From positions 32,001-96,000 of the IMG/VR virus record IMGVR_UViG_3300006880_000001: a stretch of 64,000 nt of DNA. One strand, given 5' to 3'. The notes beneath the pieces are model-generated. The model was given only the letters and a program-made list of their open reading frames with translations. It had not been told where the DNA came from and ran no database searches. How positions within the stretch are numbered: the stretch's first letter is position 1; each line of letters starts with the position of its first letter. Below, piece after piece: positions 1-64,000 of this stretch. A program made the translations under genes and the position numbers. The DNA comes from a virus.

Positions 1-70
1 TGGCCGGAGATCGACGCGGCCTACCAGGCATTTCGAGGAACGGCCACCGCACCGTGATACTTATGGCCTG

Positions 71-403
71 ATGCTGCCCAAGCCGTTGCGGTCCGGCGCC
101 AAGCTCCACCTCTCCAACCGCTTCCGCGCCACCCTTCTGAAGGCTGTCGACGTAGCGTTTGCCATGGCGCTCGTTGACGATCCCACGCTCGAGAGGTTGC
201 GCGCCCAGGTCACCAACCGACTTGGAGCGCGGTTACCGCTCACGGAGCGTCAGACGACACGTACGGCCCGCGTGCTGCTTGAGGCCATGTTGATCACTTT
301 CTCCACGCACCTCGATGCAAAGGACCGGGCGGAGATGGAATCCTTCCTGGAGATGATCGAGGCGAAGAATGCGCAGGTTGCCAAGCGGAAGAGGCGCCGC
401 TAG
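71..403 (+). CDS. hypothetical protein, basic C-terminus
   Basis: 110-aa ORF ending KRKRRR, preceded by a GCCAC...GTGATAC variant of the class A promoter. Confidence 0.6.
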   Translation: MLPKPLRSGAKLHLSNRFRATLLKAVDVAFAMALVDDPTLERLRAQVTNRLGARLPLTERQTTRTARVLLEAMLITFSTHLDAKDRAEMESFLEMIEAKNAQVAKRKRRR

Positions 404-442
404 ACGATCCGTAGGTCACAGCGCCGTGATACGGTTCGCGGC

Positions 443-607
443 ATGATCCTGCCCTACGTTCCCGTCCTCGTCATGGTCGCTGGTCTCTTGCTGTACCTGC
501 TGAGCAGCAACGCGAAGGCGCAGGAGCTCGGCCGGATCCTGTTCTTCGTCGGTCTGTTCTTCACGGTCGGTGTCATCGGCGGTGCGAAGGTCCTGACCCT
601 CAAGTAG
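443..607 (+). CDS. small two-helix membrane protein (54 aa, not in ORF track)
   Basis: Hand translation MILPYVPVLVMVAGLLLYLLSSNAKAQELGRILFFVGLFFTVGVIGGAKVLTLK*; GTCAC at 415 and TACGGT at 430 upstream. Confidence 0.75.
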   Translation: MILPYVPVLVMVAGLLLYLLSSNAKAQELGRILFFVGLFFTVGVIGGAKVLTLK

Positions 608-634
608 TTCACCGACGGTGATCGATCACGGCCC

Positions 635-663
635 TTGACACGCCTACATGGTGTCGCTAGGTT
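635..663 (+). promoter_or_regulatory. sigma70-type promoter
   Basis: TTGACA (635-640), 17 nt, TAGGTT (658-663); same hexamers and spacing at 55448-55476. Confidence 0.8.
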
Positions 664-670
664 CGGTGGC

Positions 671-1025
671 ATGTCCCATTGACCGTCAGCCGCCCGCGGC
701 CACGTCACTCGCCCACTACGTCGTCATCCGCGCTGACCTCCCCCTCGGGTTGAAGGTCGCCAACACAGTCCACGCAGCTGGGCTATCCGCCTCCTGGCGA
801 GACGGTCCGCTGCCCACCGACACCATCGCCGTGGCTCTCGCCGCGCGTGATGAGAGCCACCTCCACGAGCTCTCCGTGAAGCTCGCGGAGCGCAACATCC
901 TCCACCACCCTGTCCGTGAGTCCGACGGACCCTACGCGGGGCAGTGGATGGCCATCGGCCTCGAGCCGACCGCCGACCGCGACGCGGTCAGAAAGGTGGT
1001 CTCGCACCTACCGCTCGTGCGGTGA
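671..1025 (+). CDS. peptidyl-tRNA hydrolase, PTH2-like; start probably ATG671 with +1 frameshift (track start 648)
   Basis: YVVIRADL..GLKVANTVHAA...AIGLEP...HLPL pattern of PTH2 family; adjacent to tRNA-like genes. Confidence 0.75.
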
Positions 1026-1033
1026 ACGTTCCT

Positions 1034-1108
1034 GGGGTCGTGGTGTACGCACGCACGCGCCGTCCTCGCGCCGGCGAAGACCTGGCCTGCCGCCAGGCGA
1101 CCCCACCA
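1034..1108 (+). tRNA. atypical tRNA-like RNA, 9-nt anticodon loop, degenerate D and T loops
   Basis: Acceptor GGGGTCG/CGACCCC + ACCA; D stem GTGT/GCAC; anticodon stem CGCCG/CGGCG with loop TCCTCGCGC; T stem CCTGG/CCAGG with loop CCTGCCG. Confidence 0.7.
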
Positions 1109-1109
1109 A

Positions 1110-1186
1110 GCGCGCTTAGCTCAGCAGCAGAGCACCGAGCGTAATGGACTCGGGTGTCGGGGGTGCGACTCCCTCAGCGCGCGCCA
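1110..1186 (+). tRNA. atypical tRNA-like RNA, 9-nt anticodon loop CGTAATGGA
   Basis: Acceptor GCGCGCT/AGCGCGC + GCCA; D stem GCTC/GAGC; anticodon stem CCGAG/CTCGG; T loop TGCGACT. Confidence 0.8.
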
Positions 1187-1218
1187 GCTGTCACCCTGTT
1201 GTGGTAACGATGCGGGGT

Positions 1219-1470
1219 ATGAGCGATCGATCCAGCGCCGACATCTTCGCGACGATGTTCCTGCTGCTCGACTCGGACAAGACCAAGGAGCAGATCGCCC
1301 AGGAGCTGTGGAAGAAGACATTCGAGTTTGACTTCTCATGCCAGCAGCTCGAGATCGACGACACGTTGGTGCGGTTTGGCCTCGCCAGAAAGGTGAAGCG
1401 CCCCGACTACCCCGACGAGACCATCACCCAGTACCGGCGCGCGGACGGTCGGCGCTGGGATGATCCGTAG
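1219..1470 (+). CDS. hypothetical protein
   Basis: ORF from MSDRSSADIF; class A motif GTCAC at 1190. Confidence 0.65.
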   Translation: MSDRSSADIFATMFLLLDSDKTKEQIAQELWKKTFEFDFSCQQLEIDDTLVRFGLARKVKRPDYPDETITQYRRADGRRWDDP

Positions 1471-1471
1471 G

Positions 1472-2404
1472 TCACCAGGACCCGATCGCGACCTTCGCCC
1501 GCTCGACGTAGGAGGTGATCCAGGCCGCCTCCTCGGGGAAGTAGATGGCCGGGACGTCGAAGCACCACCAGGGTCTCTCGCCGGGGTAGAAGCGGCAGGG
1601 GATGAAGTCGATCGGCGCCGACGGCGGGTCCCCACGGCCAGGGATCCAGCCATCCGCGAGGAGCAGGAGCCCCCGGTGCATGTGCTCGTGGGGCGTTAGC
1701 TGTGGAGCGTCGATGGGGTCGACCAGGTAGAGATCTCCCTGCCGCCAGACCCCCGTCGAGACCTCCTCCACGACACCCTGGGCGCGGGGATGGGCGAGGA
1801 AGGCATACGACCCGATCGTTTCGTCGAGGTCGGTGTAGTTGGTCCGGGAGGGCAGGTACGGCGCGATCGTGTCGACCAGGGCGTCGTGGGGGATTCCGTA
1901 GTTGAGGGGGAGCATGTAGCGCCAGATCTCGGCGGTGGCCCCCGAGTAGCACATCGGGAACCGGACCTCACCGGGGCGCATGACCGCCGGCGGCCTTGGT
2001 GGCACGGGCGCCGCGGGCTGCATCCAGATGTCCCCGAGGCCGCGGTAGACGATGAAGTCCTCGCGGCGATCGAAGAAGGTCCGCGACAGGGGGATCATGT
2101 CCACGTCGGAGGTCAGGAGGAAGTCCTCGGGGTCGAGGAAGGGCTCGCAAGCGGCGACCAGCCGCGCACAGCGCATCGTGTTGGCGATGCCGAGCGGGGC
2201 CACCGCGTCGATGATGCTGGTGGTGGAACCCGCGAGCGCGAGCTCGGCGCGCACGAGATCGCCGAACGGCGTGTCCCAGCCCTCGGCGTGGAGGTACACC
2301 AACGCCTTGTAGCCGAGACGGCGCCACAGGCGGACGACCAGGGGGAGGTAGATGGCGTAGGTGGGGGCAGCGTCGCAGGCGAGGACGATGTAGCGTTGCT
2401 TCAT
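1472..2404 (-). CDS. putative glycosyltransferase (DxD)
   Basis: Start MKQRYIVLACD overlapping upstream stop; LLTSDVDMIPL motif; last gene of GT/MT operon. Confidence 0.6.
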   Translation of the reverse strand: MKQRYIVLACDAAPTYAIYLPLVVRLWRRLGYKALVYLHAEGWDTPFGDLVRAELALAGSTTSIIDAVAPLGIANTMRCARLVAACEPFLDPEDFLLTSDVDMIPLSRTFFDRREDFIVYRGLGDIWMQPAAPVPPRPPAVMRPGEVRFPMCYSGATAEIWRYMLPLNYGIPHDALVDTIAPYLPSRTNYTDLDETIGSYAFLAHPRAQGVVEEVSTGVWRQGDLYLVDPIDAPQLTPHEHMHRGLLLLADGWIPGRGDPPSAPIDFIPCRFYPGERPWWCFDVPAIYFPEEAAWITSYVERAKVAIGSW

Positions 2405-3012
2405 CTCGGGGGCACCAGGTCGCGGAGGAAGGGATGCCACGAACGCCAGCTCTCTTTGTGCTCGGGGAAGGCGCGCGTGATGGTCTCGTGGTAGCGGTCG
2501 AGCTCGTCGAGGTTGACGAACCGCTCGCGCCAGAGGACGGCGGTGTGGGGTGTGGCGTGGGTGAAGACCGAACGGCGCCAGTCGCCCTGGACGGCGTCGC
2601 GGTACGACGGCTCCTCGAAGTCGTGGGCGACGACGATGGGCGCCCGGGTTTGACTGGTGACGAACGCGATGGTGTCGACCCGGGCGTCGACGGTGACCGA
2701 GTCGTCGATGAAGACGACGTCGTAGTCGTGGTAGTGGAGGAACGGTGCGGCGAGCTTCGCCATGGGCACCCCCTCCTCGTAGTGGAGGCGGCAACCCGGC
2801 CACGGATCGGTGAAGAACTCTCGGCGGACCGCCTCGTAGTACCAGGCCTCGCCGTTCTCGAGGACGTCCAGATGCGTGAGGTCGGGGAAGACCACGTCGT
2901 CCTGGAACATCGGTGAGCTGAAGCATCCCGATCCGAGCTCGAGAAGCCGCCGGATCGGACGGAGCTGCGCTAGAAGGACGAAGACCGGGATGTGCGATCC
3001 GGAGGCGATCAT
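2401..3012 (-). CDS. putative class I SAM-dependent methyltransferase
   Basis: Start MIASGSHIP; LLELGSG motif I and YDVVFID. Confidence 0.6.
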   Translation of the reverse strand: MIASGSHIPVFVLLAQLRPIRRLLELGSGCFSSPMFQDDVVFPDLTHLDVLENGEAWYYEAVRREFFTDPWPGCRLHYEEGVPMAKLAAPFLHYHDYDVVFIDDSVTVDARVDTIAFVTSQTRAPIVVAHDFEEPSYRDAVQGDWRRSVFTHATPHTAVLWRERFVNLDELDRYHETITRAFPEHKESWRSWHPFLRDLVPPR

Positions 3013-3854
3013 GCGTCGGGCCCGAAGGGGAGGATGGTGACGAACCCGAAGGGCTCGATCTCGTCTGGGGGCCACGCCGCGCGTTCGAGGCCCGAGAGAC
3101 GCTCGGTGAGCGCCATGTCGGTCTGCACCACCTTCTGCAGCTGCGGCGCGTAGGTGGCGCCGTCCGCGGCGATGCGATACCACGCGTCCGGGCGGTACCA
3201 GTACGTCGGGATCTGGTCGGTGTGGGTGGCCCCCGCGGCGACCCGGGCGCCATCGACCGAGAGGCCGCGCCAGACGAACTCCGTGAAGCGCGCGGCACGG
3301 ACGTTGAACAGCCAGTCCTCCATGTTGCGGAGGCCGGGGTCGACGAAGTTGCCGAAGCGCGCCTTCACCTTGGCGAGCACCGACGTCTTCATGGCGATGT
3401 TCGCCCACGAGGCGCAGAACGAACCGGCGAGGAGCTCCTGGCGCGCGGGCCGTGGGTAGTTGCCAGCGCCGGCGACGTTGCCCTCGTTCTCGTAGGGACC
3501 GAAGCAGGCGTCGGCGAAGCGTAGGGCGATGCGGTCCAGCGCGAGCTTCTCGGGCTCGAACCAGTCATCGGAGCCGAGGCGGACCCAGTAGGTCCCCTCC
3601 GCGACGGCGAGCTCCATGCCGATCTCGTTCATCGCGACGCCGCCGCGGTTGTCGTCGAAGCGGCGGTAGCGGATGCGCGGGTCGATCGTGTATGGGTGCA
3701 CGACGGCTTCGGTGTTGTCGATGGAGCCGTCGTCGAGGATGTACAGCCGCCAGTCGCGGTCGGTCTGCGCGCGCACCGACTCGATGGCCTGGGGCAGCGT
3801 CTTGGCCCGGTTGTAGGTGGGCAGGATGACGACGAAACGACCTTCCTTGTGCAT
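3009..3854 (-). CDS. glycosyltransferase family 2
   Basis: VILPTYNRA..L..AIESV.AQT...ILDDGS.DNT and SDD motifs. Confidence 0.92.
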   Translation of the reverse strand: MHKEGRFVVILPTYNRAKTLPQAIESVRAQTDRDWRLYILDDGSIDNTEAVVHPYTIDPRIRYRRFDDNRGGVAMNEIGMELAVAEGTYWVRLGSDDWFEPEKLALDRIALRFADACFGPYENEGNVAGAGNYPRPARQELLAGSFCASWANIAMKTSVLAKVKARFGNFVDPGLRNMEDWLFNVRAARFTEFVWRGLSVDGARVAAGATHTDQIPTYWYRPDAWYRIAADGATYAPQLQKVVQTDMALTERLSGLERAAWPPDEIEPFGFVTILPFGPDA

Positions 3855-4531
3855 CAGGGTCTCCGACAGTAGAACGTGCGGAAGTCGCCGCAGTTGTAGA
3901 CCTGGACGTCCTCGATCCGGAAGCCGGCGCGTTCGATGACCTCGCGGCCCGCCGCCTCGGTGTAGTGGCGGGCGATGCAGCCATCACCGTCGGTGCAGGA
4001 CCCGAAGGCCGCGTCCTCCGCCCAACCCTGCTCGAGGCGGGGGGCGATGATCCAGTCGCAGCGCTGCCGCAGGTGCTCGGTGTAGAGCATGAACGTCGCC
4101 CAGCCGGTGGGCCGCAGCCGTGCGTGCAGCGCACGGAGCACGACGTGCATCATCGGCTCCTCGATGTGGTGGAGGACGCCGTGCGAGTTGATGACGTCGT
4201 AGGTCACGTCCGCCGGCGGAAGCGCGTCGCTCGCCGTCAGCCACCAGAACTGCGCGCGTGCCAGCATCCGCGGTCCGAGGAGCTCTTCGATGCGGCGGCG
4301 CGAGGTCTCGAGGTTGTCGGGGACGATGTCCACCAGGGTCACGTGCTCGGCGCCCGCCTTTAGGTACGACATGGCGTCGGCACCGCCGCCGCAGCCGTAC
4401 TCGAGGACCCTCTTGCCAGCGACCTCGGCCAGGTGTTGGACCCGCGCGTGGTCCGGGTAGACCACGGTCTTGTCAGGCGGGAAGCCCGACGCGTGGATCC
4501 AGAATTGGCGATCTGCGGCTAGCCGAGTCAT
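3854..4531 (-). CDS. class I SAM-dependent methyltransferase
   Basis: VLEYGCGGG, VTLVD, YDVINSHGVLHHI. Confidence 0.92.
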   Translation of the reverse strand: MTRLAADRQFWIHASGFPPDKTVVYPDHARVQHLAEVAGKRVLEYGCGGGADAMSYLKAGAEHVTLVDIVPDNLETSRRRIEELLGPRMLARAQFWWLTASDALPPADVTYDVINSHGVLHHIEEPMMHVVLRALHARLRPTGWATFMLYTEHLRQRCDWIIAPRLEQGWAEDAAFGSCTDGDGCIARHYTEAAGREVIERAGFRIEDVQVYNCGDFRTFYCRRP

Positions 4532-5292
4532 GGCAACACTTCCTTGATGGCCTGGATGGCGTATTCACCCTCGATGCTGGGGATGGCGTCGCGGATCCGC
4601 TCGGCATAGTTGTCGGGGGTCATGGAGGCCCACGGGATGCGCGCACCGCGGGCGTGGTGGGCGACCGACTCCGGGTTGGGCTCGGAGATGAACTCGATGT
4701 AGCGCGCGCGGGCGACGCCGGGCGCGTTCTCGACCGAGCCGAAGGTCTCGACCCAGAAGCCGGGGCCGAACGGGCTCTGACCGCCGGGGGCCTGCGTGGC
4801 GGGGCTGAGCGCGCGCTGGCGCTCGACCAGGATGCGCAGCGCTTCGGCGCCGGCGGTGGCGCTGATGACCGCGGTGTGGGCGTACTCGCCGTCCCAGACC
4901 AAGGCGACCTCCCCCTGGTCGATCGACGAGCCGAGCACCGACCGGAAGTAGAGGACGTCGACGTCGCTCCAGATCCCACCGTGGCGATGGAGGAGCCAGT
5001 GGCGGAGGACGTCGGAGCGGAAGACCTGGCACCACGCGCTCGAGGCGTCGTAGCCGGTCAGGCTGGCGCCGGTGACCTCATCGGGATCGACGAAGGCCAT
5101 CTCGATGTCGGCCTTGAGGGCGTCGTCGAAGTAGCAGCGCCCCGCGGGGTAGGCCGTCTGCTCATGCGGATGGGGTCGGTAGAGGGTCACCCGCCAGTCC
5201 GGGTGATGGATCCGGAAGCTCCACATGGACAGGTACTGGAACCAGGGGAGGGTCGTGTTTCCCCAGTAGAAGTGGGCGTGGCGCTGGTTCAT
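4528..5292 (-). CDS. DxD glycosyltransferase (GT32/capsule-synthesis-like)
   Basis: HFYW near N-terminus; SDVLR.WLL..HGGIWSDVD. Confidence 0.8.
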   Translation of the reverse strand: MNQRHAHFYWGNTTLPWFQYLSMWSFRIHHPDWRVTLYRPHPHEQTAYPAGRCYFDDALKADIEMAFVDPDEVTGASLTGYDASSAWCQVFRSDVLRHWLLHRHGGIWSDVDVLYFRSVLGSSIDQGEVALVWDGEYAHTAVISATAGAEALRILVERQRALSPATQAPGGQSPFGPGFWVETFGSVENAPGVARARYIEFISEPNPESVAHHARGARIPWASMTPDNYAERIRDAIPSIEGEYAIQAIKEVLP

Positions 5293-5356
5293 CTTCAACG
5301 ACTGTAACAGCTCACCGCGATCGGGCAGCAGAAAGACCTCTGCTAGAATCGCGGGT

Positions 5357-5680
5357 ATGCCCAGACGTGATCTGCTCCCTGGAGGACGTGCCGCTGGACG
5401 GTCTCCGTCCGAGTTCGATCCCGCGCAGCTGCGCCGCGGCATCAAGGTCGAGCTGGAGCACACCCCCGATCGTCGGATAGCCCGCGAGATCGCGATGGAT
5501 CACCTGACGGAAGACCCGCGCTATTACACCAAGTTGGCGCGGGTCCACCTGGATGGCGTTGGACGAAAGACCATCGCCGCCGGAGTGGTCTTGGGGTTCG
5601 TCGTTACGGGGTTCGTCGCCTGGCGCTACCGCCGCCAGGTCATTTCCGCAATCGCGACCATCGCCCCCGCGGTCTCCTGA
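5357..5680 (+). CDS. DUF5661-like protein with C-terminal membrane anchor
   Basis: GIKVELEHT...AREIAMDHL.EDPRYYTKL motif, then LDG and a hydrophobic helix; TAGAAT 7 nt before ATG. Confidence 0.65.
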   Translation: MPRRDLLPGGRAAGRSPSEFDPAQLRRGIKVELEHTPDRRIAREIAMDHLTEDPRYYTKLARVHLDGVGRKTIAAGVVLGFVVTGFVAWRYRRQVISAIATIAPAVS

Positions 5681-5716
5681 AAGAACGGTCACCGCGCCGT
5701 GGTACAGACCACGGTG

Positions 5717-7093
5717 ATGACCGAGAGCATCTACATCATCGGAGGTGGGACCGTATTCCACGTCCGGCCCCACCTGGCCCTGGCCGCGATGGCGTACGGC
5801 ACCGCTGCACGCCGGCTCGCCCACCACGTCAACCATGCGGGCCGCGTCTACCACGCCGACCACACGGGCAGCTTCCACGGCGCCGTGCACCTTTACCTGA
5901 CGAAGATGGCGGGGGACGTGCACGAGGTCACGTACCCGCCGACCGACGGGACGGCTATGAAGCCGCGCCCCCGCCTCGAGACCAACGACGACGTCGCCAA
6001 CCTGGTCGAGAAGATCGTCGCCGACCCGACGGCGAGGATCCTCTTCCTACCGGTCGCGCTGTGCGACTTCCGAGGGCAGGTGAACGAGGGCCCAGCACAC
6101 CCATTCGACCTCGGCGTCGCCGGCTCCGGCAAGGAGCTCCCCCGCCTGTCGTCGGCGCAGCAGTACACCATGGACCTCGTCGCTGCTCCGAAGATCCTGC
6201 AGATGGTCCGCGCCACCCGGAAGGACCTCTTCCTCGTCGCCTTCAAGACGACCGCGGGCGCTAGCCGCGAGGCGCAGTTCGAGGCGGGCCTTCGACTGCT
6301 CAAGACGGCGTCGTGCAACCTGGTGGTCGCCAACGACATCCGTACCCGACACAACATGATCGTCACGCCGGAGCAGTCGTGGTACGCCCCCTCCGACGGC
6401 GACCGCGATGCGGTCCTCCGCGCGGTGGTCGACATGGCGATCCACCGATCGCAGGGCACCTTCACACGGTCGACCGTGGTCCCCGGCGATCCGGTCTTCT
6501 GGAACTCGAACCACGTCCCGAGCTCGCTGCGTACCGTGGTCGATCACTGCATCCGCCGCGGGGCCTACCGCGCGTTCCTCGGCAAGACGGTCGGCCACTT
6601 CGCGTTCAAGGTCGACGACAAGACATTCGTCACCTCCCGCCGCGGCGCCGACTTCAACGATATGGCCAAGGCCGGCATGGTCAAGGTCGAGCTCGACGGT
6701 GTCGATCGCGTCATCGCCCACGGCGCCAAGCCCTCCGTCGGCGGGCAGAGCCAACGCATCATCTTCCACGACCACCCGGACGTCGACTGCATCGTCCACT
6801 TCCACTGTCCGCTGCGGGAGGGGGCACACGTCCCGACGCGACCCCAGTGGCTCTACGAGTGCGGCTCCCACGAATGTGGGGAGAACACCAGCGACGGCCT
6901 CGCCCCGTTCGAGCTCGGCGGCTACAAGCACAACGTCAGCAAGCTGGTCGGCCGCGGCGCCCCGGTCTACGCGGTCATGCTCGACCGGCACGGTCCCAAC
7001 ATCGTCTTCCACCGGGACGTCAACCCGCAGGACGTCATCGACTTCATCGAGCAGAACTTCGACCTCACCAAGCAGACGAGCGACATGCCATGA
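5717..7093 (+). CDS. CoaB-like (phosphopantothenate-cysteine ligase fold) fused to class II aldolase-like domain
   Basis: IIGGGT, ALCDF, APKIL, LVAFK, LVVANDI motifs; C-terminal PSV...IVHFHCP...HG. Confidence 0.75.
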   Translation: MTESIYIIGGGTVFHVRPHLALAAMAYGTAARRLAHHVNHAGRVYHADHTGSFHGAVHLYLTKMAGDVHEVTYPPTDGTAMKPRPRLETNDDVANLVEKIVADPTARILFLPVALCDFRGQVNEGPAHPFDLGVAGSGKELPRLSSAQQYTMDLVAAPKILQMVRATRKDLFLVAFKTTAGASREAQFEAGLRLLKTASCNLVVANDIRTRHNMIVTPEQSWYAPSDGDRDAVLRAVVDMAIHRSQGTFTRSTVVPGDPVFWNSNHVPSSLRTVVDHCIRRGAYRAFLGKTVGHFAFKVDDKTFVTSRRGADFNDMAKAGMVKVELDGVDRVIAHGAKPSVGGQSQRIIFHDHPDVDCIVHFHCPLREGAHVPTRPQWLYECGSHECGENTSDGLAPFELGGYKHNVSKLVGRGAPVYAVMLDRHGPNIVFHRDVNPQDVIDFIEQNFDLTKQTSDMP

Positions 7094-7680
7094 GCGACGA
7101 GACGAAGACGTTGTCTTTCCTCTTCGAGCTCGGGATCTCTTCGCCCCAACCGGGATCCCCCGCATCGCGCCCCCTGGGCTGGACGGACATCCACGTCAAG
7201 GTCCACGCCGACAAGGACTCCACCTTCGTCGACCTGGGCGTCGACTCCACCGTCGTAGGGCTGGGGCCAGGAAGGCTCTTCCTCACCAGAGACGACGTGA
7301 CATGGCTCGTCGAACGTCTCGTCGCATGCCGCGAGGTGATGGCCCTGCCGGATGTACCGAACACGGGCGGGAGGGGTTGCGCCGCGTGGCAGTGGGACCG
7401 CCAGCGCGCTGTCGAGGCCCATGTGGATGCCGCCCGGGCGCACCTCGCCTCGGCCTACCACATCATGCGCTCCCCCAGCCTCAATCCGAGCGGCGACCAC
7501 TACCGAGTCCTCGAGCAGATTCGGGAGCGCCTGCGGCTGCTTGTCGATGCGATCCCGACCAACAATGAGGTCCTGGCGGCGTTCAACGCGGAGCGCGCGT
7601 ACCGGAAGGCAGAGGACGAGGCCAGTGCTGGGATCGCCCAGATCGCGAAGCTCGAAACGGTGAAGGGCCCGGCCGAGTAG
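7090..7680 (+). CDS. hypothetical protein
   Basis: ATGA overlap with upstream stop; MSDETKTLSF. Confidence 0.6.
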   Translation: MSDETKTLSFLFELGISSPQPGSPASRPLGWTDIHVKVHADKDSTFVDLGVDSTVVGLGPGRLFLTRDDVTWLVERLVACREVMALPDVPNTGGRGCAAWQWDRQRAVEAHVDAARAHLASAYHIMRSPSLNPSGDHYRVLEQIRERLRLLVDAIPTNNEVLAAFNAERAYRKAEDEASAGIAQIAKLETVKGPAE

Positions 7681-7741
7681 CCGAGCCCTTCACGCAGCAC
7701 AGACAGGATGATCACCCCAAAAAATGGAGTGATATCAGATA

Positions 7742-8188
7742 CTAGAACGTGTAAGAGTGCCGGAAGAAGACCTCGAGATAGGCCTCGCCGGCGACCGCCT
7801 CGCTCGTGATGGCGATCTGCGGGTTGCCGGCGGCGACCGTCGCGTCGATCGACCAGGTCGAGGTGCCCGAGCGGTTGGTCACTTTGCACATGAAGCGCGG
7901 GACCAGGTCGTTGCCGATGCCGGCGCCGACCGACAGCTGATCACCGAGGAGCAGGTTTCTGGCCTGGGCCTGGATCATGGTGGTGGCGGCGACGGTGCCG
8001 ATACCGTCGACGCCAGCCCGCCCGAGCACGCGCATCGGGCCGCCTTCGGAGGCGTCGGTGCGCAGGTCGGGCGTCGCGGCGCCGGACGAGGTGATCGTGA
8101 AGGTGCCGCCGAGGGGCGAGCCCGAGTTGGCGAGCAGGTAGACCAGGCGGTCCTGGGTGACGTCGACGAGCGTGACGGTGATGGCCAT
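7742..8188 (-). CDS. putative structural protein
   Basis: GGAGG RBS; beta-rich, Ala/Gly/Thr-rich 148 aa. Confidence 0.6.
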   Translation of the reverse strand: MAITVTLVDVTQDRLVYLLANSGSPLGGTFTITSSGAATPDLRTDASEGGPMRVLGRAGVDGIGTVAATTMIQAQARNLLLGDQLSVGAGIGNDLVPRFMCKVTNRSGTSTWSIDATVAAGNPQIAITSEAVAGEAYLEVFFRHSYTF

Positions 8189-8233
8189 GAGAGTCCTCCT
8201 TGCGTGGGTTGGGTGAAGTACGTGAGGTTCGGA

Positions 8234-8482
8234 TCAGCGACGGCGCTTGGAGCGCGCACCCGCAAGCCCGGCGCGGAAGCGCCACGTTTGGGGCATCTTC
8301 GTGGTGCCGCAGTGGACGCCGTACGCCTTCGCGGCCGCGCGCCAGGTCTTGCCTGAGGCTCCCTTGCCGTAGAGGTCGATGCGCGACCCACGGTCGAGAT
8401 GGCGCCAGGCAGTCGCGCAGGCGCCCTTCTTGGCGAGTCGGAGGGCCTTCTTGGCGTCTACGTTGACTGTTTTCTTGGGCAT
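8234..8482 (-). CDS. small basic core protein, LxG + Arg tail
   Basis: Two Cys; ends AGLAGARSKRRR. Confidence 0.7.
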   Translation of the reverse strand: MPKKTVNVDAKKALRLAKKGACATAWRHLDRGSRIDLYGKGASGKTWRAAAKAYGVHCGTTKMPQTWRFRAGLAGARSKRRR

Positions 8483-8506
8483 GGAGAGGGGCCTCGAGCT
8501 CTTGAC

Positions 8507-8728
8507 CTACTTGCGTCTCCCTCGGGCCGGCTTGCCGAAGCCGGGACCGGGGTGCTTGACACCCGCGCGGCGCAGGCACTCGTTGTACTTGGCGACGCGC
8601 AGGACCTCGCGGTCCTCGGGCCGGGTGCGCTTGGTGGCGGTCCAGGCGCGGTCCCAGCAGGCCTTCCGCGCGGCGGTGCGCCGGCGGCCGGCCTTGCTGG
8701 CGACGAGCTTCTTGCCGACGCGCTTCAT
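8507..8728 (-). CDS. small basic core protein
   Basis: K/R-rich, two Cys; ends GFGKPARGRRK. Confidence 0.65.
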   Translation of the reverse strand: MKRVGKKLVASKAGRRRTAARKACWDRAWTATKRTRPEDREVLRVAKYNECLRRAGVKHPGPGFGKPARGRRK

Positions 8729-8731
8729 GGT

Positions 8732-9052
8732 TCAGCGCCTACGCCGACGCCGGCGACGAGCACGGCCGAGGGAGGCGCCATCCATGCCCTGCCACATCAC
8801 GCGCTCGCGCTCGGCCTTGGCCTCGGCGGTCAGCGGCGCCATCTTCTGCCACTCCTTCTTGCCGGCGGAGACGCCGCGGGCGTAGGAGGCCTTGGCGATC
8901 GTGGCGCAGGCCTTCCGGCCGATGATCTTCTTGCCGAAGGTCTTGGCGGCGCGGTCAGGGCAACCGCCCCCCTTCTTGATCTTCCAGCCCTTCTTGATGC
9001 GACCGGTTCGGGCGTTGACGCCCTCGCACTTCTTCCAATCGGACGTGGCCAT
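8732..9052 (-). CDS. small basic core protein, LG + poly-Arg
   Basis: CEGVNARTGRIKKG..GGGCP; ends GMDGASLGRARRRRRRRR. Confidence 0.75.
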   Translation of the reverse strand: MATSDWKKCEGVNARTGRIKKGWKIKKGGGCPDRAAKTFGKKIIGRKACATIAKASYARGVSAGKKEWQKMAPLTAEAKAERERVMWQGMDGASLGRARRRRRRRR

Positions 9053-9090
9053 GGACCATCTCCTCGCTCAGAGCTCGGGGTTGGGACAGA

Positions 9091-9393
9091 TCAGCGGCGG
9101 CGCCGCCGCCGACGGCCCCGAGCTCCGGTGAGGCCGGGCAGCGTCAGCTGCTCGACGACGCTCGTGGTCGACTTGCCGGCCTTGGCGGCCTTGTAGCCGT
9201 CGCGCTTGCCGCGACTGAACATCGTCTTCACGATGGTGCCGCAGCGGCCGCGGCCGACGACGGTCTTGCCGCCGGCGCGTGGTGCCTTTTTGGTCGGCTG
9301 GGGGCAGCCACCGCCCTTGACGGACCGGTAGCCCTTCTTGATGCGGCCGGTGCGCTTGTTGATGCCGGCACACTTCGCGCGAGCGGTAGCCAT
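9091..9393 (-). CDS. small basic core protein, paralog of 8732-9052
   Basis: CAGINKRTGRIKKG..GGGCP; ends GLTGARGRRRRRRR. Confidence 0.75.
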   Translation of the reverse strand: MATARAKCAGINKRTGRIKKGYRSVKGGGCPQPTKKAPRAGGKTVVGRGRCGTIVKTMFSRGKRDGYKAAKAGKSTTSVVEQLTLPGLTGARGRRRRRRR

Positions 9394-9412
9394 GGAGCAA
9401 AGCGTACTCGAG

Positions 9413-9428
9413 GATCGAAGGTGCGATC
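9413..9428. promoter_or_regulatory. class B palindromic motif GATCG-N6-CGATC
   Basis: GATCGAAGGTGCGATC; on minus strand followed by TACGCT and ATG9393. Confidence 0.8.
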
Positions 9429-9475
9429 AAGGCGAACCTGGCACCGGGCTCGCAGGGCGTGGTACCCTGGTCGAC

Positions 9476-9739
9476 GTGCCTGACGCCAACCACGCCGGGG
9501 ACGCTGAGGCGAGCCAAGTCGACGTGCTCCACCTCGCCATGCGGGGGCTCACCAACGAGATCGGCCAGCTCACGCGACGCATGGAGGCTGTCGAGAGCGG
9601 CCTCGCGCTCGTGGGCGAGCGCCTGACGCGCCTGGAGGTCCTCTCTGACGGCATCCACCGTCTCGCCAACGCGATGCAGGGTCTCACGCTGGAGCTCGAG
9701 CTCGCGCGAGTCCGGGGGGCGAAGGCCGACGGAACCTAG
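9476..9739 (+). CDS. coiled-coil hypothetical protein
   Basis: Heptad Leu pattern; TGGTACCCT 7 nt before GTG. Confidence 0.5.
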   Translation: MPDANHAGDAEASQVDVLHLAMRGLTNEIGQLTRRMEAVESGLALVGERLTRLEVLSDGIHRLANAMQGLTLELELARVRGAKADGT

Positions 9740-10017
9740 CGTCGGCGCCGACGCGGACCGGTCAGATCGAGGAGCTCGCCGCGCTCACCGCGGGTCTTGC
9801 GCACGCCTTGGTGCGGGGCCGTTCGGACGCACTGCGCGACGACCAGCCGACGGAGGTCGTACATCTTCCGCTTGGCCTGCCCTGCGTAGGGCTCGGCATA
9901 GAGGAGCGCGTCGACGGCGCTCTTGCAGTCCCCGAGCTCGAGGTGGTCTCGGATGAGGCGCACCTGCGCGCTGACCTCTCGATCTGCGTTGTGTTGCTGA
10001 CGTCGGCGGGTACTCAT
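9736..10017 (-). CDS. two-Cys helical protein, LxG + poly-Arg
   Basis: MSTRRRQQ...GDCKSA...AQC...LDLTGPRRRRR. Confidence 0.7.
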   Translation of the reverse strand: MSTRRRQQHNADREVSAQVRLIRDHLELGDCKSAVDALLYAEPYAGQAKRKMYDLRRLVVAQCVRTAPHQGVRKTRGERGELLDLTGPRRRRR

Positions 10018-10349
10018 CGACGCCTCCGTGGCCGCGGCCCCTTCAGCTCCAGCTGGCGACCGCGTTCCGCGGTCTCCTCGGCGAGCCGGCTGTAGTCCTT
10101 CGGCGCCGAGCGCGTGCAGCGCGCGAGCATCTGCTCGCGCCATCGGTAGTCGCCTCCGACGTCGCTCACGTCCTGCTTCTTGCGTCGTGCGACGCCGAAG
10201 AGATGCTTCAACTCGGCCAGGCGGAATACGAAACCTTGGCAGTCGTCATTGGCCATCGCGCGCCGGACCTGCGCGTCGACGGCCACGGCCTGCTCGCGAA
10301 GGGATGGACGTTTCCCTCGCGGCCTCATCGGACCCTTTGGCAGCGCCAT
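10014..10349 (-). CDS. two-Cys helical protein, LxG + poly-Arg
   Basis: DDCQG...ARC...LELKGPRPRRRR. Confidence 0.7.
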   Translation of the reverse strand: MALPKGPMRPRGKRPSLREQAVAVDAQVRRAMANDDCQGFVFRLAELKHLFGVARRKKQDVSDVGGDYRWREQMLARCTRSAPKDYSRLAEETAERGRQLELKGPRPRRRR

Positions 10350-10361
10350 GGTTCAGGCTCC

Positions 10362-10652
10362 TTACGAGGGGGGACCCTTCTTGAACTTCGAGGCAGCGCG
10401 GGCGTCCGCGGCCTTGTCGTTGCCGGCGATCGCGGACGCGAACTTGGTGAGGGCTGCGTCGATGACCTTGGGATCGATCTTGCCCTTCGTCAGGTTGGCC
10501 AAGAGGGCCACCGCCGCAGCCTTGACCGCGGTCAGGATCTCGACTGCGCGGTCGTCGATCTGCGTCTTGGTGAGCCCCGCCAGCGACGACAGCAGCGACT
10601 GCAGTCGGTCGTAGTGGTCGAGGAGGTGGCGAAGGTCTTCGAGCTTGCTCAT
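10362..10652 (-). CDS. hypothetical helical protein
   Basis: MSKLEDLRH start overlapping upstream stop. Confidence 0.6.
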   Translation of the reverse strand: MSKLEDLRHLLDHYDRLQSLLSSLAGLTKTQIDDRAVEILTAVKAAAVALLANLTKGKIDPKVIDAALTKFASAIAGNDKAADARAASKFKKGPPS

Positions 10653-10924
10653 CGAGCTCTCCTGCGGCGTGCACCGCGCAGCGGCGTCCCGCATCGGTTG
10701 GAGGTCCACAGCTGCAGCGCCTCTTCGAGGTGCTCCTTGGCCTTCGCGCGGAGGTGTCGGATGGACTTCTGGCTGCCGACGGTCTTGGTTACGAGCTCGC
10801 GCCGTGGGCCCATCCTCATGCCGTGCGAGTAGACCGCCCCTTCGATCGCGTCAGCTCGCTCGAGGAGTCGCTCGGCCGTGGCGCGAAGACGGACGGCTCG
10901 GTGGCAGGGGCTTCGGTGCGACAT
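10649..10924 (-). CDS. two-Cys helical protein, LxG + Arg tail
   Basis: PCHRA...NRC...PLRGARRRRAR. Confidence 0.65.
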   Translation of the reverse strand: MSHRSPCHRAVRLRATAERLLERADAIEGAVYSHGMRMGPRRELVTKTVGSQKSIRHLRAKAKEHLEEALQLWTSNRCGTPLRGARRRRAR

Positions 10925-11297
10925 CAGGGTCCTTTGTGCGGAGCTTGTCGATGGCTCGACGGAAGTTGATGGCGGCCTGGACCGCCGCCCGCACCGATTC
11001 TACCGCGGCGTCGGACTCGGCGTCACGGGCAAGCGAAGCCACCGCCAGGAGACGGTAGGCGGCCGCGAAGGCAGCCAGGACCGGCGCCCGTGCGCCCCGA
11101 TACCGCTCCAGGCCACGAAGCGCATCCGGGTACGACGCCGCCTCGTCGACGATGCGGTCCTGGGTCGTCCGATCCCAGGTGTCGAACCCAGTCGCCGACG
11201 CTTCGAGCACCGCGAAGCTCCGGCGGAGGGCCTTCTGGTGACCACCACACCCCACCGCAAGGGTGAGGACCATGAGAAGGATGCGACGGTAGGTCAT
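10851..11297 (-). CDS. putative lipoprotein
   Basis: MTYRRILLMVLTLAVGC lipobox. Confidence 0.65.
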   Translation of the reverse strand: MTYRRILLMVLTLAVGCGGHQKALRRSFAVLEASATGFDTWDRTTQDRIVDEAASYPDALRGLERYRGARAPVLAAFAAAYRLLAVASLARDAESDAAVESVRAAVQAAINFRRAIDKLRTKDPDVAPKPLPPSRPSSRHGRATPRAS

Positions 11298-11348
11298 CAC
11301 TTTGGGTTGTACCATGGGCGGTCACGGGGGCGTGGTATCGTGTTTGGG

Positions 11349-11750
11349 ATGCATACCCATCTGTCCTCACGACACCGCCGCCCGGTCAAAGGGGAATGCT
11401 ACTGCGACCGCGTCTGGATGGGGATCTTCCCGCCCCCGCCCTGCGATCCGGCGGTCTGCCGGCGGCGCTCCTTCGCCGATCGCTACTTCGACTTCCCCTT
11501 CCCGGAGCGCAGCACCGCACAGCCGCCGCAGCCGCGCGAACCGACGACCGGGAGTCCACCGCCCCACGCGCCGGAGTCGACGACCGTTCCAACGCCGGTG
11601 TACCCGGTCCCGACCCCGCCCGTGATTCCCGAGGTGCAGGGGACGGGGTGGCAGTGTCCGTGCTGCGGCCTCGTCCACGCTCCCTGGGTGAGCTCCTGCG
11701 GCTGCGCAGTCCGGATCATCATCACGCCCACGACCACGACCATCCAGTGA
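11349..11750 (+). CDS. Pro-rich protein with Cys clusters (GWQCPCCG..HAPWV..C)
   Basis: Class A motif at 11321, ATG 11349. Confidence 0.6.
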   Translation: MHTHLSSRHRRPVKGECYCDRVWMGIFPPPPCDPAVCRRRSFADRYFDFPFPERSTAQPPQPREPTTGSPPPHAPESTTVPTPVYPVPTPPVIPEVQGTGWQCPCCGLVHAPWVSSCGCAVRIIITPTTTTIQ

Positions 11751-11900
11751 AGGTCCCAACGCGCGAGGAGATGCTCGCGGCCCAGCTCCCGTTCGAAGTC
11801 GAACGGATCTCAGTGACACCGGAGGGGACCACATCGCCGGTCACCTGGCGGTACCTCAGCGAGGCCGCGATGCACGAGCAGGATGCCGCGGCCCGCGCGG

Positions 11901-12218
11901 CTATCGCAGGCCCTTCAGAAGGTCCGCGACGTTCCCCGGATAGATCTCCTGCAGACGGCGCTCGACCGCGCGGACCAACCCCTCGCGCTCCACGAGGTGG
12001 TCGCGGGCGGCGAGGGTGATGCTGAGGAGACCGACGAGGAGCGCCGACGAGAGGCGATTCACGTCGATCTCCCGGATGGCCGCGTCGAGGTGGGCGAAGT
12101 GCCCGCCATCGAACAGATCGTCGATGGCGTCGTAGAGGACGTCGAGCGCGTCGTCCACCTTGCCCTCCGCGTCGAATGTGTAGACGCGATCGAGCCACAG
12201 GTGACTGTCGGGCAACAT
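11901..12218 (-). CDS. hypothetical protein
   Basis: 105-aa ORF coupled to the holin-like gene. Confidence 0.6.
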   Translation of the reverse strand: MLPDSHLWLDRVYTFDAEGKVDDALDVLYDAIDDLFDGGHFAHLDAAIREIDVNRLSSALLVGLLSITLAARDHLVEREGLVRAVERRLQEIYPGNVADLLKGLR

Positions 12219-12487
12219 CAGTCCTCGGCCGCCTTGGGGGGAAGCTTCGGGATGCGGGTCGATCCTGCCTGGTGGATCTTGGCCGCCTCCTTACCATGGT
12301 CCGCGACGCCTTGACCGACGAGGTAGGCGATGACGAGGGCCACGACCTTCTCGAGCTCGTCCTCGGTAACGGTGACGCTGACCTTGGCGAGCAGCGGTGT
12401 GACCAGAACGAAGAGGACGGTGGCGATCGTGGCCACCGCCTTCTTCGAGCCGGCGATGGCGGAGAGGAAGCGCTGAAGGAGTTCCAT
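12218..12487 (-). CDS. holin-like membrane protein
   Basis: 89 aa, SKK then two hydrophobic helices, IAYLVGQGVAD, charged tail. Confidence 0.65.
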   Translation of the reverse strand: MELLQRFLSAIAGSKKAVATIATVLFVLVTPLLAKVSVTVTEDELEKVVALVIAYLVGQGVADHGKEAAKIHQAGSTRIPKLPPKAAED

Positions 12488-12492
12488 CGGGT

Positions 12493-12508
12493 GATCGTAC
12501 CTTCGATC
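12493..12508. promoter_or_regulatory. class B motif
   Basis: GATCGTACCTTCGATC, 5 nt from ATG12487. Confidence 0.8.
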
Positions 12509-12520
12509 AGCCCTTTTCTG

Positions 12521-13153
12521 TTACTGCTTCGGCAACTCCTCAGTTTTCTTTAGCCTTCTCGCGCGCGCATCCTCCCGTGGCGACCAGCGATAGTGCCCGT
12601 GTGGCTTCGTGACGCCGTAGTCGCTCGCTGGCTTGGTCGTCGGTTGGGTGGTCGGGATCTTCTGCGTGATGTCGTACGAGGGTCCCTCGAAGGCCTCGTC
12701 CTGTTTGTGGGCCATCCAACGGGCGAGGAGCGCGAAGAGCAATACCCCGCCCACCATCGTCCCCACCATGGCGTACGCGGGCAGTCCAGGCTGACGGCCC
12801 CCTTCGAGGGCGCGGGTGACGTACGTACGGACTACCTTCGCGTTCCGGGCCAGGTGCGTGATCCACTGCTGGACGGTCGTCCCCGATGTGGGCCAGGCCA
12901 CCCGGGCGAGCGTGGGGTCGAAGGCCCAGTGGAGCCGCTGCGCGATGAGGGTCAGCACCCACTGTGCCGCCACCGCGGTCTCCTTCGTGATGCGGCCGTC
13001 GACCGGGAGCTCGAGGACCTCCTTGGGCACCTGGGATCCGGCCTGCGCGAACTGGCTTGCGGCGGTCCGCAGGGCTTGCTGGAGCGCGGCGAACTCAGTC
13101 CGGGTGGCCTCGTTGGTCGCCTCGCAGGCGTAGGCGGTACAGGCGGGCGGCAT
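12521..13153 (-). CDS. membrane-anchored virion-type protein
   Basis: TGGTACGAT 7 nt before ATG; VDGRITKET segment; C-terminal TM. Confidence 0.6.
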   Translation of the reverse strand: MPPACTAYACEATNEATRTEFAALQQALRTAASQFAQAGSQVPKEVLELPVDGRITKETAVAAQWVLTLIAQRLHWAFDPTLARVAWPTSGTTVQQWITHLARNAKVVRTYVTRALEGGRQPGLPAYAMVGTMVGGVLLFALLARWMAHKQDEAFEGPSYDITQKIPTTQPTTKPASDYGVTKPHGHYRWSPREDARARRLKKTEELPKQ

Positions 13154-13226
13154 GCGAAGAATCGTACCATGAGCGTCCGCGCATTTCGCTGCGCGTTCGA
13201 TCAGCCGATCTATATTGGGCACCATT

Positions 13227-13697
13227 ATGACCGCCAAGAACTACAACGACCTCTCAACCACGTTCGTCAAGGATGTCACCTCGCGCGCGCAGGCGTTCGT
13301 CGGTTCGATCCTCGACCAGGCGACGGCCGAGGCCAAGGCCGGCATGCAACGGGTCTTCAACGGCGGCGCCCCGACCGCAGCGACACCCCCGACCAACGGC
13401 CACACCAAGAAGAAGCCGACCAACGGCCACGCCAAGAAGGCGAAGCCCAAGGCGAAGGCGAAGGCCAAGGCGACGAAGGCGTCGGGATCGAAGCCGCGGA
13501 AGAAGCCGGTCAAGATCGACCCCGACCAAGTCGTCGAGATCCTCACCCAGGAGGGTCCGCTCGGACGCGGAGAGCTCGCGCGTCGCATCGGCGCCTCGGA
13601 GAGCGCGACCTACAACATGCTGACCACGCTGCTCGCCGAGGGACGCATCAGCAAGTCGGGTGCGCGACGTACCGCGAAGTGGGGCACGGTCAACTGA
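13227..13697 (+). CDS. Lys-rich DNA-binding protein with C-terminal winged HTH
   Basis: KKAKPKAKAK linker; GPLGRGELARRIG.SESATYNML..L.AEGRI. Confidence 0.75.
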   Translation: MTAKNYNDLSTTFVKDVTSRAQAFVGSILDQATAEAKAGMQRVFNGGAPTAATPPTNGHTKKKPTNGHAKKAKPKAKAKAKATKASGSKPRKKPVKIDPDQVVEILTQEGPLGRGELARRIGASESATYNMLTTLLAEGRISKSGARRTAKWGTVN

Positions 13698-13707
13698 AGG
13701 AACGCCC

Positions 13708-14406
13708 ATGAACACGAAAGACATCGACGTCTCAGAATGGGTACACCACGAATTCCGGTCGGCCTTCCTCCTCCCTCAGGACCGCCCAGGCGGATTCGTC
13801 CGTGAGCTCTTCACCTACAGTCGGTCGCAGCCGATTGTCGGTACGACGCGGATGTCGGAGCTGGTCCATACCAACATCCCGCGGTCGGGCGACAGCGGTC
13901 TCCCTCGGGATTGGGGGATGGTCGTCTTGGGGTGGCGCGCGACCACGGACGCTCCGATGGATGAAGCGCTCATGCGCTGGGCGGCCGCGACGGTGGTGCG
14001 CTTCGAGTACAACAGCAGATGGTACGCCGATGCGCCGCTCGCCAATCTCCTCCGCAAACCGCAGCCGCTTCTCGACAGACCTGTGACGATGGAGGACTTC
14101 GCTATGCCGCGTAGGGCGACATCGGACGAATCGAGCGCACCACTCGGCGGCGCGCTCCCCATCTATATGCGCGACAACATCTCGTACAAGGTCGACGTCG
14201 CCGCGCCGCATGCAGAGTCGGACGCCTTCCGTGCACACCTGGCGTGTGAGTGGCCCGGCGGTGTCACGCAGGCCCTGGGCCACCTGCGCGCCCTGCAGAT
14301 GACGAAGGAGACTTCTCCGTTGGTCTCCGCTGCCATCGGCGCCCTGACGAAAGACGTCACGTTCTGGGTGCACTTCAACGGACTGCTCAAGCGCCCGATC
14401 CAGTGA
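13708..14406 (+). CDS. diverged paralog of the major capsid protein
   Basis: Shares RSQPI, TN(I/V)PRxGDSGLP, RFEYN, LPIY(M/L)RDxISYK and GLxxRPI with 29452-30144. Confidence 0.85.
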   Translation: MNTKDIDVSEWVHHEFRSAFLLPQDRPGGFVRELFTYSRSQPIVGTTRMSELVHTNIPRSGDSGLPRDWGMVVLGWRATTDAPMDEALMRWAAATVVRFEYNSRWYADAPLANLLRKPQPLLDRPVTMEDFAMPRRATSDESSAPLGGALPIYMRDNISYKVDVAAPHAESDAFRAHLACEWPGGVTQALGHLRALQMTKETSPLVSAAIGALTKDVTFWVHFNGLLKRPIQ

Positions 14407-14440
14407 AAGCTGTCACCCCGCCGGCGTACCATCCTTCGGA

Positions 14441-14644
14441 ATGGCTCGAACGAGTTTCGCGAAGGAGACCGTCCTCTGCCTCTGGCAGTGGAACCCCCGC
14501 CTTGGGCGCTGGCTGTCGCTCCGGCGGGTGACCGCCTCGACGGCGCAGGAGAAGCTGGCGGCGGCGCGTCGGGCGCGTCCCGAGGGGATCTTCGCCGTCA
14601 GCCTGCGCGCCCCGACCGGGAAGCCTAGCGATACCAGCCCTTGA
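14441..14644 (+). CDS. hypothetical protein
   Basis: Class A motif 14412 and TACCAT before ATG. Confidence 0.55.
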   Translation: MARTSFAKETVLCLWQWNPRLGRWLSLRRVTASTAQEKLAAARRARPEGIFAVSLRAPTGKPSDTSP

Positions 14645-15263
14645 GGCCAGCGGCCTTCTTGCGCTTGCGCTTGGGCAGGAAGACGAGGAGGCCAGCGCCG
14701 AGAACACCCGCGGCGAGGAGGCCGTACACGAGCTTCTTGCGACCCGACGTCGGTCCGATGGCCGAGGTCGCGCTGCCGTCGGGGAGCATGGGTGGGAGCG
14801 GGACCGTCTCCGCCGGACCGGGCGCTGGCGTGTTGGCGGGAACGGCCCGGATGTACGCCCCGACCGCGCGGATGGCGGTCGGCAGCCCCGGCGCGTACCG
14901 CGCGAGGCGATCGTACGCGGCCGCGCTGGACACCGTCGAGGCGAGCTCGGCGAATGGGATGGCGCCGTAGCGCTCCGCCGGGGCGGCGACCGTCGGCGCC
15001 GCGACCAGGATGGCGCCCGCGTGGACGCCGGCCGCGTTGGCGATGGCCTTGAGGGACGTCAGCGTCCTCTCCCCCAAGATCCCATCGACGGGGATGAGCG
15101 CCTTGCCCATCTTCCGCAGGACCCTGTTGATCTCCTCCTGGACTTGTCGGAACAGCGTACTCGTCGTCGGGCTGTCGTAGCCGAAGCAGCCAGCGGCGGC
15201 GCACTTGTACTGGGCCGGAGCGAGACCCAGAACGCCGAGACCCATGGATCCGAGACCTTGCAT
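14625..15263 (-). CDS. membrane-anchored protein with peptidoglycan-binding-like segment
   Basis: MQGLGSMGLGVLG start; VDGILGERT; C-terminal TM + KRKRKK + GLKG. Confidence 0.65.
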   Translation of the reverse strand: MQGLGSMGLGVLGLAPAQYKCAAAGCFGYDSPTTSTLFRQVQEEINRVLRKMGKALIPVDGILGERTLTSLKAIANAAGVHAGAILVAAPTVAAPAERYGAIPFAELASTVSSAAAYDRLARYAPGLPTAIRAVGAYIRAVPANTPAPGPAETVPLPPMLPDGSATSAIGPTSGRKKLVYGLLAAGVLGAGLLVFLPKRKRKKAAGLKGWYR

Positions 15264-15281
15264 GGGGCGATGGTAGCAGAG

Positions 15282-15297
15282 GATCGAAGGTACGATC
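15282..15297. promoter_or_regulatory. class B motif, bidirectional
   Basis: GATCGAAGGTACGATC flanked by TACCAT-ATG (minus) and TAGTCT-ATG (plus). Confidence 0.85.
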
Positions 15298-15315
15298 CAC
15301 GGTAGTCTCGAGGCC

Positions 15316-16149
15316 ATGACCTGCCTGCCGGCGTGGCACCCCAAGCTCCGGGCCGTCCTCGCTCGCGACGTCAAGGTCCCCTCGGGATGTCCGGTAGATG
15401 GCAGCGGCAACATCCCCTGTCGCCCCGACACCCTTCGTGCGAAGGCGGAGGCGCTCCTCGTTGGCCGCGGGCTCTGGCGCGGGGCCCTATCGCTCGACGC
15501 CTACTCGCTCGGTCGCAACATCGCCACCGAGGTTGGCGCCGGCACGACACCCGAGGAGATGGTGGCTCTCGCAGAGGCGTCGGTGAACCAGGCCAAGCGC
15601 CGCGGCAAGAGCGTAAGCGCGCTCATCCTGACCGCGAGCTCGGGGAACGCGGGGTGGTACGGACCGATCCACGGCCCCTCGGGTGTCGGCTCGGCGCCGT
15701 ACGGTCGGTGGACGGCGTCGTCGAAGGATCCGACGCTCGCGACGCTGACCGTCGCCGACTTCGTCCTCCGCGGCGAGTCGGGCAACTTCACCCATGGTGC
15801 TGACGACCAGCTCGGGCTCGAGTACTTCGACGACCCCGTCGGGCTCATGCAGCGCCATGCGACGAACGGCCAATACTGGGTGGGGCCGTTGCCGGGTGTC
15901 GATCCCTGGCGCATCACCCTCTTCCGAACCATGAAGTCGGTGAAGCCGACCAGCCTCGTCGGCGCGCCGCTGCTCGTCCGTGGTGTGGCGTTGGCGCGCG
16001 CCGGACATCAGAAGCCGCCCCCCGTCGACTCTCTACCCGTATGCGCGTCCAGCGGGGGATTCGTCGCAGCCTTGGCGGTCGGCACTGCCATGGTGGGTGG
16101 GGCGCTCTGGTGGCGACGTCGTCACGGCCCCCTCCCCCTCCCACGGTAG
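15316..16149 (+). CDS. putative cell-wall hydrolase (SleB/Hydrolase_2-like) with C-terminal TM
   Basis: LGRNIATEVG...VALAEASVNQ pattern, NFTHGA; TM + WWRRR. Confidence 0.5.
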   Translation: MTCLPAWHPKLRAVLARDVKVPSGCPVDGSGNIPCRPDTLRAKAEALLVGRGLWRGALSLDAYSLGRNIATEVGAGTTPEEMVALAEASVNQAKRRGKSVSALILTASSGNAGWYGPIHGPSGVGSAPYGRWTASSKDPTLATLTVADFVLRGESGNFTHGADDQLGLEYFDDPVGLMQRHATNGQYWVGPLPGVDPWRITLFRTMKSVKPTSLVGAPLLVRGVALARAGHQKPPPVDSLPVCASSGGFVAALAVGTAMVGGALWWRRRHGPLPLPR

Positions 16150-16164
16150 ATCGAACCTTCGATC
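16149..16164. promoter_or_regulatory. class B motif
   Basis: GATCGAACCTTCGATC then TGGTACCGT, ATG16183. Confidence 0.8.
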
Positions 16165-16182
16165 CTGTGGTACCGTGCATGC

Positions 16183-16245
16183 ATGGCGAACAACTGCTGC
16201 ACTCGCCCGATCGTCAAGCCGAAGCGGCCACCGGTCAAGCGCTGA
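16183..16245 (+). CDS. 20-aa basic peptide MANNCCTRPIVKPKRPPVKR
   Basis: ATG at leaderless position of class B promoter. Confidence 0.5.
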   Translation: MANNCCTRPIVKPKRPPVKR

Positions 16246-16273
16246 ACCCGTCCTGTCCCCCTCGGAGGAAGTG

Positions 16274-16606
16274 ATGCCCACCTCGTACGCCAACATCGGC
16301 CGCGGCAACTACCAGGTCCGCCTCCACGGCCGCGCCAAGACCGTCTCGCGCACCCAGCTCGAAGCCATCGACCGCGACATCGATCGCCTGCGCAGCGGCA
16401 AGGGCTGCGTCATCTTCTTCCCCCGCAAGAAGGGTGGGAAGGGCATTCGCGCCGTGCAGCGCTGCGAGGGCAAGAGCACCTTCAAGACGCCGTCCTTCCG
16501 CCAGGCGGCGCGGACCCGCGCGAAGAAGCAGTGCCGGAAGGCGAACCTCTTCACGCGCTGCAAGACGGGGCGGGTCATCGGCCGGAAGAAGAGCAAGAAG
16601 CGCTGA
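16274..16606 (+). CDS. basic Cys-containing core protein
   Basis: GGAGG RBS; MPTSYANIG...RKKSKKR. Confidence 0.7.
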   Translation: MPTSYANIGRGNYQVRLHGRAKTVSRTQLEAIDRDIDRLRSGKGCVIFFPRKKGGKGIRAVQRCEGKSTFKTPSFRQAARTRAKKQCRKANLFTRCKTGRVIGRKKSKKR

Positions 16607-16609
16607 GCG

Positions 16610-16966
16610 ATGGAACCGCCCCAGGCACAGTCCCTCTTCGAGACCGCGCTCTCCTGGGGAGGCCTGGGGGTCCTGACGTTCGCGCTCGGCTTCATCTCCT
16701 GGATCCTCTTCAAGCGGCTGTCGAAGAACGAGGAGCGTCAGGAAGAGCGCCACGAGAAGCTCGTCGCCGGCATGCAGGCGTCCCTGGACAAGGCACGTGA
16801 GGAGGCGGTCGCGAGTGAGGAGAGGCATCGGCAGGAGATCCAGGCCATGGCCAACCGGCAGATCACCATGTCGGAGTCGTACGCCCGCGAGTACCACAAG
16901 CTCGCCGAGAAGGCGACCGAGGTCCTCGGCGCGCTGTCGCGCAGGATCAACAGCCGGGGGCGCTGA
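16610..16966 (+). CDS. N-terminal TM + coiled-coil protein
   Basis: WGGLGVLTFALGFISWILF then heptads. Confidence 0.7.
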   Translation: MEPPQAQSLFETALSWGGLGVLTFALGFISWILFKRLSKNEERQEERHEKLVAGMQASLDKAREEAVASEERHRQEIQAMANRQITMSESYAREYHKLAEKATEVLGALSRRINSRGR

Positions 16967-16967
16967 C

Positions 16968-17273
16968 GTGCCGCTGCCGGAAGGACATCGTCGGATCATG
17001 GCACTGGTCAACGCCTCCATCCCCTCTGGCCGAGCGCCCGAGCTCCCGCTCGATCCGGACATGGAGGCTGCGCTCGAGGCGTCCGACCGCGAGCGCGCGG
17101 CCATCTACGCCTCGATGGACGACCTCTCCGACAAGTTCGAGCAGCTCGCCGACGACATCGACAGCGGTCCACAGAACGATGCCATCCCCGTCGAGATCTC
17201 GGAGGACGAGGACAGCCTCGCCGTCCATGTCGACGCCGCCCTCGACAGCACGCCGGTCCCGCGCCGGCGCTAG
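16968..17273 (+). CDS. acidic hypothetical protein
   Basis: GTG just after upstream stop; D/E-rich. Confidence 0.55.
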   Translation: MPLPEGHRRIMALVNASIPSGRAPELPLDPDMEAALEASDRERAAIYASMDDLSDKFEQLADDIDSGPQNDAIPVEISEDEDSLAVHVDAALDSTPVPRRR

Positions 17274-20098
17274 ATGAGCTCGAGCGTCACGAGGACGTTG
17301 GTCTGCGCCGTGCCCGGGAGCGCCGACTTGGTGACCTGCATCGAGAGCAGGTCACCCGCGGCGAACGAGATGGAGGCCGAGGCCGACGAGCCGCTCGACG
17401 CTGTGTGGGCGACGGTCAGCACGAGACCGGTCGAGGCGCCGTTCTTCCGCATGGTGTAGACCGTGTTGCCGGCGCCGACGCCGGCCGTGCAGTGCATGCG
17501 CAGATTGCGGATGATGCAGGCGCGGGGGATGTTGAGCTGGATCTCGGTGGTGCCGACCAACGCCTGGCCGAAGCCCGGCGCCATGAAGCGCGCGGCGGTC
17601 ACCGCGGCGTCCGTGTCGACGGTGCCGAAGGTGACGGGGAAGCCGCCGACGGAAGCCCAGCCAGTGTTGTTGGCGGCGGCCTCCTTCGTCCAGAGGACCG
17701 TCGCTTGGCCGCCGCTCGAGTTGACGAGGGCGGAACCGATCGGAGCGGTGACGTTGTTCTGCGGACCCGCAGCGAGCGCCATGAGGGCGATCTGTCGCCC
17801 CAGACCGGCGTTGCCGCCTGCGGTGACGCCCACGGACGCGCCAACAACGACGCCGGTCGGGAAGCCGATGAGCGCGTTCGCGGTACCACCGGTGACCTGG
17901 ATGCTGCCCGCGTTGCCGGAGGTGGTGGTCCAGATCCGGGCCGGTACCGGGGTCCCATCCGCCTGGTTGGTGAGGAGGATCGAACCGCCGCCCCTACCAC
18001 CCGCCAGCGTCGTCGTTGCGGCGTCGCCGACTTCCTTGCTCGACACGTTCAGGATGTCGGAGACGTTGCCGGTGCCGCTGGTGGAGCCGACGGCCATGCC
18101 GAGCGTGGCAGCCGCGGTGCCGCCAACGACCTGCACGCGAGAGCCGAGACCACACCGGTTCGACGTGATGCGTAGCTGGCCGCCGCTGTTGGAGGCGACG
18201 GCGGTCGTGAGGACACCGTTGATGCGGTTGATGACGTCGACGAGGGCCTGGTCGGCCGCCGTGAAGACGATCGACTGATTTGTCGTCGCGTCGATGTTGA
18301 CCGTGAGCGCCTCACCACCGACGAAGCCGGTCGGGTAGGTACCGGCGACGCCAGTGCGCTGCGCCTGCGTACAGCTGAAGGTGATGGTCTGCGGCGCGCC
18401 GCCATTGACGGCGACGGTCAGGGTGTCGCCATTGGTCATGACGTACGGCATCGGAAGCGTAGAGACCACGGCCCCCGTGTTGTCGGCGGGGACCTCGATG
18501 CCGGCGTTGGTGATGACGCCGAGGTTGTGTTGGGCGATCCGCGAGCCGAAGATCGGCTCCGTCGTACCTCGCGTCCATCGTGCGATCGAGAACGCGTTGA
18601 TGACCATGCAACCGCTGACGGTCGAGTTGCTGATCGATCCGGGGGACGCCGAGAAGTTGACGCAGGTCAGCAGATTCAGTCCGCCGGTCAACGCCATGGA
18701 CCCACGCACCGTCTGGTGGTCGCCGAGACCTTCGATGGCGCGCAGGTTGAAGCCGACCGCGGTGTTGACGGCGGTAGGGGTCATCCGTGCGATGCACCCC
18801 GCGACCAGTACCTCGTACGCCGATTCGATGACGAAGCCGGTCGGGCCACGCGTGGAGTCGGCGATGCTGTTGCTGACGTGCACCTTCGACGGCAACGTGG
18901 ACCCGCCCACGCCGAAGATGTACACCGGCGTGACGTCGACGGCGGAGGCCGCGACGATGTAGCGGGCGATGTTGGCGGTGTAGGTCAGGCCCTCGATGTA
19001 GCGGAAGAGCTTGACCTGTGGGCGGCCGGTGCCGAGATCCGGATCGACGTTGCCTTCGACATCGCGCACGAAGACGTTGCCGATCATGTCGACGTTCTGC
19101 AGGTTCAGGGCGTCGACCGACCCGCGAATGACGTTGCTGGCGATCACCGATCGCTTGTGCGAGGTGGCGCCCGGACCGTCTCCGGTGAACGTACAGCTCA
19201 GCGCCGAGTTCGAGACGTTGTGGGTCTGGTTACAGTGGATGTTGAATTCGAAGTTGCCCACCAGACCCGTCGGCTCGAAGTCGATCTCCTGGTCGTGGGG
19301 GCCGCTCAGCCAGTTGTGCGAGATGATGATCCGCCCCGTCGCGCGCTGGATGCCGATGCCCGAACGCGAGCTCACGCAGTCGAGCGCGTTGGCGACGATG
19401 CGGACGTTGGTGACCTCTTTGGCCGACTCGCCGAGGATCTGGATGCCATCGCCGGGCTGCCCGAAGAACCAGCAGCCGACGACCTCGACGTCCGTCGGGC
19501 CGACCGCGTCGGAGGCCGCGCCGCGGATGCGGATGATGTGGTCCTGCTCGGAAATGTTGGTGAGGCTGAGGCCATCGAACCCGAGGTTGTAGAAGCGGAT
19601 CCGCTTCGAGCCGCCGTGGACATAGAAGAGGTAGTAATCCTGGAGGCCGGACGAGCCGGTCATGAGCAACTTCGAGGCAGGACCGTCACCCAAGAAGAAG
19701 ATGTCGGTGACGCCGTTGAGCTCGAAGTTCCACACGTTGGGCGGGGCGGGGCGCTGGAATGCGTAGTTCCCCGGGGGGAAGTAGAGGATGCCGCCACCAG
19801 CAGCCGACATCGTCGCGATCGCCGTCTTCGCCATCGCGTCGTTGTTCGTTACGCCATCGCGCACGAAGCCGAAGTCGCGGACCGCGTTGTACACGCGTAG
19901 GTTGTGCAGGTTCTGGATCGTCCAGCCGGAGGTTGGCGTGCTGGTCTTGAGCCACGTGCGCGGCAGGACCGTGGACGTATCGATACCGATGGAACCCACC
20001 GTCGCCGCGTACGGAGCGGTATCGTACGACGTCGCTTGCTGTGCTGCGTCGATCAGGTTGACCCGCAGCTTCTGGGTGCCGAAGACGCCGGCCGTCAT
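17270..20098 (-). CDS. spike/receptor-binding protein, right-handed beta-helix (pectate-lyase-like)
   Basis: VRDFGFVRDGVTNN..GGGILYFPPGNY, repeated Asn-ladder strands; 942 aa. Confidence 0.85.
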   Translation of the reverse strand: MTAGVFGTQKLRVNLIDAAQQATSYDTAPYAATVGSIGIDTSTVLPRTWLKTSTPTSGWTIQNLHNLRVYNAVRDFGFVRDGVTNNDAMAKTAIATMSAAGGGILYFPPGNYAFQRPAPPNVWNFELNGVTDIFFLGDGPASKLLMTGSSGLQDYYLFYVHGGSKRIRFYNLGFDGLSLTNISEQDHIIRIRGAASDAVGPTDVEVVGCWFFGQPGDGIQILGESAKEVTNVRIVANALDCVSSRSGIGIQRATGRIIISHNWLSGPHDQEIDFEPTGLVGNFEFNIHCNQTHNVSNSALSCTFTGDGPGATSHKRSVIASNVIRGSVDALNLQNVDMIGNVFVRDVEGNVDPDLGTGRPQVKLFRYIEGLTYTANIARYIVAASAVDVTPVYIFGVGGSTLPSKVHVSNSIADSTRGPTGFVIESAYEVLVAGCIARMTPTAVNTAVGFNLRAIEGLGDHQTVRGSMALTGGLNLLTCVNFSASPGSISNSTVSGCMVINAFSIARWTRGTTEPIFGSRIAQHNLGVITNAGIEVPADNTGAVVSTLPMPYVMTNGDTLTVAVNGGAPQTITFSCTQAQRTGVAGTYPTGFVGGEALTVNIDATTNQSIVFTAADQALVDVINRINGVLTTAVASNSGGQLRITSNRCGLGSRVQVVGGTAAATLGMAVGSTSGTGNVSDILNVSSKEVGDAATTTLAGGRGGGSILLTNQADGTPVPARIWTTTSGNAGSIQVTGGTANALIGFPTGVVVGASVGVTAGGNAGLGRQIALMALAAGPQNNVTAPIGSALVNSSGGQATVLWTKEAAANNTGWASVGGFPVTFGTVDTDAAVTAARFMAPGFGQALVGTTEIQLNIPRACIIRNLRMHCTAGVGAGNTVYTMRKNGASTGLVLTVAHTASSGSSASASISFAAGDLLSMQVTKSALPGTAQTNVLVTLELI

Positions 20099-22245
20099 CA
20101 GATCAGCTCCACGGTAGCCGTCACGTTCGTCTGCCCCGCGGTGACCGCGCCCGACTTCGTGATGCTGATGGAGAGCAGGTCTCCAGCGACCACCGTGAAG
20201 GTGTGGGTCGTGTCCACGGCGTTGCCGGTGGCGGTGTTGCCAAGGGTCGTCAGGAGCGTGGTGTCCACGCCGTTCTTGCGGACGGTGTACGTGACGGTCG
20301 CGGCGTCGGTGCCAGCACCGGTCACGTGGACGCGCAGGTTGCGGACCGTCCCCGGGCGAGGGAGATTGATCTGGAGCTCGGTGGCGCCGGCGGTCGCCGT
20401 GGTGAAGCCGGGCGCGAAGTACAGCGCCGTCGCGACCGTGCCGGCGTCGCCGATGCCGAAGACGACCGGTCCACCGCCACAGGGGACCCAGCCTGCGGCG
20501 CCGGTGCCGGTCTCCTTGTAGTAGAACGCGGTGTCCTGGCCACCGTCACGGCGGGCGTATAGCGACCCGACGCGGGCGGTGACGACGCCTTCGGGCGAAC
20601 CGTTGCCGGTGCGGTACGTGGTGCCGACCGCCGACGCGTTGAGGCCGATGTACGGGAATACGGTGGTGCCGACCTCGGAGTAGTCGGCCGTCGCGGCGTC
20701 CCACAGGTTGGTGGCGTCCATCAGCTGGCCAGTGGTGAGCGAACCACCACCGGCGTCCTCGTAGCGGATGCCGACGTCGATCTGGTCGGCCTGGTTGTCG
20801 ACCATCTGCACGTTGACGATGTTGGCGCCATTGCAGAGGAGGCGAATGGCCGATCGGAACGTACCCGCGGCCGCCGTCATCTGGTTGCCGACGAGCTGGA
20901 CGCCGTCGACGGCGGCGTTGACCGCCTGAACGTCGATGGCGTCGACCGCGGTGGCGCCCGCGTTCGAGCTCCGGCAGATGTTGTCGCCGACCGACACGTT
21001 GATCGGGTCGAGCAGGTAGATGAACGGCGCGGCCGTGACCTCCTGCACGAGGGTGTTGTTGCCGCAGCGGACGATCGTCGGCTGGATGGCATCCGCGAGC
21101 TCCATCGAGAAGCACGCACCGACACCGGCACCGCTCGTGCGGACCCAGACGTTGCCCGAGAAGGCCAGATGGCTCACTCGACGCGTCACGCGCCAGGAGG
21201 CGTCGGTGCTGGCGTAGACACCGCTGGTCTGAACATTGCCGACGAAGGTGGAGTCCGCGACGTTCGTGATCTCGACGAAGCCGTTCAGGATGACGTTGTT
21301 GTTGAACGCCATCGCGTTGATGCGATCGGTGTCGTGGCCGACGAGGGACACCGCACGCCGCTCGGTGGCGTGGGTGTGGATGATCTCGTTGCCGGTGATG
21401 ACGACGTCCTGCGTCACCCCCGCCGCGGTCGAGACGAAGGCGATCTCGCGCTCGCAGCCGGTCAGGTAGCTGTCGCAGACCCAGAGGTTCGACACGCCCT
21501 GCTCGACGCCGACGCCATAGCGGGCGATCGACTCGAAGACCGAGTCGAGGACCCACACGCGCTGCACCAGGTTGCCAGCTGCGCCGAAGAGGTGGAGGCC
21601 GTCGCCCGCGTTCGCGACTGTGTTTTGGAAGCGGCAGCGGAAGAACTGGATCTCCGTCGGAGAGCCGGTACCGTCGCCGATCTCGACCAGGTGGTTCTGC
21701 CGCGACGCCGCCGGGTTCGAGAGCCCGCTACCGTCGAAGGTCACATCCTCGAATCGGATCTTTGACGCGTTGCCGCGGATCCGGAAGAGGCTCCACGCTG
21801 CCGCACCGGCGTTGCCGCTCTGCTTGAAGACGGTCGCGCTGCCCTGCCCGACGATGATGACGTTGGCCATCGCGTTCATGTCGATGGAGTACGGATTGGC
21901 TCCGTCCTTCGACATGAGGTACGTCCCGCGCGGGGCGTAGACGACCCCGCCGCCGGCCGCGTTGCAGGCGATGATGGCGTTGTTGATCGGGACGCGGTCG
22001 TCGGCGACGCCGTCGCCGGCGGCACCGTAGTCGCGGACCGAGTACCAGTGGAACGATTGGTTCAGGATCGTCCACGCGGTGTTGCCCGCTGCGGTCTTCT
22101 GGTAGGCACCCGGCGTCCCCTCGCGGCTGTACAACGAGCCGATGACGGCGGACACGCCACCCCCCGCCGTCGGATCCCCAGGCTGGCTGAGGATGTCGAC
22201 GAGGTTGAGGCGGATCTTGATGGCGCCAGCGTAGCCTGCCGTCAT
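20098..22245 (-). CDS. second beta-helix spike protein
   Basis: SVRDYGAAGDGVADD..GGGVVYAPRGTY; C-terminal domain shared with 17270-20098. Confidence 0.85.
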   Translation of the reverse strand: MTAGYAGAIKIRLNLVDILSQPGDPTAGGGVSAVIGSLYSREGTPGAYQKTAAGNTAWTILNQSFHWYSVRDYGAAGDGVADDRVPINNAIIACNAAGGGVVYAPRGTYLMSKDGANPYSIDMNAMANVIIVGQGSATVFKQSGNAGAAAWSLFRIRGNASKIRFEDVTFDGSGLSNPAASRQNHLVEIGDGTGSPTEIQFFRCRFQNTVANAGDGLHLFGAAGNLVQRVWVLDSVFESIARYGVGVEQGVSNLWVCDSYLTGCEREIAFVSTAAGVTQDVVITGNEIIHTHATERRAVSLVGHDTDRINAMAFNNNVILNGFVEITNVADSTFVGNVQTSGVYASTDASWRVTRRVSHLAFSGNVWVRTSGAGVGACFSMELADAIQPTIVRCGNNTLVQEVTAAPFIYLLDPINVSVGDNICRSSNAGATAVDAIDVQAVNAAVDGVQLVGNQMTAAAGTFRSAIRLLCNGANIVNVQMVDNQADQIDVGIRYEDAGGGSLTTGQLMDATNLWDAATADYSEVGTTVFPYIGLNASAVGTTYRTGNGSPEGVVTARVGSLYARRDGGQDTAFYYKETGTGAAGWVPCGGGPVVFGIGDAGTVATALYFAPGFTTATAGATELQINLPRPGTVRNLRVHVTGAGTDAATVTYTVRKNGVDTTLLTTLGNTATGNAVDTTHTFTVVAGDLLSISITKSGAVTAGQTNVTATVELI

Positions 22246-22257
22246 GGGCGGGGTCCT

Positions 22258-23259
22258 TTACAGCTGCAGGGGGATGTAGATCCCAGGGTTGCCGTCGCTT
22301 CCGGTGAGACCACCACCGCCTCCACCCGCACCGCCCGCGCCGCCGAGCACCGTCGGCGTACTCCCCGAGAAGGCGTGGAAGCCGATGATGATGACCCCGC
22401 CACCGCCACCGCCGCCGCCGCCGATGCCCGCCGCGGCCAGCGTGGCCCCTGCGCCGCCGTTCGCCGAGATGGTTCCGTTGTTGACGACCTCGCGAGCGAA
22501 GATGAATATGCCACCTGCACCCGAACCGCCACCGCGCCCCGCCGTCCCGCCATCGCCACCACCGGCACCACCGCCTGCTCCCGGTTGAAGCTGGATGAGG
22601 CCTGCCGTGGAGAAGTAGTTGCCGACGCCCCCCGAGATGGGATTCCGCACCGTACCGCGGTTGGCCACCGCGGCCGTGACCGTACCGCCGCCGCCCGCGG
22701 TGCCGCCGGATCCCGCGCCACCGGCGCCTCCCGAGCCCGTGAAGCCCGGGATGCATTCGGTGCGGTTGGTGCCGGCGTTGCCATTGGTGGCGGTTCCGTT
22801 ACCGCCAGCCCCCGACGAACTGCCCCAGACCGCCGCGGTGACCGCGCCGCCTCCCGACGATCCGGACGCGTTCACGCCGTTCGTGCGGATGATGCCACCA
22901 ACATCGACCGTGAGCGTGCCGCGCACCCAGATGCGGCAACCCCCTGGTTGCAGGATCTGTCCGGCGGGGACCGTCAGATTCGTGTAGTAGGTATCGCGTG
23001 TGAGCGTGACGGTGCCCGCAACGGTGAGCGCACCGTCGGAGCCGTCGCCGAAGAGGTCCCGTGGTGTGAGGGGAACCCAGGCGGTGTCCGCGGATCCCAC
23101 CTTCTGCCAGATCAGGCTCGTCGATGTCTGGTAGTAGAAGGAGCCAAGAGCCGCGACGACACCACCGCCGCTCGAGGGATCCGCGGCGCCGGGTTGCAGA
23201 GTCGGCGAGGTCGCAGCACCGCCCAGGGAGACCACGTCAGAGGCGAAGGGAAGGCTCAT
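22258..23259 (-). CDS. Gly-rich fibre/spike protein
   Basis: FGDGSDGALTV and GGGGGGG tracts typical of viral fibre proteins. Confidence 0.75.
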   Translation of the reverse strand: MSLPFASDVVSLGGAATSPTLQPGAADPSSGGGVVAALGSFYYQTSTSLIWQKVGSADTAWVPLTPRDLFGDGSDGALTVAGTVTLTRDTYYTNLTVPAGQILQPGGCRIWVRGTLTVDVGGIIRTNGVNASGSSGGGAVTAAVWGSSSGAGGNGTATNGNAGTNRTECIPGFTGSGGAGGAGSGGTAGGGGTVTAAVANRGTVRNPISGGVGNYFSTAGLIQLQPGAGGGAGGGDGGTAGRGGGSGAGGIFIFAREVVNNGTISANGGAGATLAAAGIGGGGGGGGGVIIIGFHAFSGSTPTVLGGAGGAGGGGGGLTGSDGNPGIYIPLQL

Positions 23260-23819
23260 GTCGGATCCTCCACCCGGATGTCGAACACATGGCCCGAGAC
23301 GAGGCTGGTTGTGGTCTGCACCCGGAACTGCGTGGTGGTGCGATCGCCAGCTACCGCATCGGGAAGCGAGTAGCCGATGACGGTGGCGCCGCCCGCCTGT
23401 GTCATCTGGATGCGGTAGGCGTCGCTGGCGCGCGCGGCGGGGAGGGTGATGAAGAAGTCGCTACCCTCGGCTCCCGACGCCGAGTAGCGGAAGACCTGAG
23501 CCGTACCCGACCCGCCGCCGGCCGAGCCGCCGATGGACACGAACGGCCGCGGAATGAGGAAGGTGGTTGCCTCGGCGCCGAAGACGCGGAGTTCGCTGTG
23601 GAGGATCTCGAGCCAGACATCGACGCTCAGGATCCCACCCGTGGTGTTCGTGACGGTGACCTGGGTGGCGTCGGCGGTGGCGGTGAAGCCCGCCGTATCG
23701 AAGAAGATCCGGTCCGGGATCAACGCGACGGCGTTGACGTTCAGACTGTGCGGGAGCGACGCGTTTCCGCCGCCCGCGACGTTCGCGAACGACAAAACCT
23801 GATGAAGGCGGTTTGCCAT
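23256..23819 (-). CDS. putative structural protein
   Basis: C-terminal domain paralogous to 23833-24444 (EGxDFxxTLP...VAGDRTxTQFRV). Confidence 0.7.
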   Translation of the reverse strand: MANRLHQVLSFANVAGGGNASLPHSLNVNAVALIPDRIFFDTAGFTATADATQVTVTNTTGGILSVDVWLEILHSELRVFGAEATTFLIPRPFVSIGGSAGGGSGTAQVFRYSASGAEGSDFFITLPAARASDAYRIQMTQAGGATVIGYSLPDAVAGDRTTTQFRVQTTTSLVSGHVFDIRVEDPT

Positions 23820-23832
23820 GGACGATCTCCCA

Positions 23833-24444
23833 TCAGGTCCTGGTGGCGAGCATGAAGTCGATCTTGTCGCCGGCGGACGGCGCGAGGCTCGTCAGGACCC
23901 GGAACTGCGTCGGCGTTCGATCTCCGGCGACGAGGTCCGGGCATTCGACGGTGTACTGGGCGATCTGCTGACCCGCCTGGCCGGGGATCACGACGTAGTT
24001 GTCGTTGAGCTCGGCGACCGGGAGGGTGACGATGAAGTCGGTGCCCTCGATACCGGTAGCGGTGTACGTGAAGGCCTGGTAGCCGGCGACGCCGCCGCCG
24101 CTGCCGCTGCCGCCGGCGACGATGAACGGCTGCGGCGTCAGCGCCTTGAAGAGCGTGTCGGGCGTGCCGCCCGTCGCTCCGAAGTTGCGGATGAACGTGT
24201 GCCAGTGCCAGAGGAGGACGTTGCACGACCCGACCCCCGCGCCGTTGTTGCGGACGGTGATCGACGTGGTCGTGATGTTGGTGACCGAGAAGCTGCCGTT
24301 GTCGAGGAAGAGCTGGTCCGCCGCGATGGGGATCGTTCCCGCCGGATCCGCCGCGGTGTACAGGAGCCCCTGGACATCCGTGACCGTCGATGTGGCGCCG
24401 GGACCGATCGTGTTGAACGCGATGATTCGGAGCAGACGGTCCAT
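23833..24444 (-). CDS. putative structural protein
   Basis: Paralog of 23256-23819; first gene of spike operon. Confidence 0.7.
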   Translation of the reverse strand: MDRLLRIIAFNTIGPGATSTVTDVQGLLYTAADPAGTIPIAADQLFLDNGSFSVTNITTTSITVRNNGAGVGSCNVLLWHWHTFIRNFGATGGTPDTLFKALTPQPFIVAGGSGSGGGVAGYQAFTYTATGIEGTDFIVTLPVAELNDNYVVIPGQAGQQIAQYTVECPDLVAGDRTPTQFRVLTSLAPSAGDKIDFMLATRT

Positions 24445-24514
24445 GCGCTAACCCCTTCTTTTCGCGGGCGCTCGGGTGGCGTGTGGCATCACCAGGCCTG
24501 GGGCCAGTGTAGGG

Positions 24515-24530
24515 GATCGCACCTTCGATC
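24515..24530. promoter_or_regulatory. class B motif
   Basis: GATCGCACCTTCGATC; TACACT follows on minus strand. Confidence 0.8.
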
Positions 24531-24585
24531 TCAACGACCACGCATCGCCGTGCCCTACGCGTGGGTGTGTTAGGATGGAGCGGCC

Positions 24586-24921
24586 ATGGCCGCCAAGACC
24601 ATCGACCTCTCACACGAGGGTGCCGCCGTTCTGATCTTCGTGCAGCCAGGCTGCGGCGCGTGCGACGACTTCGTCCCCATCCTCGCCCCACGCGCGCAGG
24701 CCTACCGCATGGCCGGCCTGAAGGTGATCCTGCTCAACCTAGCGAGCGCCGACGCGGCGATCCAGGCGGCTGCGGACCAGTACCAGGTCCGGGCAACGCC
24801 GACCACCATCGTGGTGCGTCGCGGCGCAGCGCCCCTTCGGATCGAAGGAGCCGTCGACGCCCGGTCCGTCGATCATATCCTCTCCGAGGCGTACCGCTGG
24901 CACAACCACACGCGGCCGTGA
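24586..24921 (+). CDS. thioredoxin-fold protein
   Basis: F.QPGCGAC active site and YQVRATPT cis-Pro loop. Confidence 0.85.
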   Translation: MAAKTIDLSHEGAAVLIFVQPGCGACDDFVPILAPRAQAYRMAGLKVILLNLASADAAIQAAADQYQVRATPTTIVVRRGAAPLRIEGAVDARSVDHILSEAYRWHNHTRP

Positions 24922-24923
24922 CC

Positions 24924-25895
24924 CTAGAGGACGTTGCCGTCCTCGTCGATATCGATGACGCGTCGGCCGGGACGACGGGCGCCTGCGTAGGCTCCGGCGC
25001 TGCGATCGGTCCACCACGCCCAGGCCCGCCAGCCGCCGTAGAGGGCGAGGCCCGCCAGGGCGACGTAGCCCACGGTGGTCAGGGTGTTCGTCGGAGCCAC
25101 CTGGCCGGGCGCCTGCGGATCCGGCACCAGGCGATCGCAGGCCTTGGCGCACGCGTCGCCGCGCGAGCCCGTGGCGATGCATTGCTCGAGGCAGCTCGTC
25201 GCCGTCTTGTAGGCTGCGTTCAGCTGCGTGGTGTAGTTCGCCGAGACCTTGGCGCTGTTCTCGGAGATCTTCATCTCCGCGTACCAGCCGTAGAGGCGCA
25301 CCGCCGCGAGGACGCCGAGGACGACGAACAGGCCGACGATGACGATGGTCAGCGGGCCGAGGCCGAGCTCGCCCGTCTGGGTGAGCCGTGTCGTGAGCTC
25401 CGCCAGCGAAGGCGCCTTCGCCTGGAGGAAGTTCTGGTCGGTGGTGAGGACCTTGACGTCAGCGGACGAGACGAAGCGGTTCGCGGCCGAGGCCGGCTGC
25501 GTCGCCTCCCGGAGTGCACCCAGGAGCTGCGGCGCCGTGTCGTCGTTGAACATGGCACCCGCGAGGCTGCCTGCAGTCGCACCGCTGCCACAGTCGAAGA
25601 GGATGGCCTTCTCGCCAGGGACACCCTTCCAGGCGAACAGGGTCGGCGCCGGGACGCTCTCCGGGAGCCCCGCGACGTTCTGGGCGCGCAGCTGCGCGAG
25701 CATCCCGCGCTGCGTCTCGTAGATGGAGATCGCGAAGAGGTTGTAGGCCTTGAGCTGTGCGCAGGTAGCCCGGCCCGCTCCGAGGAGCAGGGTGATGTGC
25801 TTCGCCATCACCCGAAGGTTCTCGCGGGTTTGGTCGATGTAGGCCGTCGTCCGCTTGAGGCTCTCTGCCTGCTCGGAGGTGAGCTGGTCCGCCAT
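24924..25895 (-). CDS. two-TM virion membrane protein with CX3C...CX3C
   Basis: Leaderless start MADQLTSEQ; GELGLG before TM1; CLEQC...CAKAC. Confidence 0.7.
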   Translation of the reverse strand: MADQLTSEQAESLKRTTAYIDQTRENLRVMAKHITLLLGAGRATCAQLKAYNLFAISIYETQRGMLAQLRAQNVAGLPESVPAPTLFAWKGVPGEKAILFDCGSGATAGSLAGAMFNDDTAPQLLGALREATQPASAANRFVSSADVKVLTTDQNFLQAKAPSLAELTTRLTQTGELGLGPLTIVIVGLFVVLGVLAAVRLYGWYAEMKISENSAKVSANYTTQLNAAYKTATSCLEQCIATGSRGDACAKACDRLVPDPQAPGQVAPTNTLTTVGYVALAGLALYGGWRAWAWWTDRSAGAYAGARRPGRRVIDIDEDGNVL

Positions 25896-25913
25896 GCTTC
25901 GACGGTACCACGC

Positions 25914-25929
25914 GATCCCACCTTCGATC
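25914..25929. promoter_or_regulatory. class B motif
   Basis: GATCCCACCTTCGATC; TGGTACCGT-N6-ATG on minus strand. Confidence 0.75.
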
Positions 25930-25993
25930 CACGGTCCCTGTTCCGTGGGGCACTTACCAGGGACCGTCACCCCGCCATGGTACTCGTAGGACG

Positions 25994-26545
25994 ATGACTC
26001 ATGACTATCAGACGCGGCGCGAAGTCGTTTACACCGGCCAGGACGACTTCACGGGCACCCCCTGCCGGGTGATCTACCTCAGCGAGTGGCACGGACCTAA
26101 CCGACGCCACAACGCGGTCATCGTCGAACGCCAAGACGGCGCCGATGCCATGGGCGTCGCGCGCTGGCGCGTCGTCGACGACGTCGGCATCTACACCCGT
26201 ATGGCAGCCGCAGCGTGCGTGGCTGCATTCTTCGGCACGGCGGCCGCTAAGCCCCCGGACACGTCGACCCCGACGCCGGCACCCATCGCAGACACCGCGC
26301 CCACCGCCTATGACGAGGAGGATGTCGCCCGCGCGCTCGCGAGGTGCGTCCCGATCGGATCGTACGGCGCGACGATCCTTGGCGAGGCGGGGCCGATCGT
26401 GGAGCCGAGCATCCACGAGGTGGATACCCGGAAGCTCACGGTCCACGAGATGGAAACCCGTAAAGTCGTGGTCGACTTCGATCTCCTCCAGGACGCGTCG
26501 GAAGACGAGACGTCCTTTCAGGATGTCGCGCCGGAACAGCGCTAA
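25994..26545 (+). CDS. hypothetical protein
   Basis: Class A motif at 25966. Confidence 0.6.
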   Translation: MTHDYQTRREVVYTGQDDFTGTPCRVIYLSEWHGPNRRHNAVIVERQDGADAMGVARWRVVDDVGIYTRMAAAACVAAFFGTAAAKPPDTSTPTPAPIADTAPTAYDEEDVARALARCVPIGSYGATILGEAGPIVEPSIHEVDTRKLTVHEMETRKVVVDFDLLQDASEDETSFQDVAPEQR

Positions 26546-26574
26546 CCGTCACCCCGGTGTGCTACCACGCCGGG

Positions 26575-26997
26575 ATGGCCGAGCCCCCAAAGCTATATCA
26601 GGTCTATCGTCCCGTCGCGACCTACCTCTGCCAGACCTTCGCCCGCTGCAACTGTCCTGCGACGGCGCTGAAGCGTCCACCCCGCTGGCGGTGGGGCTTG
26701 CCGAACCTCCTCACCGAGAGCGTCTGGGTCACCTCGCCGACGGTCACCGACGCCCTACCCACCGACTGGCAGGCGGCGCTGGTCGGGATGGCGATCCTCG
26801 ACGACCGCATCGACCGGACGTTGGTCGGGCTCTACGCCGGCTCAGGCCTCTCCCAGGAGAGCCTCCAACAGCTGATCCAGGGGTGGGTCCGGGAGCGCGG
26901 GTTGAAAGGAGCCGAAGACGCGCAGGCCCAGGCGGTCATCCTCAGCTACGTCATGGAGGTCACGCGAGACCAATTCCTGGCCGCACGGCATCGCTGA
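26575..26997 (+). CDS. hypothetical protein
   Basis: Class A motif at 26548; MAEPPKLYQV. Confidence 0.6.
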   Translation: MAEPPKLYQVYRPVATYLCQTFARCNCPATALKRPPRWRWGLPNLLTESVWVTSPTVTDALPTDWQAALVGMAILDDRIDRTLVGLYAGSGLSQESLQQLIQGWVRERGLKGAEDAQAQAVILSYVMEVTRDQFLAARHR

Positions 26998-27042
26998 AGA
27001 CCATTTGCGGAAGGTCATTTCGCGTGGTACCGTCCGGCTACC

Positions 27043-27555
27043 ATGCGCACGATGACCTGTCTGGCCGGCCTCCTGCTCCTCGTGGGCTGTGCGGTGGACG
27101 AGCCCTGTGTGTACGACGAGACCCGCGCCGAGATGACCTGTGTTGACACCGACGCGACCGTCTCAGATGATGGGATCATGCGTTGGTGGCAGACGATGTT
27201 CGCCAAGATCACCCCCTACCTGGGGGTCTCCGGGACGTACAAGGTCGAGGGCTACGCCATCGCGCAGGCCTGCGCCGGGCAGCAGCGCTCCTACCTGAGC
27301 GGTACCTTCACCACCCAGTTCACGCTTGATGCGGCGGGCGGCATCTCCCCGTCCAGCTTCTCGCTGAACCGGACGCTCACGAGGCCGCCCGCGGCCCTCG
27401 TGGTCTACATGGAGTCGAGCGGCAAGCAGTACCGCTTCGACTTCGTGGACAACTGTGGCGGGAAGCTTCGCGGGTCGTGGATCGCGGAGTTCGTCGACCC
27501 CGCGACCGGCTTGACCTGCTGGCACTTCGGACACGCCACCGCGACCCGCCACTGA
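27043..27555 (+). CDS. putative lipoprotein
   Basis: LAGLLLLVGC lipobox. Confidence 0.7.
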   Translation: MRTMTCLAGLLLLVGCAVDEPCVYDETRAEMTCVDTDATVSDDGIMRWWQTMFAKITPYLGVSGTYKVEGYAIAQACAGQQRSYLSGTFTTQFTLDAAGGISPSSFSLNRTLTRPPAALVVYMESSGKQYRFDFVDNCGGKLRGSWIAEFVDPATGLTCWHFGHATATRH

Positions 27556-27559
27556 CGAG

Positions 27560-28423
27560 CTACTCGTCGGTCGCGTACGTCTCGAAGGCGAAGGTCGCTC
27601 CGTCCGCCACGTTGTTGTAGTAGATCATCAGGTACTCGCCGAGGGCGGGGTTGATGACGAACCGCGACGTGGTGGTCGAGGCGACGGCGGCGGCAGAGGC
27701 CACGGTAGCCTCGCGCATGTTGAAGAAGTTGTCGATGAGCCCGACACGGACGTCCGCCGCCGCGCTGCCCTTCGTGTAGACGATGATCGTCCGCCGGCCA
27801 GAGACTGGGAACTGCGCGGCCAGCTTCTCGACGCCGGCGCCAGCGCCAGCAGTCGTCACCTGGCCGGTCTGGTAGAGCGGGAACCGCGACGTGGGGATGA
27901 TGGGCGGCGGGGCGCCCAGGTAGGCGTAGAGGTGTAGGAGCGGGGCGTTGTACGCCGCGTTGGGGACCGTGGTCCCGAACGTCGCCGTTGACCCGTCCGC
28001 CTTCACGTACGTGTTCCCGAACTGGAAGAGCTCTTCGGTGAGCGTTCCGGCGAAGGTCGTAATGACCAACGACGACGTCGTGTTGAAGACGGCGGTCGGG
28101 ACCACGTTCTGAGTCGCCGGTTGCGAGAAGGCCAGTGGCGCCTTCACGGAGACGCGGCGAGCGAAGTCCCAGAGGCTTGCGCTCGGGACCAGCTTCTGCA
28201 GCGAGTACGACACCCAGACGCGGTCGACAGTGCTGCGGGGGCCGATGGCGAGGCCGCCCAACGCCGGCATGGCCTTGGAGTTGATGGGTGGGAAGACGAG
28301 GTTCGTGCCGTCCGGGTCGTTCGCGACGACCGTATCGCCCCAACGGGCGATGAGGATCTCGAAGACGTTGTTCCTCTGCGCGAGGACGTCATCGACGGAG
28401 ATGGCGCTGTTGATCCAGACCAT
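27560..28423 (-). CDS. putative structural (penton/minor capsid-like) protein
   Basis: Beta-rich, in capsid operon; start MVWINSAIS. Confidence 0.55.
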   Translation of the reverse strand: MVWINSAISVDDVLAQRNNVFEILIARWGDTVVANDPDGTNLVFPPINSKAMPALGGLAIGPRSTVDRVWVSYSLQKLVPSASLWDFARRVSVKAPLAFSQPATQNVVPTAVFNTTSSLVITTFAGTLTEELFQFGNTYVKADGSTATFGTTVPNAAYNAPLLHLYAYLGAPPPIIPTSRFPLYQTGQVTTAGAGAGVEKLAAQFPVSGRRTIIVYTKGSAAADVRVGLIDNFFNMREATVASAAAVASTTTSRFVINPALGEYLMIYYNNVADGATFAFETYATDE

Positions 28424-28427
28424 AGGC

Positions 28428-28757
28428 TCAGCCTCCGATTGCGGTCGGCCACGCCTCCGAGATTGCGACGGAGATGAGTCCGATCGCACCGGACCCCGCC
28501 GCGTGGCAGCCCTGCTCGGGCGCCAAGACGAAGGTCGCCTCGGAGTTGGGCGGGATCAGGAACGTCGCTTGGGTGTTGCTCGCGATGTTGACGTCCTGTG
28601 CTGTGTGGGCGAAGAAGATGTTGACCGGACCGACGTTCCGAACGACGACGCGGATCGGTACCTTCGACGCGTAGGTGATGACCGCCGGCGCGCCGACGCC
28701 GAGGTTGGGGACGGTCATGGTCTTGACCGTCGACGGTTGCATGGCGCGGGGAGACAT
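28428..28757 (-). CDS. small beta-rich structural protein
   Basis: GGAGG RBS; VVVRNVGPVNIFF strand pattern. Confidence 0.6.
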   Translation of the reverse strand: MSPRAMQPSTVKTMTVPNLGVGAPAVITYASKVPIRVVVRNVGPVNIFFAHTAQDVNIASNTQATFLIPPNSEATFVLAPEQGCHAAGSGAIGLISVAISEAWPTAIGG

Positions 28758-28774
28758 GGTCGTCCTCCCCCGGC

Positions 28775-29287
28775 TCAGCGCGCCTCGGACGGCGGCGCGA
28801 CCGTGACGTGGAAGCCCTGGAAGGTGAGCTCGATCCGGAGGTTGGCCACCACGGGGTTGAACGCCACCGCCGGCACCGCGAGCGTGTCGACTGAGATGAT
28901 GAGCTGCTCGGCCTTCTTCAGGTAGAGCGGCTCAGCGAGCTCCCAGGTCGCCTCCGACTGGCCCTTGATCAGGGTGTGGAGGAGGGTCGGGGCGCGGGTC
29001 CACAGGTGATCCTTCGAGACGTCCTGGATGCGCACGCGCACGAAGCGCAAGAGGATGTCGAAGACCGAAGACGGCTGGATGGCCAGGATGACGTTGTTGG
29101 CATCGAGGCCGGTCACCCGTGGGATCATCCGATGGATCTCGAACGGGCGATCGAAGGAGTTCAGGAACGTCGCGTCGGGGAACTGAACGCCTGAGGCCGA
29201 GAAGGGGACGATGAGCTCGCCCGGGATCGAGAACGGCTCGCGGAAGGTGATGTTGAGACCAGCGAACGTGCTTGGCAGGCGACCCAT
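28775..29287 (-). CDS. putative second/minor jelly-roll capsid protein
   Basis: 170 aa directly after MCP; FEIHRM, LAEPLYL, IELTFQGF mirror MCP strand motifs. Confidence 0.55.
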   Translation of the reverse strand: MGRLPSTFAGLNITFREPFSIPGELIVPFSASGVQFPDATFLNSFDRPFEIHRMIPRVTGLDANNVILAIQPSSVFDILLRFVRVRIQDVSKDHLWTRAPTLLHTLIKGQSEATWELAEPLYLKKAEQLIISVDTLAVPAVAFNPVVANLRIELTFQGFHVTVAPPSEAR

Positions 29288-29356
29288 GGAAGAGCTCCCG
29301 ATCGTCGAGGGGTTTGGACTTGATTCCCCGACGTCAAGGCCATCCTACCAGACGAC

Positions 29357-29372
29357 GATCGAACCTGCGATC
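29357..29372. promoter_or_regulatory. class B motif
   Basis: GATCGAACCTGCGATC; TGGTAGGAT follows on minus strand. Confidence 0.8.
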
Positions 29373-29415
29373 AAAAGGCCAAGGGCCCGTCGGCACTTCG
29401 CCGTACGGGCCCTTT
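29373..29415 (-). terminator. intrinsic terminator after MCP
   Basis: AAGGGCCCGT...ACGGGCCCTT stem, TTTT on minus strand. Confidence 0.7.
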
Positions 29416-29451
29416 GGGGGATAGCCAGGCGCCGTCGAGGGCGCCGTCCGA

Positions 29452-30144
29452 TCAGGTGATCGGGCGCTGGATCAGGCCGACGAGGCGGACGACGAAGTCC
29501 GCGAAGCCGAGCACCGCACCACCGTCCGAGGCCGCCTGCGCGATCGCGAGGGCGGTTTCCGGCTGGAACTGCATCTTGTACGAGATGCCGTCGCGCAGGT
29601 AGATCGGCAGCACCAGCGACGCGCGGTCACGCGGGCTGGGGATGCCGTTCTGCGCGAGCTCGATGTTCGCCGCCGTCGTGAACAGCGAGTAGCCCGACCC
29701 CTGCGGGTAGTACTCGAGCTGTCCGGTGGTGAACTCCTTGTTGTTGTACTCGAACCGCAGCGCGGTCACGCGGTTGATGTTGAACAGCGTGCGGAGCGTC
29801 GGCGGGTCCGAGAAGTCGCCGAGGACCGGCTGGGCGCCGGCAGCGCGGCAGACGCGGTTGCAGCGCACGCAGATCGCGTACACGAGCATCGCGTAGCCCT
29901 GCGGCAGGCCGGAGTCGCCGGCGCGCGGCACGTTCGTGTCGACGCGCGACATCGGGCGAGTACCGCCGGGGATCGGCTGCGAGCGGCCGACCGCGAAGGC
30001 CTCGACCTGCGCCTGCTGCGCGTTCGACAGCTGGACGGCCGAGAAGTAGCTGTCGTCGATCCAGTCACGGAGGGAGATCACGGTCCCGTCCGAGAGCTTG
30101 ACCGTGGTCGTTCCTGGGGATACACCAACAGTTCCCTGCGACAT
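29452..30144 (-). CDS. putative major capsid protein, single jelly-roll type
   Basis: 230 aa beta-rich; DTN...GLP and terminal LxG..RP pattern; AGGAG RBS, strong codon bias, own terminator, centre of structural module. Confidence 0.65.
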   Translation of the reverse strand: MSQGTVGVSPGTTTVKLSDGTVISLRDWIDDSYFSAVQLSNAQQAQVEAFAVGRSQPIPGGTRPMSRVDTNVPRAGDSGLPQGYAMLVYAICVRCNRVCRAAGAQPVLGDFSDPPTLRTLFNINRVTALRFEYNNKEFTTGQLEYYPQGSGYSLFTTAANIELAQNGIPSPRDRASLVLPIYLRDGISYKMQFQPETALAIAQAASDGGAVLGFADFVVRLVGLIQRPIT

Positions 30145-30233
30145 TGTCTTTTCTCCTGAGAGGGTGAGGACTTGCAGCCCTATCGGGGAGGGCGGACCTC
30201 CCTAGCGCAGGGCTTGGTGGACGTGGGTCGGGA

Positions 30234-30815
30234 TCAGCCCCAGATCGTGCCGCCGTACGCGCCGGCGAGGTTCGACGTCTGGGGGCCGCCGAGCAGGTTG
30301 ACCTGATCCGACTGCGCGGACTGGCCGAGCAGATCGACCGGCGGCGACTCCGACAGCGACGCACCGGCGATCGAGCCGCCGTTGATCATGCCGTAGGCCG
30401 GCGACTGCGGAGTCGCGGCGGGCAGACCCATGGCGCCGTTCAGGTAGTCGACCTGGGGCAGGCCGAAGCCGTTCAGGTAGTCGACCTGGGGCAGGCCGAG
30501 GGCCGCGGAGCCCATCAGGTGGCGCTCGACGAAACGCACGCCGGCCGAGACGAGGAGACCGAGACCGGCCATGACGCCGGCGCGGCGGGTCGAGGGCATC
30601 GCCCACAGCCCCAGCGCAGCGGCCGCGCCGACGCCGAAGCCGACGTCGTCGCTCTTCATGTACCAGCTCGATCCCTTGTCCGTCGCCATGCGGACGAGGG
30701 CGCTCACGATGGCGGGCGCGCCGGCGCCGATGAAGGCGCCGTACAGGGGAGGCAGGCCCTCGGGCTCGCCGAACTCGTTGAGGCCAAGCAGGTTGACCTC
30801 GCTCAGGTGCTTCAT
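30234..30815 (-). CDS. virion membrane protein with many LxG motifs
   Basis: Start MKHLSEVNLLG with GGAG RBS; 3 hydrophobic segments; GLPQVDYLNG twice. Confidence 0.75.
   Translation of the reverse strand: MKHLSEVNLLGLNEFGEPEGLPPLYGAFIGAGAPAIVSALVRMATDKGSSWYMKSDDVGFGVGAAAALGLWAMPSTRRAGVMAGLGLLVSAGVRFVERHLMGSAALGLPQVDYLNGFGLPQVDYLNGAMGLPAATPQSPAYGMINGGSIAGASLSESPPVDLLGQSAQSDQVNLLGGPQTSNLAGAYGGTIWG
30435..30499 (-). repeat. tandem repeat, about 33-bp unit, encoding GLPQVDYLNG x2
   Basis: GCCGTTCAGGTAGTCGACCTGGGGCAGGCCGA occurs twice. Confidence 0.85.
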
Positions 30816-30855
30816 CTGTCGTCTCCTCTGGTGAAGGTCACGTGTGGCCTCGGGT

Positions 30856-31065
30856 TCAGCGGGCGCACTTGGCAGCGCCTCCCTTTTGGAAGGCCCATCC
30901 GGTCTTGACGCGCTTGTCGGGGCAGAGTCGCCCCCAGCGCTTGGTTCGGCTGTTGTAGATGCAGCGGCAGCCGTCGGCATCGACGGCGGCACCGTCATCG
31001 CCCAGCCCCGCACCGCGGCGCTTCTTGCCGCGGCGGGGACCGTCGAGTGTGATCACGCTCGGCAT
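30856..31065 (-). CDS. small basic Cys protein
   Basis: MPSVITLDGPRRGKKRRGAGLGDDG...KCAR; coupled to upstream stop. Confidence 0.65.
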   Translation of the reverse strand: MPSVITLDGPRRGKKRRGAGLGDDGAAVDADGCRCIYNSRTKRWGRLCPDKRVKTGWAFQKGGAAKCAR

Positions 31066-31787
31066 CAGTGCTCCTCGCCCTCGTCGGGCAGCGGTGGCGG
31101 CGAAGGGGCTTGCGGCATGTTGGCCGCCGACTCGCGCATCGGGTTGACGAACTGGCGCCAGCCGCGCTGGTCGGCAGCCTCCTCGACGATCGCGGGGAGC
31201 CCGGCGGTCCACTGCTGGCCGACCGGGACTGCGTAGGCGCCGTGCTGCTCGGCGGTGATGATGGGCGTCGAGGTCGGCGGATGCATCGCCGCCGCGGTCG
31301 TCTTGCCGACGATGTTCATGGCGGCGGTCATGACCGGTTGCATCGGCGGTCGGCCCCAGGCGTAGCCGTGGACGTTGCGCAGCGTACCCGGCTGGAACGG
31401 CGCCGCGGCTTGAGGCGGGGTCGACGGCGAGGTGGCGACCGGCGTCGCCGCGGTCGTCGCGACGAGCGCCGCCGCGCGCTGGATGCGGCGCTTGAGGAAC
31501 CAGCCCCGGACGCGATCCACGAGGCGTGGCTTCCCGGCGCTGAAGCCGTAGTAGTACGGGAGCGGTGCGTAGCCGAGCCCGTTCACCGGCGGCGAAGTCG
31601 GCGGCGACACCACTGCAGTCGTGGCCGGCGCCGCGCTCGTGATCTCGATGCCGAACTGCGGCGCAGCGGTGAACTGCCAGGCGACGTTCATCGCCGCCTG
31701 GACCGGATGGTAGCCCGGAATCGGCTGGCGGACATTCGTCCACGACGTCACATCGGGGCGAACGTACGCGAACGGTGCCTTCTTCAT
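31065..31787 (-). CDS. Pro/Ala/Thr-rich virion-type protein
   Basis: Leaderless start MKKAPFAYV; NGLG motif. Confidence 0.6.
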   Translation of the reverse strand: MKKAPFAYVRPDVTSWTNVRQPIPGYHPVQAAMNVAWQFTAAPQFGIEITSAAPATTAVVSPPTSPPVNGLGYAPLPYYYGFSAGKPRLVDRVRGWFLKRRIQRAAALVATTAATPVATSPSTPPQAAAPFQPGTLRNVHGYAWGRPPMQPVMTAAMNIVGKTTAAAMHPPTSTPIITAEQHGAYAVPVGQQWTAGLPAIVEEAADQRGWRQFVNPMRESAANMPQAPSPPPLPDEGEEH

Positions 31788-31805
31788 AGTGTCGACGGTA
31801 GCGTG

Positions 31806-31821
31806 GATCGAACCTGCGATC
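31806..31821. promoter_or_regulatory. class B motif
   Basis: GATCGAACCTGCGATC; TACCGT-N7-ATG on minus strand. Confidence 0.8.
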
Positions 31822-31913
31822 AACTGCCAAACATCGGAGATCCCACGCGTCGCGGGCGGTGCTCTCCGTTTTCGTGGGTGCGCATGGTCGACGAAGCGAG
31901 GTCGGGGCAGCGC

Positions 31914-32195
31914 TTATCGGCGCTTGCGCTTGTGCAGAAGGGCGTACGCGACCAGCGCGGCGATGCCGACACCACCGGCGATCTTGAGCGCGGGCCAGCG
32001 ATCGGTGATCGCGCCCAGGCCCGCTCGAACCGGATCGAGCATGTCGAACATCGGGAAGCCGAGGTTCGACCGTGCGCAGCCTGGGCAGCCGAGGTACTGC
32101 TGCTGCGTCGGAGGCCGCGTCGGAACGTTCGGGTTGAGCAGCGGGTTGATCCGCGGGTCCGCCGAGAACTGGTAGCTGGGGATGAGACCGAGCAT
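31914..32195 (-). CDS. small membrane protein
   Basis: MLGL..YLGCPGC..NLG..AGLG; TM + KRKRR. Confidence 0.7.
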   Translation of the reverse strand: MLGLIPSYQFSADPRINPLLNPNVPTRPPTQQQYLGCPGCARSNLGFPMFDMLDPVRAGLGAITDRWPALKIAGGVGIAALVAYALLHKRKRR

Positions 32196-32197
32196 GA

Positions 32198-32965
32198 TCA
32201 ACTCCTCTGCTTTTTCTTCTTGGCGATGATGGCGAGAACGAGGACCCCGAAGACCGCGACGAAGCCGACGCCGGCGTACGGAGCCCACGGGGGGTAAGGC
32301 GAGGGCGGAGGCGGCGGGGGTAGTGGCGTCGACGCCGCGGCTGGCGCCGTCGTAGCGCACATGCCCTGTGCGACGGCGATGCCTTGCTGCGCCGACGCGG
32401 CTGCGCCGGCGCCTCCCTTGGCACCGGCCGCAACAGTTGCCGCGGTCGTGGCAGTCGAGTTGCCGACGAGCTTGCAGCCAGCGTCCTGAACGCCGTTGAC
32501 GGTCTTCCGTACCATGCGCGTCGTCCAGCTCGCGACGTCGCTGCCGGTCTGGCGGGCCTCACGGGAGACGACGCGGGCGACCGGTCGCGTGACCCTCTTG
32601 ACCTGGCGGCCGACGAAGTCGGTCCACCCGCCGAGCTCGCCTGGCGCGAAGTAGCTACCGAGCCCGCGCAGGAAGTAGCTACCGAGCGCGCCGCTGAGGC
32701 TGCGCTGGGCCTTCCCGAGACGGACGAGCTCCTTCACGATGCCGCTGGCGATCTCCGATCCAAGGGCCGCCTCGAGCGCGTCCTCGGCCGGAAGGCCCAT
32801 GCGCTGGAACCTCCGTGAGGTTGAGGCCGTCCGATCCGGGAGCGTGGGATCGATCGCGCTGAGGACGTTTTGCATGACCTCCGGGCGCAGCTGGACGGGA
32901 ACCTCCTTGAGGTCGTTCAGGATGCGCCGCGCGCTCTCGAGACCGGTTTGGAGGATCGGATCCAC
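32198..32965 (-). CDS. membrane-anchored virion protein
   Basis: LSGALGSYFLRGLGSYFAPGELGG; poly-Pro, TM, KKKK. Confidence 0.75.
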   Translation of the reverse strand: MDPILQTGLESARRILNDLKEVPVQLRPEVMQNVLSAIDPTLPDRTASTSRRFQRMGLPAEDALEAALGSEIASGIVKELVRLGKAQRSLSGALGSYFLRGLGSYFAPGELGGWTDFVGRQVKRVTRPVARVVSREARQTGSDVASWTTRMVRKTVNGVQDAGCKLVGNSTATTAATVAAGAKGGAGAAASAQQGIAVAQGMCATTAPAAASTPLPPPPPPSPYPPWAPYAGVGFVAVFGVLVLAIIAKKKKQRS

Positions 32966-32969
32966 GAGA

Positions 32970-33284
32970 TCAGCGCCCCTTCATCGGCTTTCCGAAGCCC
33001 TGTGCGAGCATGAGCGCCGTCGGCAGAACGGGGATCGATCCGCCGAAGATCCACCAGCCGAGGCCCCAGAGCAGCGACTCGTGGTGGCGCTTGTATCCGT
33101 GGTAGGCTGCGAAGCCGCCCTGGAGGGTGTTCGCGAGCAGCAGCGCCACCTGGTAGGCCTTGGCCGCGGCGGGGTCGACCGCTGCAAGCTCACCCAACGC
33201 GCCGGCGATGGTGTGGTCGTCCATCTGTCGGTACTGGGCGAGCGCCGGATACATGCTCTGGCCGCGCATCTTGTAGCTGGGCAT
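32970..33284 (-). CDS. small membrane protein
   Basis: IAGALG; AYHGYKR..S..WGLGW; AQGFGKP. Confidence 0.75.
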   Translation of the reverse strand: MPSYKMRGQSMYPALAQYRQMDDHTIAGALGELAAVDPAAAKAYQVALLLANTLQGGFAAYHGYKRHHESLLWGLGWWIFGGSIPVLPTALMLAQGFGKPMKGR

Positions 33285-33295
33285 GGGGAGCTCCT

Positions 33296-34060
33296 TCAGG
33301 CGGGGACGTCGACCGGCTTGTCGAACGAGACGCCGGCGGTCTTGATCAGGAAGTCGAGGTGGCGCGCGTACGGCGCCTCATCGGCGAAGCGGCTGTTCGG
33401 CAGGGTGGTGTCCGCTGCGATCCACCGCTTCGGCGACAGCTTCGGCAGCCCCGCGACGACGTAGATGTGGCCCCAGTCCTGGCCGCGGACGCGCGTGACG
33501 CGTAGGCGGGGCTCGATCTGGTTCAAGGCCAGAAGGGTGGCGACGAGCGCGTTGTGATCGTCGCAGTCGCCGCCCTTGAACTCCCAGGTCCGCCACGGGC
33601 TCTGGTAGTAGTCGATCGCCTCGACCGAGCCGTCGGGGAACTTGATCGGCGCGACGTCGCCGGTGTAGCGGACGCGGCCCTTGACCGCGTCGTAGATGGA
33701 GCGCGCCTCGCAGTCACCGTCTCGCGCCGGGCACGAGTAGGTGAGCTGCAGCGCGAGCTTGCGCATCCGTGGGTCGTGGACGCCCTTCCACACACGATCC
33801 TGGATCAGGCGGACACGCTGGTCGATCGGCAGGAACGCCTGCCGGTAGTGCGCCAGCGTCATGTCACCGATCGTCTGCTGAAAGGCCATCCTGGGCCGAC
33901 GGGCGACGTGGGTCACGGTCTCGCCGCGACCGGCCAATCCCTTCCGCCCGCGGGCACCCGCGATCGGCCGCCGGCTGTACCAGCTGGCGGCGACGCCGAT
34001 GCCCAAGGCCGCGGCGGCAACCCCGGTTCCGAGGAGGAGGTACTTCTGCCAGTCCCGCAT
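33296..34060 (-). CDS. transglutaminase-like cysteine enzyme (candidate maturation protease), N-terminal TM
   Basis: GDCDDH, HIY and AADTT catalytic triad; VRYTGD; start MRDWQKYLLLG. Confidence 0.85.
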   Translation of the reverse strand: MRDWQKYLLLGTGVAAAALGIGVAASWYSRRPIAGARGRKGLAGRGETVTHVARRPRMAFQQTIGDMTLAHYRQAFLPIDQRVRLIQDRVWKGVHDPRMRKLALQLTYSCPARDGDCEARSIYDAVKGRVRYTGDVAPIKFPDGSVEAIDYYQSPWRTWEFKGGDCDDHNALVATLLALNQIEPRLRVTRVRGQDWGHIYVVAGLPKLSPKRWIAADTTLPNSRFADEAPYARHLDFLIKTAGVSFDKPVDVPA

Positions 34061-34097
34061 CGTGGTCGATGGTACACGGACCCCCCGAACTTCGCTA

Positions 34098-34113
34098 GAT
34101 CGCACCTTCGATC
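34098..34113. promoter_or_regulatory. class B motif between divergent structural operons
   Basis: GATCGCACCTTCGATC; TGGTAGAGT-N6-ATG34132. Confidence 0.85.
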
Positions 34114-34131
34114 GACTGGTAGAGTGGGGCC

Positions 34132-34680
34132 ATGTCGCTCGGCATGATCACGGTTCCCGGTCTCGGCAACATCGCGTACACGGGGGCCTCGCGCCAGGAC
34201 ATGTCCCTCCTCGGCGCGTTCGGCGCGGACGTACCGGACCCCAACGTCAAGGCGTTGCAGGAGTCGCTGATCAAGCTCACCGTGTACGTTCCGACGGCGA
34301 ACCCCGGCGCCGCCACCGGCATCCTCGACGCCACCACCATCCAAGCGGTCGCCGCGGTCATCCCGACCCTGACCCGCTACCTGTCGAAGGACGTTGCGAC
34401 GGTCATCCAGTTCGCCTTGCTCGGTGCCGGTCTCTCCGAGACCGCCATGAACAAGGCGAAGCCCTACGTGAAGCAGTACGCTCGGGTCATCAAGACGGCC
34501 GTCGACGCCCTCTACATCGAGAAGTCGTCGAAACCCCCGGCGCCAGGGACCACCTCGACGCCGTACTACCAGCCGCAGACGTACGCGACCAAACCCTGGT
34601 ACACGACCGGCGTCGGTATCGCGGCACTGGCGGTCGGAAGCCTTCTTCTCCTCGGCGGCCTCTACGTCGCGGTGAAGTGA
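34132..34680 (+). CDS. membrane-anchored virion protein
   Basis: MSLG..PGLG..SLLGAFG; VKALQESL..TGILDATT; C-terminal TM. Confidence 0.7.
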   Translation: MSLGMITVPGLGNIAYTGASRQDMSLLGAFGADVPDPNVKALQESLIKLTVYVPTANPGAATGILDATTIQAVAAVIPTLTRYLSKDVATVIQFALLGAGLSETAMNKAKPYVKQYARVIKTAVDALYIEKSSKPPAPGTTSTPYYQPQTYATKPWYTTGVGIAALAVGSLLLLGGLYVAVK

Positions 34681-34689
34681 GAGGTCCTC

Positions 34690-34854
34690 ATGCTCCCGAA
34701 CATGTTCTTCCCCGGAAGGGGCTTCCCGCCGACGCCGCCACCACCCAACCCCGAGCAGATCCAGCGGCGCTCCACCACGCTCACCATCGGCATCACCGCC
34801 GGGGTGGCAGTCCTTGCCGCGATCGGCGCGGCGTTCTTCCTCCGCCGTCGATGA
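34690..34854 (+). CDS. 54-aa membrane protein (not in ORF track)
   Basis: GAGG RBS; MLPNMFF...TM + RRR. Confidence 0.65.
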   Translation: MLPNMFFPGRGFPPTPPPPNPEQIQRRSTTLTIGITAGVAVLAAIGAAFFLRRR

Positions 34855-34863
34855 GGTGATGAA

Positions 34864-35385
34864 ATGGGTATTCGCGACGACCTGATGGCTCTCTTCAAGC
34901 TCATTCCGGGCGGCGGTACCGCAGCCCAGAAGATGACCGACTTCGAGGAGCTGATCAAAGCCAAGGCCCGCGAGGGCGCCGAGCAGGCGATCCCGACGAT
35001 CAAGGCACAGGTCGCCCAGCAGGTGACGCCGTACATCGCGGTGGCCCTCGCACTCGGTGCCATCGGCGCCGTCACCGGCGTCGCCGCCGTGGCGAAGACT
35101 CGCCGTCGCAGCCTCAGCGGCTTCGGGCACAGCGCTGGCGATCACCACGACCGCATGCACACCTCGCTACGGGCGGTGAGCCGCCACGCCAGCACCGCCG
35201 AGGAGGCCGCCTTCAGTCGCCAGTGCAAGCGATCGCTCGCCAACCTCCTGGCGGCGGAACGCGGGCACGGCGAGGCCGACGCCGAGAGCTCGGGGGCTGG
35301 GGAGACGCACAGCCCGGCGCTCCGCGCCCTCGACCGCGCGACCTCGTCCGCGCAGCGCCAGTTCGTCAAGCACTGCCTGAAGTAG
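34864..35385 (+). CDS. membrane protein with two-Cys helical domain after LSG
   Basis: TM, RRRSLSGFG, RQCKRSL...VKHCLK. Confidence 0.7.
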   Translation: MGIRDDLMALFKLIPGGGTAAQKMTDFEELIKAKAREGAEQAIPTIKAQVAQQVTPYIAVALALGAIGAVTGVAAVAKTRRRSLSGFGHSAGDHHDRMHTSLRAVSRHASTAEEAAFSRQCKRSLANLLAAERGHGEADAESSGAGETHSPALRALDRATSSAQRQFVKHCLK

Positions 35386-35428
35386 GCGGCCGTCGACAGC
35401 CGGCGGCGCCTGATGGTACGCTGCCAGC

Positions 35429-35791
35429 ATGCCTGGCCACGTCGGCGTCTCGCCCGGTACGACCACGCTTCTCCTCGCCGGGCCGTGCTTCCCGATGGGC
35501 GAGGACAAGCCCGACGGTGGCGTCTGGCCGTGGCGCCACAACTGCCCTCAGTGCGCGAAGCCGGCAGCCCCGGCTGCGGCGGCACCGAAGGCGGCGCCGG
35601 CCGCGCCCCCTCCGATCGAGAACCGTCAGCTGTCGGTCTACTGGCCGTACGCACGGGACCAACAGCTCAGAGCCCCACAGCTCCTCGGCGCCGACGGATC
35701 GGCGCAGCACCAGGTCGGGATGGTCGTTGGGTTCCTCGCTGGCCTCGGGGGCGTCCTGCTGCTCGCGGCGAAGATGAAGAAGGGACGCTGA
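35429..35791 (+). CDS. small membrane protein
   Basis: TGGTACGCT-N6-ATG; CPQC; QLLG before TM. Confidence 0.65.
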   Translation: MPGHVGVSPGTTTLLLAGPCFPMGEDKPDGGVWPWRHNCPQCAKPAAPAAAAPKAAPAAPPPIENRQLSVYWPYARDQQLRAPQLLGADGSAQHQVGMVVGFLAGLGGVLLLAAKMKKGR

Positions 35792-36378
35792 TGCGCGACA
35801 TCACCACCATCCTCGGCGCCGCCAACGGCCTGGGCCTTGTCCTCTCCCCCTGGGGCAACCTCCCGAACGGAGGGTCGCCGTGGGAGGTCGAGATGCTCTA
35901 CCCGGTCCCGGAGCCCCTCAAGCCCTACGACGCCATGTACAACACGCGCGGCGAGGCAGGCTTCTACCACGACTCGCCGATGGGTGGTGCGGGGCTCGGC
36001 TACATCCCGACCAACATCCAGGTCTCGAGCCAGGCCTGCTACGTCCCCTTCCAGAACGCGCCGATCACCACCGCCGAGGTCTTCTGGCCGACCTCGTGGG
36101 TGCCGCCGAACGGGTGGTCGCCGGCGGGTGGTTACGGCCCTCAGCCCACGTGGCGGAAGCGGGGTCTCGGCGAGACGGCGGCCGAAGCTGCGGTCGAAGA
36201 CGCCGCGCGCCACCAGCGCAAGGTGTTCATCCTCCAGGTCCTCACGACCACCGCCGTCGTCGCCGTGTCCGCGCTGAACTTCTACCGCGGCATCAAGGAG
36301 GAGGCGGTGAAGCGGCGGGTGGCGAGCGCGAGCGGAACCGCGGGGATCGGGCGCGCCCGGTCTCGGCGTCGGCGTTGA
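35791..36378 (+). CDS. membrane protein, GLG motifs + poly-Arg
   Basis: MRDITTILGAANGLG...AGLG...RGLG...TM...AGIGRARSRRRR. Confidence 0.7.
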   Translation: MRDITTILGAANGLGLVLSPWGNLPNGGSPWEVEMLYPVPEPLKPYDAMYNTRGEAGFYHDSPMGGAGLGYIPTNIQVSSQACYVPFQNAPITTAEVFWPTSWVPPNGWSPAGGYGPQPTWRKRGLGETAAEAAVEDAARHQRKVFILQVLTTTAVVAVSALNFYRGIKEEAVKRRVASASGTAGIGRARSRRRR

Positions 36379-36379
36379 G

Positions 36380-36395
36380 GATCCCAGGTTCGATC
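36380..36395. promoter_or_regulatory. class B motif
   Basis: GATCCCAGGTTCGATC then TGGTAGCCT-N7-ATG. Confidence 0.75.
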
Positions 36396-36411
36396 TGGTA
36401 GCCTGGGAGGC

Positions 36412-36990
36412 ATGACAGCCTTCCTCGCGGCCTCCGACCGGGACAACCTCACGGTCGTTAAGAGGGGCCTCCTCGAGCCGCTGGATGCGCTGATCCGGAG
36501 CCAACTCGGCACCACGCGCGTCCGTACACCCACCTTCGGCTCGGGGCTGGCGACGACCTCGCTGCTCAACACCGGGGTCATCTACTGGCCGCAGAGCGCG
36601 CTCGCCGACGTCCGCCAGGCATGGCAAGGCCTGGCCCAGAGCCACGCGCTCTACGGGCCGGTGGCCGACTTCCCGCTCAAGCCCAGCCTCGACGCCGAGC
36701 CCAGCCTGGCCGAGGGCATCGCGAAGGGCGGCGTCACCGGCGTCGCGCAGGCCACCCAGGCCTTCGTCCTCTTGACGACGCCGCTCGCGGCCAAGGGCGC
36801 CGCGATGCGGTTCTTGACGCTGGCGAACATCGACGAGTCACCGCTCCTCGACACCGCCGCGCTCGTCGGCGGGTCCAAGACCGGCTTCCTGTGGGGCTTC
36901 CTCGCCGGCGTCGGCTACCTGGCGTGGCTCCACCGCGAGGGCATCGGGCACGTCGTCTCGAAGGTTCGAGGCGCGCTGAGGCAGCCATGA
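36412..36990 (+). CDS. membrane protein
   Basis: 192 aa, C-terminal hydrophobic helix. Confidence 0.65.
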   Translation: MTAFLAASDRDNLTVVKRGLLEPLDALIRSQLGTTRVRTPTFGSGLATTSLLNTGVIYWPQSALADVRQAWQGLAQSHALYGPVADFPLKPSLDAEPSLAEGIAKGGVTGVAQATQAFVLLTTPLAAKGAAMRFLTLANIDESPLLDTAALVGGSKTGFLWGFLAGVGYLAWLHREGIGHVVSKVRGALRQP

Positions 36991-37238
36991 AGGGTCCGTA
37001 CTGCGAGAAGGTCGTCCACGCGAAGAGCTACTTCGACAAGCGCAGCTTCCGCACGAAGCGCCGCGGCAAGGTCGAGCTCCTCATCGGGTGCCCCCGTGGG
37101 AAGTGGATGCCCAAGGCGAAGTACAAGGGCAAGAAGGGCCGCTGTGCTGTCGGCACCCGAGCGCACGTGGTGAGGACTCCCCTCAAGGGCATGCGGTGTC
37201 CAGCCGGGGCCAAGCGTCGCACCAGACGAACGAGGTGA
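36987..37238 (+). CDS. small basic Cys protein
   Basis: MKGPYCEK..FDKRSFRT..LIGCPRGKW..C..GTR; ATGA overlap. Confidence 0.7.
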   Translation: MKGPYCEKVVHAKSYFDKRSFRTKRRGKVELLIGCPRGKWMPKAKYKGKKGRCAVGTRAHVVRTPLKGMRCPAGAKRRTRRTR

Positions 37239-37244
37239 TCTTCG

Positions 37245-37667
37245 ATGTCTCGCCCCAACCAACGCCGTTACGTTCGAACCCTGCCTCGTGCGCCGCGTCC
37301 ATACCGGCGGCGGAGCGCGGGAGCGATCTCCGAGTACGCCCTCGGCGCGCCAGCGCTGCCGACCTACCGGACCGTCGCCGGCGTCCTCGAGAAGAAGACC
37401 GGCTCCGGCGCTGCGCTCGCGGGCTGGACCTTCCTGCGGGGCGTCTTCCTGATCGGCCTGCCGTTCCTCATCGTCGGCACGCCGTGGCGGAAGGTCGTGG
37501 CCGGCGCAGCGCTCTCGTCGTCGCTGATGTCGCTCTTCACGCTCCTGCGCATCTTCAACGCGCGGGAAGAGATCCGACGTGAGATGATCCGTGCCGAGCT
37601 CCCCCGCGTCCCCAACTGGGCGCGGCGGCGGCTCCGCGGTGCTGGCTTCCGTCCGACCGAGGACTAG
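37245..37667 (+). CDS. basic membrane protein
   Basis: Two TMs; ends RRRLRGAGF. Confidence 0.65.
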   Translation: MSRPNQRRYVRTLPRAPRPYRRRSAGAISEYALGAPALPTYRTVAGVLEKKTGSGAALAGWTFLRGVFLIGLPFLIVGTPWRKVVAGAALSSSLMSLFTLLRIFNAREEIRREMIRAELPRVPNWARRRLRGAGFRPTED

Positions 37668-37999
37668 GTCGTCGCCGGTGGTTCGGTGGGCGGCGTCGAC
37701 GACTCCTCGAACGTCGCCCGCAACCGCTCTTCGGTCAGGATCACCCGGGTTCCGTTCGGCAGCGTGACCTCTACGCAATGCGTGCCGTGGACCGCCTTGC
37801 GTACGTCGATGGCGCCGGTGAAGTTGTTGGCCGGGAGCTCCTCGGCGCCGCCGTGGGTGAGGGCAGCGTGGGTGACCACCTGTCCGAGCGCGATGAGCTC
37901 CTCGACGAACCGTCGCACGAGGAGGTCCACGTCCCCGGCGTGCGGGGGTTGGTTGTGGTGCGTTCCCACGCCGCTGATGCTGATGTGCCAATTGCCCAT
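37664..37999 (-). CDS. hypothetical protein
   Basis: MGNWHISISGVGTHHN. Confidence 0.6.
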   Translation of the reverse strand: MGNWHISISGVGTHHNQPPHAGDVDLLVRRFVEELIALGQVVTHAALTHGGAEELPANNFTGAIDVRKAVHGTHCVEVTLPNGTRVILTEERLRATFEESSTPPTEPPATT

Positions 38000-38011
38000 C
38001 GGACGTCCCTT

Positions 38012-40216
38012 TCAGCCCGCCGCGTCCTCGTCGCTGCCCTCGTCCTCGTCATCTCCCTCGTCCTCGTCTCCCTCTTCGTCTTCGGAGAGTTGGGGGGCTT
38101 CGACCTGCGACTCGGCGACCTTGGTCATGGCCTTCCACGCCTCGGCGAGGTTCTGGACCACGCCCGCGTGGTACTCGACCGGCACGTCGGGCAGGACGAC
38201 GTCGATCAGATCGGCGAACCGAGCCGTCATGAACAGCTCGTGGAACGCGGGGACGTTGATCTGGTTCCCGAGGATGTGGTTCGCGGCCTCGATGAGGTAG
38301 GCCGCGCACTCCTCCGGCGCCGCGCCCGGCGGCCGTCCGTTGACGAGCTTCGGCGGATCCTGCATCACCGCGTCGACGAACTCGCCGACAGCGCGACGCA
38401 GCTTCTGGATGTGGTCCATCGCCGGACCGAACCACTCCGCGTCGGTCTTGCCGTGCCGACGCAGTTGGATGACCTTGGCACCCTCGGGCTTCGCCGACTC
38501 GACCTTCGGGGCCTCCGCGGCGGCCCCCTCGACCGCGGCGGACGCTTCCTTCGGGCGCTTGGCCTTCTTGGCCTTCACGGCGGAGGGTTGGGTCTCCACG
38601 CTCGGCGGCGTCGGCGCACTGCGCGGACCCTGGGGGAGCTGCTGCGCCGCCCCGAGACCACCACCACGCTGAGCCGCGACGGCCGCGGCCTGCGCCTGAG
38701 CGATCTCGCCGCGGGCGCGGTTGGCGCTCACAGCCTCGTCGCGGCGTGCGGCGACCATCTTGCCGACGATCTCCTTCCCGTCGGAGATGGCGTCACGGAT
38801 GAGACCGGTCACGGAGTCACCGTTGCCTCCCATCGTCTGCATCATGTTCTCCATCGCCACCTTCTGGAGCTGGAGCATGTCGCCGGTGAGGTTGATGACG
38901 GTCTTGCGCAGGTCGGAGACGCCATCGCCGCTCTCCTTGAAGATGCCGATCACGTCCCGCGGCGTCATGATCTGGTTGGCCATGCGATCGGCGACGGCGC
39001 GCTGGTCTCGCAGGGCCTCCTTCACGAAGTCGAGCACCGGGTCGTGCTGTGGCTTCGCCGCGGCAGCGGCCGCGGCAGCCGCAGCGGCGGCGGCCTGCTG
39101 CGCCTTGAGCTCGTCGATCGAACGCCGGCTGTCCTCCTGTTGCTGACGGATGAGGTCCTTCAGCGCCTGCTCGCGATCGCGCGCCTCCAGCCGCTCGCGC
39201 TCGCGCAGACGCTCCGCCTCGAGCCGCTCGCGCTCGCGGCGGTTCTCCTCCTCTTGGCGGCGCATCTGCTCGTTCTGCGCCTTGATCTGCTCCTGGAGGG
39301 AGAGCAGCTGCGGGTCCGGCCCCTGCGGCTGCCCTGCCTTCTCCACGACCTTGACGATCAGGTCCTCGAGCCGCGCGAAGCGCTGGTCGATCGCCGCCTG
39401 CTGCCGCTCGCGGTCCATCCGCTCGCGCTCCGCGCGCATCTGCTCGGCCTCCGGGCTCGGACCGGTGGGGCGCCGGATCTCGGCCTGGATCGCGTCCAGC
39501 TGCTGACGACTCGCAGCCTGGATGGCCTCGAGCTGGGTCCGGTTCTGGGCGGCGATCCGCTCGATCTCCGCCTTGTGCTCGGCCTCGATCCGCTGGCGCT
39601 CGACGTCGCGCAGCTGCGTCTCCAGCTGGCGGTTGTGGGCCTCGAGCTCGCGGGTCTTGGAGTCGTCGCGGAAGGGGTTGTCGAACATGATCGTCTCCTG
39701 CCACGGGCGGCGGTAGCCCCCGTTCGGTGTCGCGTACGGAGCGGGGGCCTGGTACACGGTCCCGATCGGCGCCTGGGCGAAGCTGCCCGGCTGCGAGATC
39801 GGTGGCGTCGCCCAGATGGCCGCCGGCGGCGGGAATTGTCCGGTGGGGGTGGTCCCCCCTGGGGTTGGTGGACTGACGATGGTCTCCAGGGGCGGCCAGG
39901 CCTTCTCGACGTAGACTCGCGGGTCGTAGAAGCACTCCCAGGTGTGTGCGTCTCCGTCCCTATCGGTGACCGTGATGTTGTACAGACCCCCACCGACGGC
40001 GTCGCGAAGCCACGTCTCGAGCTGGAGGACGCTCGAGATATCCCACCCCTCCCCAGAAGCCAGCTCAGGACCGAGTGACGGGAGCGGTGTGATGGGGCTT
40101 CGGAGCGCGTTCGGCCCATTCCCCTTGATCCGCTCTACGCGGACAAACAGGGGCTCCTTCATGCCTCGGACCTTGTTGAGGTCGAAGACCACGGAGGGAC
40201 GCTTGGGCGGTGCCAT
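38012..40216 (-). CDS. large coiled-coil protein
   Basis: About 734 aa, long E/Q/R heptad core, acidic tail; class B promoter. Confidence 0.8.
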   Translation of the reverse strand: MAPPKRPSVVFDLNKVRGMKEPLFVRVERIKGNGPNALRSPITPLPSLGPELASGEGWDISSVLQLETWLRDAVGGGLYNITVTDRDGDAHTWECFYDPRVYVEKAWPPLETIVSPPTPGGTTPTGQFPPPAAIWATPPISQPGSFAQAPIGTVYQAPAPYATPNGGYRRPWQETIMFDNPFRDDSKTRELEAHNRQLETQLRDVERQRIEAEHKAEIERIAAQNRTQLEAIQAASRQQLDAIQAEIRRPTGPSPEAEQMRAERERMDRERQQAAIDQRFARLEDLIVKVVEKAGQPQGPDPQLLSLQEQIKAQNEQMRRQEEENRRERERLEAERLRERERLEARDREQALKDLIRQQQEDSRRSIDELKAQQAAAAAAAAAAAAAKPQHDPVLDFVKEALRDQRAVADRMANQIMTPRDVIGIFKESGDGVSDLRKTVINLTGDMLQLQKVAMENMMQTMGGNGDSVTGLIRDAISDGKEIVGKMVAARRDEAVSANRARGEIAQAQAAAVAAQRGGGLGAAQQLPQGPRSAPTPPSVETQPSAVKAKKAKRPKEASAAVEGAAAEAPKVESAKPEGAKVIQLRRHGKTDAEWFGPAMDHIQKLRRAVGEFVDAVMQDPPKLVNGRPPGAAPEECAAYLIEAANHILGNQINVPAFHELFMTARFADLIDVVLPDVPVEYHAGVVQNLAEAWKAMTKVAESQVEAPQLSEDEEGDEDEGDDEDEGSDEDAAG

Positions 40217-40233
40217 GCCCAAACGGTACCCCG

Positions 40234-40249
40234 GATCGAAGGTGCGATC
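40234..40249. promoter_or_regulatory. class B motif
   Basis: GATCGAAGGTGCGATC; TACCGT-N6-ATG on minus strand. Confidence 0.8.
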
Positions 40250-40368
40250 ATCGAAATGGCGCGTCTTTCACCCCAGGATTTGCGGGCCCGCAACCGGACT
40301 CGAGGTAACGTCTGACCATGCGCAAGCGTCGCCCGCTCGCCCCCAGTGACCCTCGTGCGCCCTCAGGG

Positions 40369-40857
40369 ATGGCGCATAGGACGTTCGAACGCACCCAGGG
40401 TTGCTGGAACTGCGTGAACTTCCGGCAGGGTGAGCCAGCGGTCGCGTTCTGGTCGCGCAAGCGCGCCGGCGACCTGCAGACCGCCCATGGCTTGGCCCTT
40501 CTGAAGGAGAAGGGAGAGAAAGACCCCGTCATCGTGGGCATGCGCCAGATGATCAACACGATCGATCAGGGCGTGGCGGCCGGCCTCCTGGGCCTCTGCG
40601 GCGTCGGCGCAAGCGAAACGGACCTGGTTCAGAACACTTACCTGTGCGATCGCTGGACGGCCCAAGCCGGCGCCAGCGTGGCGCGCGCTGGGGAAGGCCT
40701 CGACGAGCTCCCGGAAGAGGTCCGGCACGAGGTCGATAGCGCCGTACCCGCCCACGGTCCCACGCAGGAGAGCACGCCACCGCAGTCCACGGAGGACCTG
40801 CCGCAGGTGGACATCTGCTCGATCGCACCTACGACCAAGGACACGGAGGAGAACTGA
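40369..40857 (+). CDS. Cys-containing hypothetical protein
   Basis: CWNC...C...CDRW; start uncertain (40318 or 40369). Confidence 0.6.
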   Translation: MAHRTFERTQGCWNCVNFRQGEPAVAFWSRKRAGDLQTAHGLALLKEKGEKDPVIVGMRQMINTIDQGVAAGLLGLCGVGASETDLVQNTYLCDRWTAQAGASVARAGEGLDELPEEVRHEVDSAVPAHGPTQESTPPQSTEDLPQVDICSIAPTTKDTEEN

Positions 40858-40859
40858 CC

Positions 40860-41186
40860 GTGCAGCTCCTGATCCTCGCGACCCTGACCACCGCCCTGTT
40901 CTACCTGGGGTCCCGCGCCCAGATCACGTCGTTCCTGTGGCGGCGATATCCCACCTGGTTGGCCCGCTTCGTCGACTGTCCAGCCTGCATCGGTTTCTGG
41001 CACGGTTTGTGGGTCGCCGCGACGCTGCGCGCCCTCGACCACCCACTCCCACCGTATCCCACCGAGGTCTGGAACCTACCCCTCCTCGCCCTGGCCAGCG
41101 TCGTGTGGACGCCCCTCGGCGCCGCGCTGCTCCAGCGGGCCCTGGAAGCGGTTGGTAGCGCCGTCAATGACCCGGAGGCCGGGTGA
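40860..41186 (+). CDS. membrane protein with CPxC.GFW motif
   Basis: GGAG RBS; hydrophobic; CPACIGFW. Confidence 0.7.
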   Translation: MQLLILATLTTALFYLGSRAQITSFLWRRYPTWLARFVDCPACIGFWHGLWVAATLRALDHPLPPYPTEVWNLPLLALASVVWTPLGAALLQRALEAVGSAVNDPEAG

Positions 41187-41187
41187 C

Positions 41188-41703
41188 GTGGCACGGTCCC
41201 CGTCCAATCCGAACGCGCCCTACTACGTCCAGCTGCGGGACTTCAAGCGGCGCCTGATCGAAGGGGCGCTCGAGGTCAGCGATGGCAAGGCAGTCCTCGC
41301 CGCGCAACGGCTCGGGCTCCCCAAGGCGACCTGGAAGAAGCTCTGCCGCGAGCTCGACATCAAGGGCACCTACGCCCCCTACGCCGAACGCACCGCGGCC
41401 GGGATGCGGACCAAGGCCGCGAAGGCAGCCCTCGAACAGGCAGCCACCGTGGATGCCCCTGCCGCCACGGACGCGGACACCCCCGATCCAGGCATCGCCG
41501 AAGCTGTCGAGGGCTTCGAGGAAGATGGCCTGTTCCTCATGGCGGACGAGCCGGATGAGGAGGAAGAGGACACCGAGGAGCTCGACGAGGACGAGGATGA
41601 GGATGAAGACGACGAAGACGAGCTCGACGAGGACGACGGCGACGAGGACGAAGACGAGGACGACGCCGACGACGATGCCGAAGCAGACACCGACCCCAAC
41701 TGA
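41188..41703 (+). CDS. Fis/NtrC-type HTH protein with long acidic tail
   Basis: FKRRLIEGALEVSDG...AAQRLGLPKAT; about 50-residue D/E tract. Confidence 0.75.
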   Translation: MARSPSNPNAPYYVQLRDFKRRLIEGALEVSDGKAVLAAQRLGLPKATWKKLCRELDIKGTYAPYAERTAAGMRTKAAKAALEQAATVDAPAATDADTPDPGIAEAVEGFEEDGLFLMADEPDEEEEDTEELDEDEDEDEDDEDELDEDDGDEDEDEDDADDDAEADTDPN

Positions 41704-41712
41704 GGAGCCGCC

Positions 41713-42519
41713 ATGTTCACGTTCCTGCGGAGCCTACTGACCGATCTGACCTCCCACGGCGATCACGAGGGGCCGACGTCCGACGACACCGACGAACCCG
41801 ACATCACGATCGACGAGGAGCCGCTCACTATCGACGGCGAGGGCTGGTTCGTCGGCCTCGGCGTCAAGCGCTTCTCGACGGCCCGGACCCAACCACTCCA
41901 GACGCCGTCGGGGCACGTCGAGGGGGTCACCTGGCACTGGACAGCGACCGGCGAAGGCACCGGCGAGCGGCTGTGCAAGAACATCAAGAAGCTGCCCGAG
42001 CCAGGGCAGCATGTTGGCTCCTGGCACGTCCTGATCCCACGCCAGGGCGGCATCCTGCAATGCGCGCCGACGACCGTCGGAACCTGGCATGCTGGTGGAC
42101 CGACTGCCGCGCGGTTCTTCGCCAAGAACCACGGCTGGGCCAAGGCCCCACCGGGCATGAGCCGCATCAGCGCCAACGCGCTCTTCCTCGGCGTCGAGCT
42201 CGAATGCGTGGGCGAGGTGCGATCGATCGCCGGGTCGTGGATGGGGTGGCCCTTCGGCAAGAACGGCCAGAAGGGCCCGATCGTCCCTGACCGTGACATC
42301 GCCACGGCGGGTGGAAGGACGTACCAGGCGTTCACCAACGCACAGGTCACCGAAGCCACGCGCATCGTGCGCGCGCTGGCCACCACCTACCGCCTCCCTG
42401 CGATGCAGTTCTCCTGGACCCATGCGGACATCGACCCGAACCGCAAGATCGATCCAGGGCCGATCTGGACCATGAAGATCCTCCCCGCGATCCTCGCATC
42501 CACCGTCCCCAACACCTGA
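41713..42519 (+). CDS. N-acetylmuramoyl-L-alanine amidase (endolysin)
   Basis: HWTA, SWH, WHAG, GVELE, H.DI..RKIDPG. Confidence 0.9.
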   Translation: MFTFLRSLLTDLTSHGDHEGPTSDDTDEPDITIDEEPLTIDGEGWFVGLGVKRFSTARTQPLQTPSGHVEGVTWHWTATGEGTGERLCKNIKKLPEPGQHVGSWHVLIPRQGGILQCAPTTVGTWHAGGPTAARFFAKNHGWAKAPPGMSRISANALFLGVELECVGEVRSIAGSWMGWPFGKNGQKGPIVPDRDIATAGGRTYQAFTNAQVTEATRIVRALATTYRLPAMQFSWTHADIDPNRKIDPGPIWTMKILPAILASTVPNT

Positions 42520-42532
42520 AGGATCTCCTCCC

Positions 42533-42976
42533 ATGGCCGTCACTGTCACCATGCCGCTCACGGAGCTCGACGAGCTTCGAAACTCGCTCCGCACTGCCAA
42601 CGAGGCCGTGGCCGCCCTCCAACAGCAGATCCGGACGCTCAAGGAAGACGGCATCCCCATCGAGGCCGCGATCCTCGTCGAGGGCCTCCGAGCCGCGCAC
42701 ATCGTGATCTGCTACGCGATCGCCAACCTCGACCCGGAGTTCGCGCGCCGCTGGCCCGAGGGCGCCCTGGCGACGTACATGCGCGCCTACGAGACGATGC
42801 CCGAGGCCGATCGGGAGTGGATCATCGACACCAAGAACTTCCTCGAGCGGATCACCGAGTACGAAGTACGGCGCCGCGCGACCGACCGATGGACGGCAGC
42901 GCCGGCACGGCACTCTGGTGGCTTCGGGATCGAAGGTGCTCCCGACGTGGACCCCGACGACCCGCAAGCCGCCTGA
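42533..42976 (+). CDS. hypothetical protein
   Basis: 147-aa ORF, N-terminal coiled coil. Confidence 0.6.
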   Translation: MAVTVTMPLTELDELRNSLRTANEAVAALQQQIRTLKEDGIPIEAAILVEGLRAAHIVICYAIANLDPEFARRWPEGALATYMRAYETMPEADREWIIDTKNFLERITEYEVRRRATDRWTAAPARHSGGFGIEGAPDVDPDDPQAA

Positions 42977-43011
42977 CCCAAACGGTCACCGCGGCGTGGT
43001 AGTGGTGTCCA

Positions 43012-44280
43012 GTGAACCTGGACGACCTGGACGACGTGGACGACGACCTCGGTGACGATCCTGCGATCGACGTCACCCTGACCCCTGATCAGCGCCAAGC
43101 ACTGGACCAGATCATGTCGTGGCTGGGGCGCGACGGGCAGCAGACGCTGGCGCTGACCGGCCCCGCCGGGTCGGGCAAGTCGACGCTCCTGAAGGCGCTA
43201 CAGCACCAGCTCCAACGCCGAGGCCGTGATGCCACCTGGTGCGCGACGACGGGCAAGGCGGCCGTGCGACTGGCGCGCGTCACCGGCCAGGCTGCGACAC
43301 TCCACAGCACCCTCTATGGCCCTCCCAAAGAGGTCAAGGGCAAGCTGCGGTTCGACGACCTCAAGCCAGAACCGGACACGGACGTCGTCGTCATCGACGA
43401 GGCTTCGATGCTGACGCCGACCCTCTTCCACGACGTCCAGACGTGGTCGCAGCACCTCCTCTTCGTCGGGGACGGCATGCAGTTGCCGCCAGTACTCGAC
43501 CCCGACGACGAATCGAAGCACGGCAAGACCTACAGCGTGTTCGATCACGTGACGGGCCCCGAGCTGACCACGATCGTCCGTTCGAACGACGAGGTCATCG
43601 ACATCGCCACCGAGCTCCGCACGAAGCACAAGATCCCTCGCAAGGCGGTCACGACCGTCCGGGACCCGATGACCGCGGCGGTCGAGGCCTACCTCGCCGA
43701 CCCCGACGACCACATGCTCATCACCTGGCGCAACGAAGCCCGGATGGCGGCCAACCGCCTCGTCCGTCAACGTCGCGGCATCGAGGATCCGATGCTCCAG
43801 GCGGACGAGCCTTTCCTGGTCCGCAAGAACAGCCGCACGGCCATGAACGGTGACATCTTCACCGCGGAGCGCGTCCGCTCCGGGCCTCAACTGGGCCCCA
43901 TCGCCACGCTCGAGGTGACCACAACCTGCGGGCGCCACCTGCTGGTCTACGCCGCCGGCTCCAAAGAGCCCATGGACGGCGCAATGCCGTTCCTCGGAGA
44001 GGAGGGCTTCCGCGACTACCTCTCCGGCAAGAAGCACGCGAAGGTCTACAACGACCCGGTCCCCGTCACGTACGGCTACTGCGGCACCTGCCATGTCTAC
44101 CAGGGCAGTGAAGCCCGCCGCGTGTCGATCTTCCTGACCGGGCGCGACGCCGGCAACCGCGCGTTCGTCGAGAAGGTCCCCCTCCCGCGTCGTGCCGGCA
44201 TGGTCGAGTTCTCGATCCGCTGGCTCTACACCGCCGTCACGCGCGCCAAGGAAAAGGCCACCCTCTTCTACGACGCCTGA
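43012..44280 (+). CDS. Dda/RecD-like superfamily 1 helicase
   Basis: GPAGSGKST, IDEASM, GD..QLPPV, TCH..QGSE, LYTAVTRA. Confidence 0.93.
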   Translation: MNLDDLDDVDDDLGDDPAIDVTLTPDQRQALDQIMSWLGRDGQQTLALTGPAGSGKSTLLKALQHQLQRRGRDATWCATTGKAAVRLARVTGQAATLHSTLYGPPKEVKGKLRFDDLKPEPDTDVVVIDEASMLTPTLFHDVQTWSQHLLFVGDGMQLPPVLDPDDESKHGKTYSVFDHVTGPELTTIVRSNDEVIDIATELRTKHKIPRKAVTTVRDPMTAAVEAYLADPDDHMLITWRNEARMAANRLVRQRRGIEDPMLQADEPFLVRKNSRTAMNGDIFTAERVRSGPQLGPIATLEVTTTCGRHLLVYAAGSKEPMDGAMPFLGEEGFRDYLSGKKHAKVYNDPVPVTYGYCGTCHVYQGSEARRVSIFLTGRDAGNRAFVEKVPLPRRAGMVEFSIRWLYTAVTRAKEKATLFYDA

Positions 44281-44281
44281 T

Positions 44282-44638
44282 ATGAACATCGAGGTCAGAC
44301 GCCACACGCCGCGTCCTACGCCCCCACCGTGGCGGTCCATCGCCATCCTGATCCGCACCACCCCCGTTGACAGCACCGAAGCCGTCAACGAGCGCAAGAA
44401 GGTGCTCGTCGCCATCCTTCGCGAAGAGCTTCGTCTCAAGCCCCACCAACTCCGCGTCGCCTTTCGCTTCCGGTACGGCTACGCCATTCACATCCACGTG
44501 TACCGCGGCGAGGGGTCGGACGCCGACCACCGGCTATACCAAGCGTGGGAGACGACCGTCCATCGCTGGGCATACGCGTCGGAGGCTCAGCTACTGGCCC
44601 GCTTCCGCCGCGTCAAGGACAAGATCGACCATGGCTAA
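44282..44638 (+). CDS. hypothetical protein
   Basis: Coupled ORF MNIEVRR. Confidence 0.55.
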   Translation: MNIEVRRHTPRPTPPPWRSIAILIRTTPVDSTEAVNERKKVLVAILREELRLKPHQLRVAFRFRYGYAIHIHVYRGEGSDADHRLYQAWETTVHRWAYASEAQLLARFRRVKDKIDHG

Positions 44639-45050
44639 CGACTTCAACACCTGGGTGCTGATCCACATCGACGAAGCCGAGAACGAGGCGCCGCTCATCG
44701 TCGCGCACGCCCTCGATTACGACATCGTCACGCAAGGTCCCTCCATCCCCGAAGCCATGATCGCGGTCTGCGAGGCCGTCCGCATGTTCGTCAGGGAGGC
44801 CGACGACGTACACGTCCGCGCCCCCCAAGACGACTGGGCCATCCTCCACCGGACCCTCGACGGTTCACCCGTAAGCCCAGACGTCATCGCGGCGATCGAT
44901 CCCTGGTCGATCGTCAGCGCCGCCTTCTACGTCTGGGGAGATCAGACGCTGTTCAACATCGCAGGCACGGCCTTCGTCCGTCTCCAGGACACGAACAACG
45001 AGGAGGTCGAGGAGACCGATGAGACCCCGGAGGGGACCCTCCTTTCTTAA
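44631..45050 (+). CDS. HicB-like N-terminal domain protein
   Basis: VAHALDYDIVTQG.SI.EA...EAV. Confidence 0.55.
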   Translation: MANDFNTWVLIHIDEAENEAPLIVAHALDYDIVTQGPSIPEAMIAVCEAVRMFVREADDVHVRAPQDDWAILHRTLDGSPVSPDVIAAIDPWSIVSAAFYVWGDQTLFNIAGTAFVRLQDTNNEEVEETDETPEGTLLS

Positions 45051-45085
45051 CGCGTTCGCCGGCGGAGCTCTGGTACGCTGAGCGA

Positions 45086-45484
45086 ATGTCGACCAACCTT
45101 CCGCCGGAGCAGATCGTCATAGCGGCCCTGCACGACGTCATCTCGCGTGGATACGTTGTCGGCCCGAGCCAGACGTGGGGTGTTCGCCCCTCGTCCCATG
45201 GAACCTGGGCGCCTGACGGCGACCCGATCTGCGCGATCGGTGCGGTCCTCCTCGTGATGCAGCCCTGCACGGACATCGGGACCTGGGCCGAGACCGCGGC
45301 GGTCGCGCTGGGGACGTCGAAGGCGTGGACGAATGGGGTCTCCTGTGGATTCGAGGACATGCACCCCTCGGTCCTGGGCCCATGCTCGGATGACAACGTG
45401 GCCGGGTACGAGTTCGGCCAGCGCCTGCGCAAGATGGTCCCGAGCCTGCTCCTCCGGTATCGACAGACGGTCACCCCGGTCTGA
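45086..45484 (+). CDS. hypothetical protein
   Basis: TGGTACGCT before ATG; CAIGA motif. Confidence 0.6.
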   Translation: MSTNLPPEQIVIAALHDVISRGYVVGPSQTWGVRPSSHGTWAPDGDPICAIGAVLLVMQPCTDIGTWAETAAVALGTSKAWTNGVSCGFEDMHPSVLGPCSDDNVAGYEFGQRLRKMVPSLLLRYRQTVTPV

Positions 45485-45496
45485 TAGCTTCTGGGC

Positions 45497-46012
45497 ATGC
45501 CACGTGGGCGGTTCGCACCGGACGAGAGCGGGCACCTGTACGGTCGCCTTACCGTCATCGCCAGAGAGCCGAATCGCGGCAGCTACGCGACCTGGCGCTG
45601 TCGTTGCGTGTGCGGCAACGAGGTCGTCGTGACGGCGACCATGCTGCGTTCTGGCAATACGACTTCGTGCGGCTGCCTGCGGACCGAGAAGACTGTTGCG
45701 CGGAGCTTCCGCCACGGAGCCGCTCGCCGTAGGAGGATCTGGCCAGAGTACTACGTCTGGGCCGAGATGGTGCAGCGTTGTACGAACACCGCGCATCCCC
45801 AATACCGCGACTACGGTGGTCGAGGTGTAGCGGTGGAGTTCCGATCGTTCGACGAATTCATAGAAGAAGTTGGACGGCGCCCGTCGCCAGACCTGACGAT
45901 CGATCGGATTGACAACGATCGTGGCTACGCGCCAGGGAACGTCAGATGGGCCACGTACACGGAGCAACGCCTGAACCAACGGCGCATGAAGCCCTCCAAG
46001 GGAGGTATTTGA
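45497..46012 (+). CDS. HNH endonuclease (homing-type)
   Basis: YGRLTVI, WRCRC.CG, SCGC, YGGRG, IDRIDND.GY.PGNVRWAT..EQ..N. Confidence 0.9.
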   Translation: MPRGRFAPDESGHLYGRLTVIAREPNRGSYATWRCRCVCGNEVVVTATMLRSGNTTSCGCLRTEKTVARSFRHGAARRRRIWPEYYVWAEMVQRCTNTAHPQYRDYGGRGVAVEFRSFDEFIEEVGRRPSPDLTIDRIDNDRGYAPGNVRWATYTEQRLNQRRMKPSKGGI

Positions 46013-46014
46013 CG

Positions 46015-46323
46015 GTGGCTAACGAGTTGAAATTATATAACATTGTGGTAGGATACGAATGTTGGGTCCTGGCCGCGTCGCAAGATGCCGCCTTCGAGGT
46101 GGCGGATGCCGTCTTGCAGGACGGGCAGGCGTCGATCGTCGACCGTGTCTGCTACGACGTCCGCAACGCCAAGGACATCCGTCCCAGTCTCGACGGTCAG
46201 CTTCCGTGGTATGACGAGGGGGAGGCAGAGCAGCTGGCGCAGCTGGGTGTCGACCTCGACCACGACGACATCAAGACGGCCTTCGCGAAGGTCGCCAAAC
46301 CGAATCGGGAGAAGCAGAGATGA
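46015..46323 (+). CDS. hypothetical protein
   Basis: GGAGG RBS at 46001. Confidence 0.55.
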   Translation: MANELKLYNIVVGYECWVLAASQDAAFEVADAVLQDGQASIVDRVCYDVRNAKDIRPSLDGQLPWYDEGEAEQLAQLGVDLDHDDIKTAFAKVAKPNREKQR

Positions 46324-47084
46324 GCAGGAAGAAGCACCCGCGTTCCGACGACCGGCTGCCCGCCCGCGAGCAGCTCGACCTGATGTCCGCGCCGGCGCAG
46401 CTACCATCGCCGGGCGAGGTCCTGGACGCTGCCTTCCCTCACCTCACCGCAGCGGGGCCGGCGGTCGAGGTCGAAGTCGAGGACGTCGTCTACGCTGATC
46501 CAGTGCAGCCGCACGCCCCAGCGACGATGATGATCCTCGGCCCCGACGGCAACCCACAGGAGATCGCCTACACCAACATCGACCCAGCCACGGCGGCCGT
46601 GGCGAACTTCACGGCGGCGGGGGTGGGCTACACCCCGACCGAGGTCAAGCCACAAACCTTCGAGGCGGTGCTCGCGTTCGGAGACATCCCCGACGCGCCG
46701 CGCACCGAGGCGGACGAGCTCCGTCTGCAGATCGCGCGGCTCGAGGCCAAGATCGCCGGCCACGAGCTCCTCGAGCAAGAGTCGCGCCGCCTTCGCGACA
46801 TGATCCGCGAACTTCAAGAACGCGACATCGCCACGACCAAGGCCAGCTTCGATCGCGAGAAGCGCCTCCTCGACCTCGAGATGCATCGAGCGACCCTCGA
46901 AGACGCCCGTATCTGGCAGATCATGCCGAGCCGAAGCGCGACCCAGAACGGTTGTCCGCCGAAGATCTACGTCGTGGCGCGCCACCCCGGCGAGGCGGTC
47001 CAGAAGGCACTCGACGCCAAGCACGTCTTCAACGCCGCGGACGTCGAGAACGTCACCGTCCTGGGCGGGCCCGCAGTCGTCTGA
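46320..47084 (+). CDS. hypothetical coiled-coil protein
   Basis: ATGA overlap; 254 aa. Confidence 0.65.
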   Translation: MSRKKHPRSDDRLPAREQLDLMSAPAQLPSPGEVLDAAFPHLTAAGPAVEVEVEDVVYADPVQPHAPATMMILGPDGNPQEIAYTNIDPATAAVANFTAAGVGYTPTEVKPQTFEAVLAFGDIPDAPRTEADELRLQIARLEAKIAGHELLEQESRRLRDMIRELQERDIATTKASFDREKRLLDLEMHRATLEDARIWQIMPSRSATQNGCPPKIYVVARHPGEAVQKALDAKHVFNAADVENVTVLGGPAVV

Positions 47085-47231
47085 CCCCCTTCACGGGGAG
47101 GTAGCTCAGAGAGCCGTCATCGTGGCCGTGCGTACGACGCGCAAACACACGGCGTCCTGGAGCACCAGCTTGCTAAGCTGACCGACGGCGGGTCCCAACA
47201 GGCCGCCCCTCCCCTCCTTTCGAGGTCGCTA

Positions 47232-47570
47232 ATGGACAAGGTGAAGCAAGCCCTCGCGGGCTTCGAGTGGTCCCGTCCTGGCCGTCGCGCAGCGGCGCTC
47301 TCGGCGCTGTGGATCGCAGCCACGGGTCGATCGGCGGACGCCAAGGGCATCGGCTGCAGCGAGGAGGCCCTGGCCGTCTACCGGTTGGTGCCTTCGGAGC
47401 AACGCGCGGCGACCCGAACTGCCATCGATCGCGCGATCGACTGTGAACCCCACCGCGAGACCCGCGAGACGATGATCCGCATGCGGGACGCCCTCCTCCT
47501 ACTCGAGGAGCGTGCGGTCGCGCCGGTCCGTCGGCGCCTACCGGATCGCCGCCGTCGCGAGCTCCGCTGA
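47232..47570 (+). CDS. hypothetical protein
   Basis: GAGG RBS; 112 aa. Confidence 0.55.
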   Translation: MDKVKQALAGFEWSRPGRRAAALSALWIAATGRSADAKGIGCSEEALAVYRLVPSEQRAATRTAIDRAIDCEPHRETRETMIRMRDALLLLEERAVAPVRRRLPDRRRRELR

Positions 47571-48653
47571 GCGGAGCCGGTCCGCGATCGGGCGGAGGAC
47601 CGCGTCGTCCTCACTGAACGGGAGGGCGTCGAGGGGTACGTACCGCGGTGGGCCGATCCGCGTCAGGAAGTCGAAGAAGTCGTTGGTCGCCGCTGCCTGC
47701 TCCTCGTGTGGATGCGGCGTCGCGTGCTTCGGCCCCTGGAAGGTGTACGAGTATGGCGGCTGGCCGGCGAAGAACATGTCGATCGGCACACAGAGGTCGT
47801 TTTCCTCCGCGACCGTCACGTTGTTCGTGTTGCCGAACTCGACGGCGACCGGCAGCCCCAGATGATACCCCCACCAATAGATGTACAGACTGCACTGCGC
47901 CGCGCAGACCTGGATGAACGACGGGTTCACGGCCGGACCCCAGCGCCGTGAGGGTAGGGTCCGTGCGGCCTGGCGTGCCCGCTCGACGGCATCCACCATC
48001 TGCTGCGGAACGAGACGGATGTCGCGGTAGATCTCGAGGTGGCGGCGCTCGCTCTTGACCGCGTGCTGCTCCTGCACGCGCTCCATCCGACGCTCCTTCG
48101 CCGCCTGCGCCCGCTCCGCCGCGGCGCGGAGCTTGATCTCCGCCTCGATCTGCACGCGTTCCAGCCGGCGCTCGTGGGCCGCCTGAGCCCTCTCGGTTGC
48201 GGTCCGCAACCTGAGCTCCGCCTCCGCCTCCATGCGCTTGATGCGGAGCTCCTCGCGGAGGAGGATGACCGCTTTCTGCGCCTCGACCTTGTCGATCGGA
48301 GGCGCCGCCACCGCTGCTTTCCTCCCCGCGCGTTGCTTCGCGAGGTGCGGGTTGGGGGCCGGCGGCACGATCCCGTTGTCGCGGTACCAGACGACCCGCG
48401 TGATGGCTGCGGCCTCCGCTGTGGTCTGGTCGGGGAGCCACTTCCGCACACCCGGAGATGGGCGCACGCACGCGCGGAAGCCCTGGCGGCGTTGGTACAC
48501 GTCTCGGTACCCGGTCGGGGACCCCGGGTCCCGTTCTGGGACCGGGATCTGGTCCCACGCGAGTAGCCCTCCGGTGCGTGTTCCTCGGGTCTGATCCAGC
48601 ATAGGATCAGCGTTGTGGTCGGATCCGTGATCACGGTCCTTGGTCGACATCAT
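47538..48653 (-). CDS. AP2-like DNA-binding domain + coiled-coil protein
   Basis: TGYRDVY....FRACVR.....KWL.....EAAAI.R. Confidence 0.6.
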   Translation of the reverse strand: MMSTKDRDHGSDHNADPMLDQTRGTRTGGLLAWDQIPVPERDPGSPTGYRDVYQRRQGFRACVRPSPGVRKWLPDQTTAEAAAITRVVWYRDNGIVPPAPNPHLAKQRAGRKAAVAAPPIDKVEAQKAVILLREELRIKRMEAEAELRLRTATERAQAAHERRLERVQIEAEIKLRAAAERAQAAKERRMERVQEQHAVKSERRHLEIYRDIRLVPQQMVDAVERARQAARTLPSRRWGPAVNPSFIQVCAAQCSLYIYWWGYHLGLPVAVEFGNTNNVTVAEENDLCVPIDMFFAGQPPYSYTFQGPKHATPHPHEEQAAATNDFFDFLTRIGPPRYVPLDALPFSEDDAVLRPIADRLRSAELATAAIR

Positions 48654-48852
48654 CTCCCCTCTGTTGGTAGTACCACGCGGCGCGTGCAATGGCCGCGAGG
48701 TCCGCGTCATCCTCGTCGGGGAGCCACATGCGGCGCCCCTCCGGCGTGCGGACGCTCGCCCGGAACTTGGCTCCGTGTCGGTGGACGTCCCGGTACCCGG
48801 ACGGCATCTCCGGGTCATGTTCCAGATCCCATGGCGGCAGCGGCCGTAGCAT
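48631..48852 (-). CDS. stand-alone AP2-like domain protein
   Basis: SGYRDVHRHGAKFRASVR..GRRMWL...DLAAIAR; class A motif at 48876-48880. Confidence 0.65.
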   Translation of the reverse strand: MLRPLPPWDLEHDPEMPSGYRDVHRHGAKFRASVRTPEGRRMWLPDEDDADLAAIARAAWYYQQRGDDVDQGP

Positions 48853-49207
48853 CTGGATCAACCTACCACAGGGGGGTGACCGTCCGGCGGAGCAGCCTCC
48901 GGCCTCCAACGACCCTCTTCCTCTCCGTCTTTCTACTGTATCTACTATTACTTCTACTAGTAGGTAATGTAAGATCACTACAGAGACAAGTAGACGAAGG
49001 ATCCGGCAAGAGTCCTACGGCCCCAAAACCAAAAACCAGCAGAACCGGAGACGGAACCTGAGGCCGATCCCAAGAACGAGAATGGGATCCCCCAAAGAAT
49101 CAGGCCGGCTCCCGGCCGTTTTGCGGTTTCACCCTGCGGGCTACAATGGGAGGTGACCGCGTCGTCTACCAGATGGGACTGGCGTCACAGCGACGCCGCC
49201 TAACCCA

Positions 49208-50068
49208 TCATCGCCTCGTGCGACGTCCTGGGATCGACCTCCGCCGCCACCAGACAGCGGCGGCTGGCAGCCCCAGCGCCGCAACCGCGGCCCAGATGAC
49301 CCCCTCCGCGCGCCACCACGGCGCCGAGGGAGGCGCCGGCGCGCCTGCGCGCTGCGCGGCGGCGGCTGCCGCCTGCGCGGCCTGGGTGGCCGTCAGGAGC
49401 TCGGCGGCGACCTGCGCCGACGCGACCCCGCCTCCGAGGCTTGCCACCGCCGCCTTCGCGGACGCCAGCGCCACCACCGCGCGCTGGCGCTCCAGCGTCG
49501 TGGGCGCGACGCCGTACCAGGCCACCTGAGGGAGCCACTCCTCGAAGACGCGCAACGCCTCGAGCAGGTAGTCCCGGTCGAGCAGCAACCACGGGGCTGC
49601 CTTCGGCTTGTCGGCGAACGAGGCGATTGCGTTCAGCGCGTCCACGACCTCCACCGGAGCCGGTCCCTTGGTCGGCCGGGCGGTGCGACCGGCGTACGAC
49701 TCGGCCACCACGACGCGGTAGACGCGGCCGGCGATGACGTCGGCGAGAGCGCGGGTGATGCTGAGGTAGTGGTTGCCGGGAAAGGTGAGGTCTGGAGATC
49801 CGCGGCGGACGACGAGGGCGACCCAGGCGCGGCGCTCTTCGCTGAACCGGATGCCGAGGGGGACCGCACCGGAGCTGAGGACGCCTCCGTACCAGAGTGG
49901 GTCGTTGGCGGTCGGGCCGCCTGCGGCGACCACACGGCTGACGATAGCACGGTCGTCGTTCGAGGTGTTGTAATAGCGGTCGCGGTACTTCGACCAACTC
50001 GGGTCCCGACCCTGATAGAGCCGCTGCAGCCACGTGAGGTCGGCGTAGAAGCCGCTGTAGATCGCCAT
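49208..50068 (-). CDS. membrane-anchored protein
   Basis: 286 aa, PWW + TM + WWRRR. Confidence 0.7.
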   Translation of the reverse strand: MAIYSGFYADLTWLQRLYQGRDPSWSKYRDRYYNTSNDDRAIVSRVVAAGGPTANDPLWYGGVLSSGAVPLGIRFSEERRAWVALVVRRGSPDLTFPGNHYLSITRALADVIAGRVYRVVVAESYAGRTARPTKGPAPVEVVDALNAIASFADKPKAAPWLLLDRDYLLEALRVFEEWLPQVAWYGVAPTTLERQRAVVALASAKAAVASLGGGVASAQVAAELLTATQAAQAAAAAAQRAGAPAPPSAPWWRAEGVIWAAVAALGLPAAAVWWRRRSIPGRRTRR

Positions 50069-50173
50069 GCCCCGATTCTGTCACCCCGTGGTGCTAGAAG
50101 GGAACGCTGATGATCGACGACGCCAAGTAGACCTTGCCCACGAGTAGGAACTCGTGATAGCCATGAGGCCGAT

Positions 50174-52054
50174 ATGACCACTGCCCGCGAGAACCTCGGT
50201 CCCGCCGAGACCATCATTCAGGCACTACTCGCGTACACGGACCACCTGGTGCACAACCGCCCCGGCATCGTCACGCCGGATCGGACGGTGACCATTGGCC
50301 TTCGCTGGGAACCCGTGACCCACAAGGTGGAGCAGGACCAGAAGGTCGTCTACCGGCTGACCAAGGTCGGCAAGAAGACGCAGCGGGTCCGCGTTGGGGC
50401 CCTGCGGCCCGACAAGAAGGTGGTCGAGGCCGGGCGGGAGGTTGCCGAGTACCGTGACAGCGGCCTCTTCCCCGAGGTGGCGACCTGGTTCTACCAGCAG
50501 GTCGCCAATGTCTGGCGCCTCGACAACGAGTTCGCCGCGCGGTGGGCGTCGTACGCCTACGGCCAGGAGCACCGTGACCTGAAGTGCGTCCTCGCGGCTT
50601 TCATGCTCGTCCAGACCCGCAAGGGCGACCCGATCGTCGAAGGTGGAGAGGTCCTCTTCCACGACGAAGACTTCCGCGACGTCGGCGAGGCCATGATGCT
50701 CCTCCACAAGAAGGGGGACGACAAGGGCCTGAACCCGAAGCTGCTACTCCGGATCTACGACATCCTGACGCTGCCGGCGGTCGCGGCCATCAACCACGAC
50801 CTCGGCTTCGGGCAGTCGACGCGTCATCCATTCCTCGGCCGCTGGCCGCGGGTGGTGGAGAAGTGGCTCCGCCACCGCGAGGAGAACCCGAAGTTGCTCG
50901 AGGGTCTCATCAAGGCCGGGTTCCGCACGGCGGTCATGGAGCTCGCGCGGCGCGTCGGCTACAAGCCGACCTCCACCCGCTTCTTCGAAGTCCTGCGCTG
51001 GAAGCAGGTCCAGGCCGACGACGGTCGGCGGGAGCTCGCCATCGGGCAGGCTACCGCGGCCGCGGAGAGCTGGGCAGGCCTCTCCGAGGAGCAGATCTGC
51101 CAGGCGATCGTCGCCGCCCGCTACGACTGGAAGCGGATCGTCAGCCTCCTGCCGAAGACCGTCGGCGTCACGCGTGCGGTGATCGCCGCGGCGATGGAGT
51201 CCGGCGGCCTCTCGAACAAGGATCTCGTCATCCTGACGCCCACGCTCGAAGAGCTCGGCCTGCTCGACGTCGGATCGATCAAGGATCGCTGGTCCGCTGC
51301 GCTCAAGGCGGCTGACGACATGCGCGCCAGCAACGTCGCCCGCAACGTTCGCAACAAGGAGACCAAGGAGAAGCTCGAGGAGGCCGCCGACGGCGCGCTG
51401 CAGAAGCAGGTCGAGGCGGTGACCCGCCAGCTGCGGGTCTACTTCATGGTCGACATCTCGGGATCCATGGAGAGCAGCATCGCCACGGCCAAGGAGTACC
51501 TCGCCAAGTTCATCCAGGGATTCCCGTCGGACCAGGTCCACGTCGCGGTCTTCAACACCCAGGGCAAGGAGGTCGCCATCAAGCACCGTTCGGCCGCGGG
51601 GGTCGAGAATGCCTTCCGTGGCTACGTCGCCGGCGGTGGCACCGACTACGGCGCCGGCGTCCGCGCGCTACGTGACCGCAAGCCCAAGGCGGACGAGGAC
51701 GTCCTCTTCATCTTCGTCGGCGACGAGGAGGCTGAGCCCTTCGCCTCGTCCGTGACGCTGTCGGGTCTCAACCCCATGGCCTTCGGCCTGCTCAAGGTTC
51801 GCCCGACGGGGGCCGGGTTCCGGGGGGTCCAGGATCACAACGCCGCCGTGCGCGAGACGGCGCGGCAGCTCAAGATTCCGTGTTTCCCGATCGAGGAGGC
51901 GATCTTCGCCGACCCCTACGCGATTCCGCGCACCATCCGCGCGCTGATCGCGGCGACGCCGATCACGCAGACGACGACGACGGTCACGCCGCGCAAGACC
52001 CTGATCGACCAGATCCTCAAGACCGAGCTCCTGACGAAGCCGACCTGGGCCTGA
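50174..52054 (+). CDS. vWA-domain protein with large helical N-terminus (TROVE/Ro60-like architecture)
   Basis: MIDAS DISGS, GGTD, FVGDE at C-terminus. Confidence 0.8.
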   Translation: MTTARENLGPAETIIQALLAYTDHLVHNRPGIVTPDRTVTIGLRWEPVTHKVEQDQKVVYRLTKVGKKTQRVRVGALRPDKKVVEAGREVAEYRDSGLFPEVATWFYQQVANVWRLDNEFAARWASYAYGQEHRDLKCVLAAFMLVQTRKGDPIVEGGEVLFHDEDFRDVGEAMMLLHKKGDDKGLNPKLLLRIYDILTLPAVAAINHDLGFGQSTRHPFLGRWPRVVEKWLRHREENPKLLEGLIKAGFRTAVMELARRVGYKPTSTRFFEVLRWKQVQADDGRRELAIGQATAAAESWAGLSEEQICQAIVAARYDWKRIVSLLPKTVGVTRAVIAAAMESGGLSNKDLVILTPTLEELGLLDVGSIKDRWSAALKAADDMRASNVARNVRNKETKEKLEEAADGALQKQVEAVTRQLRVYFMVDISGSMESSIATAKEYLAKFIQGFPSDQVHVAVFNTQGKEVAIKHRSAAGVENAFRGYVAGGGTDYGAGVRALRDRKPKADEDVLFIFVGDEEAEPFASSVTLSGLNPMAFGLLKVRPTGAGFRGVQDHNAAVRETARQLKIPCFPIEEAIFADPYAIPRTIRALIAATPITQTTTTVTPRKTLIDQILKTELLTKPTWA

Positions 52055-52063
52055 GGGGGCATC

Positions 52064-52435
52064 ATGGCGAACCCCGTCGAGATCCCCGTCCTCGAGATGC
52101 TCGAGGCCTACCGCAAGCTGGAAGATGCCCTCGCAGCCGTCTTCGGCTTCGATCCCTGTGCGTACGCCGGATTCGGCGACTGCACAGACATGTGGTGGGT
52201 GTCGGATGGCCGGAAGGTGTGGTCGAGCGATCAACAGCTCACCGAGGAGGTGATCACGGCTGGGCGCCACCTCTATTCCCACGTGATCAAGGAGACGCGA
52301 CGCTGCGGTTCCTACGTCGCGTTCCAATTCGAGACGGACACCGACTCGGAGATCGTAGATCTCGTTCACGTGTTCACCACCGATCTCCAGATCCATGACG
52401 AGGGACTCCTCGAGATCGCCCAGGAGACCTGGTGA
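52064..52435 (+). CDS. hypothetical protein
   Basis: 123-aa ORF inside operon. Confidence 0.65.
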   Translation: MANPVEIPVLEMLEAYRKLEDALAAVFGFDPCAYAGFGDCTDMWWVSDGRKVWSSDQQLTEEVITAGRHLYSHVIKETRRCGSYVAFQFETDTDSEIVDLVHVFTTDLQIHDEGLLEIAQETW

Positions 52436-53382
52436 GCTGGCGAGATCTCCTCGGATCGTCTGACCAGACGATCACGTTGCCGTGGGTGGGTGGAGCGACC
52501 CTGCACGGACCGCGGTCTTGGTGGACCATCACCTACGAGGCGATGCGGTTCCTACGAGGCCACGATCACGGCTGGTACACCTTCCGCATCGATCGCCGCT
52601 GCGTCACCGATCCGCAGCCGGCGGAGCCCGATCCGACGGCCCTCCACTTCGACGCCCACGGGTACCTCGTCGGGGACCGCCTCGCGCGCTGGGACATCCG
52701 GCCTCGCGCAACTGAGCCTGCCGCCATCATCAGCTACACGGAGCCCGTCTTCCTCATCGACCCGGGCCTCGACCGGTTCGTACGCGTCAGCGCGGGCCGC
52801 GTCTACGAGCGCGGTCCCCTCATCTACCGCCAGCAAGAGATGCCGGTCGGGCCGGAGCAGGAGGTCCTCACGGCCTTCCTCGATCGGGCAGAGAACGTCG
52901 ACGCGGTCAGCGGTGTGTCGCCGGCGCTCGAGGCGGCCTTCCGAATGGAGACCCACCAGCGCGCGGAGGCGGAGCGACGTCGAGAGGAGCTCCGCCAAGA
53001 AGCGGCCCGCCTCGAGACGGAGCGTCAGGAGGCGGAACGTCGCCAGCAGATCGTCCAGCAGCTCGGCGACGGAGCGGGCCGACGCGCGGTCGCCCGGACC
53101 GACTTCGGCGACGCCGCGCGAGCGGCCCTCGCCATCGTGGACGCCGAGCTCATCGACCACCGTCGAGGACAGCGCGGAGAGTACGTCGTCCGCTACCGGA
53201 TCGAGAACCGACGCTTCGAATGCGTCTGTGACGAACAGCTCCGGATCATCGACAGTGGTATCTGCCTCGCTGACCACGCGACCGGCGAGAAGGGCGATAC
53301 ACGCTTCACGCTCGAGTCCCTCCCGACGGTCATTCGCCAAGCCATCCGCGAGAACCGCCTCGTCGTCTACCGACACGTCTGA
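52432..53382 (+). CDS. putative E2-like conjugating protein
   Basis: C-terminal IIDSGICL resembling the E2 GxICL catalytic Cys; operon context. Confidence 0.5.
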   Translation: MSWRDLLGSSDQTITLPWVGGATLHGPRSWWTITYEAMRFLRGHDHGWYTFRIDRRCVTDPQPAEPDPTALHFDAHGYLVGDRLARWDIRPRATEPAAIISYTEPVFLIDPGLDRFVRVSAGRVYERGPLIYRQQEMPVGPEQEVLTAFLDRAENVDAVSGVSPALEAAFRMETHQRAEAERRREELRQEAARLETERQEAERRQQIVQQLGDGAGRRAVARTDFGDAARAALAIVDAELIDHRRGQRGEYVVRYRIENRRFECVCDEQLRIIDSGICLADHATGEKGDTRFTLESLPTVIRQAIRENRLVVYRHV

Positions 53383-53396
53383 AGAGGAGCAGGGAC

Positions 53397-53750
53397 ATGG
53401 ACATGAAGCTACCCCTCGTATCGCCAACGAACTCCGATCAGGATGTGGTGTTCGTATCCAACCTCGTCATCGGCCCCGGTGTGGTCCTGGAGGTGCAACG
53501 GACGGCTCCTGCCAAGGCAGGCAGAGTTGTCCAGGTGTGCATCCACGGTTGCATCGTCGACGGACGTCCGTCGCAGCACAGCGATGCCCCGCTCATCACA
53601 CTCGTCGATGCTGACGATCGGATGGTCCTCGTCATCAAGGACGCGATCATCACACGCCAAGGACCTGATCTGGCGTCCCCGATCCCCGCCGAAGTGCCGG
53701 TGGTCGAGTGGACCTCGCTGCCGCCCGAACCGCCCGAGCCCAAGGAGTGA
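53397..53750 (+). CDS. hypothetical protein
   Basis: GGAG RBS; 117 aa. Confidence 0.55.
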   Translation: MDMKLPLVSPTNSDQDVVFVSNLVIGPGVVLEVQRTAPAKAGRVVQVCIHGCIVDGRPSQHSDAPLITLVDADDRMVLVIKDAIITRQGPDLASPIPAEVPVVEWTSLPPEPPEPKE

Positions 53751-53755
53751 CCGTG

Positions 53756-54190
53756 ATGGAAACCGGCGTCCTCATCGCCAGGGGCATGGCCCCCCTCTAC
53801 TGGCACTTGCCGGAAGGGCGAACCTCCGGTAGCTTGCCCGACTCGCGCGTGCTGTGGGACACCATCTGGCTCCACCGCCACGACCTGGAGGGCTTCGCGC
53901 ATACCCACCCCGGCGGCGGCCAGCCGTGGCCGTCGACCGAAGACATCACCACCTTCTTCGCCATCGAGCTCGCGCTCGGGCGCAAGCTGACCTGGTGGAT
54001 CAGCAACCAGGAGCGGACCGTCGTCGTCGTCACCACCGACGACTACGAATTCGACCACGGCGACACGCGGGTCACGAAGTCCGGCGAGGTCATCGAAGGT
54101 CAGAAGTCCCGCCGTCAATCGTATCGCGTCTTCCCGATCCCCGACGAACCGTCCTGGGTCGCCGAACTTCGCCATCAATCCAACCTCTGA
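53756..54190 (+). CDS. JAB/MPN+ metallopeptidase
   Basis: N-terminal ETG and HTHP...PSTED (HxH-x7-S-x2-D). Confidence 0.9.
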   Translation: METGVLIARGMAPLYWHLPEGRTSGSLPDSRVLWDTIWLHRHDLEGFAHTHPGGGQPWPSTEDITTFFAIELALGRKLTWWISNQERTVVVVTTDDYEFDHGDTRVTKSGEVIEGQKSRRQSYRVFPIPDEPSWVAELRHQSNL

Positions 54191-54199
54191 AGGAGCACC

Positions 54200-54496
54200 A
54201 TGAACGAACTGATCCATGTCGAGGGCCGCCGCGAGCTGGTGCGCGACGACGAAGCCCGCGTCAACATCACCTACAAGGGCGAGAACGGGGACCTACCGGA
54301 CACCATCACCTTCGATGCCACCGACGCTGACGTCAAGACGTGGGTCACGGAGGCAGTCCGGGGCGGGCACGTTCCGGGCATCGCCGCCGACCCCGGCGCG
54401 AACTTCCGCGACTTCGTCGTCGATCGCTTCACGCCCACCGACGCGCGGCCGTTCAACCTCATCTCGATCCGCCCGAAGACGCCGTTCGGCCGATGA
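54200..54496 (+). CDS. ubiquitin-like (beta-grasp) modifier, C-terminus ...RPKTPFG-R
   Basis: 98 aa between JAB and E1; penultimate Gly. Confidence 0.65.
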   Translation: MNELIHVEGRRELVRDDEARVNITYKGENGDLPDTITFDATDADVKTWVTEAVRGGHVPGIAADPGANFRDFVVDRFTPTDARPFNLISIRPKTPFGR

Positions 54497-54849
54497 TGAA
54501 CGTCGTCAAGCGATGCCCGGGGTGTGGCGCTACGTGGGTTACGCCCCCGGGATCGATCATCAAATGCCGGAACTGTGGGACGACCTGCGCCGGCACGACG
54601 TCCGTCGCGTTTACCACTGACGCCCCCACGGTACAGACGGCGGACGGTGATGAGACCGCAACAGCGCTCCAACTGGCCGACGCCAAGGTCACGGAGGCCA
54701 GGGATGCGCTGCAGGCTCTCGTCAAGGCGAACCCTGCCCTCGTCCATCCTCAGTGCCGCACGTGGCAATGTCGTCGGTGTCGGCTACGCAACACGATCGA
54801 GATGCTCGAGTGCTGGGAGCCACTTTCACAGGAGGCGAAGAAGTCATGA
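54493..54849 (+). CDS. zinc-ribbon protein
   Basis: CPGC...CRNC and C-x4-CRRC. Confidence 0.6.
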   Translation: MMNVVKRCPGCGATWVTPPGSIIKCRNCGTTCAGTTSVAFTTDAPTVQTADGDETATALQLADAKVTEARDALQALVKANPALVHPQCRTWQCRRCRLRNTIEMLECWEPLSQEAKKS

Positions 54850-55439
54850 CCACCGTAGCGGGTGAGCAGCGGATCGTCATTGCGGGCATCGGAGCGTTGG
54901 GGTCGCATCTCGTGCCCCTGCTGAGGAATCTCCCCGCCGACCTTGTCGTGGTCGACTTCGACCGCGTCGAGAAGAAGAACGTGGCCTCGCAGTTCTACGG
55001 CACCTCCACCGTGGGCCAAACGAAGGTGGAGGCCCTGAAGCGCCTCATGCTGTTCCTCTACGCCGCGCCCGTGCAGGCGAAGGGGTATCGGATCTCCGAG
55101 GCGAACGTCGATGTGCTTCTGGCCGGCGCGACGCTGGTCGTGGATTGCCTCGACAACGGTGATGCGCGTCGACTCGTCCAAGGCTTCGTGCGCCGGCACA
55201 AGGTACCGTGCGTGCACGGCGCCCTCGCCGCCGATGGCAGCTTCGCCCGCGTGATGTGGGACGAGGCGTTTGTCATCGACAACGAGGACGTCGTCGGTCA
55301 GCCGACCTGCGACGGCGGCGAGCACCTGCCGTTCATCGCCGCCACGGCGGCGTGGCTCGCGCAGGCGGTGCAGACGTTCTGCCGGAGCGGAAAACAGTTC
55401 AACTACTATGTTTCTCCGGCGAACGTCATCTTGCTCTGA
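54846..55439 (+). CDS. E1/ThiF-family adenylating enzyme
   Basis: GIGALGS, DFDRVE.KN..SQ, K.EAL, VVDCLDN..AR, PTC. Confidence 0.92.
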   Translation: MTTVAGEQRIVIAGIGALGSHLVPLLRNLPADLVVVDFDRVEKKNVASQFYGTSTVGQTKVEALKRLMLFLYAAPVQAKGYRISEANVDVLLAGATLVVDCLDNGDARRLVQGFVRRHKVPCVHGALAADGSFARVMWDEAFVIDNEDVVGQPTCDGGEHLPFIAATAAWLAQAVQTFCRSGKQFNYYVSPANVILL

Positions 55440-55447
55440 TCTCGTCC

Positions 55448-55476
55448 TTGACAGGACGGCCACGAGTAGCTAGGTT
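55448..55476 (+). promoter_or_regulatory. sigma70-type promoter of tRNA-like locus
   Basis: TTGACA-N17-TAGGTT. Confidence 0.8.
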
Positions 55477-55509
55477 GCTTCTCGGACGCGACGAGAAACG
55501 GCCCATCAC

Positions 55510-55640
55510 GGAAGGGTAAGGGGACCGGGTCCCCGCCAACTGCTAAATTGGTCCACCCCGACAACGCCTCTCGCTGGCCTCGGCTAGCACACGGCAGCTG
55601 TCTACAAGAACGGTCGGTTCGACTCCGACACCCTTCCCCA
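55510..55640 (+). ncRNA. tRNA-like RNA with large variable-arm insert; G-1:C73, 8-nt anticodon loop CTGCTAAA
   Basis: GGAAGGGT/ACCCTTCC + CCA; D stem GGGGAC/GTCCCC; GCCAA/TTGGT; T arm GTCGG-TTCGACT-CCGAC. Confidence 0.75.
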
Positions 55641-55670
55641 CTTCGCTGACAACTGAATAATGACCATTTC

Positions 55671-55803
55671 CGGGGGGACGTCGCCTGGTGGCGACACTTT
55701 CATATGACGAAAGCAATCCCGACAACGCCTCTCGCTGGCCTTGGCTAGCACATGGCGCCTGTCTACAAGGAAGCCGTGACAGGTTCGATTCCTGTACCCC
55801 CGA
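55671..55803 (+). ncRNA. tRNA-like RNA with the same insert; anticodon ATG, 6-bp D stem
   Basis: CGGGGG/CCCCCG; GTCGCC-TGGT-GGCGAC; CTTTC-ATATGAC-GAAAG; ACAGG-TTCGATT-CCTGT; no encoded CCA. Confidence 0.75.
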
Positions 55804-55832
55804 CTGAGCGCAGTCATTTCGAGGTGCTTACA

Positions 55833-55907
55833 CGCGAAGATGCTCATTGGTCGAGCATCGGCCTTAAGAGCCGACAGGAGTCGGTTCAAATCCGACCTAC
55901 GCACCCA
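55833..55907 (+). tRNA. tRNA with TAA anticodon, short variable loop, C1xA72 mismatch
   Basis: GCTC/GAGC D stem; TCGGC-CTTAAGA-GCCGA; GTCGG-TTCAAAT-CCGAC; CCA. Confidence 0.8.
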
Positions 55908-56097
55908 ACTCAGCCCCTCTCCTCGACCGCGCTCGTTATTTGACCGAAGGGTTGTGGGTCGCCCGCCAGATCGGTGCGGTGAACTACACCTCGGCCGCCA
56001 TCCTCGCCAACCAGCTGCAATTGGTTGGTGAGGGTGGCGGCCTCAGCCTTTTGGGGTGAGCGGAATGGTCACTGCGCCGATGTACTATGGTTTGACC

Positions 56098-56550
56098 ATG
56101 AGAACCATCGTCGCTCTGACAGCCCTCCTCGCAGCCGTCTTCTCCGTCGGCGCCGCCCTGGCCGACACCGCCCCTCTCGATCCCGATGAGGGAGTCTCCC
56201 CGGCCGCGCCGGGGATGATGACCCTGGTCGTCTACGTGCGCGGCGAGCGCCTCGACACCATCGCGGTCAGGACCTGCGACTACGACATCCGGATCCAGGA
56301 GCCGCGGGTCGGGTGGATGCGCCGGTACTGGTGCGGCAACCTGCCGGGGACGGATGGCGCCGAGATCACCAGCGGCTACACCGTCGACGTGCCGGCGCGG
56401 GTCGGCTGGTACCAAGTCTGGGGGTGGCGGGTCGTCGGCGCCGACTGGTGGACGCTCATGCCCCACGCGACGGCCTACCGGATCACCGCCGAGGACGTCC
56501 GTCGCGGGTACCTGATGACCTGGGCGAGCTACACGTTGCCGAAGACCTGA
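56098..56550 (+). CDS. secreted hypothetical protein
   Basis: Signal peptide ending ALA; class A motif at 56068. Confidence 0.7.
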   Translation: MRTIVALTALLAAVFSVGAALADTAPLDPDEGVSPAAPGMMTLVVYVRGERLDTIAVRTCDYDIRIQEPRVGWMRRYWCGNLPGTDGAEITSGYTVDVPARVGWYQVWGWRVVGADWWTLMPHATAYRITAEDVRRGYLMTWASYTLPKT

Positions 56551-56553
56551 CGT

Positions 56554-57210
56554 TCACGGCCGGCGGCGTCGAGTCCGCCGCAGCCGCGTCCTCGTCGCAA
56601 GGCGCCGGAGCGCGCGGCCGAGGAGATCCGCCGCCGGCTGTGCCGGGTACCGGGTGCCGACGTCGAGGATGGTCACGCGGCCGTTGTCGTCGATGCCGAC
56701 GTTGTCACTGTGGAGGTCGTCGAGGGCGGGGATGCCACGCTCGTCGAGCTCCGTGACCGTCTCGTGGAGGTGCTCCATGACGTACCGGCACTCGTCCATC
56801 TCCGACCGGCGCGCCGAGACGGTGCACACCTCCTTGGCGATCTGGCTTCGTGGCGTCTTCGCGCGGAACGCGTCGACGAAGTTGATGAACCAGTCGCTCC
56901 AGTAGCCGGGGGAGGGCCGAAGCCGGTCAACCACCACCGCGTAGGCGTACGGCTGTCCGTTCTGGCGCAGGAGGTAGGTCTGGTGGACCTTGACGACGCC
57001 GCGGATGCCTTGCCCTCGTTGGAGGCCATCGACGTCGCTGGCGTCGGTGGTGACCTTCACCAGCTTGCCGTCGTCGCGCTCGTAGACACAGGCCTGAGAC
57101 CCGCACGCGATCGGCTTCGTACCCTTCAGACGAAGGGCCTCCTCCTGCTTCGAGCTCAAGCAGAGGAGGGTCCTCTTCGCCGCGCGGACGCAGCTCGGTG
57201 GCTTCGCCAC
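56554..57210 (-). CDS. protein-kinase-like enzyme with LLG + Arg-rich tail
   Basis: GSQACVY, VKVT, DLHSDNV, ILDVG. Confidence 0.8.
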   Translation of the reverse strand: MAKPPSCVRAAKRTLLCLSSKQEEALRLKGTKPIACGSQACVYERDDGKLVKVTTDASDVDGLQRGQGIRGVVKVHQTYLLRQNGQPYAYAVVVDRLRPSPGYWSDWFINFVDAFRAKTPRSQIAKEVCTVSARRSEMDECRYVMEHLHETVTELDERGIPALDDLHSDNVGIDDNGRVTILDVGTRYPAQPAADLLGRALRRLATRTRLRRTRRRRP

Positions 57211-57218
57211 GGGCCGCC

Positions 57219-58046
57219 TCAGCGGCGCGAGCGCGACACGCCGTAGGCGACTCCGCCCACGACGGCCAGCGCCAGGCCGACCTTGAGCCACTTCGGGAGT
57301 CCGAAGTGGATGGCGCCCTCTGCCGAGGTGGTCATCGACGTCTCATCCGGGGGAGGGATCGGGAGGCCGGCCTGCACCGGCGGCTGCGTCGGGATCTGCG
57401 AGCCCGGCACCGGTGAGGAGGGGGGCTTGATGGGCGGGGACGGCAGCTGCGAGCCCGGGATCGGCTGGCCGGGGATCGGCAACGACGGGGGCTTCACCGG
57501 CGTCGAGCCGGTCGGCATGCAGACACCCGGACCGATGATGGGGACGACGTAGTTGGTCCCGGCGGGGCACTGGGTGTTGTACGTCTGGGGCAGCGTGGTC
57601 GGCTTGGCACAGAGCCACGCTCCGCTGGCCTGGAGGACGGGCGTCGTCCCGACGGGGCAGGATGGCTTCGGCGCCGGCGTCGGCGTGGTGCAGACCCACC
57701 TGCTGTTCGCGGCGCTCCAGACCATGGTCTGGCCCGGCTGGCAGCGCGGGATGGGGGCTTTGAGGCAGGACCAGCCCGTCACGATGGTCTTGAGCGTGGA
57801 TCCGATGGAGCCCGGTACCGCGGCGGTTCGGGTCGGCGTCGCCACGTAGCCCACCTTGCACGTCGGCTTCGGCGCCGGCTTCGGTGCCGTCGTCGTGGGT
57901 GTGGTCGACGTCGGAATCCCGCCGCCGCCACCGTAGTCGGTGGGGCTGGGGGTCATCGTGGCGTTCAACGCCGGGCCAGCGAGGCGCGCGCCGAGCAGAA
58001 CCGTACGCCCGTCGGGGCCCGTGATCTCACCGCTGATCCAGGACAT
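57219..58046 (-). CDS. Pro/Thr/Cys-rich membrane-anchored protein
   Basis: Four C..G...W/V.C repeats, LLGARLAG, C-terminal TM. Confidence 0.7.
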   Translation of the reverse strand: MSWISGEITGPDGRTVLLGARLAGPALNATMTPSPTDYGGGGGIPTSTTPTTTAPKPAPKPTCKVGYVATPTRTAAVPGSIGSTLKTIVTGWSCLKAPIPRCQPGQTMVWSAANSRWVCTTPTPAPKPSCPVGTTPVLQASGAWLCAKPTTLPQTYNTQCPAGTNYVVPIIGPGVCMPTGSTPVKPPSLPIPGQPIPGSQLPSPPIKPPSSPVPGSQIPTQPPVQAGLPIPPPDETSMTTSAEGAIHFGLPKWLKVGLALAVVGGVAYGVSRSRR

Positions 58047-58128
58047 GTCTGGAGCATCGCACGAGGACCGTCCCAGATCCACGGCCAACCACGTCGAGCT
58101 GTCACCGCGCCGTGGTAGACGTGGGTGC

Positions 58129-58761
58129 ATGCCGAAGCGCAACCGCGCCAAGCTGACCAGGCGGTTGGTCGACGTCATCCCCAACGACGTCGACCTGCAG
58201 GAGCTCTTGGAGGTCCTGATCGAGGGGAGTGCGACCCACAAGGCGTCGGAGACGCCATGGCGATCCTGGGTGTTCGCTACCCGGTTCTGCATCGATGTCT
58301 ACTGCCGCGCGGTGATGGACTCCAAGGACATTGACGCCGACGCGCAGGACATCTTCCGGTTCCTGGTTCGGTTGGTGAACGAGGCCAACCAGCCGCTCGC
58401 CGAGACCTTCCGCGCCAACAACTACGACCGCGCCATCGAGCTCGAGTACGTCGCCGACAAGCTGAACGCACCGTTCGCAGCGGTCGCCGCGCTCCGGGAT
58501 GGGTTGGCCATCGTCCGCCTCGGGCTCGCACGATCCGATGGAGGTGGGGCCGCGTTCCTCGGGCGCCTTGATCGGTTCGTTGCGCAGTGCGAGGTCCATG
58601 GCGTGGACGTCGATGACCTTGTTGAGAAGTGGCGAATGGAGGACGCCCTCTACGGTTGTCCAGCTGAGGATCGGGCGAAGCTCGAGAGAGCCTTCCGTAC
58701 GGCCTGGCGCCGCGGCTTGATAGGATTGGCGTATGCCATCCACCCCCACCCCCACGGTTGA
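58129..58761 (+). CDS. hypothetical protein
   Basis: Class A motif at 58101. Confidence 0.65.
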   Translation: MPKRNRAKLTRRLVDVIPNDVDLQELLEVLIEGSATHKASETPWRSWVFATRFCIDVYCRAVMDSKDIDADAQDIFRFLVRLVNEANQPLAETFRANNYDRAIELEYVADKLNAPFAAVAALRDGLAIVRLGLARSDGGGAAFLGRLDRFVAQCEVHGVDVDDLVEKWRMEDALYGCPAEDRAKLERAFRTAWRRGLIGLAYAIHPHPHG

Positions 58762-59047
58762 TGTCCCGCCCCTCCACCTACTCGTCGAGGTGTCGAAGAA
58801 TGGCTACAAGCTCCCGCCCGAGAAGTCGCAGTACAAGGTCGCCAGCTGGGACGCGCTACCCGCGGTCATCGCTGGCGTCATCGGCCGAACGTTCGTCGAC
58901 GCCATCCACGTCTCCGCGACCACCGCGGAGCTCCTCCGCACCCTCGCCACCACCGCTATCACCGACGACGATCGCAAGGCCCACGTGGCGCTGAGCGCAG
59001 GTGGGACCGGACGCCCGATCTACAAGCTTCGGATCCTCATCGATTGA
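58733..59047 (+). CDS. hypothetical protein
   Basis: 104-aa ORF. Confidence 0.5.
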   Translation: MPSTPTPTVDVPPLHLLVEVSKNGYKLPPEKSQYKVASWDALPAVIAGVIGRTFVDAIHVSATTAELLRTLATTAITDDDRKAHVALSAGGTGRPIYKLRILID

Positions 59048-59221
59048 ATGTCGGCGACCTCTATAAGGCCCCGTGGGGGACGTACCGCCTCCACCGCTTC
59101 GGCTACGACCCGATCGGATCGTTCGTGGTCGTCCTCCAGGATGTTCTGAATCATTCGGCTTTCGTGCAACCCAAGATCCAACGTCTCTTCGGTGTCTACC
59201 TTCGCATCACGTGAGAGGCCC

Positions 59222-59611
59222 ATGTCCGTCTACGTCATCCACAACGACTCTCTCGAGGAAACCCTCCACAGCGTCGTCGGCGAGGCGAAGATCCACCGCT
59301 GGAACTGCCCCTGTGGATGCTCCGATTGCCGGGGCTACGTGCTCTACGCGTGGAACGCGCACCGCCCCTCGGTGTGCATCGTGGCGTCAACGGTCTACGC
59401 CTACGACGACCACGTTCACCTCTTCGGTGCTGAGACCCTCGAAGAGATCGACACCTTCCCAGACTTCGCGACGCGTTTGTTGAGCGCGGACGACGGCCTC
59501 CAGTTGGAGGTCTGGCTGATCGCCGGACTGCGGGAGGTCCTTCGCGACTTCTTCACAACCTCTGTGCAGGAGAGCGTGTCCTGCAACCTTCAGAATCAGC
59601 CCAACAACTGA
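59222..59611 (+). CDS. hypothetical protein with CxCxCxxC
   Basis: GAGG RBS. Confidence 0.55.
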   Translation: MSVYVIHNDSLEETLHSVVGEAKIHRWNCPCGCSDCRGYVLYAWNAHRPSVCIVASTVYAYDDHVHLFGAETLEEIDTFPDFATRLLSADDGLQLEVWLIAGLREVLRDFFTTSVQESVSCNLQNQPNN

Positions 59612-59623
59612 GAGGACCCGTCC

Positions 59624-60157
59624 ATGAGCAAAGCGCCCCACAAGTACTGGACCGACCAAGACGACCCCGACAAGCTCACCGTCAGCTTCGGCTGGCGCCT
59701 CTTCGTCGGCATCGCCGTCGCCTGCCTGTTCCTGTTCACCCTCGGGGGCATCCTGTGGATGCTCAAGGTCGGCAGCTCCGACATCCGCGGCCGTGGCGAC
59801 GCCTACACACAGAAGACAAGTGGCGCCAATCGGGTCTTCGCCCAGGAGCAGTTCGAGCGCCTCTTCGCCGAGGTCCGCGCCTCCGATCAGAAGATCACGA
59901 TCGCCCGGCTGGCCCTCGCCGAATGGCAGGCGCGACACCCCGAAGGCTGTCGGCCGCCACTGCCATGCGAAGGCGATCGCCTCTCGACCGACATGCGCGG
60001 CATGCAGAACTATTGTCTCTCGATTCGGGCCCAGTACGAGGCCGAGGCGCGCTCCTACACGAAAGAGCAATTCCGCGCCGGGGATCTGCCGGCTCGTCTG
60101 TCCGAAGCAGACCCCGCCTTCAGTCGTTGGGGCTTCGGCGACTACGACTGTCAATGA
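59624..60157 (+). CDS. single-TM membrane protein
   Basis: TM then periplasm-type helical domain with Cys pairs. Confidence 0.7.
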   Translation: MSKAPHKYWTDQDDPDKLTVSFGWRLFVGIAVACLFLFTLGGILWMLKVGSSDIRGRGDAYTQKTSGANRVFAQEQFERLFAEVRASDQKITIARLALAEWQARHPEGCRPPLPCEGDRLSTDMRGMQNYCLSIRAQYEAEARSYTKEQFRAGDLPARLSEADPAFSRWGFGDYDCQ

Positions 60158-60372
60158 CCATGCCGCGGCGGGGACCCCAGGGGCCGTTCCGTGGCCGCAT
60201 CGTCGCCTTCGACGCCGCCTCCTACGCGGGTCGAGTGGCCATCGACCTGGAGGTTTGGCCGTTCCGTGCTACGTGCTGCAACCACGACCTTGTGGTCGAT
60301 TCTGTCGTCAGCGTGTACCTCGACCACCGCGATCGCGTCTTCGCCATCCGTCGCCCAAAGGAAGAAAAATGA
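60154..60372 (+). CDS. small OB/cold-shock-like protein
   Basis: GRIVAFD..SYAGRV...PF pattern. Confidence 0.4.
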   Translation: MTMPRRGPQGPFRGRIVAFDAASYAGRVAIDLEVWPFRATCCNHDLVVDSVVSVYLDHRDRVFAIRRPKEEK

Positions 60373-60947
60373 AGCTCGTCATGGCCGTCGTCCTCATCTG
60401 GCTGTCCTTCGGCTGCCAGGAGATGAAGAACACCAACAAGGAAGCCCAGCGCGAACAGCAGATCACCGAGGCCTACCAAAGCCGCCTCAACCAAGCGGTC
60501 CCGTACCCGTTGGCGCAGATGCACGACAGCCTCGAGCGTCGCAACATTCGCGAGCGCCTCCTGCGGTTCAACAACCCAGCCAAGATCGGGTACGTCTACC
60601 TCTTCACGCCGATGGGTCAGATGATCGGCTACTACACGATCAAGGGCAAGGTGACATCCACCCAGAGCCAAATGACGGTGCCGCAGACGGTCGTTTGCCC
60701 CGACGTCTACGACAAAGGCGGTACGCTCGATCCGTGCTTCACGATCGATGCGATGGGCGACGACGGTAGCTATGGACCCAACGAAGGTGGTGACGATGGG
60801 ATCTTCTTCTTCACCACCGAGGGGGTGATGCTCTCCTGGAACGGCCTCTGGCTGTACAGCGACGCTCCCCTCAGCGTCGACGTCAAGCCGCTCACCATCT
60901 ACGACGCCACGACCGCGAAGCCGTCGAGCACGGCCGAGTTGCCATGA
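60369..60947 (+). CDS. lipoprotein
   Basis: MKLVMAVVLIWLSFGC; GYYTIKGKVTS, DGSYG, IFFFT. Confidence 0.75.
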   Translation: MKLVMAVVLIWLSFGCQEMKNTNKEAQREQQITEAYQSRLNQAVPYPLAQMHDSLERRNIRERLLRFNNPAKIGYVYLFTPMGQMIGYYTIKGKVTSTQSQMTVPQTVVCPDVYDKGGTLDPCFTIDAMGDDGSYGPNEGGDDGIFFFTTEGVMLSWNGLWLYSDAPLSVDVKPLTIYDATTAKPSSTAELP

Positions 60948-61231
60948 GCCGACCATCCGAGATGGCCCCAAACTGGCCGATGATCGTCATCGTGGCCATT
61001 GCGCTCGCGGCCCTCGCCGGCGCGGTCGTCCAGAGCTGTACGACCCGAGGAGCGGACGAGGCAGCCTACGATGCTGCGGCCATCTTGGGCGAGCAGGTCG
61101 AATGCTTTGGGATGGGACACCTCAGCGACAACGTATGCATCGGCAAGACGTCCAAACGCGGTGTCCGTTGTCCACTCAGTCCGAGTCGTCCTTGCTTCCT
61201 CATCACCCCAGCCCAAGCGGAGAGACCGTGA
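60944..61231 (+). CDS. small membrane/secreted Cys protein
   Basis: ATGA overlap; N-terminal TM. Confidence 0.55.
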   Translation: MSRPSEMAPNWPMIVIVAIALAALAGAVVQSCTTRGADEAAYDAAAILGEQVECFGMGHLSDNVCIGKTSKRGVRCPLSPSRPCFLITPAQAERP

Positions 61232-61395
61232 TCCTGAATGTGTTCATTTTCATCCTGGTTGTTGTCATCTACTGCGTTCCGGTCCTCGTTGGCTACCTCG
61301 TCGGGGGTGACGTCGATACGGCGATCGCCACCGGACTGGCTAGCGCCAGCATCCCCGCTGTCTTGTGGATCGTCGGCCTCGGCCGCGGCAAATGA
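61228..61395 (+). CDS. small two-TM protein
   Basis: GTGA overlap; hydrophobic. Confidence 0.5.
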   Translation: MILNVFIFILVVVIYCVPVLVGYLVGGDVDTAIATGLASASIPAVLWIVGLGRGK

Positions 61396-62012
61396 AGAAG
61401 CCGTACCCATTGCAGTGGCCGGAAGGCTGGCCGCGGACCAAGACGTCTCGGCGTCGGCGGGCTCGCTTCGACACCGGCCTCCACGACGCCGCACGGGGCA
61501 TCGTGGACAACCTGCGCATGATGCAGGCCCGCCAGGTGGTCATCACCACCGACATGCCGGCGCGCAGCGACGGCCTGCCCTACGCGACCGCACGTGAGCC
61601 GGAGGACGTCGGCGTCGCGGTCTGGTGGGTCGACGAGCACGGCAACGAGCGGGTCATCGCGTGTGATGTCTGGGAGAAAGTCGGAGACAACCTGCACGCC
61701 ATCGAGCTCAGCCTGGCTGCGCTCCGAGGCCTCGATCGCTGGGGGGCGAGCGAGGTAGTCAAGCGTGCCTTCGCGGGCTTCGCGGCGTTGCCACCGGGTG
61801 GGGATAGCCCACCTCGACGATCGTGGCGTGAGGTGCTCGGCGCCGAGGGACTCGAGAGCTTCCCACCCGAGGATCAGTGGGTCATGGTCAAGGCACTCCA
61901 TCGGTCTCGGATGGAGGCGGCGCACCCGGACGCAGGTGGGACCACCGAGCAGGCGCTGGAGCTGAACGCGGCCCTCGACGAGGCCAAGCTCGAGCTGCAG
62001 CCCAGTCGGTAG
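61392..62012 (+). CDS. phage J-domain protein
   Basis: YPLQWPEGWPRT N-terminus; C-terminal W.EVLG...HPD.GG...LN.A. Confidence 0.85.
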   Translation: MKKPYPLQWPEGWPRTKTSRRRRARFDTGLHDAARGIVDNLRMMQARQVVITTDMPARSDGLPYATAREPEDVGVAVWWVDEHGNERVIACDVWEKVGDNLHAIELSLAALRGLDRWGASEVVKRAFAGFAALPPGGDSPPRRSWREVLGAEGLESFPPEDQWVMVKALHRSRMEAAHPDAGGTTEQALELNAALDEAKLELQPSR

Positions 62013-62154
62013 CACGTGGGATCGTCTGGTCCAGCCAGTCGGTCACCCCTACCGGGCTAATGTCTTAGGATTCCACATCAATTAGGATTGGATGTGCCGT
62101 TCGTTGTGAACGGGAGTACGATTTGAACGTTGTTACTCCGCGGAGGCCTCTCCA

Positions 62155-62487
62155 ATGCGCATCGCTTGGCAAAGCGGTTCCTGGCGAGATGAAGACGGAA
62201 TCCTCGTGGACCTGACAGACGCCAAGCTCGGTGATCGCCGGATCACCTGCTACTGCAAGGCGGAGGTTCAGACCGACGGTGCGCCATTGGCGGCTGTCGC
62301 CGGTCTCGTCGCGGGTGCCGTGCGCGCGTTCCGAGAGGTCAGCTGGACAGTCATGCTCTGCGATCGGACGTGGGCACTCCCAACGTACGCGGACCTTCTC
62401 AACTTCTGGTACGGGCTCGACCTCGCGCTCACTAACTTCGACTGTATGTTGCTTCCCCTGGCCGCGATTGCATCGAGGACCAACTGA
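62155..62487 (+). CDS. hypothetical protein
   Basis: GGAGG RBS. Confidence 0.55.
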   Translation: MRIAWQSGSWRDEDGILVDLTDAKLGDRRITCYCKAEVQTDGAPLAAVAGLVAGAVRAFREVSWTVMLCDRTWALPTYADLLNFWYGLDLALTNFDCMLLPLAAIASRTN

Positions 62488-62771
62488 TGCTCCGTCGACA
62501 CGTCAAACCGGGACAGCGTTTCTACTACCTCTACTGCGGCGCCCCAGGACACTTCTCGTGGACGGCGATCGACGGGGAGACCGACGACGGCCCAGGTCAC
62601 GTCGGCGTCCACCCAGCGCGCGTGACGTGGGACGTGGCGCTTGTCGACGCGGACTACCAGGCGGAGCTCGAACGTAGGATCCACGACGTCTGCACCGATC
62701 CGACGCTCGAGACGATGCGCGCCGAGGACTTCGGCCGCTGGCTAGCGGACCTGCAGTTCGGATCGGGCTGA
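62487..62771 (+). CDS. hypothetical protein
   Basis: TGATG coupling. Confidence 0.55.
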   Translation: MLRRHVKPGQRFYYLYCGAPGHFSWTAIDGETDDGPGHVGVHPARVTWDVALVDADYQAELERRIHDVCTDPTLETMRAEDFGRWLADLQFGSG

Positions 62772-62802
62772 TCGGTCACCGCGCGGTGGTAGCGTCGCGG
62801 TG

Positions 62803-63219
62803 ATGAATCTGACCTTCCCCCGCCTGACCTACATCGCGCATCCGATCGGGCGCCCGCCCGATCGCGACAAGAACCTGCAGCGCGTCCTGCGCTGGTTCGC
62901 CTGGGCGATCGTCCAGGATCCCAACTCGGCCTTCGTCATCCCCTACAAGCCGTACTGCGACGTGCTCGAGGAGACCGACGAGAACCGGGCGCGTGGCATC
63001 CGCGACGATCTCGTGGCGCTTAGCCGCTGCGACAACATCTGGCTCGTCGGCGGACTGATCTCGCCGGGCATGCAGGGCGAATTCGACTACATGGTGGAGC
63101 TTGGCCGTCCGGTCCACGACTTCACCGCGCTCGGCCCTGAGCCGCCGGTCGGTCCTGTCCGCATGACCGGCGAGCAGACACCCTACGGCTTCCTCTGTAC
63201 GGGGTGGGCGCCGTGCTAG
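62803..63219 (+). CDS. nucleoside deoxyribosyltransferase-like fold protein
   Basis: YIAHP...L.RCD.IWL.G..S.GM..E; class A motif at 62775. Confidence 0.7.
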   Translation: MNLTFPRLTYIAHPIGRPPDRDKNLQRVLRWFAWAIVQDPNSAFVIPYKPYCDVLEETDENRARGIRDDLVALSRCDNIWLVGGLISPGMQGEFDYMVELGRPVHDFTALGPEPPVGPVRMTGEQTPYGFLCTGWAPC

Positions 63220-63511
63220 GCCGGCTGCCGGGGGTTGGGACGATCCGCCAAGGCTTCCCGATCCTCGCCTTCTACCACCCGCGCGACGTCCGCAAGGCCG
63301 CATTCGAGGGCCGCAAGGTCTTCGTCTTCGATCCGAAGACTGACCCCAAGGCGTACCGCCGCGCGCGGCGCTTCGTCGACCGCGAGGAGAACCGACGCCG
63401 CGCCATACAGCGTAGCGGCCGCCGCCATGGTGAGCACGTGCCGCCCACACTCGGGCGACGCCTCGACGCCCACGGACGCCACCGCATCCTGGCCATCATG
63501 GAGCACCGGGC

Positions 63512-64000
63512 GTGACCTGCCAGACCTGCCAGACCTGCGGGCGCACGAGGATGACGGACGAGGAGTGGCAACGTCTTCGCGACACCATCGACGCCCTCGG
63601 GCTCCGGCACGAATGGTGGCGACGCGTTCGCGAGATGGCCCCGCACCTCTTCCCAGGGAAGTGCTACGGGAGCACGGACTGCGTTCCCATCGACTGGAAG
63701 TCTCGTGCGGTCGCCGCCGAAGCCGACCTGGTGAAGCTCGCGACCTGCGTGCACGGCGACCGCGCCGACATCGTCGTCTGGCCGCTATGGTTCGACGGCA
63801 AGACCCGCGTCGACATCGTCTGGTGTCGCCGTTGCGGCGCCGCGCGTGTGGACAAGGACGGCCGTCAGGGAGAATGGATGCGGCCCTACCAAGTTCGCGT
63901 CCAAGCCGCGGAAGGGAATGGTCACCCCGGCGTGGTAGATTCTTCGGATGAACCTCCCGACACCGCCGAACGGCGCGACGATCGAGGCGGCCTTCAAGGC
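63512..64000 (+). CDS. Cys-rich hypothetical protein, open to window end
   Basis: GTGA overlap; TCQTCQTCG...C.H...WCRRCG; no stop before end. Confidence 0.5.
   Translation, partial: MTCQTCQTCGRTRMTDEEWQRLRDTIDALGLRHEWWRRVREMAPHLFPGKCYGSTDCVPIDWKSRAVAAEADLVKLATCVHGDRADIVVWPLWFDGKTRVDIVWCRRCGAARVDKDGRQGEWMRPYQVRVQAAEGNGHPGVVDSSDEPPDTAERRDDRGGLQG

What the first reader, a model, noticed from the sequence alone, without database searches (positions are those of the whole stretch)
635..1186. Peptidyl-tRNA hydrolase with an apparent +1 frameshift matched by a co-transcribed expanded-anticodon tRNA
Seen: the promoter -10 ends at 663 and ATG671 lies 7 nt later, the leaderless spacing used throughout the window. 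It reads ATG TCC CAT TGA C; the PTH2 frame continues at GAC681, i.e. +1. The in-frame ATG648 is inside the promoter spacer and GTG666 is only 2 nt past the -10. The downstream tRNA-like gene (1110-1186) has a 9-nt loop CGU-AAUG-GA, whose AAUG is the exact complement of CAUU at 677-680. Known: prfB uses CUU UGA C for a +1 shift sensing RF2; tRNAs with enlarged loops act as +1 suppressors. Inference: a natural quadruplet-decoding or RF2-sensing switch controlling a viral Pth.
Basis: partly seen in the sequence, partly recalled or inferred. Interest (0 to 1): 0.88.

Follow-up and report, generated by a model that had tools for sequence, protein, structure and literature searches.

The report
Phage four-base-codon tRNA gates Pth2 gene
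A soil phage seems able to make its small peptidyl-tRNA-hydrolase-like protein only when the odd tRNA encoded next door reads the four bases CAUU as one codon. The codon and the tRNA change together across about a hundred related loci, which points to a natural four-base codon switch that I found in no paper.

Summary
A TTGACA-N17-TAGGTT promoter ends 7 nt before ATG671. The mini-ORF ATG TCC CAT TGA stops after three codons, and the Pth2-fold ORF continues in the +1 frame from GAC681. The tRNA at 1110-1186 (Rfam 45.4 bits) has a 9-nt anticodon loop, CGUAAUGGA, whose AAUG complements CAUU at 677-680.

I examined 68 non-redundant viral loci.
- 42 of 68 have no in-frame ATG, GTG or TTG before the conserved domain.
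- The complement of the neighbouring tRNA's 4-base anticodon falls in the leader frame 72 times, against 5 and 5 in the other frames.
- 53 of the 60 loci with a scored tRNA match, through 18 codon/anticodon classes.
- All four fourth-base pairings occur (for example CUA-U/C/G with A/G/C-UAG).

A second set gave 39/1/2. It comprised bacterial assemblies plus the cultured Myxococcus phage Mx1.

The most likely mechanism is a leaderless mini-ORF in which a dedicated tRNA decodes a quadruplet and so gates a Pth2-like enzyme. The purpose of the gate is not known. Nothing was shown by experiment. This window also has in-frame starts (648, 651, 666), which lie inside or just after the promoter.

This scan had already found the same circuit on other DNA (at least 52 genomes). 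Eight literature searches found no description of it.

The parts
635..640 (+). -35-like hexamer TTGACA
   Evidence: Read. It is part of the only match in the window to TTGAC-N17-19-TANNNT-N5-8-ATG, with 0 found in 100 shuffles. The same layout precedes the leader in 21 of 53 matched loci.
658..663 (+). -10-like hexamer TAGGTT, ending 7 nt before ATG671
   Evidence: Read. In related loci the gap from the -10-like hexamer to the leader ATG is 6 nt (13 loci) or 7 nt (6 loci) of the 21 with a promoter pattern. In this window the gap of TANNNT to ORF starts peaks at 6-7 nt.
671..682 (+). Leaderless mini-ORF ATG TCC CAT TGA (Met-Ser-His-stop if read in triplets)
   Evidence: Read. Homologous ATG-led leaders of 2-13 sense codons in the frame one base behind the Pth frame occur in 53 non-redundant loci.
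677..680 (+). Proposed four-base codon CAUU. Its last U is the first base of the stop UGA, which is followed by C.
   Evidence: It complements AAUG of the tRNA loop. 23 non-redundant loci share the CAUU/AAUG pair. It is the only CATT site in the 129-kb genome with recoding-like frames.
681..1025 (+). Pth2-fold coding region reached by the +1 step (114 codons plus stop)
   Evidence: AlphaFold2 gave mean pLDDT 89.7, with the domain starting at residue 21 of the 125-aa reading. The 12 best Foldseek hits are Pth2-family structures, with TM 0.64-0.76. A profile of the family matches PDB Pth2 chains at E about 1e-3 over the full length. Pfam PTH2 scores 20.3 bits, below the cut-off of 23.
648..668 (+). 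In-frame alternative start codons ATG648, GTG651 and GTG666 (rival route)
   Evidence: They lie within the promoter spacer or 2 nt after the -10, so they would be absent from a transcript that starts near 670. The residues they would add are not conserved, and residues 1-20 have pLDDT 56-59.
1110..1186 (+). tRNA gene with a 9-nt anticodon loop and an encoded CCA end
   Evidence: ARAGORN. Rfam RF00005 at 45.4 bits, E 3e-08. It is one of only two tRNAs that ARAGORN finds in the genome.
1140..1148 (+). Anticodon loop CGUAAUGGA, with the four-base anticodon AAUG at 1143-1146
   Evidence: The Infernal alignment shows the 5-bp stem CCGAG/CUCGG with two extra loop bases. 35 of the 62 matched tRNAs in related loci have 9-nt loops of the form N-N-U-[4 bases]-R-N.

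Best explanation
This is a two-part recoding module of a 129-kb soil phage.

Proposed mechanism:
1. A host-type promoter makes a leaderless mRNA that begins at or next to AUG671.
2. Ribosomes that read the mini-ORF in triplets make Met-Ser-His and terminate at UGA (680-682). No Pth2-like protein is made.
3. If the phage's own tRNA (1110-1186) enters at the third codon, it takes up four bases. Its 9-nt loop presents the four-base anticodon AAUG, which pairs with CAUU.
4. The ribosome then continues at GAC681 and makes a 117-residue Pth2-fold protein.

The tRNA is therefore the key that unlocks the gene lying between the promoter and the tRNA gene. The yield should depend on the competition between this tRNA and the host tRNA that reads the rare codon CAU. 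At terminal sites the weak stop context UGA-C probably also plays a part.

Shown here: the sequence layout, the Pth2 fold, the tRNA with its enlarged loop, and co-variation of codon and anticodon across related loci.

Inferred: the transcription start, that the tRNA is charged and decodes, which amino acid it inserts, that the protein hydrolyses peptidyl- or aminoacyl-tRNA, and what the gate is for. My guess for the purpose is a feed-forward or threshold switch that ties the hydrolase to the presence of a working odd tRNA.
For: 1. Layout in the window.

2. The need for a shift in relatives. 42 of 68 non-redundant viral loci, and 25 of 41 in the second set, have no in-frame ATG, GTG or TTG between the upstream stop and the conserved HY-x-x-x-R-x-D strand.

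3. Frame specificity. The complement of the neighbour tRNA's 4-mer occurs 72 times in the leader frame, against 5 and 5 in the other two frames. In the independent set the counts are 39/1/2.

4. Matching. 53 of 60 non-redundant loci with a scored tRNA match, as do 26 of 33 in the second set. Four of the seven misses there are explained by leaders more than 130 nt upstream that also match.

5. Covariation. There are 18 classes in set 1 and three more in set 2. The fourth base pairs in all four Watson-Crick ways:
- CAUU/AAUG against CAUC/GAUG;
- CUAU/AUAG, CUAC/GUAG and CUAG/CUAG;
- CCAU/AUGG, CCAC/GUGG and CCAA/UUGG.
Wrong pairings between class representatives match in only 12 of 306 cases. 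On a tree of the Pth domain the class changes at least 21 times, where 16 is the minimum for 17 classes.

6. Leaderless design. The -10-like hexamer ends 6-7 nt before the leader ATG in 19 of the 21 loci with a promoter pattern. Only 11 of 53 loci have an SD-like word. The same spacing is common in this window.

7. Terminal sites. 28 of 30 have C after the stop.

8. Dedicated use. The Pth leader is the only CATT site in the genome with recoding-like frames.

9. Pth2 fold.

10. The cultured phage Mx1 carries the same module. Its GenBank CDS start cuts off the conserved first strand, as expected if no proper in-frame start exists.
Against: - There is no experimental datum. There is no transcription start map, no RNA run (see Tried and rejected) and no peptide.
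- This window, unlike most relatives, does have in-frame ATG648, GTG651 and GTG666. No terminator-like site separates the upstream gene (443-607) from them. A read-through transcript could therefore allow ordinary initiation.
- Some homologues use an ordinary start yet still keep odd tRNAs nearby (the L042 group, L051, L052, L056). The tRNAs may therefore have a role beyond opening this gene.
- The acceptor stems and discriminator bases of the matched tRNAs are diverse. They show no known identity set: no G-1/C73 and mostly no G3:U70. Charging is unproven.
- The window's tRNA has an unusual elbow. Its T-loop is UGCGACU and its D-loop has no GG (read).
- In-frame CAU-U is not specifically avoided in the phage's genes: 8 of 142 CAT codons, against 16 of 429 for GAT-T. 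Either decoding is inefficient outside this context or a low level is tolerated.
- From the literature as I recall it, and from passages of PMC5009743, most enlarged-loop suppressor tRNAs pair with only three bases at a time. 'Four bases read at once' may therefore be too literal.
Confidence: 0.8

Rival explanations
1. Ordinary initiation. In this phage the Pth2-like protein is made from in-frame ATG648, GTG651 or GTG666 on a transcript that starts further upstream. The CATT/AAUG match is then an inherited remnant, or only a minor second route.
For: The 125-codon ORF 648..1025 is intact. No terminator-like site lies between the upstream gene and 648. A few homologues have plain in-frame starts.
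Against: - The three codons sit inside or 2 nt after the only strong promoter match in the window.
- None is preceded by a GGAGG-like word (read).
- The residues they add are not conserved. The apparent C-x-I-D motif of homologues is the ATG...CATTGAC nucleotide motif read in the wrong frame.
- 42 of 68 relatives have no such start.
- Residues 1-20 are modelled at pLDDT 56-59.
Confidence: 0.08
2. A +1 frameshift without true four-base pairing. In one version the odd tRNA reads CAU as a triplet, and its bulky loop makes the ribosome move four bases at translocation, as proposed for laboratory suppressors such as SufB2. In the other version a host tRNA slips while release at UGA-C is slow, as in prfB.
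For: A passage of the review PMC5009743 says that for most frameshift-suppressor tRNAs no more than three loop bases pair at a time. 30 of 53 sites sit on a stop, and 28 of those 30 have the weak context stop-C.
Against: - The fourth base co-varies in all four Watson-Crick combinations. A pure triplet reader would not require this.
- Host-tRNA slippage cannot explain why the neighbour tRNA tracks the site.
- CAU to AUU gives no re-pairing for a His tRNA, and there is no Shine-Dalgarno stimulator because the mRNA is leaderless.
- 23 of 53 sites are internal.
Confidence: 0.07
3. An RNA-RNA regulator rather than a decoder. The tRNA-shaped RNA pairs through its loop with the 5' end of the mRNA, like a T-box specifier or an antisense RNA, and controls ribosome access or stability. 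The protein starts at some non-canonical codon.
For: Anticodon-to-leader pairing is the principle of T-box riboswitches (recalled). The site lies within 10 nt of the presumed 5' end.
Against: - Pairing alone does not predict the 72/5/5 and 39/1/2 preference for the frame set by an upstream ATG.
- It also does not predict that the main ORF always lies exactly +1.
- The Pth-frame codons at the site differ by class (ATT, CTT, AAT, CGT, TAT). They are not a consistent near-cognate start.
- There is no T-box-like structure and no room for one.
Confidence: 0.03

Closest known systems
prfB (release factor 2) programmed +1 frameshift, CUU UGA C
   Same: A short upstream frame ends in NNU UGA C. The product lies in +1 and continues with GAC. 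C follows the stop, which is a weak termination context (28 of 30 terminal sites here).
   Different: - No slippery CUU-U re-pairing and no internal Shine-Dalgarno stimulator.
- The mRNA is leaderless and the upstream frame is only 2-13 codons long.
- The shift tracks a dedicated trans-acting tRNA.
- The stop may be UAA or UAG, or absent (internal sites).
- The product is not a release factor, so the RF2 feedback logic does not apply.
Laboratory +1 frameshift-suppressor tRNAs (sufD, sufA6/SufB2, sufJ) and engineered quadruplet-decoding tRNAs (DeBenedictis et al., PMC9094753 and PMC8481270; search listing and start of abstracts only)
   Same: An enlarged anticodon loop (8-9 nt) carries four bases complementary to the site. 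The outcome is a +1 change of frame.
   Different: - Those are mutants or designs that correct engineered sites.
- This one is a natural, conserved gene with its own natural target. It is encoded by phages beside that target and co-evolves with it through about 20 codon classes.
- The usual loop form here is 9 nt: one extra base 5' of the conserved U, plus the extra anticodon base.
Phage-encoded suppressor tRNAs that recode stop codons in phage genes
   Same: A phage tRNA changes how phage mRNA is read and could act as a switch for particular genes.
   Different: Those tRNAs read triplet stop codons across many late genes. Here a four-base word is read at one site in one gene.
PTH2 peptidyl-tRNA hydrolases of archaea and eukaryotes (3erj, 2zv3, 1xty, Bit1 1q7s). 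PTH2 genes have been noted in jumbo phages (PMC7824862, passages) and in tRNA arrays of cluster C mycobacteriophages (PMC5966550, passages).
   Same: Same fold and length. The conserved R-x-D-L ... A-Q-x-x-H-A and G-x-x-M-A-I-G-x-x-P blocks align along the whole domain. The gene lies next to tRNA genes.
   Different: - Sequence similarity is marginal (Pfam score below the cut-off).
- Glu stands where the R-D-A-G Asp of 2zv3 aligns, and the G-K lysine is not kept.
- Neither paper mentions a missing start, a leader or odd tRNAs in the passages I read.
Lambda bar minigenes and Pth (recalled)
   Same: Two- to three-codon mini-ORFs are linked to peptidyl-tRNA drop-off and to the need for peptidyl-tRNA hydrolase.
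   Different: There the minigene poisons Pth-deficient hosts. Here the mini-ORF is the entrance to a Pth-like gene. No link was tested.

Membership tests
tRNA (Rfam RF00005) | Cloverleaf scoring above the family's gathering score | tested here: met
   45.4 bits against 29, E 3e-08, full model 1-71. ARAGORN also calls it.
tRNA (canonical elongator) | 7-nt anticodon loop with U33 and a 3-base anticodon | tested here: not met
   The 5-bp stem CCGAG/CUCGG encloses 9 nt, CGUAAUGGA. ARAGORN reaches 7 nt only by adding a C.A mismatch and by making the D/anticodon junction and the variable loop longer than normal.
tRNA (canonical elongator) | Recognisable identity elements for one aminoacyl-tRNA synthetase | tested here: inconclusive
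   Discriminator G, G3-C70, A at -1 and a short variable loop. Across the 62 matched tRNAs the acceptor stems and discriminators vary and fit no single identity set.
+1 frameshift-suppressor / quadruplet-decoding tRNA | Enlarged anticodon loop carrying four bases complementary to the shift site | tested here: met
   AAUG (1143-1146) against CAUU (677-680). The same relation holds in 53 of 60 and 26 of 33 related loci.
+1 frameshift-suppressor / quadruplet-decoding tRNA | Demonstrated restoration of the reading frame in vivo or in vitro | not testable with these tools
   Needs a reporter assay or mass spectrometry. No RNA or protein data are available.
prfB-type programmed +1 frameshift site | Slippery CUU U followed by GA C, with a Shine-Dalgarno-like stimulator 3 nt upstream | tested here: not met
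   The site is CAU UGA C. The presumed mRNA starts 6 nt upstream, so there is no room for a stimulator.
PTH2 (Pfam PF01981) | Sequence score at or above Pfam's gathering score | tested here: not met
   20.3 bits against 23, E 6.7e-4, covering profile positions 49-114 only. Some homologues carry a precomputed PF01981 hit.
PTH2 (Pfam PF01981) | Pth2 alpha/beta fold | tested here: met
   The model has pLDDT 89.7. Foldseek ranks 1-12 are Pth2-family structures, with E 1.3e-6 to 1.9e-4 and TM 0.64-0.76.
PTH2 (Pfam PF01981) | Catalytic residues of archaeal Pth2. My recollection is an Asp in the D-A-G motif and a Lys in the G-K motif; the exact residues come from no call. | tested here: inconclusive
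   In the profile alignment to 2zv3, the family-invariant Glu91 aligns with that Asp. A hydrophobic residue stands at the Lys position. Activity is untested.

The most novel reading that the evidence does not exclude
The module is a 'hungry-codon' sensor used in the conflict over tRNAs. The mini-ORF puts a codon that is rare for the host directly in front of a stop.

While the host tRNA for that codon is plentiful, ribosomes terminate and the gene stays off. When that tRNA is cleaved by a host anticodon nuclease, or is otherwise depleted, the phage's odd-looped tRNA wins the empty A site. Its loop is presumably not a substrate for the nuclease. It then shifts the frame and switches on a Pth2-type hydrolase that frees peptides from broken or stalled tRNAs.

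On this reading, the roughly 20 codon classes would mirror which host tRNA is under attack in each host. The variant in which the tRNA gene lies inside the ORF (L087-L091) would add a choice between processing the transcript into tRNA and translating it.
Probability: 0.15. Interest if true: 0.95.

Novelty: categorically new. Interest (0 to 1): 0.9.

Why it matters
Four-base decoding is known from laboratory suppressor mutants and from synthetic biology. Natural cases have only been suspected in a few mitochondria (passages of PMC5009743).

Here a natural tRNA and its four-base target sit side by side, and they have changed together many times. That is about as strong as comparative evidence for function can be.

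If confirmed, it would show three things:
- Cells and phages use quadruplet codons as a regulated switch.
- There is a library of about 20 naturally optimised quadruplet tRNA/codon pairs, mostly with a 9-nt loop design, that could serve genetic code expansion.
- There is a new link between phage tRNAs and peptidyl-tRNA hydrolysis.

It also explains a recurring annotation error: Pth genes with truncated or absent starts and unannotated tRNAs, as in Mx1. Because Mx1 and its host Myxococcus can be grown, the idea is directly testable.

Tried and rejected
Searches and tools that gave nothing:
- A DNA search of 400-1500 against cultured phages found no match. A tblastn search with the 942-aa ORF also found nothing. 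The genome has no close cultured relative. PHROGs hits to tail spikes and a Dda-like helicase mark it as a phage.
The DNA of the homologues was therefore never seen. I used IMG/VR and genome-contig loci instead.
- Expression: no RNA holder was listed. Read laying was not run, because only DNA contigs were on offer and these cannot show a transcript start.

- The stretch folds into a cloverleaf-like shape, but no better than shuffles (z -1.28).
- It has an acceptor-like stem followed by CCA.
- Rfam finds no tRNA there even at E up to 10 in a 96-nt search.
- ARAGORN finds none at 70% thresholds.
- I treat it as not confirmed.

Tests that were uninformative or need care:
- Avoidance of in-frame CAU-U in the phage's genes is not specific. 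My gene calls there are crude: 166 ORFs chosen by GC3.
- Other CATT recoding sites in the genome: none besides the leader. Control 4-mers gave 0-7 candidates.
- The tRNA's amino-acid identity could not be read from the sequences.
- The class-level permutation is circular, because the representatives were chosen from matched loci. I use only its off-diagonal rate (12 of 306).
- The tree rests on about 100 residues and a quick search. I printed only the first 10 of 200 shuffles (28-30 changes).

Considered and rejected: a non-canonical ATT start at 678 (other classes give CTT, AAT, CGT or TAT at that place), a T-box-like element, a sequencing error and a pseudogene (the layout is conserved).

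Rows dropped:
- Set 1: 81 loci with an anchor were reduced to 68 non-redundant ones. Eight of these had no scored tRNA (L002, L003, L005, L009, L017, L033, L064, L074).
- Set 1 misses among the 60 scored: L031 and L063 (ARAGORN register; AAGC is in the loop and GCT T in the leader), the L042 group, L051, L052, L056 (ordinary or distant in-frame starts) and L057.
- Set 2: 5 of 46 loci had no anchor. One match (L113) is doubtful, because its 'leader' runs through a tRNA gene.

Literature: eight searches found no description. Subscription-only papers are not covered, and supplementary files were not opened.
Full report
WHAT IS THERE. The window is bases 32001-96000 of a single 129,359-bp contig of 67% G+C. 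It has tail-spike and Dda-like helicase genes. Rhizosphere metagenome runs hold its DNA. It is a large soil phage with no close cultured relative.

At the finding, one search shows TTGACA (635-640), a 17-nt spacer, TAGGTT (658-663), 7 nt, then ATG671 TCC CAT TGA. The long ORF 648..1025 lies +1 relative to ATG671 and reads GAC at 681. Its in-frame ATG648 and GTG651 are inside the promoter spacer, and GTG666 is 2 nt after the -10. The strict promoter-plus-ATG pattern occurs once in 64 kb, against none in 100 shuffles.

Leaderless spacing is a habit of this genome. TANNNT hexamers before first start codons pile up at gaps of 6-7 nt, which account for 13 of the 23 found at gaps 0-20 among 175 ORFs (examples).

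THE PROTEIN.
- Pfam gives only a sub-threshold PTH2 match (20.3 against 23 bits).
- A 25-sequence alignment folds with pLDDT 89.7.
- The first 20 residues of the 125-aa reading are poorly modelled (56-59), and the domain starts at the HYVVIR strand.
- The 12 best Foldseek hits are Pth2-family structures such as 3erj, 1q7s, 2zv3, 1wn2 and 1xty, with TM 0.64-0.76.
- The family profile aligns along the full length of PDB Pth2 chains at E about 1e-3.
- The invariant Glu91 aligns with the Asp of the R-D-A-G motif of 2zv3. The G-K lysine is not kept.

So this is a Pth2-fold protein, and its activity is untested.

THE tRNA. ARAGORN and Rfam (45.4 bits) agree on a tRNA at 1110-1186 with an encoded CCA. 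With the normal single base between the D and anticodon stems and a 5-nt variable loop, the anticodon stem is CCGAG/CUCGG and the loop is the 9-nt CGUAAUGGA. ARAGORN's 'Ile(aat)' comes from forcing a C.A pair. AAUG (1143-1146) is the exact complement of CAUU (677-680). The genome has only one other ARAGORN tRNA.

THE COMPARATIVE TEST, SET 1. Homologues found by protein search seemed to share an N-terminal C-x-I-D-x-Q-P motif. The DNA of 80 IMG/VR loci shows what this really is. It is the nucleotide motif ATG...CAT TGA C, read in the wrong frame.

In locus after locus a promoter is followed, 6-7 nt later, by an ATG. This ATG opens a 2-13-codon ORF in the frame one base behind the Pth frame. The Pth frame usually has a stop overlapping that ATG and no start codon of its own.
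- 42 of 68 non-redundant loci have no in-frame ATG, GTG or TTG before the conserved strand.
- The gene is followed, or sometimes preceded, by tRNAs with odd anticodon loops.
- I took ARAGORN's anticodon plus the next base as the 4-mer, without choosing among tRNAs. Its complement occurs in the open stretch upstream of the domain 72 times in the leader frame and 5 and 5 times in the other two frames.
- 53 of the 60 non-redundant loci with a scored tRNA have it in an ATG-led leader.
- These matches fall into 18 classes:
  - CAUU/AAUG (23 loci, including the window), GCUU/AAGC (6), CCUU/AAGG and GAGC/GCUC (3 each);
  - CCAU/AUGG, CUAG/CUAG, CAUC/GAUG, CUAC/GUAG and CUAU/AUAG (2 each);
  - single loci for GAAU/AUUC, GUAG/CUAC, CGAG/CUCG, GAUU/AAUC, CCAA/UUGG, CCAC/GUGG, AUGC/GCAU, GUAU/AUAC and CCGU/ACGG.
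- The fourth codon base pairs with the 5' anticodon base in all four Watson-Crick ways, also on the same triplet (CUA-U/C/G; CCA-U/C/A; CAU-U/C).
- Mismatched class pairings fit in 12 of 306 cases.
- On a quick tree of the Pth domain the class changes at least 21 times, against 28-30 in the ten shuffles printed.

THE COMPARATIVE TEST, SET 2. This set comprised 45 loci from bacterial assemblies, many binned as Myxococcota, plus phage Mx1.
- Frame counts were 39/1/2.
- 26 of 33 loci with a scored tRNA matched.
- 25 of 41 had no in-frame start.
- New classes were GCAU/AUGC, CGUU/AACG and CCUA/UAGG.
- Four of the seven misses (L087-L089, L091) have matching leaders further upstream. Remarkably, their Pth frame runs 73-103 codons through the cognate tRNA gene before the domain.

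MX1. In the GenBank record OR576727.2 the homologue's CDS starts at an internal ATG that removes the conserved first strand. Upstream lies a Shine-Dalgarno-led leader with two CAT T words, in the frame one base behind the Pth frame. About 440 nt downstream lies an unannotated tRNA with the loop AGUAAUGAC. The module thus exists in a phage that can be grown.

MECHANISM. The best reading has the following steps.
1. The mRNA is leaderless.
2. Triplet reading gives Met-Ser-His-stop.
3. The odd tRNA takes CAUU as one step, and translation continues at GAC681 into a 117-residue protein.
4. The triplets involved are mostly A/U-ending codons, which I infer are rare in high-G+C hosts. This should help the odd tRNA to compete.
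5. 30 of 53 sites end on the stop's first base, with C after the stop in 28 of 30. I recall stop-C as a weak termination context.
6. 23 sites are internal, so competition with a release factor cannot be the whole story.

The usual 9-nt loop has the form N-N-U-[4]-R-N. Its outer bases are mostly C..A or A..C. I read this pair as the ordinary 32-38 pair being kept, with one extra base 5' of U33 and one extra base in the anticodon. This is inference.

Within this genome the leader is the only CATT site with recoding-like frames. In-frame CAU-U is not specially avoided. So the tRNA looks dedicated to this one site.

WHAT IS NOT KNOWN. The transcription start, the charging and identity of the tRNA, the enzyme's substrate and the purpose of the gate are all unknown. 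Some homologues with ordinary starts keep odd tRNAs, which hints that enzyme and tRNAs are linked beyond this gate. In this window the in-frame starts at 648-666 leave a conventional route open on read-through transcripts.

WHAT IS KNOWN.
- PTH2 genes in jumbo phages, and next to tRNA arrays, are in print (passages of PMC7824862 and PMC5966550). Those passages mention neither a missing start nor odd tRNAs.
- Reviews treat quadruplet decoding as a matter of laboratory suppressors and of a few mitochondrial suspects (PMC5009743 passages; PMC9094753 abstract start).
- Eight searches found no description of this module.
- This scan, however, had already met it on other DNA. Its index lists 64 notes in at least 52 genomes, with follow-ups that reached the same reading for CAUC, AUAA, CUAA, AUGC, CAUU and CUAU. 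There are also two notes on this same stretch.

My tests agree with those notes on the main point. They do not support the 'tandem' second tRNA-like gene at 1034-1109.

VERDICT. It is a natural, conserved four-base codon/tRNA pair that gates a Pth2-like gene. The evidence is strong but comparative only.

Noticed in passing
L087, L088, L089, L091, L005 (Pth frame open for 73-103 codons before the domain): In these loci the short leader is followed by a Pth frame that runs straight through the cognate odd tRNA gene before it reaches the Pth2 domain. The leaders start with GTG or ATG and end in GCT TGA C or CAT TGA C. Cutting out the tRNA would sever the mRNA that needs it.
   Followed up: partly
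L081 (Myxococcus phage Mx1, OR576727.2) 2485-2505, 2555-2815, 3254-3328: A cultured phage carries the CAUU/AAUG module. Its GenBank Pth CDS starts too late, and the 9-nt-loop tRNA is not annotated. A TROVE/Ro60-like gene lies just upstream (L081 111-1760).
   Followed up: partly
window 1035-1108: A cloverleaf-like stretch between the Pth stop and the tRNA. It has a 7-bp acceptor-like stem followed by CCA and a T-arm-like hairpin. Neither Rfam (E up to 10) nor relaxed ARAGORN calls it a tRNA.
   Followed up: yes
window 55510-55637 and 55672-55801: Two repeated tRNA-shaped elements of about 128 nt. Their acceptor, D and T arms fit a tRNA model, but about 73 nt stand in place of the anticodon arm. 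Rfam tRNA-Sec scores them at 30.9 and 27.8 bits, below the gathering score of 47.
   Followed up: partly
window 55833-55907: The genome's only other tRNA has a UAA anticodon (loop CUUAAGA) but no long variable arm, and its acceptor stem is imperfect. It is therefore not a standard bacterial Leu tRNA.
   Followed up: no
window, 12 sites, e.g. 9413-9428, 15282-15297, 34098-34113, 40234-40249: The 16-nt near-palindrome GATCG-N-A-NN-T-N-CGATC occurs 12 times, against 0.33 expected. In several cases it lies just upstream of a TANNNT hexamer that sits 6-7 nt before an ATG. This looks like a phage-specific promoter or operator class, distinct from the TTGACA promoter of the Pth module.
   Followed up: partly
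many related loci, e.g. L051 3484-3556, L062 2311-2386, L069 3324-3394, L075 3358-3428, L042 3300-3379, L077 3313-3386: tRNA-shaped genes beside the module have a 6-nt 'anticodon loop', CGAAAG or CUUCGG. That is a GNRA- or UUCG-type tetraloop closed by C-G, so they have no usable anticodon.
   Followed up: no
leaders of related loci: Leader peptides of different codon classes share a Met-(Asn/Thr)-Ser-Ser beginning. The Pth frame often has its closing TGA inside ATGA. This suggests constraints on the first codons beyond the four-base word.
   Followed up: no
L042 group, L051, L052, L056: Homologues with an ordinary in-frame start, and no leader, still have GAUG- or AAUG-loop tRNAs next to them.
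   Followed up: partly

Follow-up and report, generated by a model that had tools for sequence, protein, structure and literature searches.

Bacteria possess several anti-phage operons with a ubiquitin-like protein (Ubl), namely type II CBASS with Cap2/Cap3, Bil (BilA-D) and Bub, as set out in the sections of Iyer 2006 (PMC1779556) and Ye 2024 (PMC11601596) that deal with them. In the corresponding part of Kaur et al. 2020 (PMC7159879), a complete Ubl-conjugation set is also described for the vWA-MoxR 'FtsH ternary' conflict systems. YrlA genes, for their part, share the strand of Ro60 genes and are found no more than 4 kb from them, and 22 phages are included among the cases, according to the relevant text of Chen et al. 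2014 (PMC4201824).

The phage module described here shares with CBASS Cap2/Cap3, Bil and Bub a Ubl with a C-terminal Gly, a ThiF-type E1, a JAB that most likely trims the Ubl and a putative Cys carrier, all in one operon, and, as with Cap2, its E1 matches the E1 part of the PADLOC 'E1-E2' (Cap2-type) models (best E 7e-12); PADLOC gave no match for any other protein of the operon. Unlike these systems, it is phage-borne rather than part of a defence island and sits in tRNA arrays; its E1 consists of nothing but a 197-aa adenylation domain, the putative carrier is an OB-OB-coiled-coil fusion without detectable sequence match to any Pfam or PADLOC E2, the C-terminus of the Ubl is F-G and not G-G, and a 626-aa vWA protein is always present. 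The coupling of a vWA gene to JAB, E1, E2-like and Ubl genes is similar to that described in the cited part of Kaur et al. for the 'FtsH ternary' systems, and one copy in a bacterial chromosome context (L085) adjoins CHAT-TPR and kinase-STAND-TPR genes typical of them. However, MoxR, FtsH, RING E3, beta-propeller and EAD1 were not detected in the operon or in 76 accessory ORFs of related modules, the vWA protein has another N-terminal region, and the setting is phage tRNA arrays.

The phage operon and its conservation

The window, that is, the whole stretch of 64,000 nucleotides that was analysed, belongs to a phage genome of 129 kb that is complete and bears direct terminal repeats; this confirms that the genes are virus-encoded, as the sequence-only reading had claimed. 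The operon at 50174-55439 is real, and the six co-directional genes named in that reading (vWA, E2 candidate, JAB, 98-aa protein, zinc ribbon and ThiF/E1) were all found on the + strand. In the following list, gene starts and boundaries were corrected from homologue alignments together with a reading of the DNA.

50174..52054, +: vWA protein, 626 aa; helical N-terminal region of about 410 aa and C-terminal vWA domain with intact MIDAS
52064..52435, +: accessory ORF, 123 aa; no Pfam family
52432..53382, +: 'E2-like' protein, 316 aa; predicted OB-like barrels, long helix and C-terminal alpha-beta4-alpha domain
53397..53750, +: accessory ORF, 117 aa; no Pfam family
53756..54190, +: JAB/JAMM metallopeptidase, about 144 aa; ORF open from 53708
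54200..54496, +: Ubl (beta-grasp), 98 aa
54493..54849, +: Zn-ribbon-like accessory protein, 118 aa (DNA read); weak ribbon matches
54846..55439, +: minimal ThiF-type E1, 197 aa; ORF open from 54753
55510..55640, +: long-arm tRNA-like RNA 1
55672..55804, +: long-arm tRNA-like RNA 2
55833..55907, +: tRNA-Leu (anticodon taa), by ARAGORN; Rfam tRNA 47.6 bits

Among them, the likeliest start of the JAB gene is ATG 53756, the conserved one, which corresponds to M17 of the longer ORF, and that of the E1 gene is ATG 54846, giving the 197-aa product; this ATG overlaps the stop of the Zn-ribbon gene in ATGA and is preceded by AGGAGG, and the Zn-ribbon gene in turn overlaps the Ubl stop in ATGA. The zinc-ribbon protein proposed earlier is present as an ORF, and its Pfam ribbon matches are only sub-threshold. 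Neither this gene nor the ORFs at 52064-52435 and 53397-53750 were matched in any of 60 related loci; the separate Zn-ribbon gene is not conserved, and in some relatives CxxC-containing tails are fused after the Ubl Gly. Next to the module in the window lie genes for a helicase and an HNH endonuclease as well as tRNAs.

The order vWA, E2-like, JAB and Ubl on one strand was found in 55 of 60 viral loci, 50 of the 60 also having E1, and the remaining five end at a contig edge just after the vWA gene; the identical order is also seen in 38 MAG loci. Since this order recurs on one strand in viral and MAG loci, the five-gene arrangement (vWA, E2-like, JAB, Ubl, E1) is far beyond chance. There are also loci which are incomplete even though several kb of sequence follow downstream: E1 was not detected in L020 and L056, neither Ubl nor E1 was detected in L099, and in L086 only the vWA and E2-like genes were. 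Among the 76 accessory ORFs of related modules that were scanned, an Rv2179c-like exoribonuclease occurs in 4 loci, and HAD_SAK_2 and NADAR are represented as well.

Ubl, JAB and E1

The Ubl family comprises 237 representative clusters, and viral sequences make up 81-95% of its three best Atlas clusters. The 98-aa protein ending in PFG-R, as noted before, has the C-terminus RPKTPFG-R, and the structure prediction proposed for 54200-54496 gave a confident beta-grasp model (pLDDT 91.6) with the strand order beta-beta-alpha-beta-beta. Its best 50 VIA matches, the titles of which were read by eye, are mostly beta-grasp folds of Ubl, PB1, RA, MoaD or staphylokinase type, with Z of at most 4.9; Foldseek returned nothing at E<=0.001 for this model or for that of the E2-like protein. 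G97 is invariant in all 58 Ubl sequences, and the tail after it measures 0-61 residues in the loci and 0-170 aa family-wide, being a single Arg in this phage.

The match of the JAB protein to Pfam Prok-JAB (E 0.002, 18.4 bits) is under the cut-off of 25, but the residues E18, E36 and H-T-H-P...S-x-x-D (Glu...H-x-H...S-x-x-D) are conserved in 50 sequences, which bears out the JAB assignment. In all 13 loci without JAB the Ubl stops exactly at the Gly, whereas in 65 of the 76 loci with JAB one or more residues follow it (Fisher p = 1.8e-9, uncorrected for phylogeny). Because the presence of JAB tracks the Ubl tails, it most likely matures the Ubl for E1 by exposing the C-terminal Gly. The other 11 of the 76 JAB-bearing loci are tail-less, so that JAB may also, or instead, deconjugate.

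The E1 was correctly named as a ThiF protein, with 76 bits against a Pfam cut-off of 28.1 (E 3.3e-21). Its homologues are mostly about 190-207 aa long (range 189-253), and the nucleotide loop GxGALGS, D37, K60, D100-C-x-D103 and T154-C155 are invariant in them, so that residues of the adenylation site are conserved. Among its named relatives, ThiF and MoeB, which activate sulfur carriers, rank best, and UbaA is also found.

The 316-aa protein and the vWA protein

The 316-aa protein has 873 homologues, and none of the 120 listed is named beyond 'hypothetical protein'. Its model (pLDDT 89.2) predicts OB-like barrels at residues 2-66 and 69-144, a long helix at 164-212 and a C-terminal alpha-beta4-alpha domain. 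The 'GICL' motif pointed out earlier is real: G276, C278, L279 and D289 each occur in 86 of 86 sequences, with the motif G-[IV]-C-L. Since the other Cys/His candidates vary (C266 in 58/86, H282 in 64/86), C278 stands alone and does not belong to a Zn site; in the model it is located 4 residues past the fourth strand of the alpha-beta4-alpha domain.

In the VIA search with residues 221-307, RWD-type structures at Z 4.0-4.7 are among the best matches, i.e., the Ctf19-Mcm21 RWD (Z 4.7, rmsd 3.4, 73 aligned), the FANCL central domain (Z 4.1) and KMN (Z 4.0), all VIA Z values for this protein being at most 5.2 and within the tool's stated noise range. No UBC/E2 chain is among the best 50 matches of either VIA search, and none of 41 members matched the Pfam E2, UEV or RWD families at E<=5. 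The E2 fold suggested for 52432-53382 is no more than plausible: the alpha-beta4-alpha domain with an invariant Cys after its four-stranded sheet speaks for it, and the weak RWD-type matches and the lack of UBC chains and Pfam E2 matches in these searches against it.

The N-terminal region of the Mpa/ARC proteasomal ATPase consists of a coiled coil and tandem OB domains, and binds Pup. The Mpa tandem OB is the best VIA match of the N-terminal barrels of the 316-aa protein (Z 5.1, within the noise range and so a resemblance only; rmsd 3.7-4.4, 102-109 aligned), and a long coiled-coil-like helix adjoins them. Unlike in Mpa/ARC, the order is OB-OB-helix and not helix-OB-OB, and there is no ATPase domain.

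Of all genes in the module, the one for the vWA protein is the best conserved, with 1580 homologues (identity 61-69% among the matches listed). Its vWA domain, already recognised before, is supported by Pfam VWA_2 (E 1.1e-8, aa 422-514) and by the MIDAS residues D427/S429/S431/T490/D517, invariant in 27 of 27 homologues. The label 'TROVE-like' given at the same time found no support: Pfam TROVE had zero matches in the phage genome and in the 27 homologues, and in profile-profile comparison (hhalign) of the N-terminal 412 residues with real TROVE proteins the scores were no better than controls. What is left of it is a Ro60-like architecture and an Atlas language-model lead to TROVE/DUF2828 clusters (0.82-0.85).

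tRNA arrays, long-arm RNAs and the work of the module

The module lies within phage tRNA arrays, as seen for dozens of relatives of this phage, and 43 of 59 loci have a tRNA at no more than 3 kb. This setting, together with the tRNA-like RNAs beside it, is the strongest clue from the context and was not mentioned in the sequence-only reading; the whole genome of this phage has only two canonical tRNAs, including tRNA-Leu (taa). The long-arm tRNA-like RNAs, 105-155 nt in length, are an undescribed family. RNA 1, a member of the aligned family A6, is composed of an 8-bp acceptor stem, a 6-bp D stem, a T arm, an anticodon-like arm with an 8-nt loop, an extra arm of about 44 nt and an encoded CCA. 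Rfam tRNA-Sec scores 30.9 bits on it, under the gathering score of 47, and 27.8 bits on RNA 2, and the fold z values are -2.8 and -3.1, respectively. The extra arms of the two RNAs are 92% identical over 52 nt (blastn), whereas the rest of the body differs, and eye-reading of the A6 alignment suggests arm sharing between copies within other genomes. The arm has the invariant motifs CTC(G) and ACA.G and a covarying helix. Of 61 complete modules, 41 have such an element on their own strand at no more than 1.5 kb (median distance 188 nt), and the other 20 have none within 1.5 kb.

In YrlA, the ends lie in the Ro-binding stem. A helical and MIDAS vWA protein beside co-oriented tRNA-like RNAs is reminiscent of Ro60/Rsr-YrlA, for which phages are included in the published cases consulted. 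Unlike Ro60, the phage vWA protein has no detectable TROVE; unlike YrlA, the 5′ and 3′ ends here form an acceptor stem and the conserved helix is at the variable-arm position. Ubl enzymes are not known from Ro60 systems.

It is fairly probable that the module is a phage-encoded system for Ubl activation and, probably, conjugation. JAB would cut the Ubl precursor directly after Gly97, here removing the single Arg; the E1 would then adenylate the exposed Gly carboxylate, perhaps relaying it to the invariant Cys155, and the Ubl would pass to Cys278, with the C-terminal domain of the 316-aa protein as E2-like carrier. Its OB-like barrels and coiled coil may serve oligomerisation or substrate/RNA binding, and the vWA protein may be adaptor, receptor or target. 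Within this mechanism, the relay through thioesters is inferred, as are the part played by the vWA protein and the nature of the targets. The synteny, the beta-grasp model with its invariant Gly, the link between JAB and tails, the E1 residues, the lone Cys of the 316-aa protein and the absence of a sulfur-relay partner from the genome and the 76 accessory ORFs speak for this reading. Against it stand the minimal E1 with its sulfur-carrier relatives, the sub-threshold JAB match, the searches without UBC chains or Pfam E2 matches, the tail-less Ubl of 11 loci with JAB, and the loci in which parts were not detected.

It is unlikely that the Ubl is instead a sulfur carrier, thiocarboxylated at Gly97 via the ThiF-like E1 with host sulfur donors, which thiolates phage tRNAs or serves a cofactor while the Cys protein is a persulfide relay and not an E2. 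The sulfur-carrier relatives of the E1, the MoaD chains 6jc0_A and 5mpo_B among the Ubl fold matches (Z 3.9), the tRNA-array setting and the invariant Cys of the E1 and of the 316-aa protein, which could carry persulfide, agree with it, and a minimal ThiF-type E1, a terminal-Gly beta-grasp and tRNA proximity are common to Urm1/Uba4, TtuB/TtuC and SAMP2/UbaA. Unlike in these, however, thiolase, rhodanese and desulfurase were not found, and the vWA protein and Cys carrier are extra. The sequence-only reading had considered sulfur transfer unlikely, with no ThiG, MoaE or cysteine synthase nearby; Pfam finds none within the operon ORFs, to which this observation extends. The judgement itself is upheld by the complete genome, where PF01171 PP-loop ATPase, PF00581 rhodanese and PF00266 class-V (cysteine desulfurase-type) aminotransferase are absent at E<=1 (control searches positive in 13-14 of 14 reference genomes), by the 76 accessory ORFs, none of which is sulfur-related, and by the E1, which lacks a rhodanese domain. 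For the vWA and OB-coiled-coil-Cys proteins, which are strictly inherited together, no counterpart is known from sulfur-carrier pathways.

The RNAs may themselves be the centre: a Ro60-like vWA protein and the OB protein would assemble on them, as Rsr on YrlA, and the Ubl enzymes would modify a particle component or recruited protein, or charge the RNA 3′ end. The frequent adjacency of element and module, the conserved and shared extra arm, the Ro60-like architecture with its Atlas lead, the accessory exoribonuclease, HAD_SAK_2 and NADAR genes, and the YrlA-Ro60 proximity, phages included, in the cited text (PMC4201824) point this way, but it is improbable, as TROVE signal is absent by Pfam and hhalign, Rfam Y RNA/YrlA does not match the RNAs, the 20 modules above lack a nearby element, L085 has no tRNA nearby, and of ten element-bearing contigs without a module within 9 kb that were searched whole, eight, one of these a complete genome, showed no E2-like gene; adjacency could also merely reflect co-inheritance of one genome region. 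Very improbable is a virion-assembly chaperone, with Ubl and JAB in tail morphogenesis like lambda tail assembly I (Ubl) and K (JAB-NlpC): the JAB matches a PHROG 'tail protein' family (E 1.1e-4), and lambda-type Ubl-JAB pairs are known from the relevant section of PMC1779556, but the module lies outside the structural block, with the tail-spike genes 30 kb away (17270-22245), one copy is in a bacterial chromosome context, and the module has an E1, which, in line with that section, lambda-type systems are not known to have.

For the proposed Ubl activation and conjugation system, then, its place in tRNA arrays beside long-arm tRNA-like RNAs makes it probable that during infection it acts in connection with tRNA/translation or with an RNA-protein particle.

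Gene order, genome setting and distribution of the module

The source record is a phage genome of 129,359 bp with direct terminal repeats and a completeness estimate of 100%, of which the window takes bases 32001–96000, with a GC content of about 67%. Tail-spike proteins, an endolysin, a Dda-like helicase and an HNH endonuclease are among the PHROG matches in other parts of the window, and an HNH endonuclease gene lies at 45497–46012, about 4 kb upstream of the operon. The genes of the operon are all on the + strand, which confirms the co-directional arrangement described in the sequence-only reading.

Genes of the operon (window coordinates)
50174–52054, +, helical and vWA protein, 626 aa
52064–52435, +, accessory ORF, 123 aa
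52432–53382, +, E2 candidate (E2-like protein), 316 aa
53397–53750, +, accessory ORF, 117 aa
53708–54190, +, JAB (open ORF; probable start ATG 53756, from homologue alignments)
54200–54496, +, Ubl, 98 aa
54493–54849, +, Zn-ribbon-like protein; start overlaps the Ubl stop in ATGA
54753–55439, +, ThiF/E1 (open ORF; probable start ATG 54846, from homologue alignments)

The probable ATG of E1 is preceded by AGGAGG and overlaps the stop codon of the Zn-ribbon gene in ATGA. No promoter-like sites were found, and 3 terminator-like sites were observed against 2.3 expected, two of which fall within tRNA-like RNAs downstream of E1. When the module proteins were compared with PADLOC, PHROGs and NCBIfam, only E1, a weak JAB match and the vWA protein were recognised, and Pfam gave no match to the 98-aa Ubl or the 316-aa protein.

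The viral locus set comprises 60 loci, 58 fetched with a vWA profile and two fetched earlier. The vWA gene is present in 60/60, the E2-like, JAB and Ubl genes in 55/60 and E1 in 50/60, and order and strand are constant. In the five loci without downstream genes, the contig edge follows directly after the vWA gene; among the five Ubl-bearing loci without E1, three (L010, L022 and L061) stop soon after the Ubl gene, and two (L020 and L056) have no E1 although at least 5 kb of DNA lies downstream. The three small ORFs of the window, the Zn-ribbon gene included, were matched in 0/60 loci. The genes inserted in the modules of relatives are highly variable (217 ORFs in 158 clusters, 126 of them singletons), and the families identified among them include HNH (11 loci), LAGLIDADG, Rv2179c-like exoribonuclease (4 loci), NUDIX, cytidine/dCMP deaminase, NADAR, HAD_SAK_2 and DHHA1. 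In relatives, homing-type endonuclease genes (HNH, LAGLIDADG) are inserted between core genes of the module, for example at L048:9016–9753 and L040:13027–13986.

The module is widespread and strongly conserved, with at least 873 E2-like homologues (E ≤ 0.001, 8000 candidates scored) and at least 1580 vWA homologues (61–69% identity among the matches listed), on contigs of up to 618 kb. The 120 E2-like homologues listed all lack a Pfam domain and bear no source name more specific than "hypothetical protein", and among the vWA matches listed no source name goes beyond "hypothetical protein" or a generic vWA label. The Ubl falls into 237 representative clusters, and its best three Atlas clusters are 81–95% viral. 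Since many of the contigs bearing the module measure 200–618 kb, the module can be taken as a hallmark of a clade of large and jumbo phages. By scanning species genomes, another 38 loci were found in MAGs, 20 titled as Myxococcota lineages and 3 as "Deltaproteobacteria"; because the binning of phage contigs into MAGs is unreliable, these labels are a mere hint at the host. Among deposited phages, the sole record similar to the operon DNA is Virus Rctr197k, with 46% query cover and 69.6% identity. In that record (KX853510.1, 5995–8867), the vWA homologue is annotated merely as a misc_feature, and the E2-like homologue located by tblastn at 7929–8867 is unannotated, an antisense hypothetical CDS (8397–8849) being annotated instead.

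The Ubl, E1, JAB and E2-like proteins

The E1 protein is the most readily recognised component, matching Pfam PF00899 with 76 bits (cut-off 28.1, E 3.3e-21) and MoeB (1jw9_B) with E 8e-10. ThiF/MoeB/E1 enzymes are marked by a Gly-rich nucleotide loop and acidic residues at the Mg/ATP site, and the positions invariant in 39/39 sequences here are G14-x-G16-A-L-G-S, D37, K60, D100-C-x-D103 and T154-C155, the last being the candidate catalytic Cys for a thioester or persulfide. The protein consists of the adenylation domain alone, with most relatives at about 189–207 aa (range 189–253). Among named proteins, ThiF, MoeB and UbaA come closest, each far under its NCBIfam family cut-off, and the protein also matches the E1 portion of Cap2-type PADLOC models. 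The PRTRC cassette (NCBIfam TIGR03734-03742) was rejected as an assignment, since PRTRC_ThiF gave 29.1 bits against a cut-off of 144.75 and the other PRTRC models matched 0/8 proteins.

For the Ubl, the model built from a 58-sequence alignment has a pLDDT of 91.6 and consists of strands 18–25 and 28–31, helix 42–55, strands 73–77 and 86–91 and then a free tail, an order of elements that fits the beta-grasp proposed for 54200–54496. Foldseek against PDB returned nothing at E ≤ 0.001, the best match being a T. brucei Ubl at E 0.12. Judged by their titles, the best 50 rows of the VIA search are mostly Ubl or other beta-grasp proteins, such as the UBL domains of NLE1 and WDR12, Fubi, ISG15, SUMO, FAT10, PB1 and RA domains, MoaD and staphylokinase, and the best of them has Z 4.9 (8ql1_B, rmsd 3.8, 69 aligned). 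The predicted structure is taken to be of the right fold class, with no particular relative standing out. The sole invariant residue besides the start Met is G97 (58/58), which comes after R-P-K-T-P-F; the tails beyond it span 0–170 residues across the family and 0–61 in the loci. CxxC pairs occur in the tails fused after the Gly in seven Ubl homologues (P0125, P0128, P0132, P0154, P0209, P0223 and P0232); in the window the Ubl is followed by the separate Zn-ribbon-like gene at 54493–54849, with ATGA overlaps on both sides. This recalls the eukaryotic fusions of ubiquitin to ribosomal zinc-ribbon proteins.

The JAB protein falls below threshold for Pfam PF14464 Prok-JAB (18.4 bits, cut-off 25, E 0.002), and its alignment of 50 sequences conserves E18, E36, H-T-H-P and, 8 residues further, S-x-x-D. 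The JAB/JAMM motif is a Glu followed by H-x-H and S-x-x-D, and the spacing here is one residue longer. Whether JAB is present was compared with the Ubl tail in 89 loci with a complete Ubl ORF. In the loci without JAB between the E2-like gene and the Ubl, 13/13 Ubls end exactly at the Gly; where JAB is present, 65/76 Ubls carry a tail of at least one residue and 11/76 are tail-less (Fisher p = 1.8e-9, a statistic that takes no account of shared ancestry). The JAB-less set includes close loci as well as the distant L096, whose E2-like protein has 30% identity. This link between JAB and the tail is what would be expected if the conserved job of JAB were to expose the Gly carboxylate for E1. The Ubl–E1–JAB core of the module is well supported. 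The link between JAB and the tail makes the maturation step directly testable, and the invariant Cys residues and the terminal Gly offer clean mutants.

The E2-like protein is the harder case. Its model (pLDDT 89.2) begins with two small barrels, 2–66 and 69–144, and continues with a 49-residue helix (164–212), two short helices (214–221 and 225–234), four strands (239–274), a loop and a helix at 297–306. In the whole-chain structure searches OB folds dominate, led by the Mpa tandem OB domain (Z 5.1). For the C-terminal domain, whose results come from the whole-chain model searches, the best rows include the Ctf19-Mcm21 RWD at Z 4.7 (rmsd 3.4, 73 aligned), with unrelated folds scoring similarly, and further rows are the FANCL central domain (Z 4.1) and a KMN RWD subunit (Z 4.0). 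RWD and UBC belong to one superfold. For the E2 fold suggested at 52432–53382, the predicted alpha-beta4-alpha order of elements fits, with RWD-type rows at just Z 4.0–4.7. No UBC chain stands among the best 50 rows of either VIA search with this model, and Foldseek against PDB gave nothing at E ≤ 0.001.

In sequence comparison, 86 distinct E2-like sequences (down to 26% identity) retain G276, C278, L279, D289, L294 and P298 in 86/86, whereas conservation is only partial at C264 (84/86), C266 (58/86) and H282 (64/86). A Zn site formed by C264, C266, C278 and H282 is ruled out by the counts at C266 and H282, which leaves the protein with a lone invariant Cys and no four-ligand metal site. This C278 is located 4 residues past the fourth strand (271–274), within the motif G-[IV]-C-L, which resembles the canonical E2 active-site stretch G-x-I-C-L-D. 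The designation "E2 candidate" holds as far as the invariant Cys after strand 4 is concerned, but it finds no counterpart in family sequence matches: 0/41 members matched the Pfam E2, UEV and RWD families at E ≤ 5, and PADLOC gave no match for the protein. A search for Prok-E2_B sequences gave 0 matches in 201 genomes and 0 in the controls, and so yielded no E2 reference profile for comparison. On balance, a carrier role of the E2 type for the 316-aa protein is rather likely.

tRNA arrays and the long-arm tRNA-like RNAs

The embedding of the module in tRNA arrays is a context that the sequence-only reading had missed. Flanks of 3 kb or more on each side are available for 59 loci; 43 of these have a tRNA no more than 3 kb away, and 37 have five or more tRNAs in the flanks, with up to 46 tRNAs per fetched locus. 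The co-oriented arrays typically break off 76–250 nt upstream of the vWA gene and start again a few hundred nt beyond E1, a placement also seen in L092 and L096, the most divergent members. In the present phage the whole genome contains just two canonical tRNAs; the anticodon of its tRNA-Ile is unusual for bacteria.

RNA genes of the window
55510–55640, +, tRNA-like RNA 1; Rfam tRNA-Sec 30.9 bits, gathering score 47
55672–55804, +, tRNA-like RNA 2; Rfam tRNA-Sec 27.8 bits, gathering score 47
55833–55907, tRNA-Leu(taa), 394 nt after E1
1110–1186, tRNA-Ile, anticodon AAT (A34), the only other canonical tRNA

Between E1 and tRNA-Leu(taa) there are two RNAs of about 130 nt, the first starting 71 nt past the operon, which fold into an acceptor stem, a 6-bp D stem, an anticodon-like arm, an extra arm of about 44 nt and a T arm. 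Over 52 nt the extra arms of the two share 92% identity, and the remainder of each RNA differs. ARAGORN misses these RNAs and Rfam offers just the sub-threshold tRNA-Sec matches, and the family to which they belong is apparently undescribed. Just past the tRNA cluster, and ahead of the ORF at 56056, an almost perfect inverted repeat of about 20 bp lies at 55993–56044, which drew spurious microRNA-family matches in Rfam.

Members of the RNA family have 105–155 nt, an extra arm of about 44–60 nt in the variable-arm position, and CTC(G) and ACA.G motifs. With a detector based on an orphan T-loop, acceptor pairing and the CTCG...ACA[AC]G motifs, 121 elements (113 distinct) were found in 58/99 sources; the elements related to those of the window come from loci in the range L003–L095. 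In an alignment of 93 sequences CTC and ACA.G are invariant, and compensatory changes are seen in the arm's outer helix, one pair for example being GC in 69 sequences and AU in 20. Since a canonical anticodon loop is found in only 35/113 elements and an encoded CCA in 29/113, many of them may be non-decoders.

As for the association with the module, 61 complete modules have flanks of 1.5 kb or more on each side, and in 41 of them an element lies no further than 1.5 kb away (median distance 188 nt). The reverse association, from RNA element to module, is weaker and imperfect. A strict pattern retrieved 80 viral loci. In 26, one or more core genes lie within 9 kb (two or more in 24), and 25 of the 26 have the RNA element; among the 54 without a core gene within 9 kb the element is present in 14, the detector finding none in 40. 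When 10 element-bearing contigs without a core gene within 9 kb were searched whole, the E2-like gene was located elsewhere in 2 and absent in 8, of which 7 are fragments (5–68% complete) and one is a complete genome.

Alternative readings and biological meaning

If the Ubl and E1 served sulfur transfer, as a sulfur-carrier reading would have it, enzymes supplying the sulfur would be needed from the phage or the host. The sequence-only reading had regarded this as unlikely, with no ThiG, MoaE or cysteine synthase nearby. A search of the complete phage genome covered three other families, and neither a PP-loop ATPase (PF01171) nor a rhodanese (PF00581) nor a cysteine-desulfurase-type enzyme (PF00266) was detected at E ≤ 1, with controls that rang in 13–14 of 14 reference genomes. 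No sulfur enzyme is found among the accessory genes of related modules either. These negatives make the sulfur-carrier reading less likely, although host enzymes could still serve. A second alternative would place RNA at the centre, with the vWA protein acting in the manner of Ro60. Ro60 likewise has a helical region plus a MIDAS vWA domain, and the vWA protein here, with about 410 helical residues, matches Pfam vWA at E 1.1e-8 with invariant MIDAS residues. The label "TROVE-like" is nonetheless unsupported by sequence: PF05731 gave no match at E ≤ 10 in the complete phage genome (the control rang in Deinococcus and Bacteroides) and was matched by 0/27 vWA homologues, phmmer and profile searches of PDB found no Ro60, and hhalign of residues 1–412 against 16 TROVE proteins from Myxococcota genomes gave Prob 0.3% (E 0.23), reversed and block-shuffled controls scoring equal to the real query. 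The full-length protein reached Prob 87.9%, carried by the vWA domain, and a protein language-model search alone points to TROVE and DUF2828 clusters (0.82–0.85, a range rated as a lead by the tool).

What makes a Ro-like role newly plausible is the neighbouring tRNA-like RNAs. As reported in PMC4201824, the tRNA-like YrlA RNAs and the Ro60 gene share a strand and are no more than 4 kb apart, 22 phages included. The present module matches Ro60/Rsr with YrlA in having a C-terminal MIDAS vWA domain and a co-oriented tRNA-like RNA, a striking parallel that remains an analogy. In most loci the E2-like start lies within a few dozen bases of the vWA stop, so the two proteins probably work as a pair. 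The top-ranked fold match of the Ubl, 8ql1 (tied with the other rows), is the UBL part of a solved complex between a UBL and a MIDAS domain, which would fit the vWA protein reading the Ubl; this is no more than a thought.

An RNA-coupled Ubl system can also be imagined, in which the vWA protein and the OB-fold E2-like protein would sit on the long-arm RNAs, and E1 and E2 would tag recruited proteins (such as translation factors or tRNA-targeting defence nucleases of the host) or load the Ubl onto CCA, the extra arm co-evolving with each phage and the Gly carboxylate of the Ubl serving as cargo for the CCA end. Taken as a whole, this scheme is improbable; if loading on the CCA end were true, it would link ubiquitin-type and aminoacyl-tRNA-type chemistry.

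To our knowledge, bacterial Ubl conjugation has so far been characterised as host anti-phage defence (CBASS, Bil, Bub), of which the present module is the mirror case, since the Ubl kit is carried by large and jumbo phages themselves. The E1–E2–JAB–Ubl set is of a known kind; what is new here is that it is phage-borne, always vWA-coupled and placed among tRNAs. Literature searches, supplementary tables aside, returned no paper in the text available to them that describes a phage module of such composition. In the available text of the 2006 survey of prokaryotic Ubl systems (PMC1779556), phages enter only via the lambda tail-assembly I/K pair and vWA is never mentioned, and in that of the 2021 survey of 224 jumbo phages, supplementary tables aside, TROVE proteins appear in a few phages and JAB, ThiF and E1-like have zero occurrences.

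A JAB-less four-gene form (vWA, E2-like, Ubl, E1) is present in a bacterial chromosome context on a 1.03-Mb MAG contig (locus L085, 401–16599), with no tRNA nearby and flanked by genes for a CHAT-TPR protein, a methyltransferase, a kinase-AAA_16-TPR protein, a DsbA-like protein and a radical SAM protein. Its surroundings are similar to conflict systems known from multicellular bacteria, where, according to PMC7159879, vWA and Ubl components are known to combine; this suggests that cellular, possibly defence-type, versions of the module exist.

For the phages, the constant placement of the module in tRNA arrays, beside a new RNA family whose conserved arm is genome-specific, suggests that Ubl chemistry and tRNA/RNP biology are connected. 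Depending on its targets, the module could reveal a new phage strategy of counter-defence or of translation control.
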